64,000 nucleotides of DNA from a virus. The stretch is taken from positions 32,001-96,000 of IMG/VR virus record IMGVR_UViG_3300017792_000017. One strand, given 5' to 3'. The position numbers and the translations under genes were made by a program. The notes under the pieces were generated by a model. That model searched no databases, was not told the origin of the DNA, and saw only the letters and a list, made by a program, of their open reading frames with translations. Within the stretch, counting starts at the first letter, position 1. The number at the start of each line of letters is the position of its first letter. Shown in pieces: positions 1 through 64,000 of the stretch.

Positions 1-501
1 TGAACATTGTTCAAATGCGAGAGTATTAGCACGTACTATATGAATTCCATTGAATCCATTTACGCCACGAACATTTCTAAACACTACTCTCGTAGCCCAA
101 TTTACAGACAACGTGTATCCCCCTGTCATATTTGAGGCATCAATACGTATATTCTCAAGACCACCTCCTGTTGCTCCAAGTGTGGAGACCGACACGCAGT
201 CAAAACTACCTGCGAACTTAAGAGTAGTATTAAATCCCTGACCTAAAATTCTTTGTCCAGAAGTTGCCAAGGTTATTCCTGCATTTAGCAAGTACGTCCT
301 TGGTCCACAGAGTATGGTTTTGCCAGTTGCTAATGCCGCAATGAATGCAGCGCTATCGTCAGTAGTGCCATTGCCCGTTGCTCCGAAATCCTCTGGAGAT
401 GTCATTTCAGCGAGCTTGTCATGCAACGATCTGTCTACTCCACCAGCGCCAAGCAGGGAGCCTAGAAATCTAATTAGTTTTGAACCGGGAAAAGTAGCCA
501 T
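1..501 (-). CDS. Tailspike/depolymerase with pectate-lyase-3-like N-terminus (partial, runs off the window)
   Basis: Manual translation from ATG at 501: MATFPGSK...RSLHDKLAEMTSPEDFGATGNGTTDDSAAF...; DFGAxGxGxTDD motif; frame open to base 1. Not in the ORF track. Confidence 0.8.
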   Translation of the reverse strand, partial: MATFPGSKLIRFLGSLLGAGGVDRSLHDKLAEMTSPEDFGATGNGTTDDSAAFIAALATGKTILCGPRTYLLNAGITLATSGQRILGQGFNTTLKFAGSFDCVSVSTLGATGGGLENIRIDASNMTGGYTLSVNWATRVVFRNVRGVNGFNGIHIVRANTLAFEQCS

Positions 502-537
502 GTTTTTGTAAGGTTAGAGACTTCTATTTTAGGCAAT

Positions 538-562
538 AAAAAAGCCAGGATAAACCTGGCTC
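538..562 (-). terminator. Intrinsic terminator
   Basis: agccagg/cctggct stem followed by a U-run on the minus strand. Confidence 0.7.
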
Positions 563-565
563 TGT

Positions 566-1243
566 TTAGAGGCTTCCTGCTGCTGTCTGTATCCAGGCTG
601 TTCCAGTGTATATGAAATCAGCCCAAGTCCCTGCTGTGTTGAGTAGTTTAAGCCCTGCACCTACTGTGACAGTAAATGCTCCAGTCGCTGCTGCAGTTCT
701 TGTTACTCTCACCGTGAAGCCTTGCGTACCACCAGTTGGTAGAGAGACAGTTCTATTTGCTGTAAGCGGTGCTGTGTACGTTACTACGATATCACGTGCG
801 ATACCTAGTGTAATATTTGCATCGCCTACGGACACAACGGCTGTGCTTGAAAATGTATTAGTAGAGCTTGCATTAGACCACTTAACTTCGATTGATGTTA
901 CGCCAAGAGGAATAACTGAACCAAAGGTGATCAGTGTACCGCTTACAGTAAATGTATTAACGTTTTGATACACGCCATCGAAGAACACCCACACTGACGA
1001 AGCATTAGGAGGAGCTGAAATAAGAGTGACATCATTGTCAGTGCCAGCTACGAAATCAACGCCAGCAGCGAAGTCTTGAGACGATACACCGCCTGAAGTA
1101 ATAGCTGCAGCAAGAATGTCAATAGCAGCTTGAAGCAGTGTGTCATTTGAGGCCAGATCCTGTAGTGGACGATTATCTGCTGTGTAGTGGTAGACATCGT
1201 CCTGGGTGTAGAATCTAACAGGGTTAAAGGTTACTAAGCTCAT
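566..1243 (-). CDS. Virion structural/tail-fibre-associated protein
   Basis: 225 aa, T/G/A-rich beta protein with a VFFDGVYQ...FTVSGTLITF module; in the tail gene cluster. Confidence 0.6.
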   Translation of the reverse strand: MSLVTFNPVRFYTQDDVYHYTADNRPLQDLASNDTLLQAAIDILAAAITSGGVSSQDFAAGVDFVAGTDNDVTLISAPPNASSVWVFFDGVYQNVNTFTVSGTLITFGSVIPLGVTSIEVKWSNASSTNTFSSTAVVSVGDANITLGIARDIVVTYTAPLTANRTVSLPTGGTQGFTVRVTRTAAATGAFTVTVGAGLKLLNTAGTWADFIYTGTAWIQTAAGSL

Positions 1244-1269
1244 AATTCTTCTAAAGTTGTGTTTCTATT

Positions 1270-1773
1270 TTATAGTACTGGTTTGATCGTGAAGCAAACT
1301 GGGATTCTAGGTAGAGGGCCCCAATTGCCATCTCTGTAAGTGCCAGTATCAGCATTGTACAGATTAAACGCTTTCCAGCCTAGCTTAACTTGAAGATGCT
1401 TACCGCCGTATTCATAGTTGAATTGACCGTTAGGGCCTTTAGCGAAAAAACGCGTAGTCCCGTCTTGAGTCTTTACAAACGTTGCAGTCCACTGAGTCTT
1501 ATCCCAGGCTACGCCAAGAGGCTCATAGTCAAATGTGTAACCTGGATTACGACGTAGCCATTTCGTAGCTACTTCCTCATCAGTACCCGTAAATCCATAC
1601 TGAGGCTGACGACCTTCAAATAACGTTGCATCAAAGGTTTGAAACCATGAGAGCCATTTAGGAAGATTGCCTTCAGCATCTACGAACTTAGCGATAAGCG
1701 GTGCAAAGATCATCGTAACAACTACAAACAGAAGCGATGCAATTGCGTAGAACGGGTACAGAATGAGAAACAT
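1270..1773 (-). CDS. Hypothetical phage protein with N-terminal TM helix
   Basis: 167 aa, hydrophobic N-terminus, W-rich (WLSWFQT, WLRRNP). Confidence 0.55.
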   Translation of the reverse strand: MFLILYPFYAIASLLFVVVTMIFAPLIAKFVDAEGNLPKWLSWFQTFDATLFEGRQPQYGFTGTDEEVATKWLRRNPGYTFDYEPLGVAWDKTQWTATFVKTQDGTTRFFAKGPNGQFNYEYGGKHLQVKLGWKAFNLYNADTGTYRDGNWGPLPRIPVCFTIKPVL

Positions 1774-1782
1774 GTTTGTCCT

Positions 1783-3078
1783 TTAGACGAAGAGTGTTGG
1801 ATCGATGGCGTTCGAAAGCTGAATAAGGCTATATCCGTATGGAGTTTCGTGTGTACCGTCGCCAGTAACAGGGCTATAGATACCTGTTGATCCAGTAGGG
1901 GCTTTCCACAACCCACTATCACGAGCTGATTCTACAGCATCTGCTACTTCAAAGTAAGCCCAGAGTGGACTTGGTTTAGTACGAATCCAGTTATTTAGAA
2001 TAACACGTTGTGGATTAGTACCTGCTGTAGTCTGGTTAGCTAGGGTAAGCCAAGTATCTGTACTGGCAGTTACAGGAGGAATCGTTGACTGAGAAATCTT
2101 CTTAGTCGGAAACAATGCGTACCCAGCCTGAAGCGCTGCTTGAATAACTGCGGCTGTACGGCCTGCTGTAAGATCGTTAACACCATATTCGAAATGAACG
2201 TGGGTGTGGTATTGAGCCAAATTACTACGGAATGTAGGAAATGCATTGAACTGTTGAATCGTATCTGTTTCACAGCCACAGTTAGTATACGGCAATAAGT
2301 GGCCAATAGAGCGGAACACTTCCCCCATACCGAAATAGCCAAAGTCTGCAGCTGTAGTCAGAGTACTTTGAGCATCTGAACGACCAGACATACGGCTATC
2401 CCCATATCCGATTACGCTAGGCACTGAAGACTTACCAAGGACGGCCAGAGGATACATAGTCCATGCACCGCCCGCTGTGCCACCACTTGCAGTCATACCA
2501 GTTAGGAATGAACGAGGATCAACAGTAAGTGCAGCTAATTGCGCAGCGCTGTATTGAGTTGCAACATCAAAGGTAGAAATAGTAACAGCGTTTGCTGAAA
2601 CAGGAATACTCACTGCTGATGGAAATGTCTGCCAACGGTGAACCCAGAATGTAGCACCCTTTGGAATAGCTAGTTTAATAGCGTCGGTTGTTACATTAGA
2701 TCCAGCAGCACATGTTGTTGATTGATTTCCGCCAAATGTTGCTAGTTTGTATACGCCTTGAGGGTACTCAATAGAGATCATCTCAGTTGATGTAGCCGGG
2801 CCAGAAAACTCACCAGTGTTATTAGCGTACCAGTTACCAACTACGATTTGAACGCCATCGGCTGCAAGAATATGGTCGCCCATATTAGTATGCTGTGATT
2901 TTGACTTCATAGCTTGAACAGAAGCTACGGTTTGATAGTTCTGACGGCAACGAGTTGCAATGTTACGAACTGTTTGCCCCGGAGGTGTAGTAGAGCCACC
3001 ACCTGAAGAACTACCAACTCCAGCAAGCTTAAGAAGCTTTTTAAATTCGCCTAGACCTAGACTCATTGCTTCACCCAA
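1783..3078 (-). CDS. SGNH/GDSL hydrolase (probably a virion-associated esterase)
   Basis: GYGDS (block I), YGVND (block III), DGTH (block V); real start may be 3066. Confidence 0.8.
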   Translation of the reverse strand: MGEAMSLGLGEFKKLLKLAGVGSSSGGGSTTPPGQTVRNIATRCRQNYQTVASVQAMKSKSQHTNMGDHILAADGVQIVVGNWYANNTGEFSGPATSTEMISIEYPQGVYKLATFGGNQSTTCAAGSNVTTDAIKLAIPKGATFWVHRWQTFPSAVSIPVSANAVTISTFDVATQYSAAQLAALTVDPRSFLTGMTASGGTAGGAWTMYPLAVLGKSSVPSVIGYGDSRMSGRSDAQSTLTTAADFGYFGMGEVFRSIGHLLPYTNCGCETDTIQQFNAFPTFRSNLAQYHTHVHFEYGVNDLTAGRTAAVIQAALQAGYALFPTKKISQSTIPPVTASTDTWLTLANQTTAGTNPQRVILNNWIRTKPSPLWAYFEVADAVESARDSGLWKAPTGSTGIYSPVTGDGTHETPYGYSLIQLSNAIDPTLFV

Positions 3079-3284
3079 GCGCTTTCGCCAGTCAAGTTAC
3101 TGCCGGTATAAGTATAGGTCTTGACCCAAGTGTTGACACCGTCTGTAATGGTGTCTGTGATAAGATTGTTTGAGCCGTCGTAGCCGTATGTATGAGCTAG
3201 AGAAGACGGACTGATTAGTTGAGAACCAGTTGAGTCAAATACTAACTCAATGGTTGCGTCGGTAGAAGCTGATGTAAAAGCCAT
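3063..3284 (-). CDS. Small protein with YD-repeat-like segment
   Basis: HTYGYDGSNNL...KTYTYTGSNLT; late-type motif upstream. Confidence 0.55.
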   Translation of the reverse strand: MAFTSASTDATIELVFDSTGSQLISPSSLAHTYGYDGSNNLITDTITDGVNTWVKTYTYTGSNLTGESAWVKQ

Positions 3285-3314
3285 GATGAGGTATCCTGGA
3301 AAGATACCTCTATT

Positions 3315-3635
3315 TTACTCGGAACTAACTATGCCCGAGCCAGTAGTTGCAGTGTAAATTCCAGCGGCATCACCAATAATATGTCCTTGGTCTCCGACAC
3401 GGTGGAAAGCATTGCCGTTAATGTCTTGACTAAGCCCAGAGCCAGTCGTAGCAATTGTTTGGTGTCCGCACGTAGCGTTGCCAATAGCGCCGATTGTGCA
3501 AACGACTAATCCATCAGCAGTAACAGTAGTGCCTGGATTACTAATGAAAGTAGTAGTGTAGGGAGTAGGAGAAGCATGGAGGTGACAGATTCCTTGGCCT
3601 TGATCTCCAATACGGCAGACTGGCTTTTGGGCCAT
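3315..3635 (-). CDS. PAAR-like spike tip protein
   Basis: Three degenerate PAAR repeats (PVCRIGD, VVCTIGA, AFHRVGD) with Cys/His ligands. Confidence 0.8.
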   Translation of the reverse strand: MAQKPVCRIGDQGQGICHLHASPTPYTTTFISNPGTTVTADGLVVCTIGAIGNATCGHQTIATTGSGLSQDINGNAFHRVGDQGHIIGDAAGIYTATTGSGIVSSE

Positions 3636-4009
3636 TACGCCACCGTATCAGAAAGAATTGTTACAAATCCGTTCATGAAAGGAGTACGTTTGCCCTGAGG
3701 AGAAGTCAAAACAAGGTTATATACAGCGCGGTTCCAAAGAACGTTAGTCGTCTGTTCAGCAGTGAACGTAACTGTGACTAGGCCAGTATCTCCACCAAGA
3801 GTAATACCGCCAAGCGTAGTTGAAAGCTCAAGTACGAACGCACCATTAGCATAGCCATCATAAGTGCCATTCATGTTTTCCTTAAGCTTCATATCTGCTG
3901 TGTAGTCAGTCAGATCGATGGGTAAGCCTGTTGAGAGATCAACATATAAAAAGGACTGAGTAAAATCAGTCCCTTCAGTTATTTCAAAGTGAGTAACGTT
4001 TCTTGTCAT
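3635..4009 (-). CDS. Baseplate/tail-associated protein (BppU-like)
   Basis: EGTDFTQ...PIDLTDYTA...AVYNLVL pattern typical of this phage beta-sandwich family. Confidence 0.5.
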   Translation of the reverse strand: MTRNVTHFEITEGTDFTQSFLYVDLSTGLPIDLTDYTADMKLKENMNGTYDGYANGAFVLELSTTLGGITLGGDTGLVTVTFTAEQTTNVLWNRAVYNLVLTSPQGKRTPFMNGFVTILSDTVA

Positions 4010-4284
4010 GGTTTAGTGCAAGCATTAAGCGCTGCTTCTAGTTTAGCCGTATATGCGATCAAGTAGTCGTTCTCAGCAGCGAGTAGGGCCAAGTTGGTAT
4101 AAAGCAAGTCGCCTTTTTTAGCCTGTGTAAACACATATTTAGGCTTAGTGATATTTTGCTTCTCACACTTAATGGTCACAGGAACTTTCACTTCTTTGGT
4201 AACGTACTGGACTTCGGGTTGAGCAGCGCCAAACACGGTACAGCCAGACAAGAGCATGGCTGTGATGAGAATTAACTTTTTCAT
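4006..4284 (-). CDS. o-spanin lipoprotein (Rz1-like)
   Basis: Signal peptide with lipobox LLSGC; follows the i-spanin in the lysis cassette. Confidence 0.75.
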   Translation of the reverse strand: MKKLILITAMLLSGCTVFGAAQPEVQYVTKEVKVPVTIKCEKQNITKPKYVFTQAKKGDLLYTNLALLAAENDYLIAYTAKLEAALNACTKP

Positions 4285-4292
4285 GATGACTC

Positions 4293-4709
4293 TTACGGTT
4301 GATTAGCTTGACGATTATCGATTAACTGATCCATCAATGCTTTACTATTGGCGTAATCGTCGGTGCCAGTAGGCTTTTGTGCAAGAATCGTTTTGGCGTG
4401 GCTTGTGAATGTCTTAGCCTTGACAGTAGCTTCGCTTACTGCAACGGCAGCGGATGCAGTGGCAGTAGCTTCAGCTTGTGCTAGAGCGTCTGTGTTGGCG
4501 CTACAATCACTGGCTGCAGATTCGAATTGAGCAGCAGTAGCCTGTGAGGAACCAATCTTCTGATTTAGAGAAGCAATGGTTGTGTTGAGCGTCTTGATGT
4601 GGAAATACTCTACGGTGCAGAATAGTGCCAAGACTAGTACTAGTACGCCGATGGTGATACCAAGCCAGTGCGAAAAGAAAGCCTTAATAAGTGCAAATGA
4701 TGTAAACAT
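4293..4709 (-). CDS. i-spanin (Rz-like)
   Basis: N-terminal TM helix then Ala-rich coiled coil; between holin and lipoprotein. Confidence 0.7.
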   Translation of the reverse strand: MFTSFALIKAFFSHWLGITIGVLVLVLALFCTVEYFHIKTLNTTIASLNQKIGSSQATAAQFESAASDCSANTDALAQAEATATASAAVAVSEATVKAKTFTSHAKTILAQKPTGTDDYANSKALMDQLIDNRQANQP

Positions 4710-4761
4710 ATGTTTGTCCCTTGATTAAGAGAAGTCTATTCCACACTGACCCGGCTGTCAA

Positions 4762-5025
4762 TTACTTCTTAGTGATATCAGTGTCGGTAAGTGCCTTGGC
4801 AGCAACACCAGCACCGATAGCTGCAAAGCCTCCACAAAGGGTAGTGAAAGCAAGTGCCATGTTTTGGCCATCGAAATGACCTTGGAAAATACTTGCAGCG
4901 TAGCCAGCAATGAACATTACTACTGTGGGAACGCTGAGGCCCATTGATAGAATACGGACTGGACAGAAGCTTACGCCGTCGTTTTCTGTGATTAGATCTT
5001 TAAGAAATTGTTTGATTGAGAACAT
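4762..5025 (-). CDS. Putative holin
   Basis: 87 aa, two TM segments, immediately downstream of endolysin. Confidence 0.6.
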   Translation of the reverse strand: MFSIKQFLKDLITENDGVSFCPVRILSMGLSVPTVVMFIAGYAASIFQGHFDGQNMALAFTTLCGGFAAIGAGVAAKALTDTDITKK

Positions 5026-5028
5026 GGT

Positions 5029-5568
5029 TTAGTTAACTCCTAGGACTTTCTTGGCACGGGCCCAGTAGGCTTGTCTGTCGGCCAGACCATTAGTGCCGCC
5101 ATTAATTCGCTTGGTTACTTTTAAAAAGGCGTCATCAGTATTAGGCTGAGCCAAGTCTGAAAGATTTTTATCCTTCCAGAATTGTCCTGCTGATAGTGCG
5201 GCCCATTCAGGCAAAGCTAAGTCAGTGGGGTGAGACAGAAAATCGTGGTCAAGAGCCATTGTCATTGCAGCGTAATTAGATCTGCCTGTAACCTGGATTA
5301 GACCTCGACCCTTATACAGCACACCGTCACCCTTCTGAGTATTTCCCAGATCCTTACGCCCTTCATAGGCTTGTCCTGAAGCGAGTTCTGTCGTATAGAT
5401 ACATCCACAGCTCTCATGCATGACTTGAGCGATGAACATAGCAACGATTGGCATTTCAGTAATGCCGTATTTAATCAACGTTTCATTGATTGGATCTGTG
5501 AACGTGTCCAGACGAGTTTGATTCATCGTCGGAGCGATTGTTTTGAGTTGTGCTTGTGTAAGTATCAT
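5029..5568 (-). CDS. Endolysin, glycoside hydrolase family 19
   Basis: FIAQVMHES, YKGRGLIQVTGRSNY, TKRINGGTNGLADR motifs. Confidence 0.9.
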   Translation of the reverse strand: MILTQAQLKTIAPTMNQTRLDTFTDPINETLIKYGITEMPIVAMFIAQVMHESCGCIYTTELASGQAYEGRKDLGNTQKGDGVLYKGRGLIQVTGRSNYAAMTMALDHDFLSHPTDLALPEWAALSAGQFWKDKNLSDLAQPNTDDAFLKVTKRINGGTNGLADRQAYWARAKKVLGVN

Positions 5569-5639
5569 AAAAAAATCACCGCTAGTTGCCTATACGGTGA
5601 TTTTAGATGAAACGTCAATAGGAGAAATGTTACAAAGTG

Positions 5640-6398
5640 TTATACACCAATTGCAAGCCAGGAGCACCCTGTCGTACCGGCACCTGCAGAAGGTACCGTT
5701 AATTTAAATTGGGAAGTGCTGATAGCCTGGATACCTATACCAACGCTATTCGTTGTAAGTGAAAGGTTAAAACCCAAGCTTGCATAAGTAGCCAAACAGC
5801 TATTTGGAAACGTCATCGCAAAATTGCTAGTTGTAGTTGTCTGGGCGGTATAGTTTCCATTTCCCCATTGTAAAATAACTCCACTTGGTAATTTTTGAAA
5901 GCCAGCTGTTGACAAAAGTGAGGTACTAAACATAGCATTTTGACTCAAAATACGAGGAGTATTTCCAATTACAACCCATGAAGTTGGACCTACAACGATA
6001 GCAGTTAAATACTCGTCCACGCCCATCAAGATACTTGTATTAGGATTATTAGCTCCTACTAAGGTATCGCCAGCAAACGTTGCTACAGTCAATGCAGTAG
6101 CACCACCTGCAGCAGAAATAGTGATCTGAGAGCCAATTGCCATTGTACTAACTTGTGGCAAAGTAATTGTTAATGTAGTTCCAGCGCATGTAATGAAAAA
6201 ACCGGCATGGGCCGCAGTAAGCGCTGTATTTACCCCTAAGCTCAAATACCCTGAAAAATTTCCAAGTGCTCGTTGCACAAAACCCGTTGTTGACAAATTT
6301 GTACCATTGTCAAACTGCGGAGGAGTAGTTGTTGTGACGTAAGTTGACCCTGCAGTAAGCAGATCAGTCAAATTACCTAAATTTCTTGTACGTGCCAT
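5640..6398 (-). CDS. Tail fibre protein with gp53-like C-terminal domain
   Basis: PQFDN...FVQRALGN and GFQKLPSGVILQWG motifs. Confidence 0.8.
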   Translation of the reverse strand: MARTRNLGNLTDLLTAGSTYVTTTTPPQFDNGTNLSTTGFVQRALGNFSGYLSLGVNTALTAAHAGFFITCAGTTLTITLPQVSTMAIGSQITISAAGGATALTVATFAGDTLVGANNPNTSILMGVDEYLTAIVVGPTSWVVIGNTPRILSQNAMFSTSLLSTAGFQKLPSGVILQWGNGNYTAQTTTTSNFAMTFPNSCLATYASLGFNLSLTTNSVGIGIQAISTSQFKLTVPSAGAGTTGCSWLAIGV

Positions 6399-6411
6399 TT
6401 TTATTTATTCC

Positions 6412-7452
6412 TTAGTTACCAATTGCAACAACGAAGTAAGCAGTAGCGGTACTTCCAGTAGTAGGGTTACCTACGGTACAGTTGGTAGTTGACTTATTAA
6501 AAACTTCAGGAGCTGCATAATTTCCAGCCGCGCCAAACGCAGTAGCAGTTACTCCGATACATTGTGTTGGAAAAGTAATAGGGAAGGTTACTACTGTGGT
6601 AGTATTAAACGCTACTGCTGCGCTATAACCCCACTGCATTACAAATCCACTAGGAAGTTTTTGGAAACCGTTGTTTGAAAAATTTGGAAGAAACGAACCA
6701 GATAAGCCAATCTGAACTGATCCACCTACAACGTACCACTGCCCAGTACCCATGTACACCAAAGTTGCTGAATCTCCAGCGTTTAAAACGATAGAGTTAA
6801 CGTTATTTGAAAAGTTCGTAGAAATAACGTCTGAGCCCTGCCGTTGAATAATGTTAGTACCTCCGCCACTAACAAATTCTACTCTAGTACCAATAACTGC
6901 ACTAGTAGTAGCAGGAAGAGTTACCGTTATATTGTTACCTTGAATGTTACAAATCGATCCTGCAACTTGCGCTACAGTGAGGGTAGTGTTTGAAGAAACT
7001 CCAAAATTTGCGGAGTATTGTAATCCAAACTGTCTAACCCAAGCTGTACTTGCATTACGAATAGTACTATCAAATTGAGGTGCAGTCGTAGTTCTAGAAG
7101 CGCTCTCCAATGCTACAATCCATGACGTAACCATGTTTTGAACAAGAATACGTTCACCGGGAAGAATAGAAAATGAAGTAAAGCTTGAACCAAGCAGAAG
7201 TGCAGTGTCTGAACCAGCGCAGTTTACTGTGCAAAGAGCAGAGCTACTATTGAAAATGCTGTATGACTTGGATGGGAAATTCACACCATCAAGTGAAGGA
7301 AGCGTGATTGTATAACCGCCAGCACCAGTAATCATGAACTGTTTGTCATACGTAGCTGCACCAACGCCAAGGGTAGTGTTCCCGACGATTGTGACTACTG
7401 CTTGCTGATTAGGAGGAGATACTGGGTAAAGAGGTAGACCAAAATAGCTCAT
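6412..7452 (-). CDS. Tail fibre protein with gp53-like C-terminal domain
   Basis: APQFDS...AWV and GFQKLPSGFVMQWG...FPITFP. Confidence 0.8.
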   Translation of the reverse strand: MSYFGLPLYPVSPPNQQAVVTIVGNTTLGVGAATYDKQFMITGAGGYTITLPSLDGVNFPSKSYSIFNSSSALCTVNCAGSDTALLLGSSFTSFSILPGERILVQNMVTSWIVALESASRTTTAPQFDSTIRNASTAWVRQFGLQYSANFGVSSNTTLTVAQVAGSICNIQGNNITVTLPATTSAVIGTRVEFVSGGGTNIIQRQGSDVISTNFSNNVNSIVLNAGDSATLVYMGTGQWYVVGGSVQIGLSGSFLPNFSNNGFQKLPSGFVMQWGYSAAVAFNTTTVVTFPITFPTQCIGVTATAFGAAGNYAAPEVFNKSTTNCTVGNPTTGSTATAYFVVAIGN

Positions 7453-7481
7453 AGTTTATAGTTTCTAAAAACTACGAGCAA

Positions 7482-7868
7482 TCATTGTGTACTCGTAGTT
7501 GAATGTTCTTTCTCAATGAATTTTAATACTTTCTCTTGAGTTAGACTTGTGCCTGAGCCAACTATATTGAATAGATAGTAAGCTGTTCCCCAAAGCATGA
7601 ATACTAAAACTGATAGATGGAGAAGTAACTCGCTCGGCTGAACCACTTTGTAGCCCAGAATACCTAAACAGTAAGCATTGCTGAAAGCTGAGATGGAGAG
7701 AAGTATTAGAATGTATCGAAGAGACGTGAACCACTTGTTCTTGATATTCTTGTTCTTAATTACAAACGCAAAAAAGAAACCACAGAAACCCATCCCTATT
7801 GAAATAAGGAAATTAAGAACAAGCGGTATATTTACATCAGCAAGCAGGTTTAAAAAAGTCGAGATCAT
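7482..7868 (-). CDS. Membrane protein (3 TM)
   Basis: 128 aa with three hydrophobic segments; overlaps the upstream holin-like gene. Confidence 0.55.
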   Translation of the reverse strand: MISTFLNLLADVNIPLVLNFLISIGMGFCGFFFAFVIKNKNIKNKWFTSLRYILILLSISAFSNAYCLGILGYKVVQPSELLLHLSVLVFMLWGTAYYLFNIVGSGTSLTQEKVLKFIEKEHSTTSTQ

Positions 7869-8314
7869 TTGTTTTCCTCAAATGGCCCACCTTGAGAAGG
7901 AAGAGACCGGCGATCTTCAATGACTATAGTCTCACGGATAACTTGCTTTTCATCGTCGCGTGAATCGCCGCCGATTACTCTGTTTACGATTTGATCTACT
8001 GCGTCTTCGCCTCGTTTGTCGATCCATCTTAGAACTGCTCTGATTACATATACACCAACGGCGCCTAAAGCCCAAGAGAGAGCAACTACACCCTCTGTCG
8101 AATGAACGTTAGCGTTATCTGCAATCCAAGGACCCATGAAAATAGCAAAGGATGAACCTACTATCGCCATGAATAAAGCGTTCTTGAAACTAGTCTTGTT
8201 TTGATCACTTAATGCAAGAATAGGAACGACAGAGCCAGATACACCCGCAAGGATGGACCATGCTTTAGCAATAGTAAAGATTGCCCCAGCAGATGTAGTG
8301 ACTGGCTCGGCCAT
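7865..8314 (-). CDS. Holin-like membrane protein
   Basis: MAEPVTTS N-terminus, three TM segments, charged C-terminal tail. Confidence 0.55.
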   Translation of the reverse strand: MAEPVTTSAGAIFTIAKAWSILAGVSGSVVPILALSDQNKTSFKNALFMAIVGSSFAIFMGPWIADNANVHSTEGVVALSWALGAVGVYVIRAVLRWIDKRGEDAVDQIVNRVIGGDSRDDEKQVIRETIVIEDRRSLPSQGGPFEENK

Positions 8315-8339
8315 AGAATATTCCCCTATTAATTTAGTA

Positions 8340-8855
8340 TTATGTCGAAGCTTCTACTTCGAATTTCTTTGCATTTTGTAACTGGTCTGTAACAGCGCCT
8401 GGCCAAGGAATAGATGGTAACCCTACTGGGTTCCAACCACATAGTTTATATATGGTCGCTGATAGTGCGCTGCAGACTAGGTCGGCTCCATCAGATTGTG
8501 GGAGAGGGATGCCGAACACTTTGTAACCAAAGATACGAGCTAAATCAATAAAACCATAAGGGATTCTTGAACCAAGCTCGGACCAAATTACAGCCTCGCA
8601 CTTGTCACGGTCAACTGGACACTCAAAAACATCAAAGTCGTATTCCGCTTCTTGTGAAAGGGGAACGACGTTGCAGCCTCCAGCGTTTGTCTGAGCTAAC
8701 AGCAAACGACCACCTGCCCAAATTGCAATGCCCGTATGTGTGTACGGGCTATTCGTTACAATTCGGGTCGCAATGGGCAAGAACTGGAATTTCTTATTTC
8801 TTACAGCGATAAGATCGCCAGTCTTGATAGAATTGCGTACATCATCGTACTTCAT
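8340..8855 (-). CDS. Permuted papain-like NlpC/P60 (YiiX-like) enzyme
   Basis: GDLI...YTHTGI (His before Cys)...LVCSAL. Confidence 0.75.
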   Translation of the reverse strand: MKYDDVRNSIKTGDLIAVRNKKFQFLPIATRIVTNSPYTHTGIAIWAGGRLLLAQTNAGGCNVVPLSQEAEYDFDVFECPVDRDKCEAVIWSELGSRIPYGFIDLARIFGYKVFGIPLPQSDGADLVCSALSATIYKLCGWNPVGLPSIPWPGAVTDQLQNAKKFEVEAST

Positions 8856-8868
8856 TTAAAACTCCGGG

Positions 8869-9465
8869 TTATTCGACCGAAGCTGAGCCTGCTTGTGCTT
8901 CAATTTGTGCAAACGCAGCCTGAGCCGTGCTTACAGCTGAGTTAACAGCATCTACCGTAGTTGCCGTACTCACTGCAACCTTTGCTGTACGACGTGCTGT
9001 TTCGATTGCTGCTGCAAGATTGCACCACAGATCGTACTGGGCAAGAATATCGTCACAAGCAGCCTGTGCTGACTTATCAGTAGCCGTAGCTTCTGACTGT
9101 ACTAGGCCTGGAACTGTGCCGGTGTAGTTAGCAGCCTTGAACGCTGCAGCTTGATTTTGCTTAAGCAGATATGTTGCAACTTGACCTGAGTTAGCCGTGA
9201 TGAACTTTCCACGAAGCACTTCTGCAGCGTCGTCAAGAGCTGCTAGTGAGCGTGCTTGAACATCAGCAAGTGGAGGAGCAGGAGGATCTACTAGAATAGG
9301 GTTGCCATTAGCATCAGCCGTAATTAGCTTGCCTGCAGATTGACCTGTAAGCAGCGCTTGATGTTGTACTTCAGTAATCGCTACTGCGTCTGAAGGAATT
9401 TGTGCAGCCGTGTGGATTGAATCATCGTAGAATCCACCAGTTGACTTTGAATAAAAAAGTGCCAT
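8869..9465 (-). CDS. Tail fibre assembly protein
   Basis: FYSKSTGGFYD...IPSDAVAITE...GKLITADANGNPILVDPP; follows a fibre gene. Confidence 0.75.
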   Translation of the reverse strand: MALFYSKSTGGFYDDSIHTAAQIPSDAVAITEVQHQALLTGQSAGKLITADANGNPILVDPPAPPLADVQARSLAALDDAAEVLRGKFITANSGQVATYLLKQNQAAAFKAANYTGTVPGLVQSEATATDKSAQAACDDILAQYDLWCNLAAAIETARRTAKVAVSTATTVDAVNSAVSTAQAAFAQIEAQAGSASVE

Positions 9466-9501
9466 TTGTTTGCCTTGTTAATTACTATGTGATTTTAATT
9501 C

Positions 9502-10755
9502 TTAATAACCGATTGCCATCCAAGAATACTGTCCAGTTAGCGTGGAGTTATTTCTTAGTGTAAATGTAGCGTTGTTAATTGCTTGCCAACCTCCACTAAA
9601 CGGAACTGTACCGTTTGCAGAAGACTGAGATGTAATCATTACTTGTAGAATGTTTGCAGGCATGGCTACAGGAAGGGTTACAGTTATACTTGTTCCTGTT
9701 GTTATGGAAGCTGTTGTACCCCACTGCATTATCATTCCACTTGGAAGTCTTTGAAGGCCATTGGTGAGTAGGGAAGATGAACCGCCACCACCTACAAGAT
9801 TCCAACTACCTCCATCTGAAATACATTCTACTGATACTCCTGTTTGCAGCACAAAAGTGGTTGAACCTGCACCTGAAGCCCAAGGTTGTGAGAAATTAGA
9901 CGTTGAAGTCAAGGTTACCGGGAACGGAGAGGTATTAACCATCAAATAAGAAACTCCGGATACAATTCCAAAAGCTGTAACGTTAGGAACAGTTACCGTA
10001 ATGGGTCCAGTAGCTCCGAAAAAGGATATAAAGCTACCTACTTGAGCTGTTGTAAGAGTTTGAGTAGTATTAACGTTAACTACACCAGATCTATTGCCCA
10101 GAGCCCTCTGAACAAAAAATGAGTTTACATTTTGATTATTATTGGTAAACTGTGCAGGGGCAACGCTTGTAACCGCACCCTCTACAAGAACAAGCTTATC
10201 CAACGTTTGATTATAACGAAGTGTAATCTCAGAACCAGCTACCCAATCGTTTCCAAACAATGCAATTGCAGCGCTATTGAAAACAATAGTCTTCGCTGGA
10301 AGTCCGTTAATAGCAATAGTAGGCGTAGTCGAAGCATTAGCTGCAACTGCACGAACCTTAATTTCCATGCCATCCAGATACGCTGCAAAAGTAGGAACTG
10401 TAGTTACGACTTGAGCGTTGCCCGTACCGGTTGCGATACCATAGAAGTTACCAGCAAGGTTATCTACTTGCTGCTTCGTGTAAATGTTTGATACTTGTAC
10501 TTGTGAACGTGAGATAACTTCAACAATATCCCCGTTAGCGAATGCTCCAGAAGCAAGTACAATGTTTGCTCCGTCAGTGCCGGTAAACTCAGAAAAAGGG
10601 TCGAGTTTAGCCCCGTTGTAGAAAACGTCAACGTTGCCTGGAGAATACGGAGCTGAAAATGTAGTTTGACCAGCAGTTGCAGTAAGCCGAGTACGAAGCT
10701 CTTGCTCTCTGTAGTCTGCCGGTGGTACACCGAAATATTCTAAATCGACTGCCAT
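9502..10755 (-). CDS. Tail fibre protein
   Basis: ATAGQTTF/VFYNGAKL module; FVQRALGN; GLQRLPSGMIMQWG C-terminal domain. Confidence 0.8.
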   Translation of the reverse strand: MAVDLEYFGVPPADYREQELRTRLTATAGQTTFSAPYSPGNVDVFYNGAKLDPFSEFTGTDGANIVLASGAFANGDIVEVISRSQVQVSNIYTKQQVDNLAGNFYGIATGTGNAQVVTTVPTFAAYLDGMEIKVRAVAANASTTPTIAINGLPAKTIVFNSAAIALFGNDWVAGSEITLRYNQTLDKLVLVEGAVTSVAPAQFTNNNQNVNSFFVQRALGNRSGVVNVNTTQTLTTAQVGSFISFFGATGPITVTVPNVTAFGIVSGVSYLMVNTSPFPVTLTSTSNFSQPWASGAGSTTFVLQTGVSVECISDGGSWNLVGGGGSSSLLTNGLQRLPSGMIMQWGTTASITTGTSITVTLPVAMPANILQVMITSQSSANGTVPFSGGWQAINNATFTLRNNSTLTGQYSWMAIGY

Positions 10756-10763
10756 TGTTTACC

Positions 10764-11093
10764 TTATGAAAGTTCTAGTACGCTAAGACTTACACCAATC
10801 ATTGCTGCTGTATCAGCAGTAGCATATAGTGACTCGCCAGCGTTCATTACAATTTTAGGTGACTTGGAAGCACTACCGTACGGAATAGGAACACTATTTA
10901 GTTCATAGTTGAACGTAACACCATCATATTTGAACAGTGTCAAATAGTGCATTAGCTTATTGGTTGCATCCAGGTTGGGGAATGTACCGCTGAATACAAT
11001 AGCTGTAGTACCAGCTGGGACTGGCCCATAAATAAGCGTGTTTGAAGTGCCTAGTGTAAGACCGTTTGTAGAGTGTTTAAAATTCTGTGCCAT
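10764..11093 (-). CDS. Virion structural protein
   Basis: 109 aa, IYGPVPAGTTAIV...KIVMNAGESL; tail cluster. Confidence 0.55.
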   Translation of the reverse strand: MAQNFKHSTNGLTLGTSNTLIYGPVPAGTTAIVFSGTFPNLDATNKLMHYLTLFKYDGVTFNYELNSVPIPYGSASKSPKIVMNAGESLYATADTAAMIGVSLSVLELS

Positions 11094-11097
11094 TTAA

Positions 11098-11874
11098 TTA
11101 AGAACCAAGAAGGATTGCGTAGATAAGACCATTATTTGCAGCGATGTTCAGTGCGTTCAAATTAGAAACTTCACTTTGATAGACTTGGTAGCTATCAGAT
11201 GCAGCAGGTGCAAATGGAAGAGCCGTAGCCCAGTTTATAGTGTTGCCTGAAATCGAAGTAATAGCCCTGACCAAGCCTTTATTCTGACCAGTCATGAACT
11301 GAATAATGTACTTTCCTGCAAACGGTAGAGGTATAATAGTTGCGGCGTTCGTAACTGAAATTGAAATAGTAGTTCCAACGCCTGCTAGAGTACCTGAAGT
11401 AAGAACGGTAGGGTAATTCGTAAAACTCCATACACCGCTTGCACTTCCTGAATATGCTAGTATGTAGTTACCACCGTCATCAGTACTCTGAGTGACGTAG
11501 CTGTTCGAGTCAGAAGCTCCGGGAGCTGACAAGGAGTCAAGGTTAGTGATAGGTGCAACACGGTCTTGGAGACGTGCAAACGACTCGTAAGTACCGGCAG
11601 TTGCACGGTTTTCAATACGAGTACCGGCCTGGTATGTGCCTGCTACCCCTTCAAAACCACGAACGCAGTTAATAAAGCTATTTCCGCTTACGCCATTTAC
11701 CTGAATAACTTCTTGAGTTGATCCGGTATCGATGGTTGCTAAGAAGTGTTGACCAGCAGTAGGCTGTGGAAACAGCGAAGCATTCGCTACTTGAATTGTT
11801 GTGTCGCCAGGCTGAACTGAAGACGCAAGAGTCGTCTTAGCGTTGTTGGCGTATAATCTTGTGCTTGTGGTCAT
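11098..11874 (-). CDS. Tail fibre/baseplate attachment protein
   Basis: YANNAKTTLAS...RGFEG...AGTRIENR module common in tail proteins. Confidence 0.6.
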   Translation of the reverse strand: MTTSTRLYANNAKTTLASSVQPGDTTIQVANASLFPQPTAGQHFLATIDTGSTQEVIQVNGVSGNSFINCVRGFEGVAGTYQAGTRIENRATAGTYESFARLQDRVAPITNLDSLSAPGASDSNSYVTQSTDDGGNYILAYSGSASGVWSFTNYPTVLTSGTLAGVGTTISISVTNAATIIPLPFAGKYIIQFMTGQNKGLVRAITSISGNTINWATALPFAPAASDSYQVYQSEVSNLNALNIAANNGLIYAILLGS

Positions 11875-11876
11875 AT

Positions 11877-12248
11877 TTAGGCAATAGTAATAACTTTAGT
11901 CGTGGTAGCAGCCAGTTTCATAGCGGCGCTTAGGTTTGTTACGCCTTGTGTAATCGCTGCGATAACAGAGGCTGAATCATCGTTGACGCTCAGTGTAATT
12001 TTAGCCTGATTGAACCTGACGAATGCATTTCCGAACTTAGGAATAGCAGTTCCCGTGAAAATCTGAAAACGTGTCATTTCCTCGACATTAGCTACGCCGT
12101 AGTAATCTCCAAGCGCATTCGTTCCAGTGTTTTTATACAGGAAAATATTTTGTGGCAAGAAACCATTGGGAAGAATAAGAGCGGTGACAGTAATTTTATC
12201 ACCTTCTAGTTGAGTGGTTACTTGGAGTTGCGAAGTAGTCGTTGGCAT
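11877..12248 (-). CDS. Hypothetical structural protein
   Basis: 123 aa, tightly packed in the baseplate operon. Confidence 0.5.
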   Translation of the reverse strand: MPTTTSQLQVTTQLEGDKITVTALILPNGFLPQNIFLYKNTGTNALGDYYGVANVEEMTRFQIFTGTAIPKFGNAFVRFNQAKITLSVNDDSASVIAAITQGVTNLSAAMKLAATTTKVITIA

Positions 12249-12251
12249 AGC

Positions 12252-12764
12252 TTAAGACATCTGGATGGTCCACTCGAAGTGGATTGAGAACTCGCTAGTC
12301 TTCGGGATGCCAGGAAATGTCTTGATATTAAACATCGTTGCACTGGCCTTATACAGACCTGCTTCTGTGATCAACTGACCGTTAGCAGTGCCTTGGTCAA
12401 CGTCCGCAATGAACGTAACTGAAGGTGCAGCATTGTTAATGGTAAACGATGTAGCAACGTCAAGAAGCGGAGTGAATAGCGAAGACATAGCTTGACTGAT
12501 AGGCTTCGGAAATAGACCTTGTGGGTCGATACATCCACCAGTGCCGATCTTCAGATTAATGATTGGATCAGACAACTGATTAGCTACGTACAGGCTACTC
12601 AGAAGAACTTGCTTAGCCGTGAGCACGATAAGATTTTTCTTTTCAAAAGCCAGTTCTTTACGGCCATCAGGATACCACTTCTCTACTCTTAAAACGCCTT
12701 CAAGCGGAATAAGATTGACCATCTTGAGAAAGCGTTTAACGAAGCGATTAATAAGGTCTTTCAT
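12252..12764 (-). CDS. Baseplate/tail-collar protein
   Basis: NLIV...KIGTGG...ITEAGLY...KTSEFSIHFEWTI. Confidence 0.6.
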   Translation of the reverse strand: MKDLINRFVKRFLKMVNLIPLEGVLRVEKWYPDGRKELAFEKKNLIVLTAKQVLLSSLYVANQLSDPIINLKIGTGGCIDPQGLFPKPISQAMSSLFTPLLDVATSFTINNAAPSVTFIADVDQGTANGQLITEAGLYKASATMFNIKTFPGIPKTSEFSIHFEWTIQMS

Positions 12765-12766
12765 GT

Positions 12767-14968
12767 TTAGCTGAGTTCTTGTGCATGGGTGATAACTGTA
12801 CCACCTCTGGTAATTGTAACTGACGAGTTGTATTTGTCCGAATAAGTGTTCGGAGTTATAGAGTTATTATAGCCGGATTCTTCATTAATCGCAGTGCCGT
12901 CAATACTAGAATCACCAGTATAGTTAAGGTCTGCGCCGCGCAAAGTATAATGCGGAGTTCCAATTGCTTGGTGTCCACGAGTCAACGGCATATCGTAACT
13001 AATAACAGCTCTATCCATTTCTTCTACTGGGAAGTACTGAGGAGATTCAATCGAAGCATTCTCTGTGACCCAATAAATTCCAACTGTATCTTCTAGAATA
13101 CGAACACCCATCAAATAGTCTGCTAATCCAACGTCTGCCGGAGTAGGTGCATACGTTGCTTGCATTCCAAGATCAGGAATCAATGCTCCCAGATAACCTA
13201 CGTTTGTGCCACGGAAAAACAAAGTGTTAAAAAACGTTACAAGCGGGTTTATTGTAAAAGACGATCCGCTATCATTAATCGCCGCCACGTTAATTGCAAG
13301 GCCAGAATTAGAAGGGTTGAAAATGGAAAACACCCACTGACCAGTAGGCGGAACGTCTGTGCCTACAGATAAGCATTTAGCAGCAATGTCGTATTGCTTG
13401 GTAATGTAAAGCGGAACAACCTTCATACCGGCAGGGATGTCGTACCAAGTTACGGCTTTGCCATTAGCAACTGTCAAGTCACCACGACTACGGTTGAACG
13501 CTACTTTGTCACGGCGAATCTGAGTCTGGTCATGTCCACGTTGGAACATAGCAGTAAGCCAAGATGTTTCCTGCGTTGTATTTGCACGGAACTGAGCCTG
13601 AGGGTTGATAAACCCTGATAGTGAACCGCCGTTTACAGTAGTCTGATTTCCGTTTATAAGCTCGTCAGTACCTAGAATCTTTGTGACCCACATTGGTACG
13701 TTAGAGCGAATGAACGTAGGGCAACCACGCTTAATAGGGTCGTCAGTATTATCCCTGCGCATACGAGCGATAGGATATTGAATCTTTTCACAACGGCTAG
13801 GATCAACACGGTACGTAGACAGATCATCGCTTAGAGTAAGCTCTTCTGTCATCGCAGTAATAGACCAAACGTAAATCGGCTGAGTGTACGTAGGTTTTAC
13901 TTTGTTAATAATGTCCGATAACTGCTGGAACGTTTGAATATTTTTAAACGAGTCTACCTTCACGTTTACTAGAAACGTGTGTTTCTTTAGGTAGTTGCGC
14001 ATTAGATAGTCGAAGTGACTACCTTCAGTTGCAAATCTATCCTTCTGACCAGCCGGTAGTTCAGGAATGATTGAAGCTGGAATCTGTAAATTAAGCCACC
14101 ACTCTCCATCACTCAGGTAATCCTGAATCTCAACCCATTGAGCTAACTCTTGACCTGTAACGATGCTGTCGCCAGGAACAACGTTAGGAACAACACCAAA
14201 AGGAATTAGATATTGGTTCTGGTCAGTAATAACGATGTACTGGTCAGTCTCAAGATAGTTACGAACATCAAGAACAGTCTCATTTGCACGAGCCAAAGGC
14301 ATGCCAAGAACAAGGTTTAATCCCTTGCGAACTAAATCAAGAGTAGGGCCATTAACGTATACGTAGTATAGGCCGTAAACGAAGTTGTAGAATGCATCAG
14401 TTGAACTCTCAGGATCAACGCCAATCAAATCACCGAACATCGTTGAGATAAGGTTTTCATCGATTGTTGCATCTACGAACCACATTGCATACTGACGAAC
14501 GCCATTGACATCTGTGTTAGATGAAAAGCCCTTATCTGAAATGTCAGCAGCAAAGCGAACATTCATAGTTCCGTCAAGTGCTGTTTCTAGATGATAGTCA
14601 ACGTCTTCCTCAAGAATTACCGTGGGAAGAAATGGACGGTTAGCAATGTATCGACTTGAGGTAATTGCCTTGCCGACCTTGTACGTGTTTACTTGGCCTT
14701 GCACTGCGTTGGATGCAGGAAGAATAACAAGCTCAATAGATGAGCCAATAGTTTCCTGAATCGTTGCAAGGCTAATTGACGAGGTAAGCTGCAAGAACTT
14801 GCTGTAAGTTTCTGCAGCCCCTTCTGTGCCAGCTTCAAGGATAAGGTTCATACGGTCTGTATCCTCGAACAGAACCGTGAAGAAATCTGAAATACCATAT
14901 AGGTACGTCATATTCGTTAGGTTCTGCCCGATGTTCAGGCCGTTTTCAGTGAAGTTAGCACGAGTCAT
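12767..14968 (-). CDS. Baseplate wedge subunit (putative)
   Basis: 733 aa following the J-like gene; GPTLDLVRKGLN and IINKVKPTYT resemble gpI/gp7-type wedge motifs. Confidence 0.55.
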   Translation of the reverse strand: MTRANFTENGLNIGQNLTNMTYLYGISDFFTVLFEDTDRMNLILEAGTEGAAETYSKFLQLTSSISLATIQETIGSSIELVILPASNAVQGQVNTYKVGKAITSSRYIANRPFLPTVILEEDVDYHLETALDGTMNVRFAADISDKGFSSNTDVNGVRQYAMWFVDATIDENLISTMFGDLIGVDPESSTDAFYNFVYGLYYVYVNGPTLDLVRKGLNLVLGMPLARANETVLDVRNYLETDQYIVITDQNQYLIPFGVVPNVVPGDSIVTGQELAQWVEIQDYLSDGEWWLNLQIPASIIPELPAGQKDRFATEGSHFDYLMRNYLKKHTFLVNVKVDSFKNIQTFQQLSDIINKVKPTYTQPIYVWSITAMTEELTLSDDLSTYRVDPSRCEKIQYPIARMRRDNTDDPIKRGCPTFIRSNVPMWVTKILGTDELINGNQTTVNGGSLSGFINPQAQFRANTTQETSWLTAMFQRGHDQTQIRRDKVAFNRSRGDLTVANGKAVTWYDIPAGMKVVPLYITKQYDIAAKCLSVGTDVPPTGQWVFSIFNPSNSGLAINVAAINDSGSSFTINPLVTFFNTLFFRGTNVGYLGALIPDLGMQATYAPTPADVGLADYLMGVRILEDTVGIYWVTENASIESPQYFPVEEMDRAVISYDMPLTRGHQAIGTPHYTLRGADLNYTGDSSIDGTAINEESGYNNSITPNTYSDKYNSSVTITRGGTVITHAQELS

Positions 14969-14970
14969 AG

Positions 14971-17367
14971 TTAAACTGTTTGGTTATTCGTTGTTACAGT
15001 GTTCAGTATAAAGATGTTAGTTCTATCTGCTGGATCTAGATAGTCAGTGATCATACCTGTGGTTGCAGGAATTAAGTCACGAGTGTAATGAGTATAAGCT
15101 ACGCCAAGCGGAGTCTTGATATTCGTAATACCGGCTAGTGAAAGCTGAGCCATAAGATCTGAAAGAATCAAGGTATCACCTGGATTCATATTACTGAAGA
15201 AATTCTTTGTAGTTTCAGTAATTACGGTCGCATCTGGGGACACGCCATTATAGCCAGTTACTGACAGATCGATCAAGTAGAAGTTAAATCCACGAGCAAG
15301 CAAATCTCCACACAGTACACGGTTTGTTGAGTTCTCTAGATATGACTGTACGCTATCAACGTTATCAAAGAAGCTGATTTGGAAACTTGCTGTTTGATTA
15401 GCATAGAGTGAACCAAAGCTTACAACCAAGTCTTGACGGGAGCTAAAACCATAATCGAACCAAGGAATAACAGAATCACATACTGCATTTGAACCAGGAC
15501 TTCCGATAGTTACTGGAACTGTGAATTGGAACTGATCTTTATTAAGAGCGTTAGTTACTAGCCATGTGCCGTTGTAATCGGATGGAGTTGCACCACGAAT
15601 TGTCACATAGCGGTTCTCAGTAATTCCGTGGTTAGGAATTGTTACGGTAACAGTAGTACCTGTGCAAGTAAGCGCAGTAATAGCTTGGCTTTGCGTATTT
15701 TTGTTTTTAAAGGTAAATGGTACAGCATAGTTAATAACGATGTTGTTAGTGACGGTAGCATTTGTCCAAAGGCCAGGCATTACAATGTCAAACGCATTTG
15801 CACTTAGCACGTTTACAGAAAACTGTCCTGCAAGTGACGGGTTGGCAATAAGCATTGATGAGCCAGAACCGGGCGTTGCAATGTTAAATGCTACGATGTA
15901 GTTGAAAGTATTAGCATCAACTACGTTAATTGGGAACGTACCATTGTACTGAGTTGGCGTTACACCTTGAATGGTTACAGACGTACCACTTGTCAGGCCG
16001 TGGTTAGCAGAAACTACAGTTACAGTAATTGCTGAGCATGAAATAGAAGTAATAGGCAACGTCTCAACAAGACCTGACACTGTAACCATTTGGCCAGTTG
16101 ATAGTCCGTGACTAGTTGAAGCCACGTGAACAAGGCCTAGGTTAGCTGCAACCGTCGTGCTTGAAGCAGAGATCGTAGCTAGGAAAGGAATAGTATCGTC
16201 TGAGCTTCCACCGCTTACTGAGCTACGTGTGAAGTTGTAGATTGCACCAGTCAAGTCAGCATCACCGAAGTCATCTGTTGTAACTTGTACGATTGATGTA
16301 GCAATGGTGTTGCCACAGTATACGTCAACCATGCCTCCGTTATGGATAAGTAACGGTGAGTTCACAGCCTGAACCGTAGGAAGGACGGTCACGTTAGTTG
16401 CAGCAGTAGCCATCTGATACGTGAAGTGTGAAGAATCAATTACGGTAATCGTATACGAACCGTTGTACGTAGTTGGAGCACCGCCTGCAATCGTTACAGT
16501 TTGTCCCGAGTTGTAGCCGTGATTAGCCAAAGTAGCAGTCGCAGTAGTACCTGAGCTGGTAAGCTGGGTAATGAGCTGTGCTAGCTGACCTGTGAATACA
16601 GCCTGAATCTGATCTCGAATCATTTCAGAATCTCCCATACCGATTGAAACGATTTTATCCAGAAAGTTAAAGGTATTCTGCAGGTTTGAACTGATTGATG
16701 GATCGTTAATCAGATTACGTGTAGAAATAGCGTTCTGAGCACGTGTAATAAACTCTTCGTTAGTCTCTGATGATACTGAAGTATCCTTCAGGAAGTTAAT
16801 TTCTGCGTGAAGGAAGTACGGATCAAAGTTAGAGAAGTAAAGCAGTGAGCCTGAACCGATGTTGTACTGTGTTCCTTCTGCTTCTGCAACTAGGTCAACG
16901 TCAACATAGTATTCGTTTTGGAAAGCATCATATGTAAGCGTGCCTGAGCTGAATGTAACTGCAGCCTGAGGGAAGAACTTAGAGATGTTATCGGTTGAGA
17001 AAAAGATATCAGTCGTTAGAGATACGTTCTTTTGCTTGGCAAAGAATAGACGTGCGCTAATAACAGCACGAGTACCAAGGTTACGGTTAATAAACCAGTT
17101 TGAAAGAATGTTATCAACGATGCTCGTAGGAGTAGTATCATTTACCCCAGCAATAGTGTTCTGAGCAAAGTAGTAATCGATACCAAGACGAACCAGTGCC
17201 AGTAGCATAGCAGATGGTCGCAGAACCATATCACGAAGCCCTGTACCTTCTCGGAGGTCTAGGTCTGGATATTGTGCTTCAAGGATTTGCTTGGCTAGAA
17301 GCTCGGCTTCAAGAATATCTTGCGCTGAGGGTTGAAGGCCGGGTAAAACAGAATAGAAATTTGCCAT
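14971..17367 (-). CDS. Baseplate J/gp6-like wedge protein with inserted beta repeats
   Basis: DLREGTGLRD, VAEAEGTQYNI, ETNEEFITR motifs; HG..G..V.I.G repeats. Confidence 0.75.
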   Translation of the reverse strand: MANFYSVLPGLQPSAQDILEAELLAKQILEAQYPDLDLREGTGLRDMVLRPSAMLLALVRLGIDYYFAQNTIAGVNDTTPTSIVDNILSNWFINRNLGTRAVISARLFFAKQKNVSLTTDIFFSTDNISKFFPQAAVTFSSGTLTYDAFQNEYYVDVDLVAEAEGTQYNIGSGSLLYFSNFDPYFLHAEINFLKDTSVSSETNEEFITRAQNAISTRNLINDPSISSNLQNTFNFLDKIVSIGMGDSEMIRDQIQAVFTGQLAQLITQLTSSGTTATATLANHGYNSGQTVTIAGGAPTTYNGSYTITVIDSSHFTYQMATAATNVTVLPTVQAVNSPLLIHNGGMVDVYCGNTIATSIVQVTTDDFGDADLTGAIYNFTRSSVSGGSSDDTIPFLATISASSTTVAANLGLVHVASTSHGLSTGQMVTVSGLVETLPITSISCSAITVTVVSANHGLTSGTSVTIQGVTPTQYNGTFPINVVDANTFNYIVAFNIATPGSGSSMLIANPSLAGQFSVNVLSANAFDIVMPGLWTNATVTNNIVINYAVPFTFKNKNTQSQAITALTCTGTTVTVTIPNHGITENRYVTIRGATPSDYNGTWLVTNALNKDQFQFTVPVTIGSPGSNAVCDSVIPWFDYGFSSRQDLVVSFGSLYANQTASFQISFFDNVDSVQSYLENSTNRVLCGDLLARGFNFYLIDLSVTGYNGVSPDATVITETTKNFFSNMNPGDTLILSDLMAQLSLAGITNIKTPLGVAYTHYTRDLIPATTGMITDYLDPADRTNIFILNTVTTNNQTV

Positions 17368-17430
17368 AGTTATAGGTCAGTACGTTACTTGTAGTAGTTT
17401 AATCCTTCTACATGCAACGCACCAGCCCTA

Positions 17431-17964
17431 TTACTTAGACATTTGATCTGAAAGAGGAAGATCCAATTGTGGGAACGGTACGGCGATAGAAGCCATAGCT
17501 CCGGCATTGGTCAGAATACGCAGATAGATTACAATTGATTCTTTGGTTACGTCAATACCGAGCATTTGCACAGTCTTTAATTGACTTGCAACGTCAGAAT
17601 CGGTGGTATTCATAATGTACTGACACTGACCTTGCGCATCGGTAATCTGCTCAGTTAGATCAGCGATCAAAGTAGTGTCAGTATCTTCAACACGATTTGC
17701 ATTAATTACGAAGTCTGAGAAGAACGTACCCTGAGCCGGGATGATAACATTGCTACCTTTACGAGTAAAGAGAAGCTTCAGGAACATCTGAGCTACTTTC
17801 TGGAGACCTGTTACTTTACGCGGAGTATCAGCAATTTCGAATATAAGTTGGCTCTGTGGGAAGCCACCTGGAAACGAAATAAATAGCAAGTCATAAGTCC
17901 CGCCTTGTGGCAGGTTGGAGGTCGTTCCAATACGCTGATTGAAGTTGAAGTTTAAACCAGCCAT
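17431..17964 (-). CDS. gp25-like baseplate wedge protein
   Basis: VTGLQKVAQMFLKLLFTRKGS...P..GT; sits just upstream of the J-like gene. Confidence 0.6.
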   Translation of the reverse strand: MAGLNFNFNQRIGTTSNLPQGGTYDLLFISFPGGFPQSQLIFEIADTPRKVTGLQKVAQMFLKLLFTRKGSNVIIPAQGTFFSDFVINANRVEDTDTTLIADLTEQITDAQGQCQYIMNTTDSDVASQLKTVQMLGIDVTKESIVIYLRILTNAGAMASIAVPFPQLDLPLSDQMSK

Positions 17965-18356
17965 TACATTGTACCTCCAGGTGTTACGATGCCGCTTAGC
18001 GTACTTACAGTAGAAGTTTTAAGCGTAGCGTAGTAATTAGATTCGTCAGTAGCTTCACCTTGGCCATCACCATAGTATTGAGCCTTGTTCTTTGTGCGAA
18101 GTGCAAACTCACGCAGAATAGAGGTGATATGATGAATACTCTCGATAGCAGCACCGTTTGGATAATTGGAACTGCCTGATTGAGCCATAGCTGTTACTCG
18201 GTGAAGCTCTGAAAAATCAATCGTACCAACATAATCGTTGAAATCCGGACAAGCGCCTCCACTGCCAAGATAGGTAGTCATGTCAGAAAAGTATTTAGCC
18301 AAGCTATTGTAGATATTTTGTGCTTGGCCTACTGCCGAATTAGCGTCGATTGCCAT
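17964..18356 (-). CDS. Hypothetical protein
   Basis: 130 aa, 1-nt overlaps with both neighbours. Confidence 0.55.
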   Translation of the reverse strand: MAIDANSAVGQAQNIYNSLAKYFSDMTTYLGSGGACPDFNDYVGTIDFSELHRVTAMAQSGSSNYPNGAAIESIHHITSILREFALRTKNKAQYYGDGQGEATDESNYYATLKTSTVSTLSGIVTPGGTM

Positions 18357-19069
18357 TATAGTCCGATTTCTCGTTTGGTTTTTTCGATTTTGTTAATCAA
18401 CTGTTTCTTGATGTAATTGTAGCGATTGATGTTCACACCTAGCTTTTCTGCGATCTTCGGCGCGGGCATTTCTTTAACGTTATCGAAAATAAATTTTTCA
18501 TCAGAAGATAGCTGACTCATGAGATAAGCCATAAGCTCAGCATTCTCGTTGTACTGAGTGAATTCTGCTGGTTTGTCTGACGCTGATTCAACCAAGTCCG
18601 AGTAAAGAGAGTTCTTGTACTTGATAACTTGAGGCTTTGACCAACCCAACGCTTTAGCAAGTTCTTCTTCAGTAGGATCACGATTAAGCTGATCTGCTAG
18701 CTCCTGATTTGCAGAGTTCCAATCTCTGTACAAGAGTTGCATATTCTCGGGAAGACGCACTGCATTTTGATACTTGTAATTAAGACGGCGTACGCGCTGA
18801 AGATAATTCGTAACGTGAGTAGAGAGCTGTGTACCCTTTGCAGGGTCGTAGCTGTGAATAGCTTTAATAGCCCACTTCTTAGCTTCCGCACTTAAAGCAG
18901 CACTAGGCAAGCTACCTGATTGACGATTCACTTCTTGGTAAATAACGCCGCTAAGCTGATTAACTAGAGCGCCAAGATGAGTTTTACTCCCAGTCTTTTT
19001 CCACTGGTCGTATAGCTCTTGGTCTTTTGATCGATAATCGATCCATGCGGGCTTTTCTGTTTCTTCCAT
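18356..19069 (-). CDS. Phage sigma-70-family sigma factor
   Basis: AIHSYDPAKGTQLSTHV (region 2), VRLPE, QLNRDPTEEELAKALG (region 3), C-terminal HTH. Confidence 0.8.
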   Translation of the reverse strand: MEETEKPAWIDYRSKDQELYDQWKKTGSKTHLGALVNQLSGVIYQEVNRQSGSLPSAALSAEAKKWAIKAIHSYDPAKGTQLSTHVTNYLQRVRRLNYKYQNAVRLPENMQLLYRDWNSANQELADQLNRDPTEEELAKALGWSKPQVIKYKNSLYSDLVESASDKPAEFTQYNENAELMAYLMSQLSSDEKFIFDNVKEMPAPKIAEKLGVNINRYNYIKKQLINKIEKTKREIGL

Positions 19070-19296
19070 TATAGATAAACGCTGTAGTTAGAGTAAACGC
19101 TGTTAACGTAACCAATCATATAGGCCTGAAGCCTAGCAGAGAACTTCTGATAGACAAAGCAGTCGTCAGCCCATGAGGTGTCTGACAACATACCTGATTG
19201 GTAAATGTTAGTCGGGATATTAACGCTTCTAGGCAGCCCGCCTTTAACTTCTCCAAGGGCTGCGAATCCGTCTGTGATAGTTGATGCGATTGACAT
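19069..19296 (-). CDS. Hypothetical protein
   Basis: 75 aa; TAAAATA 5 nt upstream; coupled to the sigma gene. Confidence 0.5.
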   Translation of the reverse strand: MSIASTITDGFAALGEVKGGLPRSVNIPTNIYQSGMLSDTSWADDCFVYQKFSARLQAYMIGYVNSVYSNYSVYL

Positions 19297-19312
19297 AGTG
19301 TTATTTTACTCC

Positions 19313-22300
19313 TTAAGCTACGTGACCACCAACTTCAGATGAGCTGGATGTCGTATCTTCTGTTTTAGCTGTTGCAACAGAGTTATTAATGAAGTCAGCA
19401 ACTTCCTGATAATCCAAGAACAGGCTAGCACCTGGCTCAAGCAATGTTGCAGAATCCAATGCAGGGTTCTGATAACTGATTGATGTTGGATTGTAGTTAG
19501 TAGGCGTCAAATCAATAAACGTAATACCAAACTTGGTTTGAATACTTTTCTTACCTTCAATAGGTCTCATAACAAGACGTAAATTACCTACTGCTGTCAA
19601 GAAGTCATTAGCCTCGCCGCCATTAGCAGTAGGCTTTGATGTTTCCGTGCTTTCAACTAACAATCCAGATGAGCGTTTAACTGGAATAACTCGACCCATC
19701 TCAAAATCATACAGATCATCGATTGCAACTGCGCTTACACCCAATACACTCTTGTAGAATTCATCTGCTGCAAACTTAGCTGCTTCATTAAATAGAATCG
19801 TGCTATTCACTTGCAAGTCGTCAGGAGGATTACCATATCCATCGCCATCTGTTGAAGACTTGCCTGATTGACCAGGTTCAGTATTAACAATGGCAAGAGC
19901 CGTCTGAAGCCAAGGATGAAGTGGCTGCATGTAATAGTTAACCATCTCAGTATATGTACACGCTGCAACGAAGCCAATGCTTGTCGAAATACCACGTGAA
20001 GTAAATGAGTGAGTCACTGATGAGCACATTGCATGGAAGCTTGGCGCATTAGGCGAATCATCCAGAATCTCCATTGGATAACCTGGGACAATATACGGAT
20101 TGAAAATGCCATCAACGTTGCCCATACGAGAAGCAACCACAGCCTTAGTATACTCGTAATCTGCCGTAGCAAAGAGTAAGCGTTGAAACGGATGAATATC
20201 AGACTTCTGTGAGTATGGGTCTAGCGAATCCTTATCTGTGTTACGCGTATCTTCTGACGTGCCATCATCAAAGACTGTAACATCGAAACCATACCGATCA
20301 ATCCAGGCTGCATGCAAATCACAAAGAGCTTTATAGTCCGGATCAGTCTTGTCAGGCCACGTTTCATTATTGGGCGAACCAATGTCCTGAATCTTACCCT
20401 TAAGCAACTGTGCAAGCCAGTTAGGCAGAGTGATACGCTTATGACGAACACCTCGGCCTACTTCATATTTACCAGGCACGTTAAAGGACTGACCCGTAGT
20501 ACCTTGAAGGTTTACTTGCAAGTTTGTGCCTTTAGCAGCATTTGACATAGCTGCGCCATATGCCACGGCTTCACGAATAGAATTCGGAGCACGATACTGG
20601 CTACCGATCTGACCTTGACTTCCCGGAATAATATCTGAGAAAGCTGACAGACGGCTAGGAATCTGCGACTCGTCCTGAGTAACGTTGATAGTTCCATACA
20701 TCTTAGGAAACAATACATTACAAATAGGGCTATAGTAAAACGGAATCTGTGGCTTAATGATTGTCTCAATAGCCATTTTATCAACAGACGCATATGTCGA
20801 TGGAATATCCATGTTACCTACGTTAGCATCTGGATCTACTGGAACTTCTGCAGGGCTCGCCAGAGTCAGAATTTCATACTCTACTGCTGAGTAGAAATCA
20901 GAGAACATCTGCAGAAACGTAGTCAACTCCCCTGAGAAGCCAAGCATATTACCGATGGTGCTAACTGCGAGGGAAGACTTGATTGCTGAAATGCTATTAA
21001 GTCTGTACGCAGGAGGGACCATCACTGGCTTAGCAGTAGATGAAGGCGTGACTCCGCCTGGACAATAGTCCTGCTTGCTAGTATCGATAAGATTTTCGAT
21101 TATTGTGTGTCCTGCCATGCGGTCAAAGAAACCAAGTCCATCCTCAACGAGAGGGATGTACATGTCAGCCATAATAGTATTAAGCGTAATATCAGCGTAG
21201 CATTCCTTCTTCAATTGATTCCAGAAATTCATGATAGCTGAAGGCATACCTATCAGTCTTTTTTCAAAGTTCTGGAAACGCTTGCTAAGCTTCGATACGT
21301 CGGCTTGAGAGACAGTTGTGTTACTTGGGTCAAGCAAGTCTTTGGAATCGCTCTGGAGGCCTGTAATGCCCTGCAAAGCCTTAATAATTGCCAAGGTTGA
21401 GTTCAGGTTGTTTACCTTAGCTGTAGCTTGGTCTGGATTCTGGTCATTTAGAATCGTAGTAGCGTTTGAAGCATAGCCTGAAAACTCCAGAGTCACAGTA
21501 GAGAGCAAAGAGTTCTTGTGTTCACAATGGAACGTAATGCTTGAGCTACTATTCTGTCTTGACTTAGAGTAGTTACCTACAAGAATATGTCCCCAGAATA
21601 GAAGACGATCTCCCCCGTAGTTCTTATCTGAGTAAAAGATATGTACTTTGGGTTGGTAGTAACGAGCGATGTCAAGCAGACCTGGCTGTGGCGGGATCTG
21701 AATACTTGCCGTAGGTAGAGAACCAATACCTTGAGAAATAGAAATAGCCTCGAAGGGAACTTGTACGCCTTCGATGTAAAGTTTGACATCTTGGTAGATA
21801 ATGTCAGTGTTATTAACTGTGCCGTCAACCTTGCCCTCATCAACTGCTGAAACACCTGCAACACCAAATACACTAGCTGCGGCTGAATCTGCACTGGTAG
21901 CTCCGGATACTAGATCAATAGCTGAGCTTGCAGCAGTTGAAATAGCATTCTTAGCTGCAACTACACTTGCTACTGTACTGTTCACAGCAGAGACCGCTGA
22001 ATTGACTGTGTTTGTAGCTGTGTTAAATACAGACGTGACTAATGCATCAGCAGTGTTACCTGCACCTACAAGAGCAGCATTACCAATACTTAGAGCAGGT
22101 GATACGAAACTTCCGTCAATAGCTGAAAAGGAGTTAGCTAAATTGCTAACACCACTAGAAATTGCCTGAGTCGAGGCTGTTTGAATATCAAAAAGAGTTA
22201 CGCTAGTGCCGGAAGGGAAAGCAGCGTTAAAACTAGAGTCAACCGCAGCATACGCATTGTTGGTAGCTGTTGCGATTGCATCTTGCTGTCCTGGCCCCGT

Positions 22301-22528
22301 GGCTTGAGATAGGGCGAAGTTGCTCATCTGGGTAACAGGATTGTATAGCTGACTGCTATAGTCTGTGTTACCAAGAGAGGCGTTAACCGAACCCAGTGTT
22401 TGATTACGAATTGAATTAATCGACGTCCCAGCCTGTGAGAACGTCGTGCTCGTAATTTTTGATAATCCCTTGTTCTGGGACATCACTGTGTTAATGGTTA
22501 CATTTTTGATTGCGTCGAATAAAGACAT
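19313..22528 (-). CDS. Baseplate hub-like large tail protein
   Basis: 1071 aa; S/A/T-rich N-terminus; VKLYIEGVQVPF; FNPYIVPGYP...SVTHSF; downstream of tape measure. Confidence 0.55.
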   Translation of the reverse strand: MSLFDAIKNVTINTVMSQNKGLSKITSTTFSQAGTSINSIRNQTLGSVNASLGNTDYSSQLYNPVTQMSNFALSQATGPGQQDAIATATNNAYAAVDSSFNAAFPSGTSVTLFDIQTASTQAISSGVSNLANSFSAIDGSFVSPALSIGNAALVGAGNTADALVTSVFNTATNTVNSAVSAVNSTVASVVAAKNAISTAASSAIDLVSGATSADSAAASVFGVAGVSAVDEGKVDGTVNNTDIIYQDVKLYIEGVQVPFEAISISQGIGSLPTASIQIPPQPGLLDIARYYQPKVHIFYSDKNYGGDRLLFWGHILVGNYSKSRQNSSSSITFHCEHKNSLLSTVTLEFSGYASNATTILNDQNPDQATAKVNNLNSTLAIIKALQGITGLQSDSKDLLDPSNTTVSQADVSKLSKRFQNFEKRLIGMPSAIMNFWNQLKKECYADITLNTIMADMYIPLVEDGLGFFDRMAGHTIIENLIDTSKQDYCPGGVTPSSTAKPVMVPPAYRLNSISAIKSSLAVSTIGNMLGFSGELTTFLQMFSDFYSAVEYEILTLASPAEVPVDPDANVGNMDIPSTYASVDKMAIETIIKPQIPFYYSPICNVLFPKMYGTINVTQDESQIPSRLSAFSDIIPGSQGQIGSQYRAPNSIREAVAYGAAMSNAAKGTNLQVNLQGTTGQSFNVPGKYEVGRGVRHKRITLPNWLAQLLKGKIQDIGSPNNETWPDKTDPDYKALCDLHAAWIDRYGFDVTVFDDGTSEDTRNTDKDSLDPYSQKSDIHPFQRLLFATADYEYTKAVVASRMGNVDGIFNPYIVPGYPMEILDDSPNAPSFHAMCSSVTHSFTSRGISTSIGFVAACTYTEMVNYYMQPLHPWLQTALAIVNTEPGQSGKSSTDGDGYGNPPDDLQVNSTILFNEAAKFAADEFYKSVLGVSAVAIDDLYDFEMGRVIPVKRSSGLLVESTETSKPTANGGEANDFLTAVGNLRLVMRPIEGKKSIQTKFGITFIDLTPTNYNPTSISYQNPALDSATLLEPGASLFLDYQEVADFINNSVATAKTEDTTSSSSEVGGHVA

Positions 22529-22530
22529 TA

Positions 22531-23382
22531 TTAGTTCACGTTAGCATAGATACAATTGATAGCAAGAACGTAAAGCGCTCTTTCAAGCGTATCGTTAACT
22601 GTATCTATATAATCCCTGTACTCTTGTGGGATTATGTCTACTTCCTTTGTATACTCTACAATTAATTCTAGCTTATTCTGAGGAATTAAGCTACCCAACA
22701 GAAGTGATCGGATAGGAAGTAACTGTGAAGGAAGCGGTTTCATTCCCAGTAGAGAACCGGAATATGTCTTTGCTAAGTAAACAAGATAAGGTGCTCTGTT
22801 GTAGCTTGAGAAGTGCACAACTACGTTATCATCAGTAGCAAGCGGAGTATTAAACGTAAGAACCTGATTGGCAACAGTATAGGTACTGGCATCCTGAGCT
22901 ACACCATCTACATAAATAGATGTGAACTGATAAGTGTTATCAGGAGCGCTGAGTGGCCATGTGTTTTCACCAGCCGATGCCTTAATAACGTCGGTAGAAG
23001 AAATGTACTCTGGCTGAATGATTACTCGTGTTCCAATTGCAGGAACATCTAAGCGTTGATTGCTTGCATGATAGCATGCTTGGCACACTCCCCCTTTTGA
23101 AATACAGGTAGAGAGGGTACGTGTAGCTATTAAGTAAATACCTTGAAACAGAAGATTGTCGATTCTATCTCGACTAATAATCTGTCCTGTAGCTAGCTCT
23201 ACAGCACCTTCTAGTTCGTAGTTGACGGTTTGAAAAAGTCCAAGCGTAGTATTGCAATTCGTTTCTACAATAGGAACATTCGGAGTAAAGATCATACTAG
23301 CCAGGCTAGTTACATCTTTATTCTGATTGGGTACGAAGTCGTAAATGTCTTCAAAAACTAAAAGGCTTGAATAGCTTCTCAT
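22531..23382 (-). CDS. Baseplate-region protein with RNAP beta'-like Zn module fused to a virion beta module
   Basis: IVETNCNTTLG ... RTLSTCISKGGVCQACY; then IYVDGVAQ...YTVANQVLTF. Confidence 0.55.
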   Translation of the reverse strand: MRSYSSLLVFEDIYDFVPNQNKDVTSLASMIFTPNVPIVETNCNTTLGLFQTVNYELEGAVELATGQIISRDRIDNLLFQGIYLIATRTLSTCISKGGVCQACYHASNQRLDVPAIGTRVIIQPEYISSTDVIKASAGENTWPLSAPDNTYQFTSIYVDGVAQDASTYTVANQVLTFNTPLATDDNVVVHFSSYNRAPYLVYLAKTYSGSLLGMKPLPSQLLPIRSLLLGSLIPQNKLELIVEYTKEVDIIPQEYRDYIDTVNDTLERALYVLAINCIYANVN

Positions 23383-24863
23383 AGTGATGCGCCTGATTGT
23401 GCTGTGTATTTCTTACCGGAATTTAGCAATGCTAGTTTCGATGGAGTAGTCCCCGATGAAGATAAGCTTGCCATCGGTTTGTTCTGTAGATATCCAGTAG
23501 TAATAGGTAGTCTTCCAGAGTTGACTAGCTCACCGATTGACTGAGATATTGTCTTAGGAGCATTGGTAATAACTCCCGCTGCGTTCTTAAGACCTCCAAG
23601 TGCAATACGTACTTGATTATCAATCGATGTAACTTGGCCGGTCAGGCCTTGAATCGTGTGATTAACGAGATTAACAATGCCTACAGCTTGGTTACTGATA
23701 TCTGAAACAGCACGGATTATATCACGTACAGGACTTGTAAGGGCATTGAATATCGAGTTTATAGAGCCCGCTGCATTTTTAACAAGCTTAGTCAGTGATG
23801 AAAGTACGCCATAGATAGGCGAGAACAGGCTCGCACGTAGTCCAGTCAAGTTTGCACTTACACTTGAAAAGATACCTGAAATCGTGTCTCCTGCGCTGCT
23901 TAGAGCAGAACCTACGGCTGAGCTTGCGCTTGATCCAGAGCCATCAGTTGTGAAGCCAAACGTATTGGCTCCTACTCCGAATGTATTTCCAAGATCAGAG
24001 ATACCGGCGCTTAAGCCAGAACCAATGCCAGTAATACCTGCTGCAATTTGACCTGAAGTAGATGTAGGATCTTGAATCAAACTCTGTAGACTAGACATGC
24101 TGTTCTTAACTGTGTTAATACCTGCCTGACTAACGAAGTTAGGAATAGCATCGAAGTTGATTAGTCCACTGTCGCTAGATGTGGGTACGCCAGGTACACG
24201 AATAGCAATAGGTACAAGTTGTTTGACAAGAAACTGGAATGAAAACTGAATGTCAGTATCACGGCTTGAATTCTGACCCCAATCAACGTGAGTAAATGAC
24301 CCAATCACGTACATGTTAGGCAGGACGAGTTTAACCAACTCATAGTTACGAGCTAGTTCTGTGCCTCGAAGAACTTGACCATACATGCTTAGAAATTCAG
24401 TGAACCATGAGTTATCTTGGCTATCAAAAATGTAGCCAGAAACGTTCATCATAATAGGCTGACGACCGAAGTAATAAGCTACTTCCCCATCTCCGAATGT
24501 CTCAGTGATCTGCAGTTTTTCATCAAGGCTACAGCGGATATCAGTTACAAAGAAATCAGCATATCCGCCAAACCCTCCACCGCCATTAATAGCTTGGTCA
24601 AGAGGGCCACCTGAAGCTGATAGTGAAGTACCGCCTAAGCCTTCGTTATGACCAGTCTGACGGTTCAGTGAAGCAGATCCATCGGTAGTCAATAGACGAA
24701 TATAAGCACGGCTTCCACGATCTCCACCTCCTACGTTAGCAGTGTTAGTGCCACGAGGACGCAATGTGAATAGCCGTTCTGTTTGAGTTACGGTCCCGTT
24801 ACTGTTCTGAACACTATTAGTGCTAGAAATAACTGAATCGCCAAATGTTAATTGTGTAGCCAT
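23379..24863 (-). CDS. Tail tube initiator/baseplate protein (putative)
   Basis: 494 aa; tube-like N-half (EKLQITETFGD..YYFGRQP), S/G-rich helical C-half. Confidence 0.5.
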   Translation of the reverse strand: MATQLTFGDSVISSTNSVQNSNGTVTQTERLFTLRPRGTNTANVGGGDRGSRAYIRLLTTDGSASLNRQTGHNEGLGGTSLSASGGPLDQAINGGGGFGGYADFFVTDIRCSLDEKLQITETFGDGEVAYYFGRQPIMMNVSGYIFDSQDNSWFTEFLSMYGQVLRGTELARNYELVKLVLPNMYVIGSFTHVDWGQNSSRDTDIQFSFQFLVKQLVPIAIRVPGVPTSSDSGLINFDAIPNFVSQAGINTVKNSMSSLQSLIQDPTSTSGQIAAGITGIGSGLSAGISDLGNTFGVGANTFGFTTDGSGSSASSAVGSALSSAGDTISGIFSSVSANLTGLRASLFSPIYGVLSSLTKLVKNAAGSINSIFNALTSPVRDIIRAVSDISNQAVGIVNLVNHTIQGLTGQVTSIDNQVRIALGGLKNAAGVITNAPKTISQSIGELVNSGRLPITTGYLQNKPMASLSSSGTTPSKLALLNSGKKYTAQSGASL

Positions 24864-25090
24864 TAGTCTGTGACCTTAAAGTCTGTAACTTGTAATACAA
24901 CTGCTTGATTGAGGGTATCTAATTGCCCATCTAACCCACCAAGTTGAGGAGGGACATACGATAAGCCTTGCGATGTATAACGGATGTTATCAATCGCGCC
25001 TCTTACTTGGCTTAAGTAGATTTCATACGGTGACATCACAAGAAATCGTGGTGTAATGTATGAACTTGTAGATTTAGTAACTATAGGCAT
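24863..25090 (-). CDS. Hypothetical protein
   Basis: 75 aa; TAAAATA 5 nt upstream. Confidence 0.5.
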   Translation of the reverse strand: MPIVTKSTSSYITPRFLVMSPYEIYLSQVRGAIDNIRYTSQGLSYVPPQLGGLDGQLDTLNQAVVLQVTDFKVTD

Positions 25091-25107
25091 GATCGTATTT
25101 TATCCCT

Positions 25108-28100
25108 TTATTTTGGTGAACCATTGTTGCGTTGATTATTAGGAACCTTTAGGTCACTAGTTCCATTAAACGGGTTCAGAAAACTCCAGCTAGAGCCTGA
25201 ACCTGATGAACTACTACCACCCATTCCATCAGCAGCCTTTCCTAACTTATCAGCAGCACCGTCTAACTTGTCTACTGCAGCCTTGAATACTTCATTGTTC
25301 TTTTTGGAGTCAATGTTATTAAGGATATTCTGAGTAGTTGCAAAGTCATATCGACCTGAAGCAACTTTCTCATATGCCTTAGCATTCTCTTGACCTTCTA
25401 AGTCAAGGTGTTGCTGGAATCCTACTACATCGTTAAGACTCTGACTCGTAGCACCTTTCAGACCTTCTGTTTTTAGCTTCCCACCTGCTGCATAACCGAG
25501 TTGCTTAGAAACAATGTTTTCCATCGTAGCCGTATCGCCTGACTTCATGGCGGCAATAAATGCATCACGTTGTTTCTTATCTTGAATGCGATTAGGATTC
25601 TTCTTGAACTCATCGACGTTAAAACCACCGGTATAAGCCAGGTTACCTAATTGACCTAAGCCAGTTTCAACTGAACGCTTGTATGTATCAGTAATGTAAT
25701 CAACAGCTTCTCTATCACCACGGCCACCAACAAGACCCTTGACTTGGTCATATTGACCGCTGTTAAGCATGTCACGAATCTCAGCTTGGCTTGCACCACC
25801 AGCAATCTTGTTAGCAAGATCTGAAACCTGACCGATTGCATTTACTGAGTCAAGGAAGTTTTTACGGTGACCTTCTGGTATCTTCTCTTCGCCAAGAGTT
25901 TTAACAACGTCACCCATCAAACCCTTAACCTGGCCTTGTTGATTTTTAACTAATTCTTCGTGATTACCGAACGAACCTACATCATCAAGGAATGAGTCAA
26001 AGTTACCGCTTGACTCTCTTGAACCACCACCAGATAGAAGACCTGCTACGTTAGCCATATCTGCCTTGTTCTCTTTAAGCAGAGTTCCAAGAGCCTTGCT
26101 ACGACCTTGTTTATCCGTAGCATTAATAAACGCTTGAGCGTTCTTATTGCCTTGTTTAGCCAATGCGTTGATTTGTTGAGTGATCTTGATTGAGTCACTG
26201 CCCATCAATGTGTCGCCATTAGCAATACGGCTTCCTACACGGCCAAGATCAGTAAGAGTACGTCCCGAGAAGAAGTCATGGCCCTCATTAAGGAGGTTCA
26301 TACTAGTCTCAGCAGGAGCTTGATTGTTTGTCTTTCTGCCAGTAGTCATGGAGTCAATCACTTTATCCATGTCTGAAGTAGTGTAATTGTCACCGAATGA
26401 AGCACCGAACTGTAACCAATCAGCTCCGCTCTGAGTAGCATCACCAACTGCAGCTGAGCCTTCTGCAAACCAACCAGCAGCCTCACCCATCAACGATGTG
26501 ACGTTTCTGCCGCCTTTCATTAGACTACGTACAGTTCCACCGATAGCACCGCCATACAGATAGTTCTGGGATACGTACTGACGTAGTTGTTTCTGTGTCT
26601 GAGCATTACGTGCTTTAAGGCCTTGACGATATGTGCCTGGATCTGACTCAGCAGTACGTTGGGCGATATAAGCCTGAATTTCATCATCGCTCATACCCAT
26701 AACGCCTGACATTACGCCAGCCATCTGTTCAGCACTGTATTTACCGTTCTTATCCCTCTGGGTAGCCGTCGAATCAAGAATAGAAGTAATCTGATCTTCC
26801 AGAGCTAATGATCCACGCTCATCCATCTGCTTACCGCCAAGTACACGGCTATATAGATGCATTCCACCATACGCCTTCATAGGGTCACGACTGAAGTCTG
26901 ATCCAAACTGTGAAGTAACATTGGTAATGCTCATTCCAGGACCAGAATTACTAGATCCTGTACGGCCATTGATATATTGGTTGTACATTGCCATTTTGTT
27001 AAGCAACGTTTGTGAACCGTTAACCTGTGCTGTTAGCGATGCTTGTGTTGCACCTTCAACTCCACCCATACGAGCTATTTGCGAGGTATTGAGAATACCG
27101 TTACGTCTTGCTGTATCGAACGAACCAATGATGTTAGCAGCAGCCATTTGACCTAGATAAGGTGTCATGCCGTTTGCTTGGTATAGATACTGACCTTGAG
27201 CACCAACAGTGTTCATGATGTTCTGTACGCTACGGCCAGACACGGCTGCGCTTAGTCCAAGAGACATAAATGCTCTTGAAGCTTGGCTGTTAGGGCCTGA
27301 TACTGATGCGCCAGCACTGTGAAGCTTAGAAATTTCTTCAATAGCGTTCTTAATCGAAGGGTCACCGGCAATAGCCATTACTAGCTTGACTTGTTCAGCT
27401 ACGTCCTTGACACGTTGACTAATTTGCTTAACCTTGGTGTCATCCAGCATGCCTGAACGGGCAGTGTAGTCAGCAATGTTTGCATACTCGCCTGTCGAGA
27501 ACGAAAAGTCGTTAATACCTTGCTTAGTGATCTGCTGGGCGATCTGAGTAGACTCTCTGAAACCAAGTCCTTGACCTGTTACAGCATTACCTTGCGCGCC
27601 ATCAAATGTTACTCCCTGGAAGTTATCACGTAAGTCACGTGCTTCACGGCGAGTATTCATGTATGGGTTAAAGATGGTTCTTTGACCTACTTCCATCGCA
27701 GCTTGACCAACAGCTACGGGTAAGAACAATCTACCAGCTAGTCCACCTACAGCGCCAAGACCTCCTGTAAGTCCACGTCCAACAAAGCCAGGCATATATC
27801 CGCCCATGCCTGAAGCAATACCTGCTCCAAGTGCACGACCTGTAGATCTACCAGCCCAAGCGCCTATTCCAGACGTGTACTTGAATGCAGCGCCGAAAGC
27901 TAATGCTGGAGCAGCAATACGTTGACCAGCCCAAACTACTGAATCAAACGGACGTGATGATACACCCTCCATAGTCTGAGTGTTGTTATCGATAGGATTA
28001 CCGTATCTAGGCTCTGACGAAGTAGGGTTAAGAATATTGTTAACACCAGCAAAGAAACCTACTCGACCATATTGATTGTATGGCTGAGGACCATCATATT

Positions 28101-28266
28101 GAGGTCTGTATCCTGCTGTGTAGCTAGGCGTAAGCAAATTCGGATCCATTCCGAAACCTGGATTCATATTCGCAGGGTTCATCGGATTGGCAAACGAATT
28201 GGTATACGTATCAGCCTGAGACTGATAAATGTTGCCGAGCATGTTATAAGCTGAAGGTGGGATCAT
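25108..28266 (-). CDS. Tape measure protein (putative)
   Basis: 1052 aa, G/A/Q-rich helical; immediately downstream of the frameshifting chaperone pair. Confidence 0.7.
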   Translation of the reverse strand: MIPPSAYNMLGNIYQSQADTYTNSFANPMNPANMNPGFGMDPNLLTPSYTAGYRPQYDGPQPYNQYGRVGFFAGVNNILNPTSSEPRYGNPIDNNTQTMEGVSSRPFDSVVWAGQRIAAPALAFGAAFKYTSGIGAWAGRSTGRALGAGIASGMGGYMPGFVGRGLTGGLGAVGGLAGRLFLPVAVGQAAMEVGQRTIFNPYMNTRREARDLRDNFQGVTFDGAQGNAVTGQGLGFRESTQIAQQITKQGINDFSFSTGEYANIADYTARSGMLDDTKVKQISQRVKDVAEQVKLVMAIAGDPSIKNAIEEISKLHSAGASVSGPNSQASRAFMSLGLSAAVSGRSVQNIMNTVGAQGQYLYQANGMTPYLGQMAAANIIGSFDTARRNGILNTSQIARMGGVEGATQASLTAQVNGSQTLLNKMAMYNQYINGRTGSSNSGPGMSITNVTSQFGSDFSRDPMKAYGGMHLYSRVLGGKQMDERGSLALEDQITSILDSTATQRDKNGKYSAEQMAGVMSGVMGMSDDEIQAYIAQRTAESDPGTYRQGLKARNAQTQKQLRQYVSQNYLYGGAIGGTVRSLMKGGRNVTSLMGEAAGWFAEGSAAVGDATQSGADWLQFGASFGDNYTTSDMDKVIDSMTTGRKTNNQAPAETSMNLLNEGHDFFSGRTLTDLGRVGSRIANGDTLMGSDSIKITQQINALAKQGNKNAQAFINATDKQGRSKALGTLLKENKADMANVAGLLSGGGSRESSGNFDSFLDDVGSFGNHEELVKNQQGQVKGLMGDVVKTLGEEKIPEGHRKNFLDSVNAIGQVSDLANKIAGGASQAEIRDMLNSGQYDQVKGLVGGRGDREAVDYITDTYKRSVETGLGQLGNLAYTGGFNVDEFKKNPNRIQDKKQRDAFIAAMKSGDTATMENIVSKQLGYAAGGKLKTEGLKGATSQSLNDVVGFQQHLDLEGQENAKAYEKVASGRYDFATTQNILNNIDSKKNNEVFKAAVDKLDGAADKLGKAADGMGGSSSSGSGSSWSFLNPFNGTSDLKVPNNQRNNGSPK

Positions 28267-28283
28267 GCCTTTATTTTAAAAAG

Positions 28284-28308
28284 AAAAAGCCGCTTTTTAG
28301 GGCGGCTT
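28284..28308 (-). terminator. Intrinsic terminator
   Basis: aagccgc/gcggctt stem with a minus-strand U-run. Confidence 0.7.
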
Positions 28309-28313
28309 CGGAA

Positions 28314-28685
28314 TTACTTAAATAGATGGTCAAGACCCTTGACGTTATAACCTGAGCCTGATTTCTCAAGAGTAGGTTTAAGATGCTTAACTACGTTTTC
28401 GTAGTATTCTAGCATTTGTACTTCCTTCTCTGTTTGTTCTGGCATTTCTGTATTGAATGCTAGTGATAAGTACTTAGCCCAATGTTTCTTTATGCTACTT
28501 GACCAATCCCGCGCTTTATTAGGATCGGAGATACTAGGGTTAGTCAAGGCAGTAAGCATGGTCATTTTCATCTTCTCGACTTCGAGTTGACTTTCTTTGG
28601 TCATGTACTCCCTATATATCCGATCATGCAGAGAACCAAGCGGAGGGACTTTCATTCCTGAGAGATGCAACTTCATTCTCTGCAT
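28314..28685 (-). CDS. Tail assembly chaperone, T part (reached by -1 frameshift)
   Basis: In the -1 frame relative to the upstream ORF and open back to the slippery site. Confidence 0.7.
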   Translation of the reverse strand: MQRMKLHLSGMKVPPLGSLHDRIYREYMTKESQLEVEKMKMTMLTALTNPSISDPNKARDWSSSIKKHWAKYLSLAFNTEMPEQTEKEVQMLEYYENVVKHLKPTLEKSGSGYNVKGLDHLFK

Positions 28686-28699
28686 CGCCCAGGAGTGTT

Positions 28700-29215
28700 T
28701 TAAAAATTTTCTTCTAGATCTTTACAGGCTTCGTTTACCTTGGCATCAAACTTATACAAGGCATCTAGCAGCATTGCAATAACAGGGCCAGGAAGACGTT
28801 TGATGAACTTCGCTTTATCTTCATTCTTAAGAGCTGACAGATCCCGGCCTTGATAGAAGGTAAGCGCATACTGAAGATTCAGAACCATCTTTGATTCATT
28901 CAGTGTTGCGATAAGATTAAACGACGTTGAATCGATGACTTTGCTAATCTGTTCAATGTCTTCTGCCGTTCTTGTCCTGAATTGAACCTTTAATTTGCCA
29001 CGAATTGTAACATCTTCAACGTATTCTCCTTGGAAGATAATCTCATCAAAGATACGCAGTAGCTCGTCTTTATCGTATTGAGGCTTTTCAGGAGTCTCGT
29101 CCTTTTTTTCTTCTGTAGGAAGTTCAGTAATTGGCTCTTTCTCAATCGCAACTTCTTCTTGTTTTGTAGCACGGCCACGCTTTGGCTTGTGCTCTGTAAA
29201 TTCAAACTCGCTCAT
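28700..29215 (-). CDS. Tail assembly chaperone, G part
   Basis: 171 aa acidic; ends GAA AAT TTT TAA; upstream of tape measure. Confidence 0.7.
   Translation of the reverse strand: MSEFEFTEHKPKRGRATKQEEVAIEKEPITELPTEEKKDETPEKPQYDKDELLRIFDEIIFQGEYVEDVTIRGKLKVQFRTRTAEDIEQISKVIDSTSFNLIATLNESKMVLNLQYALTFYQGRDLSALKNEDKAKFIKRLPGPVIAMLLDALYKFDAKVNEACKDLEENF
28703..28709 (-). promoter_or_regulatory. -1 ribosomal frameshift site A_AAU_UUU
   Basis: X XXY YYZ heptamer directly before the stop; -1 frame reads FLKHSWAMQRM into 28314..28685. Confidence 0.75.
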
Positions 29216-29223
29216 TTCTTTCC

Positions 29224-30834
29224 TTAAAAATCAAATATGTTATTGTCCTTAACTTCGTCCACTGTTGTGAATTCACCTTTAAGAACCATATACGCTATGT
29301 TAGCGAAAACTATGCTGTGGAACCAATCATCACACAAGTCTTCATCTTTCTTATAAAGGCGACGTCCAGTAATGGATTCCTCTTCGAAAATGTTTAGCGC
29401 ATCTTGCCAGAACTCTGACATCAGATTCCAGCATGGTGTTTCAATACGATCACGACCAAGCTTAGCCTTAAGTACCATCGTGTCCATATTAGTAGTTCTA
29501 TCTGCAGAAAAGAACTTCCCCTCTTTGTCCCAACGAAGCGTAGACTTTGCTGCTACATATTGTACAGAATTAACTCTATCTTCGCCAATACTTTTTCTCA
29601 TCAATTCTACTTGAAGCTGACCAACACCACGGTCTGAAGCAAGCATTGTACATTTATACTGAGCGTACAATTCTTCTACGCGCTTTACCTGATCCAAGAT
29701 GTCAATACCGTTTAAACGTTGAGCGTAGACTAGATAAGCTTTGCCATTCCAGTCATAGCCAAGAATAGTAATAACCGTATACGAGTTTGAGCCACCACTC
29801 ACTGACCAGTCTACTCCAAGCACTGTATGTAGAATACCCCGGTCATCCATAGGAAAACCCTTATCCCACTCAGTCTTGTTGTTGTTACAACATGCCATTA
29901 CTTCTTTAAGTGATAGTGGACGACCAGCTAGACCGCTAGGGCATCCAAACACTTCGTTAGCAAGTTTAGGTACTGAATATGTCTTCGATTTATGAAGAAG
30001 ATCCTTCCACTTCTTAGGCTTTGTACGAGCGGGGAAGATTAGCTGTGGCAAATGGAATCCATAATGATCCTTCTCTAAAGGCTTTGCCGCTACCCACTTA
30101 CCAGTCATCATATCAAGTAAGCCACCACAATACACACAGCCTGGACCATCCTTATTTGCATGCAGCATTTTATGACAAATATCGAAATCGATAGGAAGCG
30201 TGAACTTACCACAATGCGTACACTTAACCGCCCACTCCATCATGTTCGATTGCTTGAACTTTTGTGTGAGTGAGTTTGTTTCTGTCTTAGCCGTGCCTGT
30301 ATATCGTCTGAAGGCAAAGTCTGAAGCACCTAATGTCTCTGCAAGAATCGGTGCACATTCAAGGCTGGTGTCCTGGAACTCATCCAGATATAGCGCATCA
30401 GCGAATACTCCTCGAATACGGTCGGCATCTTGTTCAGTTTCTGCGTAACCAAGAGTTACAGCACTGCCATTAGTGAATGATTTAGAGAATACGTTTTTAC
30501 GTGAACCTGCATCAACGAAGTGTTTACGAATCAGAGGTGAGCTTAAGAACGGGTCTAGGTATGCTGTTGAGAATCTTGAAGTCTGTTGAGATAACGGGCT
30601 GCTGAATAGAGTTGAAAAGTGTGGACGAACGAGGCTGTTGGCAACAATAGCTGCGCCAAGTGAGACTGACTTACCAATCTGTCGTCCAGCCATCAGCGTC
30701 ATTTCATTTGGAGAAACGTCATAGATGATTTCGAACGGTTTGTAGTCTTCGAGATTTAGAGGTTTACCTTTTAGGGTTAAAAGTGCCTTGGAAATCTCGG
30801 AGGGTCTTAGTTTTAAAAGGCTTGCTGTATCCAT
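29224..30834 (-). CDS. terL: Terminase large subunit (GpA-like)
   Basis: Walker A AGRQIGKS, Walker B LYLDE, CxxC pairs, nuclease LGVDW and C-terminal DDWFHS. Confidence 0.9.
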   Translation of the reverse strand: MDTASLLKLRPSEISKALLTLKGKPLNLEDYKPFEIIYDVSPNEMTLMAGRQIGKSVSLGAAIVANSLVRPHFSTLFSSPLSQQTSRFSTAYLDPFLSSPLIRKHFVDAGSRKNVFSKSFTNGSAVTLGYAETEQDADRIRGVFADALYLDEFQDTSLECAPILAETLGASDFAFRRYTGTAKTETNSLTQKFKQSNMMEWAVKCTHCGKFTLPIDFDICHKMLHANKDGPGCVYCGGLLDMMTGKWVAAKPLEKDHYGFHLPQLIFPARTKPKKWKDLLHKSKTYSVPKLANEVFGCPSGLAGRPLSLKEVMACCNNNKTEWDKGFPMDDRGILHTVLGVDWSVSGGSNSYTVITILGYDWNGKAYLVYAQRLNGIDILDQVKRVEELYAQYKCTMLASDRGVGQLQVELMRKSIGEDRVNSVQYVAAKSTLRWDKEGKFFSADRTTNMDTMVLKAKLGRDRIETPCWNLMSEFWQDALNIFEEESITGRRLYKKDEDLCDDWFHSIVFANIAYMVLKGEFTTVDEVKDNNIFDF

Positions 30835-30857
30835 GTTCCTATCTTAGTACTCTATTT

Positions 30858-30866
30858 TGGTATAAG
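30858..30866 (+). promoter_or_regulatory. TGGTATAAG promoter motif
   Basis: One of 12 copies, each upstream of a plus-strand cassette. Confidence 0.7.
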
Positions 30867-30952
30867 AACTATGTAGTAAACATACGTCAATCCATGATTA
30901 TATCTTTAGGACTGGTGTAGTTATAAATATTCTACGAGAAAGGGTTTTTAAA

Positions 30953-31444
30953 ATGAGACTAATGTGTGGCGCAGTAATTGAACGTATTCCCAGCGTAGTT
31001 CTGACTGACGATCAGAAGCAGCAATGGGAGAGGTGGATCAATGCCCTTGAGTCTGGCGAGTTCAAGCAGACTACGTTCGCTCTAAGAGATGAGACTGGCT
31101 TCTGCTGTCTCGGGGTTGCTTGTAACCTCGTTGATCCAGAAGGTTGGACTTTTGATACTGGAGCACATGCGTACAGTTTTCTCCCGAATGAAGCTTGTTC
31201 TACAGAGAATGCTGTCAAGGACCATTTAACTCCTTTTGTTCGAGGTCATTACGGGTCTGAACTAGGTCCACTAGGACTGTACGTAGGAGGTAGATTTCCG
31301 GATGAGGAAGGGAATACTCTGGAATTACATTCTCTTTCATTATCAGGGATAAACGACATGGGTGCTACCTTCGTGGAAATAGCTGAGATCTTGAAAAAGG
31401 CAATGGACGGGGGATACACCCGTTCGGTTGCTCTGATCAAGTAG
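30953..31444 (+). CDS. Conserved hypothetical phage protein
   Basis: WINALESGEFKQ...FCCLGVAC motif; own promoter and downstream hairpin. Confidence 0.7.
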   Translation: MRLMCGAVIERIPSVVLTDDQKQQWERWINALESGEFKQTTFALRDETGFCCLGVACNLVDPEGWTFDTGAHAYSFLPNEACSTENAVKDHLTPFVRGHYGSELGPLGLYVGGRFPDEEGNTLELHSLSLSGINDMGATFVEIAEILKKAMDGGYTRSVALIK

Positions 31445-31523
31445 CCATCGGGTGTCTTAAGTCTCGGGATTAGTTGCAGCCTCTTCTAGTCCCGAGGCTA
31501 TTTTTCAATTTTTTAGCTAATTT

Positions 31524-31604
31524 GGGTATAACAGTATTGTAAAGGCTGTGCATAGCTTTTATAGGTATCAGATATTTCAATAATTTAGAGATGTTTGGTA
31601 TAAC
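31524..31604 (+). promoter_or_regulatory. Tandem promoter motifs (GGGTATAAC at 31524, TGGTATAAC at 31596)
   Basis: Two copies upstream of the ubiquitin-like gene. Confidence 0.6.
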
Positions 31605-31676
31605 TATACTGGACAGGTAGAAAATACATTTCCAAAGTCCATCTTTTTATTTAGCTAAAACAAAGGATTTACCCAA

Positions 31677-32099
31677 ATGGCTGCAACCGTAACCAAGACT
31701 ATCGTTACCATCGCTTCGACCGACACCGAGTATCAAATTCCGGGTGATTACACACCGGCTTCGATCCAACGCAACTACGCTAACGATATTCCTAATATCG
31801 GCAGCATGCAATTCGAAGAGCGTGTCGTTACGCAAGACGGTGAAACGGTTCGTGAAATCACCTTCAAGCCCCGCACGGGTACGAAGGGCGCTGGTGTAAC
31901 GAAGACTATCGTGACCATCGCTTCGACGGACACGGAGTACCAGATTCCGGGTGACTACACCCCGGCATCGATTCAACGCAATTATGCGAACGACATCCCG
32001 AACATCGGTTCGATGCAGTTCGAAGAGCGTGTTGTGACGCAAGACGGCGAGACCGTCCGTGAGATCACCTTCAAGCCGCGCACCGGCACGAAGGGCTAA
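31677..32099 (+). CDS. Tandem (di-) ubiquitin-like protein, Prok-Ub/PRTRC protein C-like
   Basis: Two identical 67-aa units each ending FKPRTGTKG; AAGGA RBS; upstream of E2, JAB and E1 genes. Confidence 0.8.
   Translation: MAATVTKTIVTIASTDTEYQIPGDYTPASIQRNYANDIPNIGSMQFEERVVTQDGETVREITFKPRTGTKGAGVTKTIVTIASTDTEYQIPGDYTPASIQRNYANDIPNIGSMQFEERVVTQDGETVREITFKPRTGTKG
31689..32096 (+). repeat. 201-bp imperfect tandem repeat (31689-31889 and 31896-32096)
   Basis: 67/67 amino acids identical; 30 codons differ synonymously by my count. Confidence 0.95.
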
Positions 32100-32100
32100 G

Positions 32101-32219
32101 TATTACTTCAGTTGCTTTTAGCATCTGAGTAATGGTACGAGCAGCAGGGTTCCTCCTAGCCAAGCTGCTCGTCTTTCCTGTTTTTTTTAGTCGAGCTAGG
32201 AGCTTAAGAAAAACAGGAA
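32101..32219 (+). ncRNA. Structured intergenic RNA: three hairpins with loop-loop complementarity
   Basis: acgagcagc/gctgctcgt and ttcctgttttt/aaaaacaggaa stems; loops contain ctcctagc and gctaggag. Confidence 0.55.
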
Positions 32220-32237
32220 TAATAAAGGACATTTACT

Positions 32238-33155
32238 ATGCAGACTTTTAAAGTACCTCGCTCAAGTTCTAATTTACCTAGAGAGGTGAATAAGCTTAGA
32301 GTAGATGCAGAAGAGAAATTCAAACATTTCTGCACCAAGATGATCGTTGATAGCAAACTGTCAACGAAGACGTTCAATTACCAGTTTGATATGTGTGGTT
32401 CGAGGTCTGGTGGTCAACGTAAGTCAGTACAGAAACTGAAAGACATTCTGCTTAAGGCGGTTAAGAAACAGGTTCCGTATCTTGAGTATATGTCTGGGGG
32501 AGATCTTCTGTTTAATAACAACGGGGCTAACAGCGTAAACATAAAGCTTGTTTCTCCGTACATGATGCTCACTATTCCTGATGGTAATGAAGTCTCACTC
32601 CTCTTAGAAAGCGCTAAGTGGGTTAAAGTAATGCGTCGTTACTTTCGATTTCTGAACTACAAGTGTATGAGAAATGGTATCTCTCTCAACATTGACCGGA
32701 TTCGTACAAACGTAGAAGGCCATGCAGATGAACATGATACGTATAGACAGTGGACCAATAACAGAGGTCCGAAGTCTGACTTCACTGGTAGATTCAAAAT
32801 TACGCTGACTGCCAAAGTATCCATTCGTGGATACTCGCATGATGCGTATCTACGCTATAATCCTCTCGGTGTTGAGCCAATTCCAGGCGTTGATACTCAC
32901 GAAAAGCTTGCCCAACATTTTCTTGAAAATAATCAACTGGATAATCTTCGTGCATATAGAAACGTTGAGATATGGGACACATACGATATCACTTCTCGTC
33001 GTGGGCTTTCAGTCTACCCGGATTCAGAAAGATTTATGGCGGTAGAGAAAATCTTCCTCGTTCTGGAAGAGATGCAACAAGTAATTAAGACACTTTCTAG
33101 AAAATCGAACTATGATACTGCAGCGTTTAATATCGGAAGCGACAGCTCTACCTGA
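32238..33155 (+). CDS. Hypothetical protein in the Ubl operon
   Basis: 305 aa, AAGGA RBS, basic; no motif recognised. Confidence 0.7.
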   Translation: MQTFKVPRSSSNLPREVNKLRVDAEEKFKHFCTKMIVDSKLSTKTFNYQFDMCGSRSGGQRKSVQKLKDILLKAVKKQVPYLEYMSGGDLLFNNNGANSVNIKLVSPYMMLTIPDGNEVSLLLESAKWVKVMRRYFRFLNYKCMRNGISLNIDRIRTNVEGHADEHDTYRQWTNNRGPKSDFTGRFKITLTAKVSIRGYSHDAYLRYNPLGVEPIPGVDTHEKLAQHFLENNQLDNLRAYRNVEIWDTYDITSRRGLSVYPDSERFMAVEKIFLVLEEMQQVIKTLSRKSNYDTAAFNIGSDSST

Positions 33156-33369
33156 TCTGTCATCGGAAGTTAAGGAAGCACAGAGAGAGTTCAATTCTAT
33201 CGGAAGCGATCTCAGTGCTAAAGACCTTGAAACAATGGCCAAGGTAACGATTAAAACCTATGCTTGTGAGACTACCTCCAGGCGTAAGGTTAGCGTTAAG
33301 ACCATTGAAATGGGAATTGTTAAAGCCAAACATGCATCTGTTGAAGAGGATGAAGAGGATTTCGTATGA
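33112..33369 (+). CDS. Small hypothetical protein (start uncertain)
   Basis: Fills the gap; ATGA overlap with the E2 gene. Confidence 0.45.
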   Translation: MILQRLISEATALPDLSSEVKEAQREFNSIGSDLSAKDLETMAKVTIKTYACETTSRRKVSVKTIEMGIVKAKHASVEEDEEDFV

Positions 33370-34118
33370 GCGACTTTATTGTTGATGAAGTTAAAGAAGT
33401 TAATGTGGAAGAACAAGTGGAGCTTGTCAACGCACAAGGCCAACACATTATTCTCTTTGAAGATTGTGTAGCAGCTTTGATTGGTGATGACACGAGTCAG
33501 ATTCAAAAGCGTATTACGTACGAAGATTTCGGGAGCATCATTAACTCGATTCTGAATCGTCGTAATGAAGAGTCTCTTGAAGGATTCCAGCTTCCTGCAA
33601 ACTGTTTCTTCTTTGCGAAGTCTGGTAACTCGATTCAGCTCAGCTGTTACTATGCTGAGCGAATTGCTGAGATGGCTCACTTGGATACGAAGTATACGCT
33701 TAAGACGCCGAACTTCATTATCAGCCATAAGCTTGAGAAGCACAACGGAAAGCAGTGGCGTGTAACTGAGTCTAGGTTCTTCTGTACAGATTCCAAGGTT
33801 GGTGCATTACCGAAGGGTTTAATCTGGGATCCAGACCACAGCAATCATGTGTTCATTTCTCCGTTCCCGAACACGTATCCTGAAGGTCGTATGTGTTATG
33901 GTGGCAATTCAATGCCTTCGATCTTTCAGGACAACAACCTTCAAGGTCTGAACTGGTATTATCAGTTCTTGTTCGAATCCCCGTTCAACAATGACCTGGG
34001 TCTGCGTTCTGTTCGAGGTGATGATATGACTATTAATCAGTGGTTCGAACTTCTTGCACAAACTGCTAAAGACAATCTTGCATTCCCGTACAACAAACTT
34101 CGTGGTTATTCGCGTTAA
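33366..34118 (+). CDS. Prokaryotic E2 conjugating enzyme (Prok-E2 D / PRTRC protein B-like)
   Basis: SPFPNTYPEGRMCYG with candidate catalytic Cys; FESPFNNDL; context with Ubl, JAB and E1. Confidence 0.7.
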   Translation: MSDFIVDEVKEVNVEEQVELVNAQGQHIILFEDCVAALIGDDTSQIQKRITYEDFGSIINSILNRRNEESLEGFQLPANCFFFAKSGNSIQLSCYYAERIAEMAHLDTKYTLKTPNFIISHKLEKHNGKQWRVTESRFFCTDSKVGALPKGLIWDPDHSNHVFISPFPNTYPEGRMCYGGNSMPSIFQDNNLQGLNWYYQFLFESPFNNDLGLRSVRGDDMTINQWFELLAQTAKDNLAFPYNKLRGYSR

Positions 34119-34132
34119 TCAAGGATATACAA

Positions 34133-35446
34133 ATGGAAATCATTAGCCAACACATTAGCTGCGTTGTTCTTCCCAATGAACTTCAAGCAGCAGTAGACGC
34201 TGGTTATAGCGAAATCTACGCAATGACCAGCGAAGGTATTATCAAGCATCACAAGCTTCGTGGTCGTAATCGTTTCGTGCGACTCAAGGTGGAAAAACTT
34301 CCGACAAACTATAAGGAAGGAAAGATCTCGCAAGAAATCAACTTCCTGCCAGATGGCAAGATTCCTATTCAGTTGTTTGATCAGGTCGTAGCCTTCTTCA
34401 AGCAAGTGATGGAAGTGAAGAAGTCCGAGCTTGAAGCAATGATCTGGGTTTGTTGGGATCAAGAGAGTGGTTATCATCTGATCGTTCCTGAGCAGCGTGT
34501 GTCTAAGGCTTCGGCATCGTATGACTGGAACTCACTGCCTGCTGGCAAGACTATTGTGTGTGACATTCATAGTCACAATACGATGGGTGCATTCTTCAGC
34601 ACCACGGACAATAACGATGACCGTGGCAATATCGGTTTCTCGGGTGTGATCGGTCGTCTGAAGGATGAAACTCCGCAAACGGTGTGGCGCTTTAATTACA
34701 AGGACAAGAAGATCGACTGCAACTTCGATGACATCTTTGTCCTCCCTACTCGTGAAGAGCAAGCAATTCCTGAAGATTGGATTTCCAAGATCGTAACTAC
34801 GAGTCCTGGGTATTCGACTGGAGGGAACAACACAAAGGGAAAAGCGGATCATCTAAAGCCTTGGCAGTACACAAGGGGCGGAAGCGAGGACGTAGGAAAT
34901 CGGGCAGGGCCGCATATGCAGGCTCGTGATCGGGGGTTACTTCCCGATGGTTATGGGAACTATTGGGAGGAGCACTCAGCTGCCGCTGGAGCTGGAGCAG
35001 GCTTCCCCTGGGAGTCCTGGGCCTTCAACCCTGATGCAGTAGACGCTGACGGTATCATCGACACGTCTATGCTTACGCTTGATAAGGCAGAGCGTGCTCT
35101 GGCGGTTCTTCGTGAGAACCCTGAGTATGAAGAGTCTCATCTGAGCGCTCATCCGCAGTTGTTCCCGTACAATCCTGATTTCGATCCTGATGCTAACACA
35201 ACGTTTGACTGTGATGAGCGTTATGAAGAAGTCAAGGAAGTTCATGGCAAAGACGTTGCTGACATCTATTGTTTGATCGATGATGGCATGGCTGTGCTGA
35301 ACGGAAAGGATGAACTCGTAGAAACTCTGATGGCAGACATGATTCATATGATGTCAGAAGAAGGTCAAGAGGAATTGTTCAAACGTCTGTATCAGGAACT
35401 TCCTGACAGTGCTCAAGAACGTATCCAGATGAACGGTATCCATTAA
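34133..35446 (+). CDS. JAB/MPN+ metallopeptidase (PRTRC protein A-like) with long acidic C-terminal extension
   Basis: ELEAM (Glu) ... DIHSHNTMGAFFSTTDNNDD (HxH...S..D JAMM motif). Confidence 0.85.
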   Translation: MEIISQHISCVVLPNELQAAVDAGYSEIYAMTSEGIIKHHKLRGRNRFVRLKVEKLPTNYKEGKISQEINFLPDGKIPIQLFDQVVAFFKQVMEVKKSELEAMIWVCWDQESGYHLIVPEQRVSKASASYDWNSLPAGKTIVCDIHSHNTMGAFFSTTDNNDDRGNIGFSGVIGRLKDETPQTVWRFNYKDKKIDCNFDDIFVLPTREEQAIPEDWISKIVTTSPGYSTGGNNTKGKADHLKPWQYTRGGSEDVGNRAGPHMQARDRGLLPDGYGNYWEEHSAAAGAGAGFPWESWAFNPDAVDADGIIDTSMLTLDKAERALAVLRENPEYEESHLSAHPQLFPYNPDFDPDANTTFDCDERYEEVKEVHGKDVADIYCLIDDGMAVLNGKDELVETLMADMIHMMSEEGQEELFKRLYQELPDSAQERIQMNGIH

Positions 35447-35451
35447 GGATT

Positions 35452-35483
35452 CAGAGGCGCTCCTAACCGAGCGCTTCTTTTTT
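35452..35483 (+). terminator. Intrinsic terminator
   Basis: gcgctc/gagcgc stem plus U-run. Confidence 0.7.
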
Positions 35484-35498
35484 TAGATAGGTGAGAAG

Positions 35499-35705
35499 AT
35501 GAGTGAAGTCATGGATTGGGCGTATAAAAATACTGTCCATTTGGTTAAAGATTTTCACACTGCAGCACATTGTATTACGACTGGTGGAGAAGGAACGCCT
35601 CCATTCATTTCTGCATCTTTTAGTGTTGATGGATTATCGTTTCTGATTGGGATGGCTATTGCTAGGTACGAAAATGATAAGGAGAAGAAATGCATTACAA
35701 CATGA
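35499..35705 (+). CDS. Hypothetical protein
   Basis: 68 aa with RBS-like sequence. Confidence 0.45.
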   Translation: MSEVMDWAYKNTVHLVKDFHTAAHCITTGGEGTPPFISASFSVDGLSFLIGMAIARYENDKEKKCITT

Positions 35706-35815
35706 CTGAGTGGTTTTTGTATTTTCTGGAATGTCAAGCTCGTCCGGATAAACGGCGTCGATTCAAAAACTATAATCATTTCTTGGAATGGCTGGCAGAG
35801 TCTCACAATGACTGA
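35690..35815 (+). CDS. Small hypothetical protein (41 aa)
   Basis: AAGGAG RBS; MHYNMTEWFLYFLECQARPDKRRRF...; below the ORF-track cutoff. Confidence 0.45.
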   Translation: MHYNMTEWFLYFLECQARPDKRRRFKNYNHFLEWLAESHND

Positions 35816-35951
35816 AGAAAAGAACAAAGAAAAACAGGAATCAATGCGTGAAGGTTTTGAGGCACAACGTCAAGCTGGGGTTAATGTTGATTGGTTTACT
35901 TGGCAAATTGCTTGGAACGATGGCTGGATTGCAAAGGAATTATCTAGATGA
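35808..35951 (+). CDS. Small hypothetical protein (47 aa)
   Basis: MTEEKNKEKQESMREGFEAQ...WQIAWNDGW; overlaps both neighbours. Confidence 0.5.
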   Translation: MTEEKNKEKQESMREGFEAQRQAGVNVDWFTWQIAWNDGWIAKELSR

Positions 35952-36166
35952 TTTGTGCATATTGTAAAAAAGATGAAGATACAAGACCTTACGGATATAA
36001 AGGTGCGATGATTTGTTTAGACTGCGCTATGAAGCCTGACAATAAAAAAGAAACAGAAAAGAATTTTGAGATGCAACTTGATGCAGCTCTCTCTGCTGGC
36101 AACAACGTAGCTATCATCGGGGAAGAAACTGGACCTCGTCCTTTAAATACCGATTCTTTGGTATAA
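35948..36166 (+). CDS. Small Zn-finger-like protein
   Basis: CAYC...RPYG...ICLDC. Confidence 0.6.
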   Translation: MICAYCKKDEDTRPYGYKGAMICLDCAMKPDNKKETEKNFEMQLDAALSAGNNVAIIGEETGPRPLNTDSLV

Positions 36167-36167
36167 G
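36159..36167 (+). promoter_or_regulatory. TGGTATAAG promoter motif for E1
   Basis: Motif copy upstream of 36243. Confidence 0.7.
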
Positions 36168-36242
36168 AGTATTGAACGGACCGCCACGTCCTTAAACAAG
36201 GTCATTGCGCCTATATGTTGTCTAACCTTCGGAGTCATTTTT

Positions 36243-37514
36243 ATGTTTACGTTTCGTCCCTCCTCTATTCCTTCGAACATTTTTGTAGTTGGCTGCGGTG
36301 GAACTGGCTCACGGCTGGTACCGGCACTGATTCAATTCATCCGGTCCATCACGAAAGAACACGTACCGTCGGGCTGGCTCGGCACCACGAACATCGTCTT
36401 GGTTGACGGTGACGTTGTTGAGCAGAAGAATTTGATTCGTCAGAACTTCGTTCAGAGCGACGTGGGTAAGAACAAGGCTGCAGTACTGGCCAATCGCTAT
36501 GCAAAGGCGTATGGCATGAACGTCGTTGCATATCCTAAGTTCATCGAAGAGAATACGAATCCATATCACTTCCGCAGTCTGCTATCGGAAGTAAGCGGCC
36601 TTGATATTCAGCATCGTTTCAACGACATGGTTATCATGTGTGTTGACAGTGCCAAGGCTCGTCGTATCGTTATCGAAGCCTTTTCTGTTAACGGTGATCC
36701 CACGGTGTTCATTGATGCAGGCAACGAAGACAGTTTTGGTCAAGTCCGTATGTTCCACAATGTAGGCTTTGTTGATTACGATTATGGCAGTGCTGAAGCT
36801 GCGCGTCCGCATTTCAAGAATCCGGAACGTATTGAGTACGCACACGATCATCTGAGCTACATTCCATTCGATTACTATTTCTATCGTGATCTGGAAGACA
36901 ATCCTGGTCTCGGTAGTTGTGCAGATCTTGATCAGACGTTGGCTATCAATTCATTGATGGCTATGTACATTCTGTCGTTCGTGCAGAATCACTTCTATAA
37001 CAAGGCTATCGACTACAATGCGGTGTCGATTGATATCGTCAGTGGATCGACCTCGTATACGAAGAATACAGTTGTGGAATATCGCAACAAGATGATTCAT
37101 GGCGACGCTGATTTGACTCAAATCGGTACGGGTTGTGCTGGAATGCTTGGAGGACTGACTGGCATTAACGCCGTTGACGTACTGAATATGTTCATTCGTC
37201 GTAATGCTCTTGAAGTGGATGCTCTGATCAAGGCTCAGACGTCTGGCGAGCCGGTAGTTAAAGAAGCAGAGAAGCCCAAGAAGAAAGCCAAGGTCAAGGA
37301 GCTTCGTCCGATCATTCAGGTTCAGCCGATGGATGTTGAGATGACTCCTGTCTATAGTGGACTTGTTGGAACTTCGGAACCCTTGGTAGGCGAGGTAAGT
37401 GGTCCTACGTTGGTAGATTTTGAAGCTGAAGCTAACAACGTATCTTTCGCTCTTCCTGAAGCGGCTGCAGAAGAAGCACGGCCATCAGTGTGGGATAACG
37501 TCGATCAGTTTTAA
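36243..37514 (+). CDS. E1 / ThiF-family activating enzyme (PRTRC ThiF-like)
   Basis: VVGCGGTGS, DGDVVEQKNLIRQNF, GKNKA, CVDS..AR, DAGNE; candidate catalytic Cys in GSCADLDQ. Confidence 0.9.
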   Translation: MFTFRPSSIPSNIFVVGCGGTGSRLVPALIQFIRSITKEHVPSGWLGTTNIVLVDGDVVEQKNLIRQNFVQSDVGKNKAAVLANRYAKAYGMNVVAYPKFIEENTNPYHFRSLLSEVSGLDIQHRFNDMVIMCVDSAKARRIVIEAFSVNGDPTVFIDAGNEDSFGQVRMFHNVGFVDYDYGSAEAARPHFKNPERIEYAHDHLSYIPFDYYFYRDLEDNPGLGSCADLDQTLAINSLMAMYILSFVQNHFYNKAIDYNAVSIDIVSGSTSYTKNTVVEYRNKMIHGDADLTQIGTGCAGMLGGLTGINAVDVLNMFIRRNALEVDALIKAQTSGEPVVKEAEKPKKKAKVKELRPIIQVQPMDVEMTPVYSGLVGTSEPLVGEVSGPTLVDFEAEANNVSFALPEAAAEEARPSVWDNVDQF

Positions 37515-37523
37515 GTATCAAAG

Positions 37524-37555
37524 AAAAAGCCCCTGTTTTACGAGGGGCTTTTTTT
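37524..37555. terminator. Bidirectional terminator
   Basis: aaaaagcccc/ggggcttttt between convergent genes. Confidence 0.8.
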
Positions 37556-37572
37556 AGCTTAGTTGCAAGCGC

Positions 37573-37980
37573 TCACGAGATTCGCTCACGACTGGACGTA
37601 GTTAAATTATCTGTGACAGTGAATTGAGCCAGGGTCGTACCGTCTTGTCTAAGCATAATCAGTGTACCAGCAGTTTTATCCCACTGCCAGCTACCAACGG
37701 CTTCATCTTGGATATTCTTGGTAATTGTGTAAAGCGATTGAGTTACTACATTTACTACTCCTTGAATAACACCAAACGCATAAAGCAAGTATGTGCCAGT
37801 AACAGTAGGTGTAAATGTCAAGTTATATAGAGGACCTGCGACAGGGGCAAACGTAACTTGAAGAACGCTTACTGCACCATTGAAAAGAAGAATTTGGTCA
37901 GGTGGGGCTGTAAGACCTGTGCTTGGCCCTTGAGCAGTAATGGTAACTGGGTTGTTTACTTCGATTTCAATTGAATACAT
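37573..37980 (-). CDS. Hypothetical (probably virion) protein
   Basis: 135 aa beta-rich; late-strand operon. Confidence 0.55.
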   Translation of the reverse strand: MYSIEIEVNNPVTITAQGPSTGLTAPPDQILLFNGAVSVLQVTFAPVAGPLYNLTFTPTVTGTYLLYAFGVIQGVVNVVTQSLYTITKNIQDEAVGSWQWDKTAGTLIMLRQDGTTLAQFTVTDNLTTSSRERIS

Positions 37981-38544
37981 TTAGTCACCACTCATTTCTT
38001 TGATGTAACGCTTAATAGCTTTCTTTTTGTTCTCAGTATCTTCTGTAGTCTGACCTTCTGACAGCATCTCATTGGGGATGAAGTCAAATGGAGCTACTGG
38101 TACTGAGTATCCTTCTTGGTTAAGCATGTATGCAGCTGTAGCTACAAGACCTGTTGACTCGACTGGGATATATACACCATTCTCAGTCAGGACCTTACGA
38201 ACTTCAGTAATTGCGTATGCTAGCTCAAGAGTCGTAGGTGCAGGTACGAATTCAAAGTCTGCTTCGATGTTATTAATAACGTCTGTAGCATACAGAGTAA
38301 ACGCAGCGTCTTCGAAGTACAGTTCTGGTTGAGTTTCGATAAGCTGAAGAACACTAATCTTATCACGTGTCAGGGTGTCAAGCACCATACCAAGCGTAAT
38401 AGAGATAGTTTCGATTTCTAAATCTCTCCACTCACCCTTGCCGAAGATACGATCCAAGGAGGCTTTGATGTGTGAAATTGAAGCCATTGCTAACCTAGGA
38501 TCAGGAGCTTTCAATTCAATGCCGATATCTTCTTCGTCAAACAT
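37981..38544 (-). CDS. Hypothetical protein
   Basis: 187 aa acidic. Confidence 0.6.
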   Translation of the reverse strand: MFDEEDIGIELKAPDPRLAMASISHIKASLDRIFGKGEWRDLEIETISITLGMVLDTLTRDKISVLQLIETQPELYFEDAAFTLYATDVINNIEADFEFVPAPTTLELAYAITEVRKVLTENGVYIPVESTGLVATAAYMLNQEGYSVPVAPFDFIPNEMLSEGQTTEDTENKKKAIKRYIKEMSGD

Positions 38545-38546
38545 AC

Positions 38547-39434
38547 TTATACGTTTTTAGTTAAGTGGAGAGCTACTTTCTGCAGATCCATCGGAAGAGT
38601 TTCAAGTACTTGTTTAAAATGAGCAGGACCGTGGTCGAACTCGTTCCCAATATCTGCACCCATCATTGATGAGAAATGGCCCTTACCAAGCTTTGCGATC
38701 TTCTCAAAGGGAACGTCCTTACCGCACAGCTTAACCATCAGTGATGACCGTAGTGAAGCTTCTTTGGTATGGATTGTTTCGTTGTAGAAGTTGTAGCCCT
38801 TAGTGACTAGACCAGCTTGCTTGTCCATTTCTGAAATTGTATCACAAATGTCACGAACTGTCTCTGGGCGAATTTGATGTGGAAGCTTGTGGATTGCAGT
38901 AGCCAGTTTAACGAATGAAGGATTTTTGGTTTCGTAGAAACGATTAGCAAGTGCCTTAACTGCAGCTTCCTTATCCATATACCCATTACCTGAATAGCGT
39001 ACTACAGCTTCGCTAGGCTCAATACCCTTTTCTTTAGCTTCGTCATAAAGCTCAGCAGCTTGCTTTGAAAGAGTACCGTTTACACGAAGACCTGAGAGTT
39101 CGCCTTCGAAGTAAGCTTGCTTGGTCATGTAGTCGTCAGTAGCAATGGCAGCAGCTGTAGCTGTGCGCTGTGCAGCAGCCTTGACCATACGGTCAGTTAG
39201 TGCAGCTACCTCAGTCTGAACGCCATAAGCTTCGACAGCCTTTGCAACTTTATCTAGCGCAAAAACGTCTACGGCCTTGTAAGCGACCTTTTCATGGTAC
39301 TTCATTTGCAGGGCCGTAGCGATGCAAGAGTCCTTGTTGTCAAGGGGCATTTCTTGCTCTACAGAAGCCTGCTTTACAAATGAAGCGGCTTCCGGCACAA
39401 GATCGAGAATTTCTTTAAGTGTGTATGCTAGCAT
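38547..39434 (-). CDS. KxA-motif-rich putative head-associated protein
   Basis: Repeated VKQAS, EKVA, VKAA, TKQA, SKQA, DKEA, VKLA, DKQA, TKEAS. Confidence 0.55.
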   Translation of the reverse strand: MLAYTLKEILDLVPEAASFVKQASVEQEMPLDNKDSCIATALQMKYHEKVAYKAVDVFALDKVAKAVEAYGVQTEVAALTDRMVKAAAQRTATAAAIATDDYMTKQAYFEGELSGLRVNGTLSKQAAELYDEAKEKGIEPSEAVVRYSGNGYMDKEAAVKALANRFYETKNPSFVKLATAIHKLPHQIRPETVRDICDTISEMDKQAGLVTKGYNFYNETIHTKEASLRSSLMVKLCGKDVPFEKIAKLGKGHFSSMMGADIGNEFDHGPAHFKQVLETLPMDLQKVALHLTKNV

Positions 39435-39454
39435 AGTGTTTATATCTTAGTTCG

Positions 39455-40057
39455 TTACATGCGTTCATTGTCGAGGTTATGCTGTTCTACAAAGAACTTA
39501 ACCTGTTCGTCACGACTAGCGTCTACTGAAGTTCTAACCTTTTCACGTACCGCTTCCAGAACCTTGTTCGTTGGTTCAAGCTGACCAGCACGGATATGAT
39601 TTGCTGTAAGAACATTTAGAGCATGACCTGGGGTAGGCGTATTAGTAAGCGTCTCTAGTTCACTTCTCATGAACCTACGATCATTCGCTCTACCAACAGC
39701 TCCTAGGATCCCGCTGAAGGCTCCAGACATACCACCGAAGATACCACCTGCCAACAATGCTTCAGCTGGCACTGAGCCGCCTCTAAATGCCTTAGAAAGG
39801 CCAAATGCTGTAGCACCACCTGATACCGCTCCGATGCCTGCTTGCATAAGAGTGTTTTTAAGAACTGATCTGAAATCGTTCTTTGAGAAACCTTGAGGTG
39901 TACCTGCGAGAATATGGTTAGCATACATCTGCAGGGCCTTAAGCTGAGTGTCTCGGCCTAGGGACTTAAAAGTCGGGTCGTCAAGAACCTTATATAGATC
40001 GATACCTTTACGTTTGTAAAAGTCTAGAAGGTTCATAACAATTTCATTGTCATTCAT
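39455..40057 (-). CDS. Hypothetical protein with glycine-zipper-like hydrophobic hairpin
   Basis: AGIGAVSGGATAFG...AGGIFGGMSGAFSGILG. Confidence 0.55.
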   Translation of the reverse strand: MNDNEIVMNLLDFYKRKGIDLYKVLDDPTFKSLGRDTQLKALQMYANHILAGTPQGFSKNDFRSVLKNTLMQAGIGAVSGGATAFGLSKAFRGGSVPAEALLAGGIFGGMSGAFSGILGAVGRANDRRFMRSELETLTNTPTPGHALNVLTANHIRAGQLEPTNKVLEAVREKVRTSVDASRDEQVKFFVEQHNLDNERM

Positions 40058-40086
40058 GGTGTAGGGATCCGTTTTACTCAGATATT

Positions 40087-40731
40087 TTAAGCGGCTAAAG
40101 CTTCTGGTTGTAAGGCTTGAGCCTTGATTTCTAAAGTCTTTTCCATGAGTTTAACGAGGTCATGGGTGAGACAAGGAGTAGTGCTTGGATTGACAGTGAA
40201 CTTGGTCTTGAGTAAGTCGTTGCTTTCTTCTGCACCTGGAATGAATCTATTCTCGATGAATACAAAGTCCCACTCTCCACTAACTGCGAAACAGCAAATT
40301 GCAAGAATGTCAAACTGGCCACGATAAAGCTTTGTAGTCTGAATAGTTCCAACACCTTCAACAGTAACTTCTCTCTTGTCTGTGTTCTTGACAGCTACTG
40401 TACCTTGCCAATTCTGTGAGAGAACGTCTTCTTTAACTGAGGAAGTCACTATCGACTTGCTCTCAATTGAGAGAGGTACACCTTTGTACACAACTCTGAA
40501 GTCACCCTTGTCTGAATCTCTGTCTTGAATCTTGGTTACGGAAGTTACTCCTGGAATACCCAAGATCTGAGTCTTCAATGCACGTTCAGCGAGATACCCT
40601 TGTAGGAATCCACGGAGAGAAGGATTCTCATCGATCATCTCTTGGATGTCGTTCATTGTGAACCCCGAAAGAATAGAAGCTTCGTTCATAGCGTTTTCTT
40701 TGTATTTGATTATCATCCGATTCTCTATCAC
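40087..40731 (-). CDS. PD-(D/E)xK restriction-endonuclease-like protein
   Basis: GYLAE...KGDF...SIESKS; real start possibly 40689. Confidence 0.6.
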   Translation of the reverse strand: MIENRMIIKYKENAMNEASILSGFTMNDIQEMIDENPSLRGFLQGYLAERALKTQILGIPGVTSVTKIQDRDSDKGDFRVVYKGVPLSIESKSIVTSSVKEDVLSQNWQGTVAVKNTDKREVTVEGVGTIQTTKLYRGQFDILAICCFAVSGEWDFVFIENRFIPGAEESNDLLKTKFTVNPSTTPCLTHDLVKLMEKTLEIKAQALQPEALAA

Positions 40732-40914
40732 TCAAGATCTTATGTCAACGATTTTAGTGTTAAAAGAATCTGACTCTATTAGAGACGATTTAAGAGGCTT
40801 CTAGAGGTCAGGTGCTACTCGGCTACTCACTAGGCCCTCTCAGAGGCTCCTAGAGGCTGTAATCCAATCCAAGAGTATTCTGACCTTGTAAAGAGGGGGA
40901 GTTAAACAAGAAGT

Positions 40915-41477
40915 TTTTGGACGTGTCCAGTTTTGTCCAAAAATGTCCATTTTCTTCGAAACGCTGAAACCCAAGCCCAGCAAGGCTTTGCAGGCAGTGT
41001 GTCCAGTTTGTCCAGAAACTTTTTAGAAAACTGGACAGGCTCAAACCCATACTGGATAAGGCTCACAGCGATTTTGTCCAGTTTTTTCGAGGTTTTCAGA
41101 AAAACCATACCTCACTTTCTATTAGAAATAAAAAACTAGCAAAACTGTTACCCCACTCTCTTATATATAAATATATTTTTTAAAAGTTCAAATATAAATA
41201 TATATATAGTACCCCCTGTTTTCTGGACTGTTAGTGGAAACCCTATGTTTTTCTTTTTTGGTAAATTTATTTCTCAAATAGAAAGTGAGGTATGGTTTTT
41301 GGAAAAAAGGCCAAAAAACTGGACAATCTCCCGCAAAGCCTTACTGGGCTTAGGTTTCAGCTGTCCAGTTTTTTTTAGAGAAATTGGACAAACTGGACAC
41401 GCTCCCCGCAAAGCCTTACCCAGTAAGGATCCGAGGTTTTTGACAAATTGGACATTTCTGGACATGTGTCCAGTTTT
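40915..41477. repeat. Large imperfect palindrome with TGTCCA/TGGACA iterons and AT-rich core; candidate replication origin
   Basis: 24-bp perfect IR at 41100-41123 / 41277-41300; 29-bp IR with 2 mismatches; AT tract about 41160-41210. Confidence 0.7.
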
Positions 41478-41533
41478 TGGTATAAGAAGGATAGTAACAC
41501 CCAGTAGTGCCTTCTCACGACCAAGGAAACTAC

Positions 41534-41878
41534 ATGAAATCTAAACATACGTTTGAAGACCAATTGCAGGTAATCAGGGTCGATGGCCACTTTGCGTTAG
41601 TCACCATATTTGACGGACTCATCCAAGATGTACTTGGAGATCCTCCGGAAGGTACTACGTTCTTAGAGTGGGAAACTAATAAACACTTCTACCTCTCCAA
41701 CGCAGCTACATGGTTCAGTCATCTCCCTTTTCTTGGCTATTTCATTTTCGAAGGCAAAGACTATGATTTCGGCCCGCACTCGGAAAATGCACATTTCATA
41801 GAAGACTATGGAAGAGTCGTAACCGAAGCTTATAACTGGCTCACCTCAGAACTCAAATTACGAGGCTGGTTAGAGTAA
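41534..41878 (+). CDS. Hypothetical protein
   Basis: Promoter motif at 41478; AAGGA RBS before ATG 41534; terminator about 41885-41905. Confidence 0.65.
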   Translation: MKSKHTFEDQLQVIRVDGHFALVTIFDGLIQDVLGDPPEGTTFLEWETNKHFYLSNAATWFSHLPFLGYFIFEGKDYDFGPHSENAHFIEDYGRVVTEAYNWLTSELKLRGWLE

Positions 41879-41974
41879 TCTTGTCGGGGCTACGTGCCCC
41901 GTTTTGAATTTTGAAGATAGAAACTGGTATAAGTAAAGTACAGATAACTACAACCTTTTTTAAGGACCAAAGAC

Positions 41975-42286
41975 ATGAGCACATATCGTTCGGACTTGTT
42001 CAAACCGGTTTTGCTTAAAGACGTTGTTGCAGGTAATCACCGCGTTGAATACCGTATCATCCCTGAGTTGACTAGGACCCCGGATTCTATCGATCTTCCC
42101 AACTGGCTCGTGGAACAGATTTTGTACGTTTGGGATTTGGAGTATCAAATCGGTAAGAGTGCAGACAGGGTTAAGGCGATTAAGCTCGTCCGTGAAGTTA
42201 AAGGAAACTTGGGGCTCAAAGAATCCAAGGATGTTGTAGACTCAATCCATGAAGTCCATTTGCGTTGTAAAGGACTTGCTGCATAA
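41975..42286 (+). CDS. Protein with ribosomal bL12 C-terminal-like motif
   Basis: VKAIKLVREVKGNLGLKESKDVVD; promoter motif at 41925. Confidence 0.6.
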   Translation: MSTYRSDLFKPVLLKDVVAGNHRVEYRIIPELTRTPDSIDLPNWLVEQILYVWDLEYQIGKSADRVKAIKLVREVKGNLGLKESKDVVDSIHEVHLRCKGLAA

Positions 42287-42343
42287 GTAGGAGAACAAGG
42301 CCCACAAAGCCTTGTTTTTTAGCATCAACAAAAACAGATCTTT

Positions 42344-42352
42344 TGGTATAAG
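42344..42352 (+). promoter_or_regulatory. TGGTATAAG promoter motif of the RT cassette
   Basis: Motif copy following the terminator at 42293-42320. Confidence 0.7.
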
Positions 42353-42357
42353 CATCT

Positions 42358-42434
42358 TACAGGGCACTACCCTACTCCGGAAGCAGCGACCAATCTTTTT
42401 AGTCAAGCCTACAGACTAATCAGGAGAGATCGCT
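42358..42434 (+). ncRNA. Structured 5' leader (candidate msr-like segment)
   Basis: ctccggaagcag IR arm at 42375-42386, then a hairpin (agcga/tcgct, ttagtc/gactaa). Confidence 0.45.
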
Positions 42435-42563
42435 ATGGGTAAATTCCTAAAGAAGCTCGTCATGGTTGTCCGAGTTGTCAAGATCGTCCTTCGTATCGTT
42501 AATAGCGTTATGGACGTTCTCGATGACTTCGCAACTAAGCTGAGCGATAAAGAAGCGTATTAA
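42435..42563 (+). CDS. 42-aa amphipathic peptide
   Basis: AGGAG RBS; MGKFLKKLVMVVRVVKIVLRIVNSVMDVLDDFATKLSDKEAY. Confidence 0.55.
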   Translation: MGKFLKKLVMVVRVVKIVLRIVNSVMDVLDDFATKLSDKEAY

Positions 42564-42628
42564 CCTTCCCGCTTAGCTCTTTTAGAAACCGTAGGTAGAA
42601 ACTACCTACATTAATTTCGGATGCAACA

Positions 42629-43120
42629 ATGGATATTTCGTCCACTAGTTCGAAGAACGTTCCAAAGATGTCATCGCCTGCCCTAGAGATTAAGAACAAC
42701 TATTATCTCGTTAAAACAGGGCTGCTGTATAACTACTATCCTATCAAGGTCAAGCCGTTCACTGACGGCGATAGTATTATGCGGTTTGAAAAGGCACCGC
42801 CGGTCTTAATGGAAGGTATCGTGATCATAAACAAAAAGCCGTATCACGTAACCGTCCAAGATCTTATGCGTCAGGTAATTCGGAAATCAAGAGAAGTTGC
42901 AGTAGCTAAAAGAGAACAAGCAAATGGAAATTCAGGAACAACTAGTATTAAGGCCCTACGTCAAGCCGTTCAGCATCCAGTCGAACAAGGATCTGTCAGA
43001 GAAGCTTCGGTGGAAATCATCGAAGATGCTAACGCTGCTTGGGAAGAACAAATCGGAGCACTACTCGATTCTTTCTCTGCGAAAGAGGGGGCCGATTACG
43101 AAATACAGAATCCTGCATAA
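42629..43120 (+). CDS. Hypothetical protein overlapping the RT 5' end
   Basis: 163-aa ORF; 197-nt out-of-frame overlap with RT. Confidence 0.45.
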   Translation: MDISSTSSKNVPKMSSPALEIKNNYYLVKTGLLYNYYPIKVKPFTDGDSIMRFEKAPPVLMEGIVIINKKPYHVTVQDLMRQVIRKSREVAVAKREQANGNSGTTSIKALRQAVQHPVEQGSVREASVEIIEDANAAWEEQIGALLDSFSAKEGADYEIQNPA

Positions 43121-43943
43121 TCCAGACAGCTTGATGCGTGTTGTCCAGTATAAGATCCTAACCCAAATACTGGATAAAATTGAGGTACCGGAATACATCC
43201 ATGCTTTTGAGAAGGGCAGGAGTATTCCTAAAATGGCCGAAAGCCATGTGGGTAAGGACATGGTCGTGAGTATCGACCTAGAGGATTTTTTCACTTCTAT
43301 CAAGCAATACCAGCTTTTCGATTTGTTCCAGCATCTTGGCTTCGGTCAAGCACCGGCTAGAACATTGTCAGAACTTTGTACTTATGAGTCATTCGTCCCA
43401 CAAGGAGCCTTGACCAGTCCAAAGATCAGTAACATCATTACTGCACTGACATTCGGTCCTGCTATCAAAGAGTTCTGTGATGAAAACAATCTGACACTCA
43501 GCATCTATGCTGACGACATCACGATCTCGATGGATGCAGAAACGCGAGAGAAGTTAGGGAAAGGTATTGTTGGAAAGATCCTTCGCAAAGTATCAACTGA
43601 AGTTGGGCGTTACCGATTCAGGGTAAATAAGTCCAAGACTAAAGTGATGCGCCATTTCCAACGGCAGTATGTATGCGGAGCCGTTGTGAACGTCAAGGTC
43701 AATCTGCAAAAATCTGAGCGTAACAAACTCAGGGCTATGGTTTACAACTGCAACAAGAACGGAATTGAGGCGGAGGCCGCCAAAGCCGGAATCAGTGCAG
43801 AGTTGTTTTACAGTAAACTCATGGGGCGGTTGAACTGGTTCGGCCAGCTGAATCCCACAGCTGGTGCTCGTTTAAAGTCAAAGCTAAAAGAAGTCGATAT
43901 GGGCAAGCAATCAAGTGATCCTATCGCCATTGAGAAAGCGTAA
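42924..43943 (+). CDS. Retron-type reverse transcriptase
   Basis: R.LHNP, HAFEKGRS, MAESH (region X-like), IDLEDFF, PQGALTSP, YADD, VCG (region Y VTG-like). Confidence 0.9.
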   Translation: MEIQEQLVLRPYVKPFSIQSNKDLSEKLRWKSSKMLTLLGKNKSEHYSILSLRKRGPITKYRILHNPDSLMRVVQYKILTQILDKIEVPEYIHAFEKGRSIPKMAESHVGKDMVVSIDLEDFFTSIKQYQLFDLFQHLGFGQAPARTLSELCTYESFVPQGALTSPKISNIITALTFGPAIKEFCDENNLTLSIYADDITISMDAETREKLGKGIVGKILRKVSTEVGRYRFRVNKSKTKVMRHFQRQYVCGAVVNVKVNLQKSERNKLRAMVYNCNKNGIEAEAAKAGISAELFYSKLMGRLNWFGQLNPTAGARLKSKLKEVDMGKQSSDPIAIEKA

Positions 43944-43977
43944 AAGTATTTATGTCGCTAGACTCAGCAACACCGTA

Positions 43978-44209
43978 AAGTAATCGTATCCGCCATTACG
44001 AAAGCTTTGCCAGTTTTTTCTGACTAGTTCTTCTGGGTAAAAGAACTGTAGTCTGCTTCCGGAGCTTGGCCTGTACTACCGCAGTAAGAAGTTATTCTTA
44101 ACCGTAGTATAAACAGGGAGAGTTGAAATGGACCGCATAAATCCACATCTCGGTGCAGTAGATGGACTCGTACACTGCAATGAAACGAACGTAGTACCCA
44201 TGATTACTT
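43978..44209 (+). ncRNA. Structured RNA downstream of RT (candidate msd / msr-msd)
   Basis: Closing stem aagtaatcgt/atgattactt; hairpins at 44022-44053, about 44070-44117 and about 44154-44179; IR arm at 44053-44064. Confidence 0.5.
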
Positions 44210-44225
44210 CTTAGGAACCAAATAG

Positions 44226-44252
44226 AAAGCCGGGGTTGAACCCGGCTTTTTT
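44226..44252. terminator. Bidirectional terminator
   Basis: aaagccggg/cccggcttt. Confidence 0.8.
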
Positions 44253-45418
44253 TAGCTTTTCGCAGTTAGACGTTGAATTTCGTGAATCCACTGTCTCTCA
44301 GTTTTTTCATTGTATCTATCGAGGTTGTTGTGATTTTTATACACCCAACCTTGAGCACGAGCATAGATGTTGGCAATAAACAACTTCTCAGCAATGTCAT
44401 CTGAATCGTTGGGATCCGCATGGAATAAGCCATCTACCCAATCTACTTCATCAGAAACAACTACTGGTACACCTTGAGAAACTTGATCAGCAGTTACAAT
44501 GTTGAAAGTTTCAGTGTAAGATACTTGTAGGCCAAAATCCATTGTGCCGATCAGTTTGATGAAGTCAGCATGTTTCATCCAAGAATGCTCAACTAACTCA
44601 TGATCAATGCCATTAAAGATCATTTGTAGATTCTTAAGTACCTGGTTGGAGCCAGCGTTCTCAAGACGAGTACTATTGATGTGAAAGAACAACTTCTTAC
44701 CAATACGATCAGCAAACTTGATTGCAGCAAGTGCTTGGATTACATGGTTCTTCAGAGGGCGAATTGCACCGAAACATCCGATATGAACTTCTTGGTTGTG
44801 AGGCTTATAATCGTGACGATCACACTTCAACTTCTGGATAGGGTAGTAGTTAGGAAGATACGGGCAGCGTTCTTTTGCTTGTGCTAGTGACCAATCGGCA
44901 TGATGGTTATACACTAGTTGAGCGATTTCGCTGTTCGTATTTTCTGCATTTGATGAAACGTAAACGTTAGGATAGTCTGTGTATCTCATTGACCAATCAA
45001 ACGCAATGCCTTCATTTGCCAAGAACGGTGACTTACTGTGATTGCGAATAACCCACTTAACCTTTGGATGTAGCTTTGTCAGAACTTCAAACTTCTCTGG
45101 AACTACCCAGTATGCTTCGATTACTACAATGTCTGGTTTGTATCTAGTAACTTCTCTATCAATACCGTTGTTGTCTTCTACGTGTACGATTTCTGCTTCG
45201 AACATGTCTGGATGATCATTTAGCATGTCAACCATGAATCGTGCGCTGTTAAACAAACCGCTTTCTAACATCCCTGTACTGCAGTACCCACCTTCATCTG
45301 TGTAGGCATTTTCTCTATACTTCAAAATAAACTGAATCTTCTTTCTCACAACCTCTCCTTTATCTGTTTGGCTCTTTCTGAAAAGTGAACCGAGCCAACT
45401 TAAAAATTTAGTAAACAT
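44252..45418 (-). CDS. Glycosyltransferase (GT-B fold, GT4-like)
   Basis: GCFGAIRPLKNH and SYTETFNIVTADQVSQGVPVVVS. Confidence 0.7.
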   Translation of the reverse strand: MFTKFLSWLGSLFRKSQTDKGEVVRKKIQFILKYRENAYTDEGGYCSTGMLESGLFNSARFMVDMLNDHPDMFEAEIVHVEDNNGIDREVTRYKPDIVVIEAYWVVPEKFEVLTKLHPKVKWVIRNHSKSPFLANEGIAFDWSMRYTDYPNVYVSSNAENTNSEIAQLVYNHHADWSLAQAKERCPYLPNYYPIQKLKCDRHDYKPHNQEVHIGCFGAIRPLKNHVIQALAAIKFADRIGKKLFFHINSTRLENAGSNQVLKNLQMIFNGIDHELVEHSWMKHADFIKLIGTMDFGLQVSYTETFNIVTADQVSQGVPVVVSDEVDWVDGLFHADPNDSDDIAEKLFIANIYARAQGWVYKNHNNLDRYNEKTERQWIHEIQRLTAKS

Positions 45419-45421
45419 AAA

Positions 45422-46465
45422 TTATCCCATTTGAACGCCACCTGATGTGACATTAACGAAGTGACCGTTAAACGTTGTTTTTGCGCCATCACTGCTAAGA
45501 TTGACTTCGGCACCACTACTATGTTTTAGGTCAATGACGCTACCGTTAACTGTAACAGTTTGTTGCCCTTCGTAATCAAGTTTGATTTGAGAACCATCCC
45601 AAGTGGCGATGTGGTTCCCCCCAAAGTCAACCGTAACCTTAGTGCCGTCTTGGTATATCTTTGTCTGTCCTACTACTTGAGTTACTGCTCCTGATACTCC
45701 ATCCACAATTCGATACATTGAACCGGCTGGAACTTCTTCCCTGAAAATGATTGAAGAACTTGCAGGAGGAGCACCTGCATTTTGATAACCAGTCTTTACA
45801 GCCTGAGCTAAAGCAACATCACCGTAGTACAGGTTGTATCCGTAGTTCTCTATCTTTGCTGCATCAGATGTTGCTGCGTATCCTGTGTATCGATATACTC
45901 GACCTTTGATATTCTTAACGATGTCAGAACTCACATCAGTAAAGTGTTCAAAGTTACGAGAAACAATGCGTACAACATCGTCCCACTTAGAGATAAAGAT
46001 CTCAGCCAATCGTGAACTTCTCATTAATAGAGAGCCCCCTCTAAGTACCGCTAGTATACCACCTCCGCTAGAGGCAATGACACGATCTCCTACAGATAAA
46101 TCTCCAGCTTTGTTAACGTCGTTAATAGCATTTACACCTTCTGGACTGAAATTACCCGTGTCTACTGCTAAAGTGCCAGTATCGATATTGATAGGAAACG
46201 CACTATCAGAGGTTTGCGTACGAGGTAGGAATAGAATAATTAATGGATATCCAAGACCATGCATGACAACAACCCTATCCCCCATCACAGGCGTTACTCT
46301 GTCACCAGCACGACTCGATCCACCTGACGGTTGACCCCATTGAACCTGGTCTAGGTTCTGTCCACGAAGAGTTTTTACCTTACAGAAGGAACGAATTGGA
46401 TCGACTTCTGTTACAGTACCTTCATCAAAAGTGTTGTCAATTTTAGACGGATTGTTAAGCATCAT
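45422..46465 (-). CDS. Baseplate central spike (gp5/gpV-like)
   Basis: N-terminal OB fold (EGTVTEVDP...PVMGDRVVV), C-terminal beta-helix repeats. Confidence 0.65.
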   Translation of the reverse strand: MMLNNPSKIDNTFDEGTVTEVDPIRSFCKVKTLRGQNLDQVQWGQPSGGSSRAGDRVTPVMGDRVVVMHGLGYPLIILFLPRTQTSDSAFPINIDTGTLAVDTGNFSPEGVNAINDVNKAGDLSVGDRVIASSGGGILAVLRGGSLLMRSSRLAEIFISKWDDVVRIVSRNFEHFTDVSSDIVKNIKGRVYRYTGYAATSDAAKIENYGYNLYYGDVALAQAVKTGYQNAGAPPASSSIIFREEVPAGSMYRIVDGVSGAVTQVVGQTKIYQDGTKVTVDFGGNHIATWDGSQIKLDYEGQQTVTVNGSVIDLKHSSGAEVNLSSDGAKTTFNGHFVNVTSGGVQMG

Positions 46466-46523
46466 TTATACCTCAATTTGGTATAAGTATTATAGAATAA
46501 GTCTTTCACCCCAAGGAGGTATT

Positions 46524-47360
46524 TTGAAAGTTCAACCTATTTCAGATTTGCATCTAGATTGTCTGGAAGGTAAGCAGTGGGAAGGTGTACTGCATTCCAT
46601 TATCAATCCAGAAGCAGACGTAATAGTGTTCGCAGGAGACATGTGTGAATGGCGCAACATAGGCCTTCTCAAGCGAGCACTGGCCGATGTGTACAAACGT
46701 ATCCTTTATGTGCCAGGTAACCATGAATACTGGGGCTCAGAGGATTGTAGAGGTCTCGTTAAGGACCTAAAGACAGTGTTTTCAGGGATGCCTAACGTCG
46801 CTGTTCTCAATGAGGATTATCGTCAAATTGATGACGTCCTCTTTATCGGCGGAACTCTCTGGACGAATCTGTGGAATCCAATCAATGCAGATATCGTCAA
46901 GCACTTCATGGCAGATTTCAGACATTGTCCGAGTCTTACGACTGACTTCACTAACCAGAAGCATGAGTTCATGGTTGGATTCATTGAAGAGTGCTTGAAG
47001 TCAGAAAATTTCAAGGATCACAAGAAAGTCGTTATTACTCATCATGGCCCTTCGTTCCGGGCAGTAGCAAAACAGTACCAGTACAGCAGTGCCAACTGTG
47101 GCTATTTCAGCGCGTTGGATCATATCCTCGAATCTGAAAAATCTCCTGATGTCTGGATTCACGGTCACAGCCATGTTGCTATGGATGAAAAGATCGGCAA
47201 CACCAGAGTCATCAGGAATCCGTTCGGGTATCAAGGGTACGGAGAGAAGGAAACTGGGTTCAACAAGGAATTCATGATTGACACCTCGTTGATCACCAGA
47301 GAAGTTACAGAAGCAGACATTTGCAGTATGCTTGAAGAGTTCGAAGCAAAGTTCCAATAA
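46524..47360 (+). CDS. Calcineurin-like metallophosphoesterase
   Basis: SDLH, AGD, GNHE, THHGP, HGHSH; AGGAGG RBS before TTG 46524; promoter motif at 46479. Confidence 0.9.
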   Translation: MKVQPISDLHLDCLEGKQWEGVLHSIINPEADVIVFAGDMCEWRNIGLLKRALADVYKRILYVPGNHEYWGSEDCRGLVKDLKTVFSGMPNVAVLNEDYRQIDDVLFIGGTLWTNLWNPINADIVKHFMADFRHCPSLTTDFTNQKHEFMVGFIEECLKSENFKDHKKVVITHHGPSFRAVAKQYQYSSANCGYFSALDHILESEKSPDVWIHGHSHVAMDEKIGNTRVIRNPFGYQGYGEKETGFNKEFMIDTSLITREVTEADICSMLEEFEAKFQ

Positions 47361-47383
47361 CCCGTTTCATATAAGGCTAAATC

Positions 47384-47809
47384 ATGCGTGAAGATCAAGT
47401 TAAGTCGATGTTCCTGCTGGCGGGGTTTGATGTCAAGAAGACGACCCAGATCGAAAATGAATACTGGCCCAAAGCGTATGTCGAGCTTATCAAGTCCTCG
47501 CCGTGGTGGTTGATGGACACGCAGTATGGCACGATCAAGATTGGCTGGCGCAAACGCGTCATCGCAATCGACTGGCAAGAGACCGGATATGTCTCTGAGC
47601 AGAACGGTGAACACACGTACGACAGTATCACTGATGATGCTGTAACTCGTGGTCCGTGCGATGTACATGCGTACAGTGTTCCCAAGGCCGTCGAATATCT
47701 GACTACTCTTCGTCGCAACATGGACTTCGAGGAGGCAGAGAGGAAAAAGACGCAAGTGTCGCATGGCACAGTCGCCAAGGTAAGTGCAGGAGCGGGATCG
47801 TTCGTGTAA
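47384..47809 (+). CDS. Hypothetical phage protein
   Basis: 141 aa; PWWLMDTQYGTIKIGWRKRVI; terminator about 47818-47845. Confidence 0.65.
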   Translation: MREDQVKSMFLLAGFDVKKTTQIENEYWPKAYVELIKSSPWWLMDTQYGTIKIGWRKRVIAIDWQETGYVSEQNGEHTYDSITDDAVTRGPCDVHAYSVPKAVEYLTTLRRNMDFEEAERKKTQVSHGTVAKVSAGAGSFV

Positions 47810-47979
47810 GGGAGCAACAAAAAACCCGGCATTGCACCGGGTTTGAACTTCTTGGTAGAAAGGAGCGAAACAACCAAGATCTTGTAGAAACTTGTATTTG
47901 TTCTTAAAGTGGGACGGGGAATCCCTCGTTTCGCAAGTGTAAACTAATTTTAACACAGACTGATTTAAGGAATCAAGAC

Positions 47980-48267
47980 ATGGCAAGTCAAATTCGTTTC
48001 CTGGAAAAAACTGAGAACCAGAATCTGAGCGTCAATGAAATGGTTCTCAGGAAGTTTGTTGGGGCAATGCACACGCTAGAAGGTCGTAAGAACCTTCATC
48101 AAGTTTACAACGATAAGGATTCGTTGTTGAACTATCGCCTTGCATACACAGCTGCAATGACCCTCTTCACGGTCTGCAACGAAGTGCTGGGCATGAGCAT
48201 GGGGGTGTACTTGAAACTTCTCAGTGCTCATTTCGAATTCATTCATACTCCGGTTTTGGAGTGGTAA
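47980..48267 (+). CDS. Hypothetical protein
   Basis: AAGGA RBS; terminator about 48277-48303. Confidence 0.6.
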   Translation: MASQIRFLEKTENQNLSVNEMVLRKFVGAMHTLEGRKNLHQVYNDKDSLLNYRLAYTAAMTLFTVCNEVLGMSMGVYLKLLSAHFEFIHTPVLEW

Positions 48268-48377
48268 GGTAGAATAAGGCCCAGGTAACACTGGGTCTTT
48301 TTTAGCATCTGGAAGGATTATTTTGGTATAAGTATATTGTAGTTAAAAACCACATTACGCTTACGAGGGCGACCAAA

Positions 48378-48707
48378 ATGTCTAACAGATACGTTCGCAC
48401 AAGATACGGGACCAATGGAAAGTCCGTGCTGATCTCATTCGAGATTCCGGGAGTTCGATTGGAGTTACTGCAAGTGGAAGGGCAACCTACTGAAGCATTC
48501 GGCGTGATGAAAGGTCACTGCTTGGAAAATATTATAACGGGGGCGAAAAAGGGAATAGAAATAGAAATCCAGCGGATAGCGTGCACATCAGATAGAGATA
48601 AGAGAGTAAAAGACTTAGAGGCAGCACTTGTCTGTATCGACGAGGCCATTGCAAGAGACGAACACCGACTGGCACGTAAGTTCCCAGTACGAGGTGCAAT
48701 AGCCTGA
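48378..48707 (+). CDS. Hypothetical protein
   Basis: Promoter motif at 48324; GAGG RBS. Confidence 0.6.
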   Translation: MSNRYVRTRYGTNGKSVLISFEIPGVRLELLQVEGQPTEAFGVMKGHCLENIITGAKKGIEIEIQRIACTSDRDKRVKDLEAALVCIDEAIARDEHRLARKFPVRGAIA

Positions 48708-48840
48708 GAGAGACCCGTGGTAGGGTGAGTAGTACTTAAGCCCAGATATCACCGGGCTCTTTTTCAATTTTCGAATGTTGAATCTGGTATAAGAAAATTG
48801 GTAATAACAATGATTTTAAAACCTATTCAGGAGTAAGACC

Positions 48841-49179
48841 GTGCACGAATTCTGCCTGTTCAGTTTCTACGGCTTCATCGCTGTGTCGTTCTTCTCAATC
48901 ATCTTGAACATATTTGCTCAGATGAAATACAGGAAAGTATTTGAGCTGGTGGAGGATTTGCCGAATATCAGTCTTAAAGAAATGTTCAACGGTAACATTC
49001 CGTTCTACATGACTCGGTGGTTCACGATACTGATTCAAGTCCCGTATCTGATCATTCTGTGGTTGATCGCACGTGAAGTGCAACCTGATCCTATTTGGAT
49101 GACAGCGTTCCTTATGGGACTGTTGGGGAATTACTACATCGTCTTCAGAAAGACCTCTAAGGTCTGGAAGCACATGTAA
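48841..49179 (+). CDS. Membrane protein (3 TM)
   Basis: Promoter motif at 48785; AGGAG RBS; GTG start. Confidence 0.6.
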   Translation: MHEFCLFSFYGFIAVSFFSIILNIFAQMKYRKVFELVEDLPNISLKEMFNGNIPFYMTRWFTILIQVPYLIILWLIAREVQPDPIWMTAFLMGLLGNYYIVFRKTSKVWKHM

Positions 49180-49184
49180 AGAAG

Positions 49185-49213
49185 AAAGGCCCCGATTTCT
49201 CAGGGCCTTTTTT
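49185..49213. terminator. Bidirectional terminator
   Basis: aaaggccc/gggccttt. Confidence 0.8.
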
Positions 49214-49890
49214 TATCCGTTGAAGCTTACTGGAACTGGTCGGTCGAATTGAATCGAGACGTTTTCAGCAATTACAGGCTGTGCGCTTGCAACTGCGAAA
49301 CTGTAGTTTTGGAACATACAGTATTCGAGGTACAGACCGGCAAGAGCTTGGCCGAAACCATCTGAACCACCGCCACGAGTCTTGAATACCATCAGAAGAC
49401 CAAACGGTACTGCGAACGTTTCTGAGTCAAGGTTCATCTGAATGTATGTGTTCGGGGAATCAGCACCTGCTGAACCGAAACCACCATTGTTCATTGCAGG
49501 GCGATAAGCTTGTTGTGAAAGAGCGAACAGAACGTTGCCTTGGTCAGCGAGAAACTTGCTAAGTGAAATAGCATGTTGTGTCTTACCACGTGTGAAGAAT
49601 GAACGATTTGAACCTACTTCGAATAGACGTGCTAGACCTGCGTCTGCGCTCATCTGAATGTTATCGGTTAGACCGATAGGCACTAGATCACCAACGCCAC
49701 CTGAGAGGCCTGTGAAACGTGCTGGACCAGCGAAAAGAGCTGTGGTGTCCGGTGAAGCTGAAAATTGTGAAAAGCGTTCGTAGCCATCCTGGTTAAGCTT
49801 CGAGATATACTCGTTCTTCCAGTCCCACCCTAATCCAAACCCCGCTTCTTGTACGGTCGTTAGGCGGTCATTAGTAGCATCTGCTGCCAT
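49213..49890 (-). CDS. Tail tube protein
   Basis: Downstream of sheath; RLFEVGS.R, LYLEYCMFQNYS, VIAENVSIQFDR. Confidence 0.7.
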   Translation of the reverse strand: MAADATNDRLTTVQEAGFGLGWDWKNEYISKLNQDGYERFSQFSASPDTTALFAGPARFTGLSGGVGDLVPIGLTDNIQMSADAGLARLFEVGSNRSFFTRGKTQHAISLSKFLADQGNVLFALSQQAYRPAMNNGGFGSAGADSPNTYIQMNLDSETFAVPFGLLMVFKTRGGGSDGFGQALAGLYLEYCMFQNYSFAVASAQPVIAENVSIQFDRPVPVSFNG

Positions 49891-49894
49891 ATTT

Positions 49895-50653
49895 TTAATC
49901 CTGAGTTAAGTGAAGTTTTGCCTGAATCTCAGGCTTACGTAAGTCTTTGATCGAGTTCCCCTCGAATCCTATTTTAGTCAAAAGTTCTTCGTACAAAGGA
50001 GGAGTAGGAGCTTGGAAAATTCTAGAAATTGCAGATTTGGAATGACCATATTTATCTGATAGAGCCATCAAATTAGTACCATCAATGTAGTCTGAAATCA
50101 AAGTGCTTAATTCCACTTCAGACTTTACTACCATGCAATTTTTATTGTATTTTAAGCCGTTTTCTTTAATAGTCGTTTTTTGTAATTCCGATTTAGTAAT
50201 GGACTGTAGATGGGCTTTGTACCATTCTTTATACCCGGGTCTATTCCAAAGAGCTTTTTTCTCTTCCACAAATTTTCCCTTTAAGGCATTTGAAATTTTA
50301 CTACGTACTTCTTGCGGAATTACAGTCATGCCATTCGCCGTAGGGGAAATGTTATACCCAACAGTATCATCACATACTTTCAAAGAGTCCATATAAAACT
50401 GTTCCCTTTCGAATCTATTTTCAAGGTTCGTTACTTCTAGTATCTCAAAATGAAATACTTCCAATCCGTGTTTTAAAACCGCAGATTGTAGATGTGCATT
50501 AACGTGTTTACCATTTTTAAGAAGTCTTACATGTTTGTTAAGTCTTTCTTTAAAACACTGACTGGATCCAATATAAATTTTACCGTTTACAGTATTAGTT
50601 ATTTTGTAGACGCCTGCTGCGTTCAAATCTTGTTCGTTGCAAAGTAGTTTCAT
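49895..50653 (-). mobile_element. Free-standing GIY-YIG homing endonuclease gene
   Basis: GVYKITNTVNGKIYIGSS...R...H...LQ...REQFYMD; AT-rich; sits between sheath and tube. Confidence 0.85.
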
Positions 50654-50700
50654 ACTACTATATTACTAAAATTCCAATCCCAACTCAAGTACCCACAAAC

Positions 50701-50730
50701 AAAAAAGCCCAGATTTCTCCGGGCTTTTTT
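50701..50730. terminator. Terminator after sheath
   Basis: aaaaagccc/gggcttttt. Confidence 0.75.
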
Positions 50731-50747
50731 TAGCTTAATCAACTCGA

Positions 50748-53384
50748 TTAGATAATCAAGAAGAGATTAATGTAGTTCATTGGATAAACTACGCTGATAT
50801 TCAGATTGATAATGACCTGATCCTTATTGTTAGGATCTTGAGCCAGACTTGCAATCTTGTAACTTAGCAGCGGTGAACCGATCTTCGGAAGTTTTTGACC
50901 CTTGACCAGTTCTGAAACAGAAATGATCGTTTGACGAAGAGTGTTAAGGCTATCAGGAGTAACGTTCCACTTACCAATGAAGCTCTTAAGCTGATCGTGG
51001 TATAGGTACGATAAAAAGTCCCAATTCTTAACAACTAATAGTTCACGGAATTCAAGTACTGACACATCTGTCGTCAGTTCGTGACGAACGAAAGGAATTG
51101 AACCTTGCGTTTCTTGTACGAACAGGAATGTACCTGCAGCGGCCATTGTGTTCATCTGTGCTCTCGTAAAGAAAAAGTTTGAGAACTTCAGATCTGCAAC
51201 GCCTGCAACACCAACGTTGGTGAAACCTTGTTGTACTGGGAAACCCGCAACCATACCCCCAAGGGCGGCACATAGGTAGTAGCCAGGCAGATACTTAACA
51301 ACGCCATCTACGGTAATACCAACTGTATCCGGCTGAACGTGGATCACACGCTTGTCGGTGAAGGTTGTGCTAGCAGCAGCTACAGCAGTTGCCTTTTGAG
51401 CCTTGCTCAGCGTACGACCAACGTAGTAGCTAACAGCAGTTGCAGTACCAGTAGCAGCTACGACTACTTGTTGGTTATTCAGTACTTGTTGTACTTGTAG
51501 TGAACCAACTTGGGTAGGAGTGCCAGTAGCAGCAGTAACAATAACTGAGTCACCAGGAACAACGCCGTCTGACATGAATGTAGCATTTGAGGCTGTCAGT
51601 ACGTAGTTACCGTTGATAACAGTAATGGTGTTGTTTCCACCGTTTGCATTAACGAAGCCACTTGAGTACGGACCAATGTTTTGGCTCGTAGGAATTGCTG
51701 TGTTAACCAGAGCGATACGCCATGCAGCTTCCTGAGGAGTTGACATTTGATCAACGTGAGCTTGGAATGCTGAAAGAATATCTACTTCTTGTGTAAGCGG
51801 AACTAGTGCGTAAAGACGATGGCCTTCAGCAAGTTCAAGAGCGGTTTCATAACCAATAAGGTCATCGCTCGGTACTGCGATTACATTGATCTGAGTCGTA
51901 GTATTTGCCATGCAAATTACTGAAGCCAGACCAAGCGGGTTTTGATCAGAAGTATCACCAAGGATACCTTCGATGTCACCAGTTGTCGTAAGAACTTGGA
52001 TAGCGCCTGAAAGATCTGTACGAAGAGCACGGTAAGCAAAGTGAACTTCACCGCTAACAACACGACCGTAAATTACGAACGGATTAGGTTCGATTGAGAT
52101 CTGGCCAGTTGTAGGAGCGTTTGAAGCATCGTAGTTTGATGTACTTGTGCTTGGGTTTACAGCAGGAAGAAGCTGGTTGTTATAAATCTTGCGAGTCTTA
52201 ACAGTGAACAGAGCCTTCTTGATTACTACTGCGCCTGCGCCAACTGCTGTACCTACAGCGGGGCTGATGGTAAGAACGTTGGTAGCTACGTTTGATACGT
52301 TTGCAACTAGGTCTGCACCGTTAGCACCTGCGCCACGGATAAGGATCGTATCACCGATTGCGATACCAGTTGCGCTTGCTACTGTGACGCTTGTTGCGCC
52401 TTGAGTAAGAGCACCAGGAACAGTTGTTTGAACGCTAAGGTCAGCCGGTAGAACGTCTGTAGTGTTCAGGGTAATCAGAGTTGAAGTCGGATTAACAACA
52501 GCGGTTACGGTCGTGCTGAATACCTTCGCTACTGAACTTGTGTTCGTGTAAGCGATATCGATAGCATCACCTGGTTCAACTAGAAGAGTTGAAGTTGTTT
52601 GGTTAACGTTTGAAAGCGTAGCCTTAGTGATTGCTGCACCAGTTGTAGCAGTACCAGCTTGGGCTGAGATTGTGAACGTTGTACCTGAAATGTTGCTGAT
52701 CGTAGCAACTAGAGCAGCACCTGCTGCGCCTGCACCAGCGATAGAGATAACATCGCCAACTACGAAACGAGTAGCGTTAGTAACTGCGGTTACGCTTGCT
52801 GAGCCAGCTGAAGTTGTACCTGTGCCGGTAGGCGTAGAGATATCAAGTTGATTTGCGCCTGAATATCCCAGGAAGCCACTTACAAGGGTTTCGATCTTTG
52901 CGTTGTTCAGATATACCTGAACTGAGTCTGGCTCAACTACTTGGCCAGGTTGAGTTGAAGGAAGACCAAAGGTATTTACAACACCTGAGTTGCTGATAAC
53001 AGCAGTCTTCGTTACTGTTACGTTGCTTACAGTTGTACCTGCAGCAGTATCTGTCGTGGCAGTAAGGCCAGACACTGAAAGTACAGTTGCGCTAAGTGTA
53101 CTACCTGTTGTAGAAGCACCAGGGATAAGTAGAACGTCACCAATAGCGAAAGGAACAGGAGTAGTAAAAGTAACTACTGCTGAACCAAGGGTCATGCTAC
53201 CGATTGCGTTTACTGCTGGAACTGCTGCAGTTTGGATAAGGGATGCATTTGAACCTGCTACGTAGCTCACTACGTTGTATGCGGGTCCAATTAGGCATAC
53301 TTCCAGATCAGGAGTAACGTTAGCAACGCCGCCAGAGCTTTGGAGCTGTTGATAAACTAGTACTGATGGAACGACATATGACAT
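50748..53384 (-). CDS. Tail sheath protein
   Basis: 878 aa; YVVPSVLVYQ N-terminus; PGYYLCAALGG, RHELTTD, VVYPMNYINL C-terminus. Confidence 0.85.
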   Translation of the reverse strand: MSYVVPSVLVYQQLQSSGGVANVTPDLEVCLIGPAYNVVSYVAGSNASLIQTAAVPAVNAIGSMTLGSAVVTFTTPVPFAIGDVLLIPGASTTGSTLSATVLSVSGLTATTDTAAGTTVSNVTVTKTAVISNSGVVNTFGLPSTQPGQVVEPDSVQVYLNNAKIETLVSGFLGYSGANQLDISTPTGTGTTSAGSASVTAVTNATRFVVGDVISIAGAGAAGAALVATISNISGTTFTISAQAGTATTGAAITKATLSNVNQTTSTLLVEPGDAIDIAYTNTSSVAKVFSTTVTAVVNPTSTLITLNTTDVLPADLSVQTTVPGALTQGATSVTVASATGIAIGDTILIRGAGANGADLVANVSNVATNVLTISPAVGTAVGAGAVVIKKALFTVKTRKIYNNQLLPAVNPSTSTSNYDASNAPTTGQISIEPNPFVIYGRVVSGEVHFAYRALRTDLSGAIQVLTTTGDIEGILGDTSDQNPLGLASVICMANTTTQINVIAVPSDDLIGYETALELAEGHRLYALVPLTQEVDILSAFQAHVDQMSTPQEAAWRIALVNTAIPTSQNIGPYSSGFVNANGGNNTITVINGNYVLTASNATFMSDGVVPGDSVIVTAATGTPTQVGSLQVQQVLNNQQVVVAATGTATAVSYYVGRTLSKAQKATAVAAASTTFTDKRVIHVQPDTVGITVDGVVKYLPGYYLCAALGGMVAGFPVQQGFTNVGVAGVADLKFSNFFFTRAQMNTMAAAGTFLFVQETQGSIPFVRHELTTDVSVLEFRELLVVKNWDFLSYLYHDQLKSFIGKWNVTPDSLNTLRQTIISVSELVKGQKLPKIGSPLLSYKIASLAQDPNNKDQVIINLNISVVYPMNYINLFLII

Positions 53385-53472
53385 ATTTATTTCCTAAAAG
53401 GATTTTTTGATACTCGCAGTCACTTGACTACGAGCCGAATTCTTGACACATTATGCTGATATTTTAGCAGAA

Positions 53473-54060
53473 TTATTCAGGCTGAAGATTCAAAATGAAG
53501 TTCTTGATCTTGATACTGTCGTTCTTAACTGACCAGCGTTCTTCACGCATCCAAGGCACTGCAATTGTAACTCTGAATTTCTCTTTGCCTTCTGAACTTC
53601 CATCGAGGTCACAATTACTAACCGTCATAGGAGAAGCGAAGTCTTTGAAGCCTTGGGTACTACACAGATAAGGTCGTGTCCACAGCAAGAAGTGCTGCAC
53701 CATATCCGTAATAATTTCACAACTACCAAGCTGAGTTGCTTCAATTATGATTTCAGCTTGACCGCTATAGAGAATGAAGTTCTCAATATCGTGTAAGCCC
53801 ATAGTTTGATTCATCGTCTTTGCAGAAGACATATTATCGGTAAGCGAGAACTTACCAACATTATATGCACCACGATCAACCAATACTCGGGGACGTTCAT
53901 TAAATGGAATCTTATGAAGGTTATTCATATAGTCCAGTTCAATCGTCCTCTTCTTTTCGTCTGCGTCCCAGAAAAACGTTGACTGTTCTGTGTACTGGGA
54001 GAAGTAATAGCGAAGAGGTTGCAGGATCAATTCGCTTAAATTAACTGGGCTAAAAATCAT
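53473..54060 (-). CDS. Tail terminator/neck protein (putative)
   Basis: Directly upstream of sheath; ERPRVLVDRG. Confidence 0.5.
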   Translation of the reverse strand: MIFSPVNLSELILQPLRYYFSQYTEQSTFFWDADEKKRTIELDYMNNLHKIPFNERPRVLVDRGAYNVGKFSLTDNMSSAKTMNQTMGLHDIENFILYSGQAEIIIEATQLGSCEIITDMVQHFLLWTRPYLCSTQGFKDFASPMTVSNCDLDGSSEGKEKFRVTIAVPWMREERWSVKNDSIKIKNFILNLQPE

Positions 54061-54944
54061 GGTAAGTACGAATCCAAGTATTGTGACGGAAAGTCTGGAA
54101 GATCTCTGGTCACTAGCTGGAACTCGACAGCTCCCTTGCTTAGCTGAGTAAGGGTCAGCATTTGTCTTACAACGTTACCCTGTAACTCTGTAGTAGCGAT
54201 TCTAGTAACTTCATATCCACTCCAATCTCCGCTACGAATTATAACATCACCAAGACGAATATCTGGCATGGAAATTGTCCACGCTCCAATTACATTCTCT
54301 TCGTCTTGTCCAAGGTAGTTTTTGGTGAGGTTGTTTGGGGTTGGATCGTACTGCAAGAAGATCTTTGCAGGAGTGAAGTATCCGCCCTCAAAACTAGTAC
54401 CGATGCAATTAGGGCAATTATCGCGGGTCGTATGCTCATGCACAGGATCCCAGCAAGTCGTACAACGTTTACCATAGTTTTTGCGCCTAAATAGATAAGA
54501 ACTAATTCCACCGAACCTTGACAGAAGCCAATACTCACGTCGTTGGATTTCCATGCTGCGGATAGTTACCCAGCTTCTTTGGAACGTTTTCCAGGTAGCG
54601 GGGTCGGATCTAAGGGCGATACTACCCTTGTCGAGAAGAAGTACTTCAACGACGTAGTATCCATGATTAAATTTGGACTCTTCTCTGAGGGTGGTGTCGA
54701 TGAAGTGGTTTCCGACGATTGGGGTTGCGTTGATTTTGACAAAATCTGAATCCTCTATTTGAGAGAAGTATACATCAAATACACAGTTACCCCAGGAAGC
54801 CGGTATGGACCATTCTACAGTCGCCTGCTTGTACCACTGTGGGTAGACCTTGACTTGGATAGCCGAAGCCCTCCTAGCCGTTGTAAGAGGCAACTGAGCG
54901 GTTTGGATTAAGAACCCTGGGGTGACTGAGAAGTTGAATGCCAT
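54057..54944 (-). CDS. Neck/head-closure protein with Zn-finger (putative)
   Basis: CTTCWD...CPNCIGTSFEGGY; between adaptor and terminator genes. Confidence 0.5.
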   Translation of the reverse strand: MAFNFSVTPGFLIQTAQLPLTTARRASAIQVKVYPQWYKQATVEWSIPASWGNCVFDVYFSQIEDSDFVKINATPIVGNHFIDTTLREESKFNHGYYVVEVLLLDKGSIALRSDPATWKTFQRSWVTIRSMEIQRREYWLLSRFGGISSYLFRRKNYGKRCTTCWDPVHEHTTRDNCPNCIGTSFEGGYFTPAKIFLQYDPTPNNLTKNYLGQDEENVIGAWTISMPDIRLGDVIIRSGDWSGYEVTRIATTELQGNVVRQMLTLTQLSKGAVEFQLVTRDLPDFPSQYLDSYLP

Positions 54945-54946
54945 GT

Positions 54947-55210
54947 TTAGGGCGTATTGTTTTTAAAGTACTCAGCTACTTTACGCGGAGTAGTGAGTTT
55001 GTGATGATCACCGGGGTTGATTTTGCCGAATCTACTTTCTATAGCTGCGACCAACTTTTTACCAGCTATTGTTGTAGCAGCCTTATTTTCACGGTTCTTA
55101 GGGAAGAAGGCATGGTCTGGTTTCATACTTGAATCAAAATGTTTATGAGTTAAATCCATAATGATTTCAAGATTACCATCGCTAGCGATTTTTTCAAGAT
55201 ATTTGTTCAT
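54947..55210 (-). CDS. MNKYLEKIAS-leader protein with ACP-like C-terminus
   Basis: 87 aa; TAAAATA 5 nt upstream. Confidence 0.55.
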   Translation of the reverse strand: MNKYLEKIASDGNLEIIMDLTHKHFDSSMKPDHAFFPKNRENKAATTIAGKKLVAAIESRFGKINPGDHHKLTTPRKVAEYFKNNTP

Positions 55211-55268
55211 GACATTATTTTAAAAGCAAAAGCCTCCCGAAGGAGGCCTTGTTTGGAACTGTGTTTGA

Positions 55269-55712
55269 TTACCAAGTTGGCATGAGTGAGAGGTCGCTTC
55301 GTACTTCTCCCCAACCACTTTCCATGTTCAACTGAATCTTTAGCTTTGTAGCTGCTTCGGTGAACTGTTGCTGAAACCCTGCTGCTAAACTTTGATACAA
55401 CTGCGAACGTTCTTCGATTGGAATCTGAAGACCGCCGTCGCTGTAGTTCATAGTATTACGAGCTAAAAGCAACGCTTTACCGAGGTATGCATGCCAAAGA
55501 GTTCCCCACAGAAGAACTGATTTAGATGGGAAGTTTTGAATGCCTACTGCACCAATTGGCGGAATCGTATTAAACGAATCCACTGCTAGTGTCATAGAGA
55601 GTGAAATAAACGTGTCAGTCATTTCCTCACCTTCGATAAGGTAATTGTTGACAGCATAGTCTGACGTATACTCTCTTACTTCTTGCGGGGTGAGGATTTG
55701 ATTAACGGACAT
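55269..55712 (-). CDS. Head-tail adaptor (putative)
   Basis: EVREY..DY...NYL; RNTMNYSDGGL; position in head-to-tail gene order. Confidence 0.55.
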   Translation of the reverse strand: MSVNQILTPQEVREYTSDYAVNNYLIEGEEMTDTFISLSMTLAVDSFNTIPPIGAVGIQNFPSKSVLLWGTLWHAYLGKALLLARNTMNYSDGGLQIPIEERSQLYQSLAAGFQQQFTEAATKLKIQLNMESGWGEVRSDLSLMPTW

Positions 55713-55716
55713 TTAT

Positions 55717-56163
55717 TTACTCTGCTGCAGCCTTACGACCACGCTTAGCCTTCTCTGTTTCTGCTACGCCATTTGCTTCTTCAGCAGTTTGACCGATCTG
55801 TGAAGCTGCTGCTTCTGATACCTTTTCTACTACATCGGTATTCTTGCCAATTGACTCTGAAGTTGCTGTACTCTTCTTTTCTGGAGTCTTTGAAGCCTTC
55901 AGTTCTTCAGCCGTCATACCTTGATAACCTTCGTGCTCTACAACCAGTTCAGGCGCCTTTACTAGATCGCTGACATCAGGCTCTTCTGAGTGAACTTCTG
56001 CCCAACCACGATTTACTGCATCGAGAACATCTTGGTGTTCTAGATCTGATTCAAGAATCTTAACGAACGAGCCTTGCTTGATAGAGATATACCCTGCTTT
56101 CAGTACAAGACCGGTCGGAAGCTTATTGACCAGATAAAAATTCTTAAAAACTACTTTAGACAT
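55717..56163 (-). CDS. Hypothetical protein
   Basis: 148 aa; low-complexity C-terminus ending KRGRKAAAE. Confidence 0.6.
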   Translation of the reverse strand: MSKVVFKNFYLVNKLPTGLVLKAGYISIKQGSFVKILESDLEHQDVLDAVNRGWAEVHSEEPDVSDLVKAPELVVEHEGYQGMTAEELKASKTPEKKSTATSESIGKNTDVVEKVSEAAASQIGQTAEEANGVAETEKAKRGRKAAAE

Positions 56164-56183
56164 TTGCTAATCCTTTCTTAGAT

Positions 56184-56501
56184 TCAAGTATTGTATTTCT
56201 GTCCGTACAGTTTGTCAATTTTTTCCATGATCTTACGATCTTGGTGCTGGAAGTACTTGTGTACTCCAAACATGCCTGTACCTACAGCTGCTGCTCCACC
56301 AACTCCGACCTTTACTCTTGTCTGGAATGTACGGCCAGCTTCTACTTGTGCTTTGCGTTTAGCACGAAGAGCTGTAAGTCCCGTATCCTCAGCCTCGCGC
56401 ATTACACGAGCCTTAGTAGCCCATTCCTTTGCGCTCTTCCCCGACACTTGATCGATCATTTTGAGGGTCTTGGATAGGTATCTGTTAAAACTACCTGCCA
56501 T
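56184..56501 (-). CDS. Hypothetical basic protein
   Basis: 105 aa; AAGGA RBS and late motif upstream. Confidence 0.55.
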   Translation of the reverse strand: MAGSFNRYLSKTLKMIDQVSGKSAKEWATKARVMREAEDTGLTALRAKRKAQVEAGRTFQTRVKVGVGGAAAVGTGMFGVHKYFQHQDRKIMEKIDKLYGQKYNT

Positions 56502-56684
56502 GTTGGTTTCCTTTTAATTTACAAAGAGTATTTTAACAGAGATAGAGAAGTAATACATCAAGCTTCAGATTGGTATAAGGAGAGTAATAACAATAGAGGT
56601 TTATCGTGTTACTAGAAGAAGAAACTATGACCGAAGCAATTCTGGAGTTCTTGCGGATTTCCGAGCTATACCTCTTTGGAGGAT

Positions 56685-56951
56685 ATGATGAAAATAAGTG
56701 AGATGACCGATATCGTCAAGAGAGCACCGCTCCCAATACGGATGATGATAGACAGGTGGGGTGAAAAAGACCCGCTCATCAAAAAGCACGTAGTAGGATT
56801 GGACTATGCACTGACTAGCGGAATGAGTGATACTACAATACGCATTCTGATAGAAGACTTCCTCGACTATGTCGAAAGAAAGTACTTCATTGACAGAGAT
56901 AAGACAAGAGCGAAGATCGTGATGTTCCTTGCTGACCACCGTAAAAAATAA
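56685..56951 (+). CDS. Hypothetical protein
   Basis: GGAGG RBS; promoter motif at 56571. Confidence 0.55.
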   Translation: MMKISEMTDIVKRAPLPIRMMIDRWGEKDPLIKKHVVGLDYALTSGMSDTTIRILIEDFLDYVERKYFIDRDKTRAKIVMFLADHRKK

Positions 56952-56963
56952 GGAGAAAATAGT

Positions 56964-57050
56964 ATGGCTGAAAAGAAACGCTCAGTGGCATTTCCGATCC
57001 TGGCTCTGCTGGCGATCATCGCTCTGCTATCACCGAGAGCTAAGAAGTAG
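56964..57050 (+). CDS. 28-aa single-TM peptide
   Basis: AAGGAG RBS; MAEKKRSVAFPILALLAIIALLSPRAKK. Confidence 0.55.
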   Translation: MAEKKRSVAFPILALLAIIALLSPRAKK

Positions 57051-57066
57051 TCTTCGGAGAAACAAA

Positions 57067-57204
57067 ATGGATCAGGCCGATCAAGACGAAATACGGAGAA
57101 TCGTATTTGGTGAAAATGAGGTACTGTATTCAAAGATCATAGCAGTGGCGGTGGTATCTGTAATTACAGCAGTGCTGGCCCTCATAGCTCTGAGGCAGCG
57201 CTAA
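57067..57204 (+). CDS. 45-aa tail-anchored membrane peptide
   Basis: GGAG RBS; MDQADQDEIRR...IIAVAVVSVITAVLALIALRQR. Confidence 0.55.
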   Translation: MDQADQDEIRRIVFGENEVLYSKIIAVAVVSVITAVLALIALRQR

Positions 57205-57253
57205 AAAACGATGCACAGCCCAGCTAGTAACTGGGCTCTACCAAGGGGATTTC

Positions 57254-57577
57254 ATGGCACCGCTGCTGTACACTATGTACGCTGTATCTGTTCTACTGAC
57301 TGCGTACGTTCTTATAAAAGTAGCTCCGTGGAAGAAACTCTCGTTAGAAAAAATTATACCGAGAGTTGTATTCGTGGTACTCGTATCATTAATACCAGTA
57401 ATAAATGTGTGTTTCATAAGTTTCATCCCGTTAGTCAGGGAAGTAGATCGTGCAGTGAAGCGAGAGAACTTCAAAACGGAAGACGAAGAGCTTGAATTCG
57501 TTAGAATCTACATTACGACGAAAGTCTCTAAACGGGTATTGGCTTTCTGCAGAAGAGTAGGTCTCAAAAGAGACTAG
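57254..57577 (+). CDS. Membrane protein (2 TM)
   Basis: AAGGGG RBS; terminator about 57586-57611. Confidence 0.55.
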   Translation: MAPLLYTMYAVSVLLTAYVLIKVAPWKKLSLEKIIPRVVFVVLVSLIPVINVCFISFIPLVREVDRAVKRENFKTEDEELEFVRIYITTKVSKRVLAFCRRVGLKRD

Positions 57578-57683
57578 AGCGTAATCCCGGTCAGTACGAC
57601 GGGCTTTTTTTAAATTCCCTAAGCGTGAAGTGGTATAAGAATATTAGAAGTAAACATTATAATTTTACTAAGGAGTTTGACCA

Positions 57684-58043
57684 ATGAAGACGCTCAACGG
57701 CATTACCTACGTCCAGCTTAAGACACTCACGACTGCAGAACTCAATGCACTTTGCGCGGCGTATGCTGCAAGCCAAGTTTTCATAGCTATGGAGTCTAGT
57801 GGCTTTGCTGACGAAGGTGAAAGAGATTTTGCAGACAAGTTCATGCAAATTTTCACTCGTCGTGCAGAAGAGATGTTCAATGAAAAAGTCACCGACAAAA
57901 TATATTCGATGATGAGAATTCTCTACGACACGGAAGAGAAGTTCGACATGGCATCTGAAATGACAACTGAAATGGGTAACATCGCAATGATGACTCAGAA
58001 GATGATGAAGCAGATTCATCAAGATGTTCTAGCGATGCGCTAA
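57684..58043 (+). CDS. Hypothetical Met-rich helical protein
   Basis: Promoter motif at 57631; AAGGAG RBS; terminator 58045-58078. Confidence 0.65.
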   Translation: MKTLNGITYVQLKTLTTAELNALCAAYAASQVFIAMESSGFADEGERDFADKFMQIFTRRAEEMFNEKVTDKIYSMMRILYDTEEKFDMASEMTTEMGNIAMMTQKMMKQIHQDVLAMR

Positions 58044-58169
58044 AGAAAAAAGCCCAGCTAACAACTGGGCTTTTTTTAGACTTTCAGAAATAAGAAAAGC
58101 CAGGATTTTACCCCGGCTTGTCTTTAGATGGGATCACCTCCTCTCGGAAGTTCTAACCACGCTGAGTGA

Positions 58170-59063
58170 TTAGAAGTTTAGAACAACTGCACCATTTACG
58201 TTACCGATACCAGCACCTACAGCTTCGTAAGTATGGAACTCGATAATGTCTGCTTCGGTCTTCAGGAAGACTGTCGGAGCTTGAAGCTCATAGAACTGAC
58301 CAAGGTAGTTCTGAGGAGCAAAAACGATTGCTTGGTTCGTCGGGAGGATGTTAGCCTTGTTCGTGGTGATGATCTTGTAACCGAAGAAGTTATCAAGAGT
58401 CGCTTCGCCTTGGAACAGTGCTGATGCTGCCGGTGAGCCTACGTCTGTTGCTGCAAAAGTCAGCAGATCAGCGTACATTGATTGTGTCATAAGGATACAA
58501 CCAACAGGTAGCTTGTTCAGAAGCATGAACTTGATACCAGCCATCAGGTTAGCCTTTGTAAAGCCACCAGCGATGGTGTGAACGTTGCTGTTTGCTGTAG
58601 CAATAGCGTTGATGTTTTGATAGAAGTTTACGTCTTCTTGTTCTTGAATATCCTTAACGCTGTTTTCTTGAAGGATAGTACGAATGTCGGTACGGTATGT
58701 AGCGAGTTCGAACTTGCTCTTACGGAAGTCAGCTGATTGGATCTTCTGGAATGTAACTGGGTAACGTTGTGTCTTCCAGTAACGGATTTCCGGACGGCCA
58801 AGGAACGGAGCAGTAGCAGCTACTGAATCAGGTTCCTTTTCAACGATAACCGTTGGTTCTTCAGTCAGTTGGCGATCAAGCTCTGAAGCTGTGATTTGAA
58901 CTGGCGTAAGAATCTTACGGGTAAAGCCGTCTTCACGAAGCTTCTGACGTACGAAAGCTGACATTGCAGCTGAAGCTTCTTTGGTGTGACCTTGGTCAAT
59001 CTTGTCTAGGAAAGATTGATTCAGGAATTGTACGTTTACTGTTTCTGTGTTATATGCGCTCAT
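58170..59063 (-). CDS. Major capsid protein (HK97-like fold, putative)
   Basis: 297 aa; RQKLREDGFTRKIL, DIQEQED; follows protease, scaffold and decoration genes; strong codon bias; terminator about 58094-58119. Confidence 0.75.
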   Translation of the reverse strand: MSAYNTETVNVQFLNQSFLDKIDQGHTKEASAAMSAFVRQKLREDGFTRKILTPVQITASELDRQLTEEPTVIVEKEPDSVAATAPFLGRPEIRYWKTQRYPVTFQKIQSADFRKSKFELATYRTDIRTILQENSVKDIQEQEDVNFYQNINAIATANSNVHTIAGGFTKANLMAGIKFMLLNKLPVGCILMTQSMYADLLTFAATDVGSPAASALFQGEATLDNFFGYKIITTNKANILPTNQAIVFAPQNYLGQFYELQAPTVFLKTEADIIEFHTYEAVGAGIGNVNGAVVLNF

Positions 59064-59075
59064 TTTATTGTCCTG

Positions 59076-59498
59076 TTACGATACTTTGATTGTAATATGA
59101 GCAGTTTGCGTTGAGCTTGCTGCAACAACGTCAAGTACGAAACCGAGAATAGGGTCTGTACCAGCTAGACCCAGAGCGATTTGACCGCTTTTAACAGTAA
59201 CAGGTGAACCAGGCTGATATGAGCCTGCTGCGAAGTTTGAGATGCTTGCAATGAAGTTACCCCAAAGAACAACTGCCTTACCTGAGTAAGCTGATGAGCT
59301 ACTATCGCCGTTACCAACAATTACTAGGCCGACTGAATTACTTGCTGCCGCTGCTGACTTGTCGATGGTGTTGTCTGATTGCTTGGCAACCCAGTCGCCG
59401 TTTTGCAGAGTAACACCTGACTTGATCGGCTCGACACGCTCTAGAGAACCATCATACGGCCAGCCACGGATGATCTCTGCGTTACGTTCCATTAACAT
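59076..59498 (-). CDS. Head decoration protein (putative)
   Basis: 140 aa beta-rich, immediately upstream of MCP. Confidence 0.6.
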   Translation of the reverse strand: MLMERNAEIIRGWPYDGSLERVEPIKSGVTLQNGDWVAKQSDNTIDKSAAAASNSVGLVIVGNGDSSSSAYSGKAVVLWGNFIASISNFAAGSYQPGSPVTVKSGQIALGLAGTDPILGFVLDVVAASSTQTAHITIKVS

Positions 59499-59640
59499 AT
59501 TTATTTCCTTGTATATGTTTCTATTTTTAAATAAACCGAGTAAAGACTATATCTACTCGGCTCAAAATTCTTTCACAACATTTCTATTTTAATGTGGAAA
59601 AATAGTAGTGTGGGAAATCGATTATTTTTAGCTAAAAAAT

Positions 59641-60240
59641 TTAGCTCAGCATGAATTCAAGAAGGGGATCAGTCTTAGGACGAGCAAAGCCTACGCCATT
59701 ACCCATTCCCCACGGTTCATCCATTGCAGATGCAACCTTCTGAAGAACTTCAGGAGAGACTCGTTGGAGTTGTTCCAGATCTTCTTGTGTGAACTGAGCG
59801 GCAGAAGCCAGCTTAGTGATTTGCTCAGGCATCTCTACAGGCACTTCTAGAGCCCTATCGAGTGCAACTTGATGTTCGGTAGCCTGCTTCTCAATCTCAG
59901 CCTTCAGGCCTTCGATTTGGGCTTCTAGAGCATCAACGTATTCAGCTGTCTTGTGCAGAAGTTCAACCGTTGGATTTTCATCTACTTCAAGAACGAAGTT
60001 TGAAAGTTCAGCAACGTTAATGTTTGCTGCTTTAACAAGCTTTACAGCTTCTTCATGATCAACGCCCTTCATAGCTAGAGCTGACGTAGCCTCTTTTTCC
60101 ATGATATGTTGAGCTACTTGATAACGAGCATCTGCATCGCTAAAACCAGCTTGCTTAAGATGTTCGATAGCAACAGCTTCGGGAGTTGCAAGACGAACTG
60201 TTTCAGCGTGGTCTTTGAGGATTGTTGATAGTTTAGTCAT
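59641..60240 (-). CDS. Scaffold-like coiled-coil protein
   Basis: Probable start MTKLS at 60240; EKEA, HKTA, EKQA, TKLAS, QKVAS motifs. Confidence 0.55.
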   Translation of the reverse strand: MTKLSTILKDHAETVRLATPEAVAIEHLKQAGFSDADARYQVAQHIMEKEATSALAMKGVDHEEAVKLVKAANINVAELSNFVLEVDENPTVELLHKTAEYVDALEAQIEGLKAEIEKQATEHQVALDRALEVPVEMPEQITKLASAAQFTQEDLEQLQRVSPEVLQKVASAMDEPWGMGNGVGFARPKTDPLLEFMLS

Positions 60241-60661
60241 TTGTCTTTTTGCTATGGAGCGGGCTAAAACCTGCATTAGCCATGCGCTTATTGTGATCGA
60301 TATGCCCAGAAATTTTACCAGCTAAAGTAACACCTAGAGAACCGGCGATGAGACCTGCGTTAAATTTTCCAAGTTTTTTTCCAGCAAGTAAAGCTTCTCT
60401 AGAAAAACCTTCTGGCACTCCAGTTGAGAGCATTTTTCTATGAGCAGCCTCTACTAGAGAAGTGCCAGCTTTAGCACCTGCGAATCCTGCAGCTGCCATC
60501 GAGCCTAAAGCTATGCCGGGATGTACGCCTTTGGCTTCATGGTATTTCTTAAAGTCAGATTTATCCAAATTCACGCTTTTGATATTGAAAAACTTCTTAT
60601 CATCTGAGTGAGGCTTAACCTGATAACTTTCAGCAACTTTCTCTAAGTACTTATTGGACAT
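60233..60661 (-). CDS. MSNKYLEKVAE-leader putative internal head protein
   Basis: Shared leader; Gly/Ala hydrophobic segments. Confidence 0.55.
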   Translation of the reverse strand: MSNKYLEKVAESYQVKPHSDDKKFFNIKSVNLDKSDFKKYHEAKGVHPGIALGSMAAAGFAGAKAGTSLVEAAHRKMLSTGVPEGFSREALLAGKKLGKFNAGLIAGSLGVTLAGKISGHIDHNKRMANAGFSPLHSKKTND

Positions 60662-61076
60662 GTTTGTTAATCTGTTTATTTAGTTTAACACCAGCATAGT
60701 CTGCTGCTAAACCAGCTGCTCCACTTAACGCCATAATTTTAGCGTTGTGAAGTTTGGCACCTTGCCCGAATACCTTAGGCATAGAGTTCATCAGCTTATG
60801 AGCACCAAAGCCTGTAGCTGTGCCCAAACCAGCGATTACGCCAGTGTTGACCAGCTCTTGTTTATGTGTTAAATCCTGCGCAGCTTTATACAACGCTCTG
60901 GTAAAGAGAGTCTTAGCTCCCCGTATCAGTTTTGAACCAGGTGCCGTAATAGGCGCTGGTTCTTTTACTTTCCCTAGGCTTACATCTTTCTTGACAATCA
61001 TACCAGCCGATTTGATGCGACCTTGAGTGTCCATGTCAAAATTAAGACTAGCGATTTTTTCAAGATATTTGTTCAT
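60651..61076 (-). CDS. MNKYLEKIAS-leader putative internal head protein
   Basis: Leader identical to that of 54947..55210. Confidence 0.55.
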   Translation of the reverse strand: MNKYLEKIASLNFDMDTQGRIKSAGMIVKKDVSLGKVKEPAPITAPGSKLIRGAKTLFTRALYKAAQDLTHKQELVNTGVIAGLGTATGFGAHKLMNSMPKVFGQGAKLHNAKIMALSGAAGLAADYAGVKLNKQINKHVQ

Positions 61077-61145
61077 AGTTACCTAATAAAAAACCCCTCT
61101 ACATCGAGGATACAGAGGGGTTCTTACTTTATAAAATCAAGCTAG

Positions 61146-61697
61146 TTAGTCTGCTTTAGATTTATGTTTCTTGTCTGCTAGAGCACCTTTGATTGCCGAG
61201 TAGGCTTTTCCGCCAAGGTATCCACCGCCGACAGATCCTGCAACAAGTCCTGGAAGTCCAGCTGCATGAACACCTGCTACAGCACCTGCAGTACCGGTTA
61301 CGAATCCTGACAAGGTACCACCTACTTTATCACCTTTTTTGGATCCAGCATAACCACTTAGTGCACTAAGAAGAGCTTCTTTTTCTAACTCAGAAGCCTT
61401 CTTTTCTACTAGATCAACTGCATTTTCAAAATCCAGACCTGAGTCTACCAGAAGACTTACTGCAGCTTGTTTTTCTTGGTTTTTGTTCTTTTGTACTGCG
61501 GCGCCAACACCTAGACCTAAGACTCCTGCGCCAGTGGCCGCTGCTGCGACCCTAGCCTTATTCAGTGTGCGTGGAGCACCCATAACATTCTTGGGACCCC
61601 CACCTGAGCCTGGAATACGTGTGACTTTTTGAGCTAACGAAGTGCCTGGAACTTTACCCGCTAGTTGCAGGACACCCGCTTCTTTCGTTAGCCCAGC
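61146..61697 (-). CDS. -1 frame extension of the upstream scaffold-like gene (ORF track 61146..61583)
   Basis: Frame is open from the A_AAA_AAG site to the stop at 61146; repeats the QEKQAAVSLLVDSGLDFENAV module of the upstream protein. Confidence 0.65.
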   Translation of the reverse strand, partial: AGLTKEAGVLQLAGKVPGTSLAQKVTRIPGSGGGPKNVMGAPRTLNKARVAAAATGAGVLGLGVGAAVQKNKNQEKQAAVSLLVDSGLDFENAVDLVEKKASELEKEALLSALSGYAGSKKGDKVGGTLSGFVTGTAGAVAGVHAAGLPGLVAGSVGGGYLGGKAYSAIKGALADKKHKSKAD

Positions 61698-62551
61698 TTT
61701 TTTACCAAGTTTACTGCGGTGTCAAAATCGAAGCCAGCTTCGATGAAGTGTGACAGTGCAGCTTGCTTAACTTGTGAAGCTTCTTCACGTTCGATTTCTT
61801 CAGCAGCTTCCTTGACCATGTTTACTGCATCGTCAAATTCAAAGCCTTGTTCTACGAGTGATGAAACTGCAGCAGCCTTTTCTTGACCAGCCGTTACCCA
61901 ACCACCAGTTTGAACTTGGTTAGGAGCTTGTGCACCGATTTGTGCGCCTTCATCCTTAGCAACGCCAGGAGCAGGATTTTGATCAACTGGAGCAGCGCCA
62001 CGAGCCATTGCGTCAGCAACGATTGCGTCGAAGATTTGGTTGATTGTACCACCATTACCCTTGCCGTCTGTGCCGGGTTGGTTCTGGATGATAGCATCTT
62101 GTTCAGCTACTTGAGCTGCAAGATCTTGTTGTGTCTTGTTCGGTACAGCATTACCAATACCGTTAACGGTATTTTGGTCACCTACTGAAGCCAGCTTTTC
62201 AAGAAGAGCTTCGGCTAGTGCCTTGCCTGCGTCAGCAGCTTGTTTGTTCATAGTATCCTCTGGTTTAACTTGATCAAGTTTAATGGATGCAACTTTTTGC
62301 ATTACTTCTTTTGCTAAGTCAGCGCCTTTAGCCGCAGCTTCTTTGACACGTTCATCAGCATCGTTCTTCTCTTTGGCGTCCTTGACTTCTTCCTTAGCTT
62401 CCTTTACATCTTTGTCAGCTTTGTCGATAGCCTTTTCTGCCTTATCTTCATCTTTCTTTTCTTCTTTCTCTGTATCTTCACTAGCTACTTTATGGAGGCC
62501 AGCTTCTTTTTGCAGATCATTAAGAAGACCGTCTAGAGTGAAACTCATCAT
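61688..62551 (-). CDS. Scaffold/core-like head protein
   Basis: 287 aa charged coiled coil; many KxA motifs; follows the protease. Confidence 0.6.
   Translation of the reverse strand: MMSFTLDGLLNDLQKEAGLHKVASEDTEKEEKKDEDKAEKAIDKADKDVKEAKEEVKDAKEKNDADERVKEAAAKGADLAKEVMQKVASIKLDQVKPEDTMNKQAADAGKALAEALLEKLASVGDQNTVNGIGNAVPNKTQQDLAAQVAEQDAIIQNQPGTDGKGNGGTINQIFDAIVADAMARGAAPVDQNPAPGVAKDEGAQIGAQAPNQVQTGGWVTAGQEKAAAVSSLVEQGFEFDDAVNMVKEAAEEIEREEASQVKQAALSHFIEAGFDFDTAVNLVKKLG
61697..61703 (-). promoter_or_regulatory. -1 ribosomal frameshift site A_AAA_AAG with 3' hairpin
   Basis: GTA AAA AAG CTG GGC TAA; stem 61684-61694 / 61631-61641. Confidence 0.7.
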
Positions 62552-62609
62552 GACTAATATCCTTTTTTAATAGGGCTACGTTGAATTGTAGCCTTTCGAA
62601 AATCTTAGG

Positions 62610-64000
62610 TCAATTCTTTTTCTTCTGAACCAACTTAACCATCGCTGTTTTGGCGAGTTTGTAAGTCAGCTTATAGTCAGAAGCAGATTTAACTAAAACT
62701 ATTTTAACACCATCTGAAGCCTTGTTCAATTCTTGCTCTTTCATTTTCCGCTCTATTGCTTGGGTAATGTACCACTTAGCAGCTAGAGCAGCTCCGCCGA
62801 TAGCAGCAATGGCAGTAAGCATCTTCATCAAACTTGACTTATTCCCTTCTTCTGACTTGAGATTCTGTTCACGGAACTTTTCGTAAATCGTAGGTTCGAT
62901 GTGAGGACCGTTGCCGACAAAGCCAACATTAGTACCCTGTACATAACCGTAAGTCGAAGCCTGTTTGTTCAGCGATACACGTTCCTCAACATACTGTGGA
63001 AGATACGAGGCATCCTGCATATGAGGAAGCATAGCATGAACGATACCGATGTTGGGTTCTGTAATTTCACCGAAATCACGGTCGAATTCGGGAATAGCAG
63101 TAAGACCAACCTTATCAAAATATGCAGCAGCCATTGGGCCAATGCCGCGCCCTTCTTCACCCATCAATTTTCTAGCAATCAGTTCAGCGAGAAAACCAAT
63201 CGAAGGGCTAATGCCAAGATGAGCAAAGGTACTAAAAGTCTCATTAAGCTTATAATTTCGAAGAACATCGATAACCGATCCTTGCGGATCACTAACTCGT
63301 GATACAAGATTATCAAGATTAGAATCGATAGATACAACATCGCCATCAATCTCCTTCGTTAATTCTGAAAGCTTTTTAAGAGTAGCACTCTTCTGTAACG
63401 GAAGGTCATTTAGACCAGCCATTAGCGCCTCATCCACTGAACCAATCACTTCGCTTTCAGATGCTACTTTCTGTAGAACTGCGCTAGTTACGTCTGCTGG
63501 ACGAAATACAATAGAGATGTCGAAGAATCGCAATGGAGCCAAGTTAAGCGCCATTACCTTACGACCATCAGGGAAAACCTTACCCAACTGTTCGCTTAGA
63601 TGCTCACAATACTCTTCACGGGTACGAGCTTTGTTACCACAAATTGAACAAACATCGAAAGGTGTACGGCAAGCCATTGAAGTCTTTGGCCAGTCACCGC
63701 TTTCGATACGATCAACGATGTCTGGAGCCTTGTCGTTCCAAAGCTCAGCGATAAGCTCAACGCGGTGCATTCTGTCGTTGTAGACAGAGTACACAACTTG
63801 ACCAATAGCGATTTCGGGATTTTTGTTTACGTGGTTTCTGAAAATATGGGCAGGAGCAGTCTCAAAGGTATTGTGGTAATCAATGAGGTTACTTTCTGGG
63901 AAGTAGTCAGCATTACGGTTTGCACCATAAAACTCTCCAGCACCCATAGCTAGAATGTGAAGATACGTCTTGCCCTGAATGGGCGTTAGTTTAGAAGCGA
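62610..64000 (-). CDS. Prohead protease (5' partial)
   Basis: IFRNH, TSMAC...CSICGN...CEH, FFDISIVFRPAD; frame stays open from 63947 to the window edge. Confidence 0.7.
   Translation of the reverse strand, partial: ASKLTPIQGKTYLHILAMGAGEFYGANRNADYFPESNLIDYHNTFETAPAHIFRNHVNKNPEIAIGQVVYSVYNDRMHRVELIAELWNDKAPDIVDRIESGDWPKTSMACRTPFDVCSICGNKARTREEYCEHLSEQLGKVFPDGRKVMALNLAPLRFFDISIVFRPADVTSAVLQKVASESEVIGSVDEALMAGLNDLPLQKSATLKKLSELTKEIDGDVVSIDSNLDNLVSRVSDPQGSVIDVLRNYKLNETFSTFAHLGISPSIGFLAELIARKLMGEEGRGIGPMAAAYFDKVGLTAIPEFDRDFGEITEPNIGIVHAMLPHMQDASYLPQYVEERVSLNKQASTYGYVQGTNVGFVGNGPHIEPTIYEKFREQNLKSEEGNKSSLMKMLTAIAAIGGAALAAKWYITQAIERKMKEQELNKASDGVKIVLVKSASDYKLTYKLAKTAMVKLVQKKKN

Follow-up and report, generated by a model that had tools for sequence, protein, structure and literature searches.

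A phage gene of polyubiquitin-type architecture within an E1/E2/JAB cassette beside the large terminase

We describe a viral gene that encodes two identical ubiquitin-like (Ubl) units joined head-to-tail, in the manner of the polyubiquitin genes of eukaryotes, and that lies together with genes for E1-like, E2-like and JAB-type proteins next to the gene of the large terminase. The window analyzed, here called W, is a stretch of 64,000 bases (positions 32,001-96,000 of IMGVR_UViG_3300017792_000017), and the IMG/VR record from which it comes is linear, 144,968 bases long and 79% complete as estimated by CheckV; L-numbers denote related loci and P-numbers proteins. We consider it probable, at about 60%, that the product of the gene, P0001, is a precursor which the JAB peptidase of the same cassette would cut between Gly71 and Ala72 into two equivalent monomers. 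This reading draws on the spacer-free layout, on the invariant internal tail with its P1' alanine and on the identity and co-evolution of the units; it draws further on the single-unit forms found in the same cassette slot, on capped and five-unit relatives and on the precedent of BilC cleavage, and also on the intact and invariant catalytic residues of the JAMM enzyme and the presence of E2_D and ThiF proteins in the same cassette.

The gene, its units and their fold

When P0001 was compared with itself the best internal offset was 69 residues, at which 68 of 71 positions matched. Residues 5-71 and 74-140 are 100% identical in protein, and the DNA that encodes them differs in 30 of 67 codons (32 nucleotides), every difference being synonymous and one of them a serine switch from AGC at Ser43 to TCG at Ser112. 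The first-pass annotation of this DNA had counted two identical 67-residue units, 30 synonymous codon differences and the AGC/TCG switch, and our recomputation returned exactly these figures; that both units end in RTGTKG, as it also claimed, is seen directly in the translation. It had proposed a comparison of dN with dS between the units, and by the method of Nei and Gojobori the 65-codon core gave a pS of 0.63 and a Jukes-Cantor dS of about 1.4 with no amino-acid change, the sole apparent non-synonymous signal arising from the path through the serine switch. The statement that the units are joined by Ala-Gly stood only in part: the two residues are present, but they are not a linker. Unit 1 begins M-AAT-V and unit 2 AG-V, and the di-unit relatives consist of exactly Met plus unit plus unit (1+69+69, 1+71+71 and 1+64+64 residues), so that Ala-Gly belongs to the N-terminus of unit 2 and no spacer separates the units. 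The analogy with polyubiquitin that had been drawn from the sequence is thereby borne out, since complete modifier units, each with its activation tail, follow one another head-to-tail and spacer-free, and their proteins are identical while their silent sites are near saturation. The evolution of the family is also of polyubiquitin type, with near-identical proteins, diverged silent sites and concerted evolution of the units. The coordinates of all features are collected in Table 1.

Table 1. Features of the Ubl gene and its surroundings, in window positions
Feature	Position	Strand	Basis and remarks
Large terminase	29224..30834	-	phrog_675 6.9e-56; GpA_ATPase; divergent neighbour of the Ubl gene in related loci (synteny)
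Upstream promoter-like extended -10 motif GGGTATAAC	31524..31532	+	Motif-based; GGTATAA core invariant in W, L005 and L014 though the L014 spacer has diverged
Second promoter-like motif TGGTATAAC	31596..31604	+	Exact match; TTTGGTATAACTA invariant in W, L005 and L014
Ribosome-binding site AAGGA, 9 nt 5' of ATG	31663..31667	+	Read from the sequence
Di-Ubl gene, P0001	31677..32099	+	140-aa ORF; homologues 129-143 aa, some with PF14454 Prok_Ub (precomputed)
Unit 1, residues 5-71, end FKPRTGTKG	31689..31889	+	AF2: strand-strand-helix-strand-strand
Junction Gly71|Ala72, putative JAB cleavage site	31887..31892	+	G71 and A72 invariant in 19 di-unit proteins; pLDDT <50 at residues 69-72
Unit 2, residues 74-140, protein identical to unit 1	31896..32096	+	Codon comparison, 30/67 codons recoded
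Terminator-like GC-rich hairpin and U tract, in structured 3' region	32137..32190	+	RNA fold of 32097-32240; region conserved in L005
305-aa protein without known family, conserved after the Ubl gene	32238..33155	+	Syntenic in related loci
85-aa conserved protein, no known family	33112..33369	+	Synteny
E2-like Prok-E2_D, candidate Cys177	33366..34118	+	PF14460 1.5e-7, 31.8 bits (cut-off 25); motif PNTYPEGRMCYG
JAB/JAMM peptidase, long C-terminal extension	34133..35446	+	PF14464 1.4e-9, 38.3 bits (cut-off 25); PRTRC_A 5e-22
72-aa protein with two CxxC pairs (Cys3, 6, 23, 26), zinc-ribbon-like	35948..36166	+	phrog_18256 4.9e-27
ThiF-type E1	36243..37514	+	PF00899 2.2e-15; PRTRC_ThiF 1.4e-26 (below cut-off); GCGGTG nucleotide loop

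The AF2 model of a single unit, built on an alignment of 40 single-unit relatives, has a pLDDT of 91.5 and shows the strand-strand-helix-strand-strand order followed by a flexible tail of seven residues. In an exhaustive structure comparison of this unit with VIA the top rows were a ubiquitin-like protein, MoaD, ubiquitin, Fubi, FAT10, ISG15 and SUMO, the alignments covering 52-63 of the 67 residues at 2.4-3.9 Å and having a Z of 4-5, which is modest but usual for a domain of this size. Model and comparison together indicate a beta-grasp fold with a flexible tail that ends in Gly, the TGTKG end being present on both units. The fold became visible only through VIA-align, because a profile search of PDB sequences gave chance-level matches only and a Foldseek search with the single unit gave nothing at an E of 0.001 or better.

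At the level of profiles neither P0001 nor the single-unit protein P0023 matched Prok_Ub (PF14454) or PRTRC_C (TIGR03738), and among the 40 single-unit relatives these models matched weakly, Prok_Ub in 9 (best 2e-5) and PRTRC_C in 7 (best 0.0017). P0001 likewise reached none of the other Ubl models in Pfam or NCBIfam. The neighbourhood is nevertheless that of Prok_Ub/PRTRC_C genes, with E2_D, JAB and a ThiF-type E1 nearby. Judged from these matches, the Ubl family is best placed as a distant sister group of Prok_Ub/PRTRC_C and not as a scored member. P0001 had no match to the ubiquitin family PF00240, and its tail ends in Lys-Gly instead of Gly-Gly. Chlam_vir and SU10_adaptor were rejected as identities of P0001, their Pfam matches being below the cut-offs.

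Relatives, tails and the processing of the precursor

An exhaustive HMMER search with one unit returned 48 proteins, most of which consist of one unit (63-73 residues, with (T/S)G(T/N)KG at the end) and a few of two, while the near-length homologues of the whole protein were all of two units (18 of 18, 129-143 residues). No form of three or four units was present among proteins of 77-245 residues or in the exhaustive search at all lengths; P0040, P0041 and P0054, inspected as candidate multi-unit forms, proved to be unrelated repeat proteins. A single five-unit form was found, P0068 (L037:8001-9101), a protein of 366 residues whose units all end in NRTGTKG and are set apart by spacers of 10-25 residues, with one additional Ala as a C-terminal cap. 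Units 2 and 3 of this protein have 69 of 74 residues in common and 23 silent codon differences, and its cassette keeps the same gene order, interrupted between JAB and E1 by a gene for an HNH endonuclease. The first-pass annotation had suggested counting units in homologues and had named freely diverging repeats as evidence against its view; the count yielded one-, two- and five-unit forms, and the units of the relatives do not diverge freely, being 75-100% identical within a protein.

The internal tail FKPRTGTKG and the Ala that follows it are invariant in 19 of 19 aligned two-unit relatives. In these proteins, which are otherwise 39-60% identical, the internal tail (F63 and P65-G71) is as invariant as the terminal one (F132 and P134-G140), and Ala72 is kept even where unit 1 starts with MT or MS. 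Some relatives carry extra residues beyond the final Gly, namely ILA, AKR, A, V or a tail of 14 residues, and because of these residues a cut after TGTKG would be obligatory before activation in the capped relatives and in the five-unit form. JAB is the only peptidase in the cassette. Related phages whose cassettes are syntenic have either a single-unit or a di-unit gene at one and the same place, and three of the single-unit genes are sister to the window units, at 64-72% identity and in fully syntenic cassettes; the occupation of this place by single-unit genes implies that the system works with the monomer. A biochemical precedent is also at hand, as BilC cleaves BilA at Gly97|Ala98 and also cleaves a Ubl-GFP fusion (PMC10557695).

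The strongest competing view, which we hold to be unlikely, is that P0001 acts uncleaved as a two-domain modifier akin to ISG15 or BilA, in which Gly140 alone would be activated and unit 1 would be a permanent N-terminal domain offering a second binding surface. Ubls with between one and three beta-grasp domains exist in Bil/Bub operons, those with two or three are common there and are used whole, and the three-beta-grasp proteins form calcium-dependent filaments as whole proteins (PMC11601603). In a Foldseek search the AF2 model of the two-unit protein was closest to linear di-ubiquitin, and ISG15 was also among its matches. That model, however, shows no confident packing of the domains: its pLDDT is 79.6 and its pTM 0.48, and residues 69-72 at the junction have a pLDDT below 50, so that the protein looks in the model like beads on a string. 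An ISG15- or BilA-like modifier has diverged domains and a reactive tail on the last of them only, whereas here the domains are identical, the units of the relatives are 75-100% identical, and both tails, complete with Gly, are invariant in 19 diverged proteins. To our knowledge the Ubl domains of Bil/Bub operons are diverged and carry no internal reactive tails, and we know of no such tail on the N-terminal domain of ISG15 either. Sister phages fill the same cassette slot with a single-unit form, and the five-unit relative, with its spacers, would make an unusual modifier if it were permanent. Taken together the comparative evidence favours cleavage over an ISG15-like role, though an invariant internal tail could instead be used, for example, to dock on E1 or JAB and remain uncut.

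The cassette beside the terminase and its known counterparts

About 25 loci from viruses and metagenomes keep the gene order terminase, Ubl, 305-residue protein, 85-residue protein, E2, JAB, (72-residue protein) and E1, and the identity of their terminases to that of the window is 45-100%. The JAMM motif of the peptidase, E...HxH-x7-S-xx-D, is complete (E101, H146-S-H148, S156, D159) and invariant in 10 homologues. Residues ~216-437 of this JAB form a C-terminal extension of about 220 residues that is partly acidic and rich in Gly and Ala; its far end, ...ERIQMNGIH, is conserved and its length is variable, the full-length homologues measuring 373-496 residues. The 305-residue protein had no match in Pfam, NCBIfam or PHROG and the 85-residue protein none in NCBIfam. 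Both evolve fast, their identity being 54% and 65% in a comparison in which that of the Ubl is 100%, and they are candidates for an adaptor or a target of the system. In one related phage a GIY-YIG/NUMOD1 homing-endonuclease gene (L033:3299-4441) adjoins the terminase, which suggests mobile-intron or homing activity around the module.

The PRTRC models are the best NCBIfam matches for the JAB, E1 and E2 of the cassette, and all three proteins score below the respective cut-offs (78 vs 101.8, 93 vs 144.75 and 24 vs 131 bits). A search of the 145-kb record (79% complete) for ParB or ParB_N gave no match. A whole PRTRC cassette was not recognized, in that ParB and the D/E proteins were not found and the enzymes lie below the equivalog cut-offs. 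Because all PRTRC matches fall under the NCBI cut-offs and ParB was not found, we judge the cassette, from its protein sequences, to be a distant phage-borne relative of PRTRC and not a member. No relative was found among 185,579 reference prokaryote genomes, and tblastn with the Ubl against the 50,697 deposited phage records of INPHARED gave no match. The closest terminases of cultured phages, at 43-46% identity, belong to Salmonella and Vibrio phages of ~180-187 kb.

Identical-unit head-to-tail precursors are usually regarded as a feature of eukaryotic ubiquitin. With polyubiquitin of the UBB, UBC and UBI4 type the phage gene shares the spacer-free head-to-tail layout, identical protein, diverged silent sites and concerted evolution; a peptidase would likewise be required to free each C-terminal Gly, and a C-terminal cap occurs in some phage relatives, the five-unit P0068 included. 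It differs in its tail (TGTKG vs RLRGG), in the number of its units (two vs 3-10 or more) and in the lack of ubiquitin homology detectable by PF00240. Furthermore, the second phage unit has no Met, so that the junction is Gly|Ala, and the candidate peptidase is a JAMM enzyme of its own cassette. The PRTRC system (TIGR03735-03738) and the Prok_Ub/Prok-E2_D/Prok-JAB genes of plasmids and ICEs resemble the phage cassette in having a small Ubl ending in Gly, E2_D, JAB and a ThiF-type E1 (PMC1779556), but the phage cassette adjoins a terminase and is not on a plasmid, its Ubl is duplicated head-to-tail, its scores are below the cut-offs and ParB was not found with it. In Bil (BilABCD) and Bub operons, too, separate Ubl, E2, JAB and E1 genes stand in the same order (PMC10557695, PMC11601603); these operons are bacterial, their multi-domain Ubls are reported to function as intact proteins and Bil operons act in anti-phage immunity, whereas here the genes are phage-encoded and the units complete and identical. 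The triple-Ubl proteins of mlr6139 type, which have been called 'reminiscent of poly-ubiquitin' (Iyer et al. 2006, PMC1779556), likewise have Ubl domains in tandem and lie near E1/E2/JAB genes in prokaryotes, but they are not reported as identical units each with an activation tail.

Our search of the literature returned no description of a PRTRC-type Ubl cassette in phages or of identical head-to-tail Ubl units in prokaryotes. What appears to be new is a true polyubiquitin layout of complete, identical and spacer-free units with an activation tail on each, its place in a PRTRC-like cassette which phages encode and which throughout a phage family keeps its position next to the terminase, and the maintenance of unit likeness partly through parallel point substitution; the literature searched described none of the three. 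A polyubiquitin layout is here met in a phage, tied to a full E1/E2/JAB set at a fixed place by the terminase. This raises the question of what the Ubl of a lytic phage targets, whether its own virion, host proteins or host defences, and the question of how linear Ubl-Ubl chains are processed by a prokaryotic JAMM enzyme.

Evolution of the two units and expression of the gene

The repeat had been read in the first-pass annotation as an old duplication under very strong purifying selection, and both parts of this claim hold in the clade of W. When a nucleotide tree was built from the units of W, L007, L006, L005 and L014, all five second units fell into a single clade (support 99/99, and 100 with third positions only), and the silent-site quartets between W and L014 numbered 10 for grouping by position, 4 for crosswise grouping and 2 for grouping by genome. 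On this clustering and these quartets the duplication predates the split of the five phages. Position-specific codon preference was rejected as the source of the silent pattern by position, there being no consistent GC3 difference between the units across lineages. The selection is extreme, as the Ubl proteins of L005 and W are identical at 140 of 140 residues with 22 silent differences in their genes, and the flanking DNA of the same two loci is ~80% identical, with dS of 0.4-2.4 and dN of 0.03-0.37 in the flanking genes. The claim is incomplete, however, in that the family also shows concerted evolution. As a separate observation, when the Ubl transcription unit (W 31480-32240) was set against L005:6606-7817 the non-coding flanks and 3' hairpins were much closer than the neighbouring genes (Ubl dS 0.26, neighbours 0.4-2.4), a likeness which suggests either constraint on regulatory RNA or DNA or a patch of recent recombination. 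Since the non-coding flanks, too, are unusually similar between W and L005, a local recombination patch may contribute to the high Ubl identity besides constraint.

The concerted pattern is seen across the family. Proteins of different lineages are 45-60% identical, the units within one protein 75-100%, and the residue differences between genomes are nearly all common to both units (e.g. 16:0:0 and 14:0:0, counted as by genome, by position and crosswise). At a pS of 0.43-0.67 the unit pairs within a genome differ at 0-8 core residues (median 1), and those between genomes at a median of 15-26. For at least 13 proteins a tree of 80 units places both units of the protein as sisters, and since this is so despite the low identity between lineages, the units evolve in concert. 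In one clade of 129-residue proteins the units group by position, with the exception of P0009, whose second unit is nested among first units, which points to gene conversion. Single-unit genes are interleaved with two-unit genes in the unit tree, and placing the one- or two-unit label on it required 11 changes, of which at least 3 were forced (69 alignment columns).

A further route to unit likeness is indicated by residue 26 of unit 1 and its counterpart 95 of unit 2, which are Ser in L014 and four outgroups; W, L005, L006 and L007 carry Thr at both positions. The unit 1 codon runs from TCG (L014) to ACG (L005) and ACA (W), and in unit 2 from TCC to ACC, and the flanking codons keep their unit-specific silent states (GAT TAC ... 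CCT GCT vs GAC TAT ... CCG GCR); the identical run over the parallel sites is 2-5 nt in W and L014. Because the units group by position in the tree (99%) and the unit-specific silent neighbours are kept, the change from Ser to Thr was fixed twice, once per unit, by separate point mutations. L003 has two more sites of the same signature (Pro to Ala and Pro to Ser), for which the evidence of duplication before the split is marginal (pS 0.49 between first units vs 0.66 within L003). Recent conversion tracts were looked for as an alternative and rejected, no unusually long identical run between the units being present in any lineage examined. Gene conversion is not the sole cause of the likeness, and parallel substitution accounts for it in part. 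In the W lineage, then, the duplication is old and the protein nearly frozen, and parallel substitutions that arose independently help to hold the units identical, as gene conversion or turnover of copy number does elsewhere in the family; as both units would become the same molecule, both would be under the same selection. The two units offer a rare internal control, because the same change fixed in both copies measures the determinism of modifier evolution. We advance as a tentative proposal, somewhat short of an even chance, that large uncultured phages invented the polyubiquitin gene independently, that a phage JAMM enzyme cuts the precursor and phage E1 and E2 beside the packaging genes use it, and that the doubly fixed changes show selection and not drift. 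If this is true, selection on the Ubl changes would reflect co-evolution with the enzymes or the targets.

The silent divergence might also have been selected for itself, in that recoding breaks DNA homology and prevents recombinational loss of one unit, and would then be no sign of age. All 11 di-unit lineages with DNA lack a long identical stretch between the units (longest run 12-32 nt), 33-50% of the codons for identical residues differ in every lineage whatever the amino-acid divergence, and the single-unit relatives interleaved in the tree would fit frequent collapse. Against this, comparisons of orthologues show equal codon difference, the differences are no more evenly spaced than random (permutation p 0.04-0.94 in 11 lineages) and the silent pattern of the W clade is inherited by position over five phages. 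Since the pattern is so inherited and the spacing is not more even than random, age and saturation suffice to explain the divergence, and we regard selected recoding as quite improbable. An artefact of assembly or annotation, or a young neutral duplication without a function of its own, can be dismissed: an assembly accident is ruled out because the same protein is present on 41 contigs (the longest of 181,869 bases) and in four IMG/VR contigs. The repeat occurs in independent assemblies as well as in diverged phages, all differences between the units are synonymous, and the duplication took place before the lineage parted from phages with a dS of 0.4-2.4 in the flanking genes.

As for expression, the ATG has two TGGTATAA-type motifs 5' of it, at distances of 145 and 73 nt, and TGGTATAAC with at most one mismatch has 24 matches in the window where 12.7 are expected, mostly on the + strand. 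A scan for sigma-70 promoters of two hexamers found nothing near the Ubl gene. The RNA of 32097-32240 folds at -52.5 kcal/mol with a z of -6.4. With a GC3 of 0.66 the Ubl gene stands at the top of the 74 ORFs of the window (mean 0.40, sd 0.075), and in 14 of 15 related loci checked the Ubl gene is above the GC of its locus by 6-13 points. The tandem promoters and high dosage proposed earlier are therefore plausible, in view of the two conserved motifs, the highest GC3 of all ORFs and the terminator-like hairpin, and we infer that the Ubl is transcribed as a short and abundant RNA and that few transcripts read on into the genes of the enzymes. Under the precursor reading two phage promoters would give a short and heavily expressed transcript ending at a leaky terminator, and its product would be Met followed by two complete beta-grasp units, each with the tail FKPRTGTKG. 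Methionine aminopeptidase would remove Met1, a step suggested by the Ala, Ser or Thr that follows Met in 22 of 23 two-unit forms, and the JAMM peptidase of the cassette would cleave the Gly71-Ala72 peptide bond to yield two near-identical monomers of ~7 kDa each with a free C-terminal Gly. Each monomer would then be adenylated by the ThiF-type E1 and transferred by E2_D to targets. The tandem form would double the Ubl output per transcript relative to the enzymes, which raises the question of whether tandem duplication is a general route to a higher modifier dose.

Elsewhere in the window TGGTATAAG recurs ahead of genes on the + strand, at 30858, 36159, 41478, 41925, 42344, 46479, 48324, 48785, 56571 and 57631, and it is probably the extended -10 promoter consensus of the phage. 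An ORF of 112 residues at 48841-49179 (+) has the second-highest GC3 (0.65), but its GC at the first two codon positions is very low (0.33); it is a further outlier in codon usage.

Follow-up and report, generated by a model that had tools for sequence, protein, structure and literature searches.

The locus studied here raises the question of whether a phage reverse transcriptase (RT) gene lying between the arms of an inverted repeat belongs to a retron and, if so, where that retron keeps its primer and its template. The analysed stretch (hereafter the window) comprises 64,000 nucleotides of the viral record IMGVR_UViG_3300017792_000017 in IMG/VR, positions 32,001 to 96,000. An earlier note, made from the letters alone, had proposed a split retron with its msr and msd on opposite sides of the coding sequence. 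As described by Mestre et al. 2020 (PMC7736814), retrons produce 2'-5' branched msDNA from a contiguous msr-msd ncRNA next to the RT, which is closed by a1/a2, with a conserved G at the 3' end of a1 as the branch point, while the RT itself is recognised by region X (NAxxH, with the H most conserved), region Y (VTG, with the G most conserved) and YADD.

The operon and its reverse transcriptase

The RT was matched over its full length by PADLOC retron RT models (up to 8e-67) and also by RVT_1 (1e-23), and its best match in the PDB is the Ec86 RT (4e-30, residues 23-290). The three hallmark regions are present as MAESH, YVCGAVVN and YADD. The earlier description of a retron-type enzyme was therefore correct, as the PADLOC models and the Ec86 RT match identify a genuine member of the retron clade. 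Its scores stay under the NCBIfam cutoffs of the named retron families, and it thus represents a separate lineage. Other PADLOC retron models score higher than RT_VI (224 vs 188 bits), and the scores for the group II and UG2 clades (34 and 23 bits vs cutoffs of 300 and 390) place the enzyme outside both. Its family consists of hundreds of RTs on phage contigs and has practically no members in 185,579 cellular genomes. A search of the phage database gave no DNA match, and the literature searched contained no account of a retron in a phage or of one with the RT inside its repeat.

The RT is the last of three genes (Table 1). In every locus with genes called or ORFs read, the order is a small peptide (SP; 40-44 aa), an ORF2-like protein (162-185 aa) and the RT. 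An ORF of 40-42 aa was called by gene callers at the SP position in six of the eight fetched relatives, and a helical ORF of 40-52 aa occupies this place in all clades examined. Profile and structure-database searches with ORF2 returned no known family, no PDB relative and no protein-atlas lead, a helix-turn-helix (HTH) was looked for and none was detected, and the predicted structure (pLDDT 41) offered no usable fold. The terminator-like hairpin between SP and ORF2 shows compensatory variants in relatives (GCAGGUAG/CUACCUGC and GUGGGUAG/CUACCCAC).

The promoter motif occurs seven times in the window, always on the + strand, against 0.2 copies expected. Transcription probably starts near 42358-42361, and the operon RNA, bounded by the 42342 promoter and the 44251 terminator, is approximately 1.9 kb long.

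Table 1. Coordinates of the features of the operon, numbered from the first letter of the window.
Feature	Position	Strand	Remarks
Phage promoter motif TTTGGTATAA (extended -10)	42342-42351	+	Kept upstream of the 5' arm in relatives
Extension helix, 5' strand (CAGG)	42360-42363	+	Pairs with 44070-44073 (CCUG)
5' arm of long-range helix (a1-like)	42375-42386	+	CTCCGGAAGCAG; ends in CAG
5'UTR domain	42385-42434	+	Stem AGCGA/UCGCU (42385-89 / 42430-34); ends 1 nt before the SP AUG
SP, 42 aa	42435-42563	+	Cationic amphipathic or hydrophobic helix (from translation)
Terminator-like hairpin between SP and ORF2	42591-42609	+	GUAGGUAG-AAA-CUACCUAC
ORF2, 163 aa, conserved	42629-43120	+	45-66% identity across 9 loci
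Retron-clade RT, 339 aa, YADD	42924-43943	+	First 197 nt overlap ORF2 in another frame
3'UTR part 1	43938-44021	+	Block CGUAAAAG..AUGUCGYUAGAC; variable hairpin ~43984-44001; CAGUUUUUU tract
Hairpin adjoining the 3' arm (msd-like, candidate RT template)	44022-44053	+	Loop CUGGGUAA at 44033-44040
3' arm of long-range helix (a2-like)	44053-44064	+	CTGCTTCCGGAG
Extension helix, 3' strand (CCUG)	44070-44073	+	Pairs with 42360-42363
Variable-length hairpin (UACUAC...GUAGUA)	44074-44115	+	Shorter in L003, L124 and L126
Shine-Dalgarno-like GGGAGAG, AUG (44128) and H-type pseudoknot	44116-44214	+	
Intrinsic terminator	44224-44251	+	Can be read on both strands

A long-range helix closes the operon mRNA

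The first ~30 nt of the RNA pair with a segment ~110 nt downstream of the RT stop. The perfect 12-bp repeat reported in the earlier note is indeed exact; its 5' arm lies shortly after the promoter, its 3' arm lies 110 nt downstream of the RT stop (43941-43943) as claimed, and both arms fall within one transcription unit. Measured against non-cognate pairs of related loci, the repeat by itself is mildly unusual in wide search windows (p ~0.07), with p = 0.003 when the search is confined to the 5'UTR and 3'UTR. These searches used gapless stem scoring, RNAduplex being non-discriminating on wide windows, where everything pairs, and wide-window stem statistics are weak for any one locus. The repeat was accepted as real because it is conserved, with covariation, in relatives.

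More than 20 related phage loci, with RT identities of 52-93%, have a stem whose arms occupy equivalent positions: the 5' arm lies 25-50 nt downstream of the promoter motif and the 3' arm ~110 nt beyond the RT stop, or beyond the conserved motif that carries that stop. Some 15 different arm sequences occur among these loci, with double compensatory changes, G:U pairs and single-base bulges. Covariation of the arms in homologues, which the earlier note had named as a check on its reading, is pronounced: across the 15 alignable loci 94.6% of the cells are canonical, while none of 1000 row permutations rose above 90.1% and slid registers gave only 33-45%. RNAalifold found the stem without constraints, and single-sequence minimum free energy folds of full ~1.9-kb transcripts contain it in seven of nine cases, spanning ~1.65 kb. 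The end of the helix at the junction (CAG/CUG) is invariant to ~62% RT identity, and the remaining helix varies. The suggested tacagg/cctgta extension corresponds to a real helix of 4-5 bp, with variants in relatives (CAGGC/GCCUG; CCGGC/GCCG in L008), but its support is weaker, at 77% canonical against a permuted maximum of 80%. No clear equivalent emerged from a stem search of 30 loci of greater divergence (37-61% RT identity), and the RT locus of a Staphylococcus phage (30% identity) has another layout with no enclosing repeat. On this comparative evidence, a co-evolving pairing between the untranslated ends closes the 1.9-kb operon mRNA and encloses the whole coding region.

Structured RNA at the two ends of the transcript

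The AGCGA/UCGCU stem of the 5'UTR encloses a hairpin (42399-42419) and the Shine-Dalgarno sequence GGAGAG; it is 91% canonical, yet nearly invariant in sequence. Compensatory variants of the enclosed hairpin are visible by eye (UUAGUC/GACUAA and AGCCCC/GGGGUU), and its alignment register varies in the column test, as does that of the 3'UTR hairpin at 43984-44001 among relatives. The block CGUAAAAG..AUGUCGYUAGAC is kept in L006 although it is read there as coding in another frame.

The hairpin that had been described as abutting the 3' arm is conserved in its inner stem, which is 95% canonical with UA/CG exchanges, and its outer pair G44022-C44053 is present in 10 of the 15 relatives. Of the eight clades examined, seven carry a hairpin 2-6 nt 5' of the 3' arm; the exception is L100/L101. 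On the other side of the arm follow ~190 nt of conserved structured RNA, including the pseudoknot, both stems of which show compensatory exchanges: S1 (44146-50 / 44160-64) is 91% canonical vs a permuted maximum of 85%, and S2 (44154-59 / 44174-79) 94% vs 88%. A local closing stem for this RNA (43978-87 / 44200-09) was considered and rejected, as it is 55% canonical and relatives form between 1 and 8 of its 10 pairs. An Rfam search gave no match and this local 3' closing stem is not conserved; hence no local msr-msd was found, and the repeat closes the whole operon (42375-44064) rather than a contiguous ncRNA.

Candidate priming junction and proposed mechanism

The 5' arm ends in an invariant CAG in 19 loci, of which 15 belong to the column alignment, as far as ~62% RT identity. 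The A-G-C context noted earlier for G42386 holds over this range, except that L009/L131 (65-66% identity) keep the A-G and replace the C with U. A G directly follows the 5' arm in L006; none does in L011, L100/101 or the L113 group, though the stem is kept. G42386 can pair with C44053 or locally with C42433, and hence is not obviously free.

We consider the chances roughly even that this is a phage-specific retron-like module of one ~1.9-kb RNA, split around its own three genes (SP, ORF2 and RT). The helix, with its 12 bp and the 4-5 bp extension, would then play the role of the retron a1/a2 stem and bring G42386, the last base of the 5' arm, beside the hairpin at 44022-44053. The RT could prime from this G, using as template the hairpin and possibly a longer part of the 3'UTR, to give a short DNA product that would stay branched on its own mRNA. 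The AGCGA/UCGCU stem would set the SP start codon beside G42386. The hairpin loop UGGGUAAA recurs at the SP start codon, so that a DNA copied from it would be antisense to this site and might regulate translation of SP, a candidate effector. Priming, the DNA product, SP control and the effector role of SP are all predictions of this scheme.

The split arrangement of msr and msd proposed in the earlier note gains from the retron-clade RT, the covarying enclosing helix and the hairpin at the 3' arm, but leaves the ~190-nt structured RNA unexplained. The hairpin is also short (~11 bp) vs typical msd stems, and the RT's stop point lacks an obvious cause because msr and msd are not contiguous.

The loop of the hairpin at 44022-44053 has a copy in the SP start region AUGGGUAAA; this 8-nt direct repeat is perfect in 10 of 13 near-subclade loci. 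In L124 and L128 the loop carries a U-to-C change that would still allow G:U pairing with the DNA copy, while the L113/L035 clade has a different repeat, matched at the likely SP start; the direct repeat fails in L009/L131, L006 and L011. Its invariance in the near subclade could instead reflect coding or translation-initiation constraints.

A more specific form of the model, which we put forward only tentatively and regard as rather unlikely, is an 'inside-out' retron. Here the full-length operon mRNA would be the msr, the RT would prime on a G 49 nt upstream of the start codon of SP and copy the 3'UTR hairpin, and the branched DNA would act in cis on the SP start codon, as antisense or as an RNase H guide, giving a self-contained phage switch for a membrane-active peptide.

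Alternative explanations

The helix may have an architectural or regulatory role only, closing the mRNA in the manner of type VI IR1-IR2 and setting SP/ORF2/RT translation or RT-RNA assembly, while template and primer lie elsewhere, for example in the ~190-nt 3' RNA, or the RT uses another substrate. This is possible, if doubtful. It is consistent with type VI retrons, in which a covarying repeat flanks the SP gene and the msr-msd is local, and it would accommodate the pseudoknot and hairpins 3' of the arm that the split model does not explain, as well as the loss of the priming G in distant clades. A second long-range helix, in which the sequence immediately 5' of the RT AUG is masked, further suggests translational control as a theme of the operon. 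Against this reading, the 5'UTR (~75 nt) is too short for an msr-msd, relatives do not keep the local closing stem of the 3' RNA, and the invariance of the CAG/CUG end, with a hairpin adjoining it, fits a priming junction.

Long-range stems flank rRNA precursors, and the helix could likewise be an RNase III-type processing site, or a stem protecting the mRNA end, unrelated to reverse transcription. The 12-13 bp and 4-5 bp extension, stacked on the hairpin, come close to two helical turns, and the RNA 5' end is buried in the helix. We judge this explanation improbable, as the other six TTTGGTATAA promoters in the window lack an equivalent stem inside their own transcription unit (at one of them a stem scored 33 vs 32, with a 3' arm past the 44251 terminator), the helix always accompanies a retron RT, and the junction end is invariant in sequence, which RNase III does not need. 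Finally, the repeat might act on DNA, as terminal inverted repeats of a mobile cassette or invertible segment, since such repeats can co-vary if one protein binds both ends. This is very improbable: neither the promoter nor the terminator is enclosed by the repeat, sequence conservation continues outside the two arms, the seven loci with genes called past the RT agree in gene neighbourhood and orientation downstream, the unit holds no recombinase, and bulges and G:U pairs are tolerated. The split retron-like module remains our preferred reading.

Comparison with known systems

The closest precedent is the 'hybrid RNA' of type VI retrons, in which the repeat encloses the ncRNA and the small-peptide gene. 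These systems (Retron-Vpa2 'hybrid RNA' and Retron-Sen3 IR1-IR2), in which msDNA is proposed to control translation of a small toxic peptide, are described in 2025-26 preprints (bioRxiv 10.1101/2025.10.22.683967, 10.64898/2026.04.27.721009). The phage element shares with them the order of small hydrophobic peptide, middle protein and RT, a covarying long-range inverted repeat around coding sequence, a short direct repeat that joins the template-hairpin loop to the translation start region of the peptide, and RT-made DNA as the proposed control of peptide translation. In type VI, however, the peptide gene is preceded by a contiguous msr-msd and the repeat spans only ~470 nt, whereas here it flanks the whole operon, closing ~1.7 kb including the RT behind a 5'UTR of only ~75 nt. 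The middle protein is an HTH protein there and ORF2 gave no HTH hit, RT_VI is not the top PADLOC model for the RT, and type VI retrons are bacterial defence systems whereas the present family is found on phage contigs. The phage element is therefore type VI-like in several respects, but is not a member of that type.

Ec86/Eco1 (type II-A) resembles the element in its RT clade, with the Ec86 RT as best PDB match, in an inverted repeat of 12-13 bp (a1/a2) and in a hairpin directly 5' of the 3' arm. The last base of the 5' arm is a G in an A-G-C-G-A context, as in Ec86. Here, by contrast, three ORFs, the RT among them, separate the candidate msr and msd, the 3' arm is followed by a further ~190 nt of structured RNA, no known effector family is encoded and the DNA product is only predicted. 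By analogy only, the RT ORF of group II introns is looped out of domain IV, so that an RT gene is likewise enclosed by structured RNA on which its product presumably works, and in DRT2 a stem juxtaposes two template ends; the phage element differs from both in having no ribozyme domains, no Rfam match and an RT that is neither group II nor UG2.

To our knowledge, all described retron systems are bacterial, and all characterised retrons hold primer and template in one short contiguous RNA beside the RT gene. The phage family differs in that its RNA halves lie at opposite ends of the RT-encoding mRNA and in being essentially confined to phages. If the RT primes at the junction, retron priming would tolerate a 1.7-kb insert, which is relevant to retron-based editors where long or coding inserts are required; covalently branched DNA could be carried by an mRNA; and phages would be putting retron chemistry to work for themselves. 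A helix of purely regulatory function would still extend the 'hybrid RNA' principle of type VI retrons to a whole operon.

Genome setting and transcription unit

The window comes from a genome of 144,968 bp on a single contig, which encodes a large terminase, a tail-sheath-like protein (a weak match, E 7e-4) and virion proteins. The phage is large, tailed and uncultured. The motif TTTGGTATAA, seen seven times in the window and only on the + strand against 0.2 expected, is probably the promoter for one temporal class of this phage. Structural genes lie on the − strand, whereas these sites precede accessory genes on the + strand. Among related phage loci, many (L003, L004, L005, L008, L012 and L126-L131) have contigs that break off 150-1300 nt before the RT operon begins, which suggests a repeat region there that is hard to assemble.

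Features of the RT operon and its surroundings (window coordinates)
Feature	Position	Strand	Remarks
TTTGGTATAA sites	30856, 31594, 36157, 41476, 42342, 46477, 48322	+	Precede accessory genes
Promoter motif TTTGGTATAA	42342-42351	+	Upstream limit of operon unit
5' arm	42375-42386
AGCGA/UCGCU stem	42385-42389 / 42430-42434		After 5' arm
SP	42435-42563	+	42-aa cationic amphipathic peptide
CUCUUUUAG/CUAAAAGAG helix	42577-42585 / 42906-42914		Long-range
Terminator-like hairpin	42591-42609		Between SP and ORF2
ORF2	42629-43120	+	163 aa
RT	42924-43943	+	339-aa reverse transcriptase
RT/ORF2 overlap	42924-43120
Hairpin	44022-44053		Before 3' arm
3' arm	44053-44064
Variable-length hairpin	44074-44115		Downstream of 3' arm
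GGGAGAG (Shine-Dalgarno-like) + AUG	44116-44130		Conserved; opens 28-codon ORF running through pseudoknot
H-type pseudoknot	44146-44179		3' of 3' arm; both stems covary; GAACUCGA-like loop conserved
Intrinsic terminator	44224-44251	+	Downstream limit of operon unit

Genes of the operon and their distribution

The RT matched PADLOC retron RT models across their full length (up to 8e-67), and its closest solved structure is the Ec86 retron RT (4e-30, residues 23-290). It carries YADD, with MAESH at the NAxxH position and VCG at the VTG position. Its scores fall below the NCBIfam cutoffs of the named retron families, and it therefore represents a separate retron-clade lineage. ORF2 could be assigned to no family; it has no PDB relative and gave no usable fold. 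RT and ORF2 share 197 nt, read in different frames as the start of RT and the end of ORF2. Relatives as distant as L006 (65% RT identity) keep the sequences of both proteins, making this a true dual-coding stretch. Gene callers sidestep the overlap by starting RT at Met71, with loss of conserved RT sequence.

Translation of RT could be coupled to that of ORF2 by another long-range helix, CUCUUUUAG/CUAAAAGAG, whose end is 18 nt before the RT AUG. This helix is identical in 11 of 13 checked loci of the near subclade (those closest to the window), a different stem being returned for L124 and L008; L009/L131 have another, partly compensated pair (UUAGCA/UGCUAA) in its place. The terminator-like hairpin between SP and ORF2 shows compensatory changes among relatives and may be an attenuator limiting read-through into ORF2 and RT.

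The RT family comprises 415 matching proteins at E <= 1e-10, many on 50-190 kb contigs. ORFs of 40-42 aa and 162-182 aa were called before RT in 6 of 8 contigs fetched by protein identity (L130 has ORF2 alone, L131 neither gene), and a 40-52 aa helical ORF directly follows the 5'UTR in all clades examined. Scanning one genome per species across 185,579 bacterial and archaeal species turned up only one close relative, which is 51% identical and sits on a 2.9-kb MAG contig; all remaining matches were partial and at most 39% identical. Hence the RT lineage is, in essence, restricted to phages.

A conserved long-range helix

The earlier note described two perfectly complementary 12-nt arms, the second 110 nt past the RT stop; coordinates, complementarity and distance were all confirmed. 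A 12-bp repeat by itself is not strong evidence. Compared with non-cognate pairs of related loci, p was ~0.07 in wide windows and 0.003 in a search of 5'UTR + 3'UTR only. Relatives drawn from IMG/VR, JGI, ENA and Logan have their best or near-best 5'UTR-3'UTR stem at the same two places, with the 5' arm beginning 25-50 nt downstream of where the -10 motif starts and the 3' arm 484-546 nt after the YADD codons. Arm sequences vary from locus to locus, so that the covariation proposed as a check on the pairing is indeed found.

Sequences of the 5' arm in the window and related loci
5' arm	Loci	Remarks
CTCCGGAAGCAG	window, L001
CTCGuGGAAGCAG	L007	One bulge
(C)TCGAAGAAGCAG	L003-5, L126
CTTGGAGAAGCAG	L124
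CTCGGAGAAACAG	L125
CTCGGaGAAGCAG	L127	One bulge
CTCAuGGAAGCAG	L128	One bulge
CTCGTAAAGCAG	L008, L129
ACTCATAGGGCAG	L130	Two G:U pairs
TCGTGAAACAG	L009
CCACCATGAAACAG	L131
ATCGTCACTGC	L006
CCTTGATGGGGTCA	L011
TTGTTTATGTACCT	L100/101
TGAGAAGCCCA	L113/116/035/112

RNAalifold recovered the helix unconstrained when the 5'UTRs and 3'UTRs of 15 loci were joined and aligned. Canonical cells made up 94.6% of the arm helix, against a maximum of 90.1% in 1000 row permutations and 33-45% in slid registers, with between two and four pair types at several positions. Spanning ~1.65 kb, it is also present in 7 of 9 single-sequence MFE folds of complete ~1.9-kb transcripts. The stem search gave no unambiguous equivalent in 30 loci of greater divergence (RT identity 37-61%). 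We regard a real long-range RNA helix under selection as very probable.

RNA structure around the junction

Wherever the arm ends in CAG (19 loci, down to ~62% RT identity), the CAG/CUG end of the helix at the junction does not vary, in contrast to the rest of the helix. The AGCGA/UCGCU stem terminates one base before the SP AUG, and the hairpin inside it differs in sequence among relatives, with pairing kept as judged by eye. The reported hairpin before the 3' arm was borne out: its inner stem is conserved and CUGGGUAA forms the loop. In 7 of 8 clades examined a hairpin is found 2-6 nt from the 3' arm, on its 5' side; L100/L101 are the exception. The proposed competition of the window's hairpin for C44053, leaving G42386 unpaired, held in part: G44022 can pair with C44053 in 10 of 15 loci, but G42386 has partners in C44053 or in C42433 of the local stem. 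With these alternative pairings, three helices can meet in a tight three-way junction whose centre is G42386, the candidate priming G. The suggested extension tacagg/cctgta is reduced to a weakly supported 4-5 bp helix, CAGG/CCUG, joining the extreme RNA 5' end to 44070-44073.

The hairpin loop UGGGUAAA recurs at the SP start as A-UGGGUAAA, perfectly in 10 of 13 near-subclade loci. C replaces U in the loop of L124 and L128, where a DNA copy would still pair with the start region via a G:U pair. In the L113/L035 clade, other loop words (UCUGAACA, CUGAUGA) reappear just past the AUG of the likely 40-aa SP; the repeat is missing in L006 and L011, and the L009 match is at a different place. We regard this repeat as a lead rather than a result.

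The RNA 3' of the 3' arm falls outside what the split model of the earlier note explains. Canonical pairing in its pseudoknot reached 91% in S1 (permuted maximum 85%) and 94% in S2 (88%). Translation of the 28-codon ORF is doubtful because its AUG is ACG in L128. In L006 (3929-4071) the RT ORF is 99 nt longer, and the conserved motif CGUAAAAG..GCCGCUAGAC becomes coding sequence there, in a different frame. What is conserved is therefore the motif's nucleotide sequence, with or without translation. A local closing stem for the 3' RNA (43978-43987 / 44200-44209) was rejected, as it is not conserved in relatives.

Possible roles of the helix

The proposal of a split retron, with msr and msd on opposite sides of the coding region, gains from the conserved long-range helix; that this helix is the priming junction is plausible, and we are evenly balanced on it. 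Repeats acting as DNA, whether transposon ends or the borders of an invertible segment, are unlikely, given that the promoter lies outside the arms, conserved sequence extends past them, bulges and G:U pairs are tolerated, no recombinase is present, and downstream neighbourhood and orientation are constant in the 7 loci with downstream gene calls. It is likewise unlikely that the helix is a general mRNA-end stem of this phage: none of the six other TTTGGTATAA units has an equivalent within its transcript, and the one that scored slightly higher has its 3' arm past the terminator.

A purely regulatory or architectural helix is a serious rival to the priming junction, because type VI retrons carry just such a repeat around the SP gene while their msr-msd is local (bioRxiv 10.1101/2025.10.22.683967; 10.64898/2026.04.27.721009).

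Comparison with known retrons

Literature searches found no description of a phage retron, nor of a retron with the RT inside the repeat; retrons are defined by a contiguous ncRNA adjoining the RT (Mestre et al., PMC7736814). Closest among known systems are the type VI 'hybrid RNA' (Vpa2) and IR1-IR2 pairing (Sen3), described in the same two preprints of 2025-26. Type VI retrons and the phage family have in common the gene order, a small hydrophobic peptide, coding sequence inside a long-range repeat and a loop-to-start direct repeat. The last parallels Vpa2, where 7-nt direct repeats are proposed to allow msDNA to open the start of SP translation. Unlike type VI retrons, the present family is phage-borne and has almost no 5' ncRNA; ORF2 stands where they have the HTH protein, and the repeat closes the entire operon, RT included.
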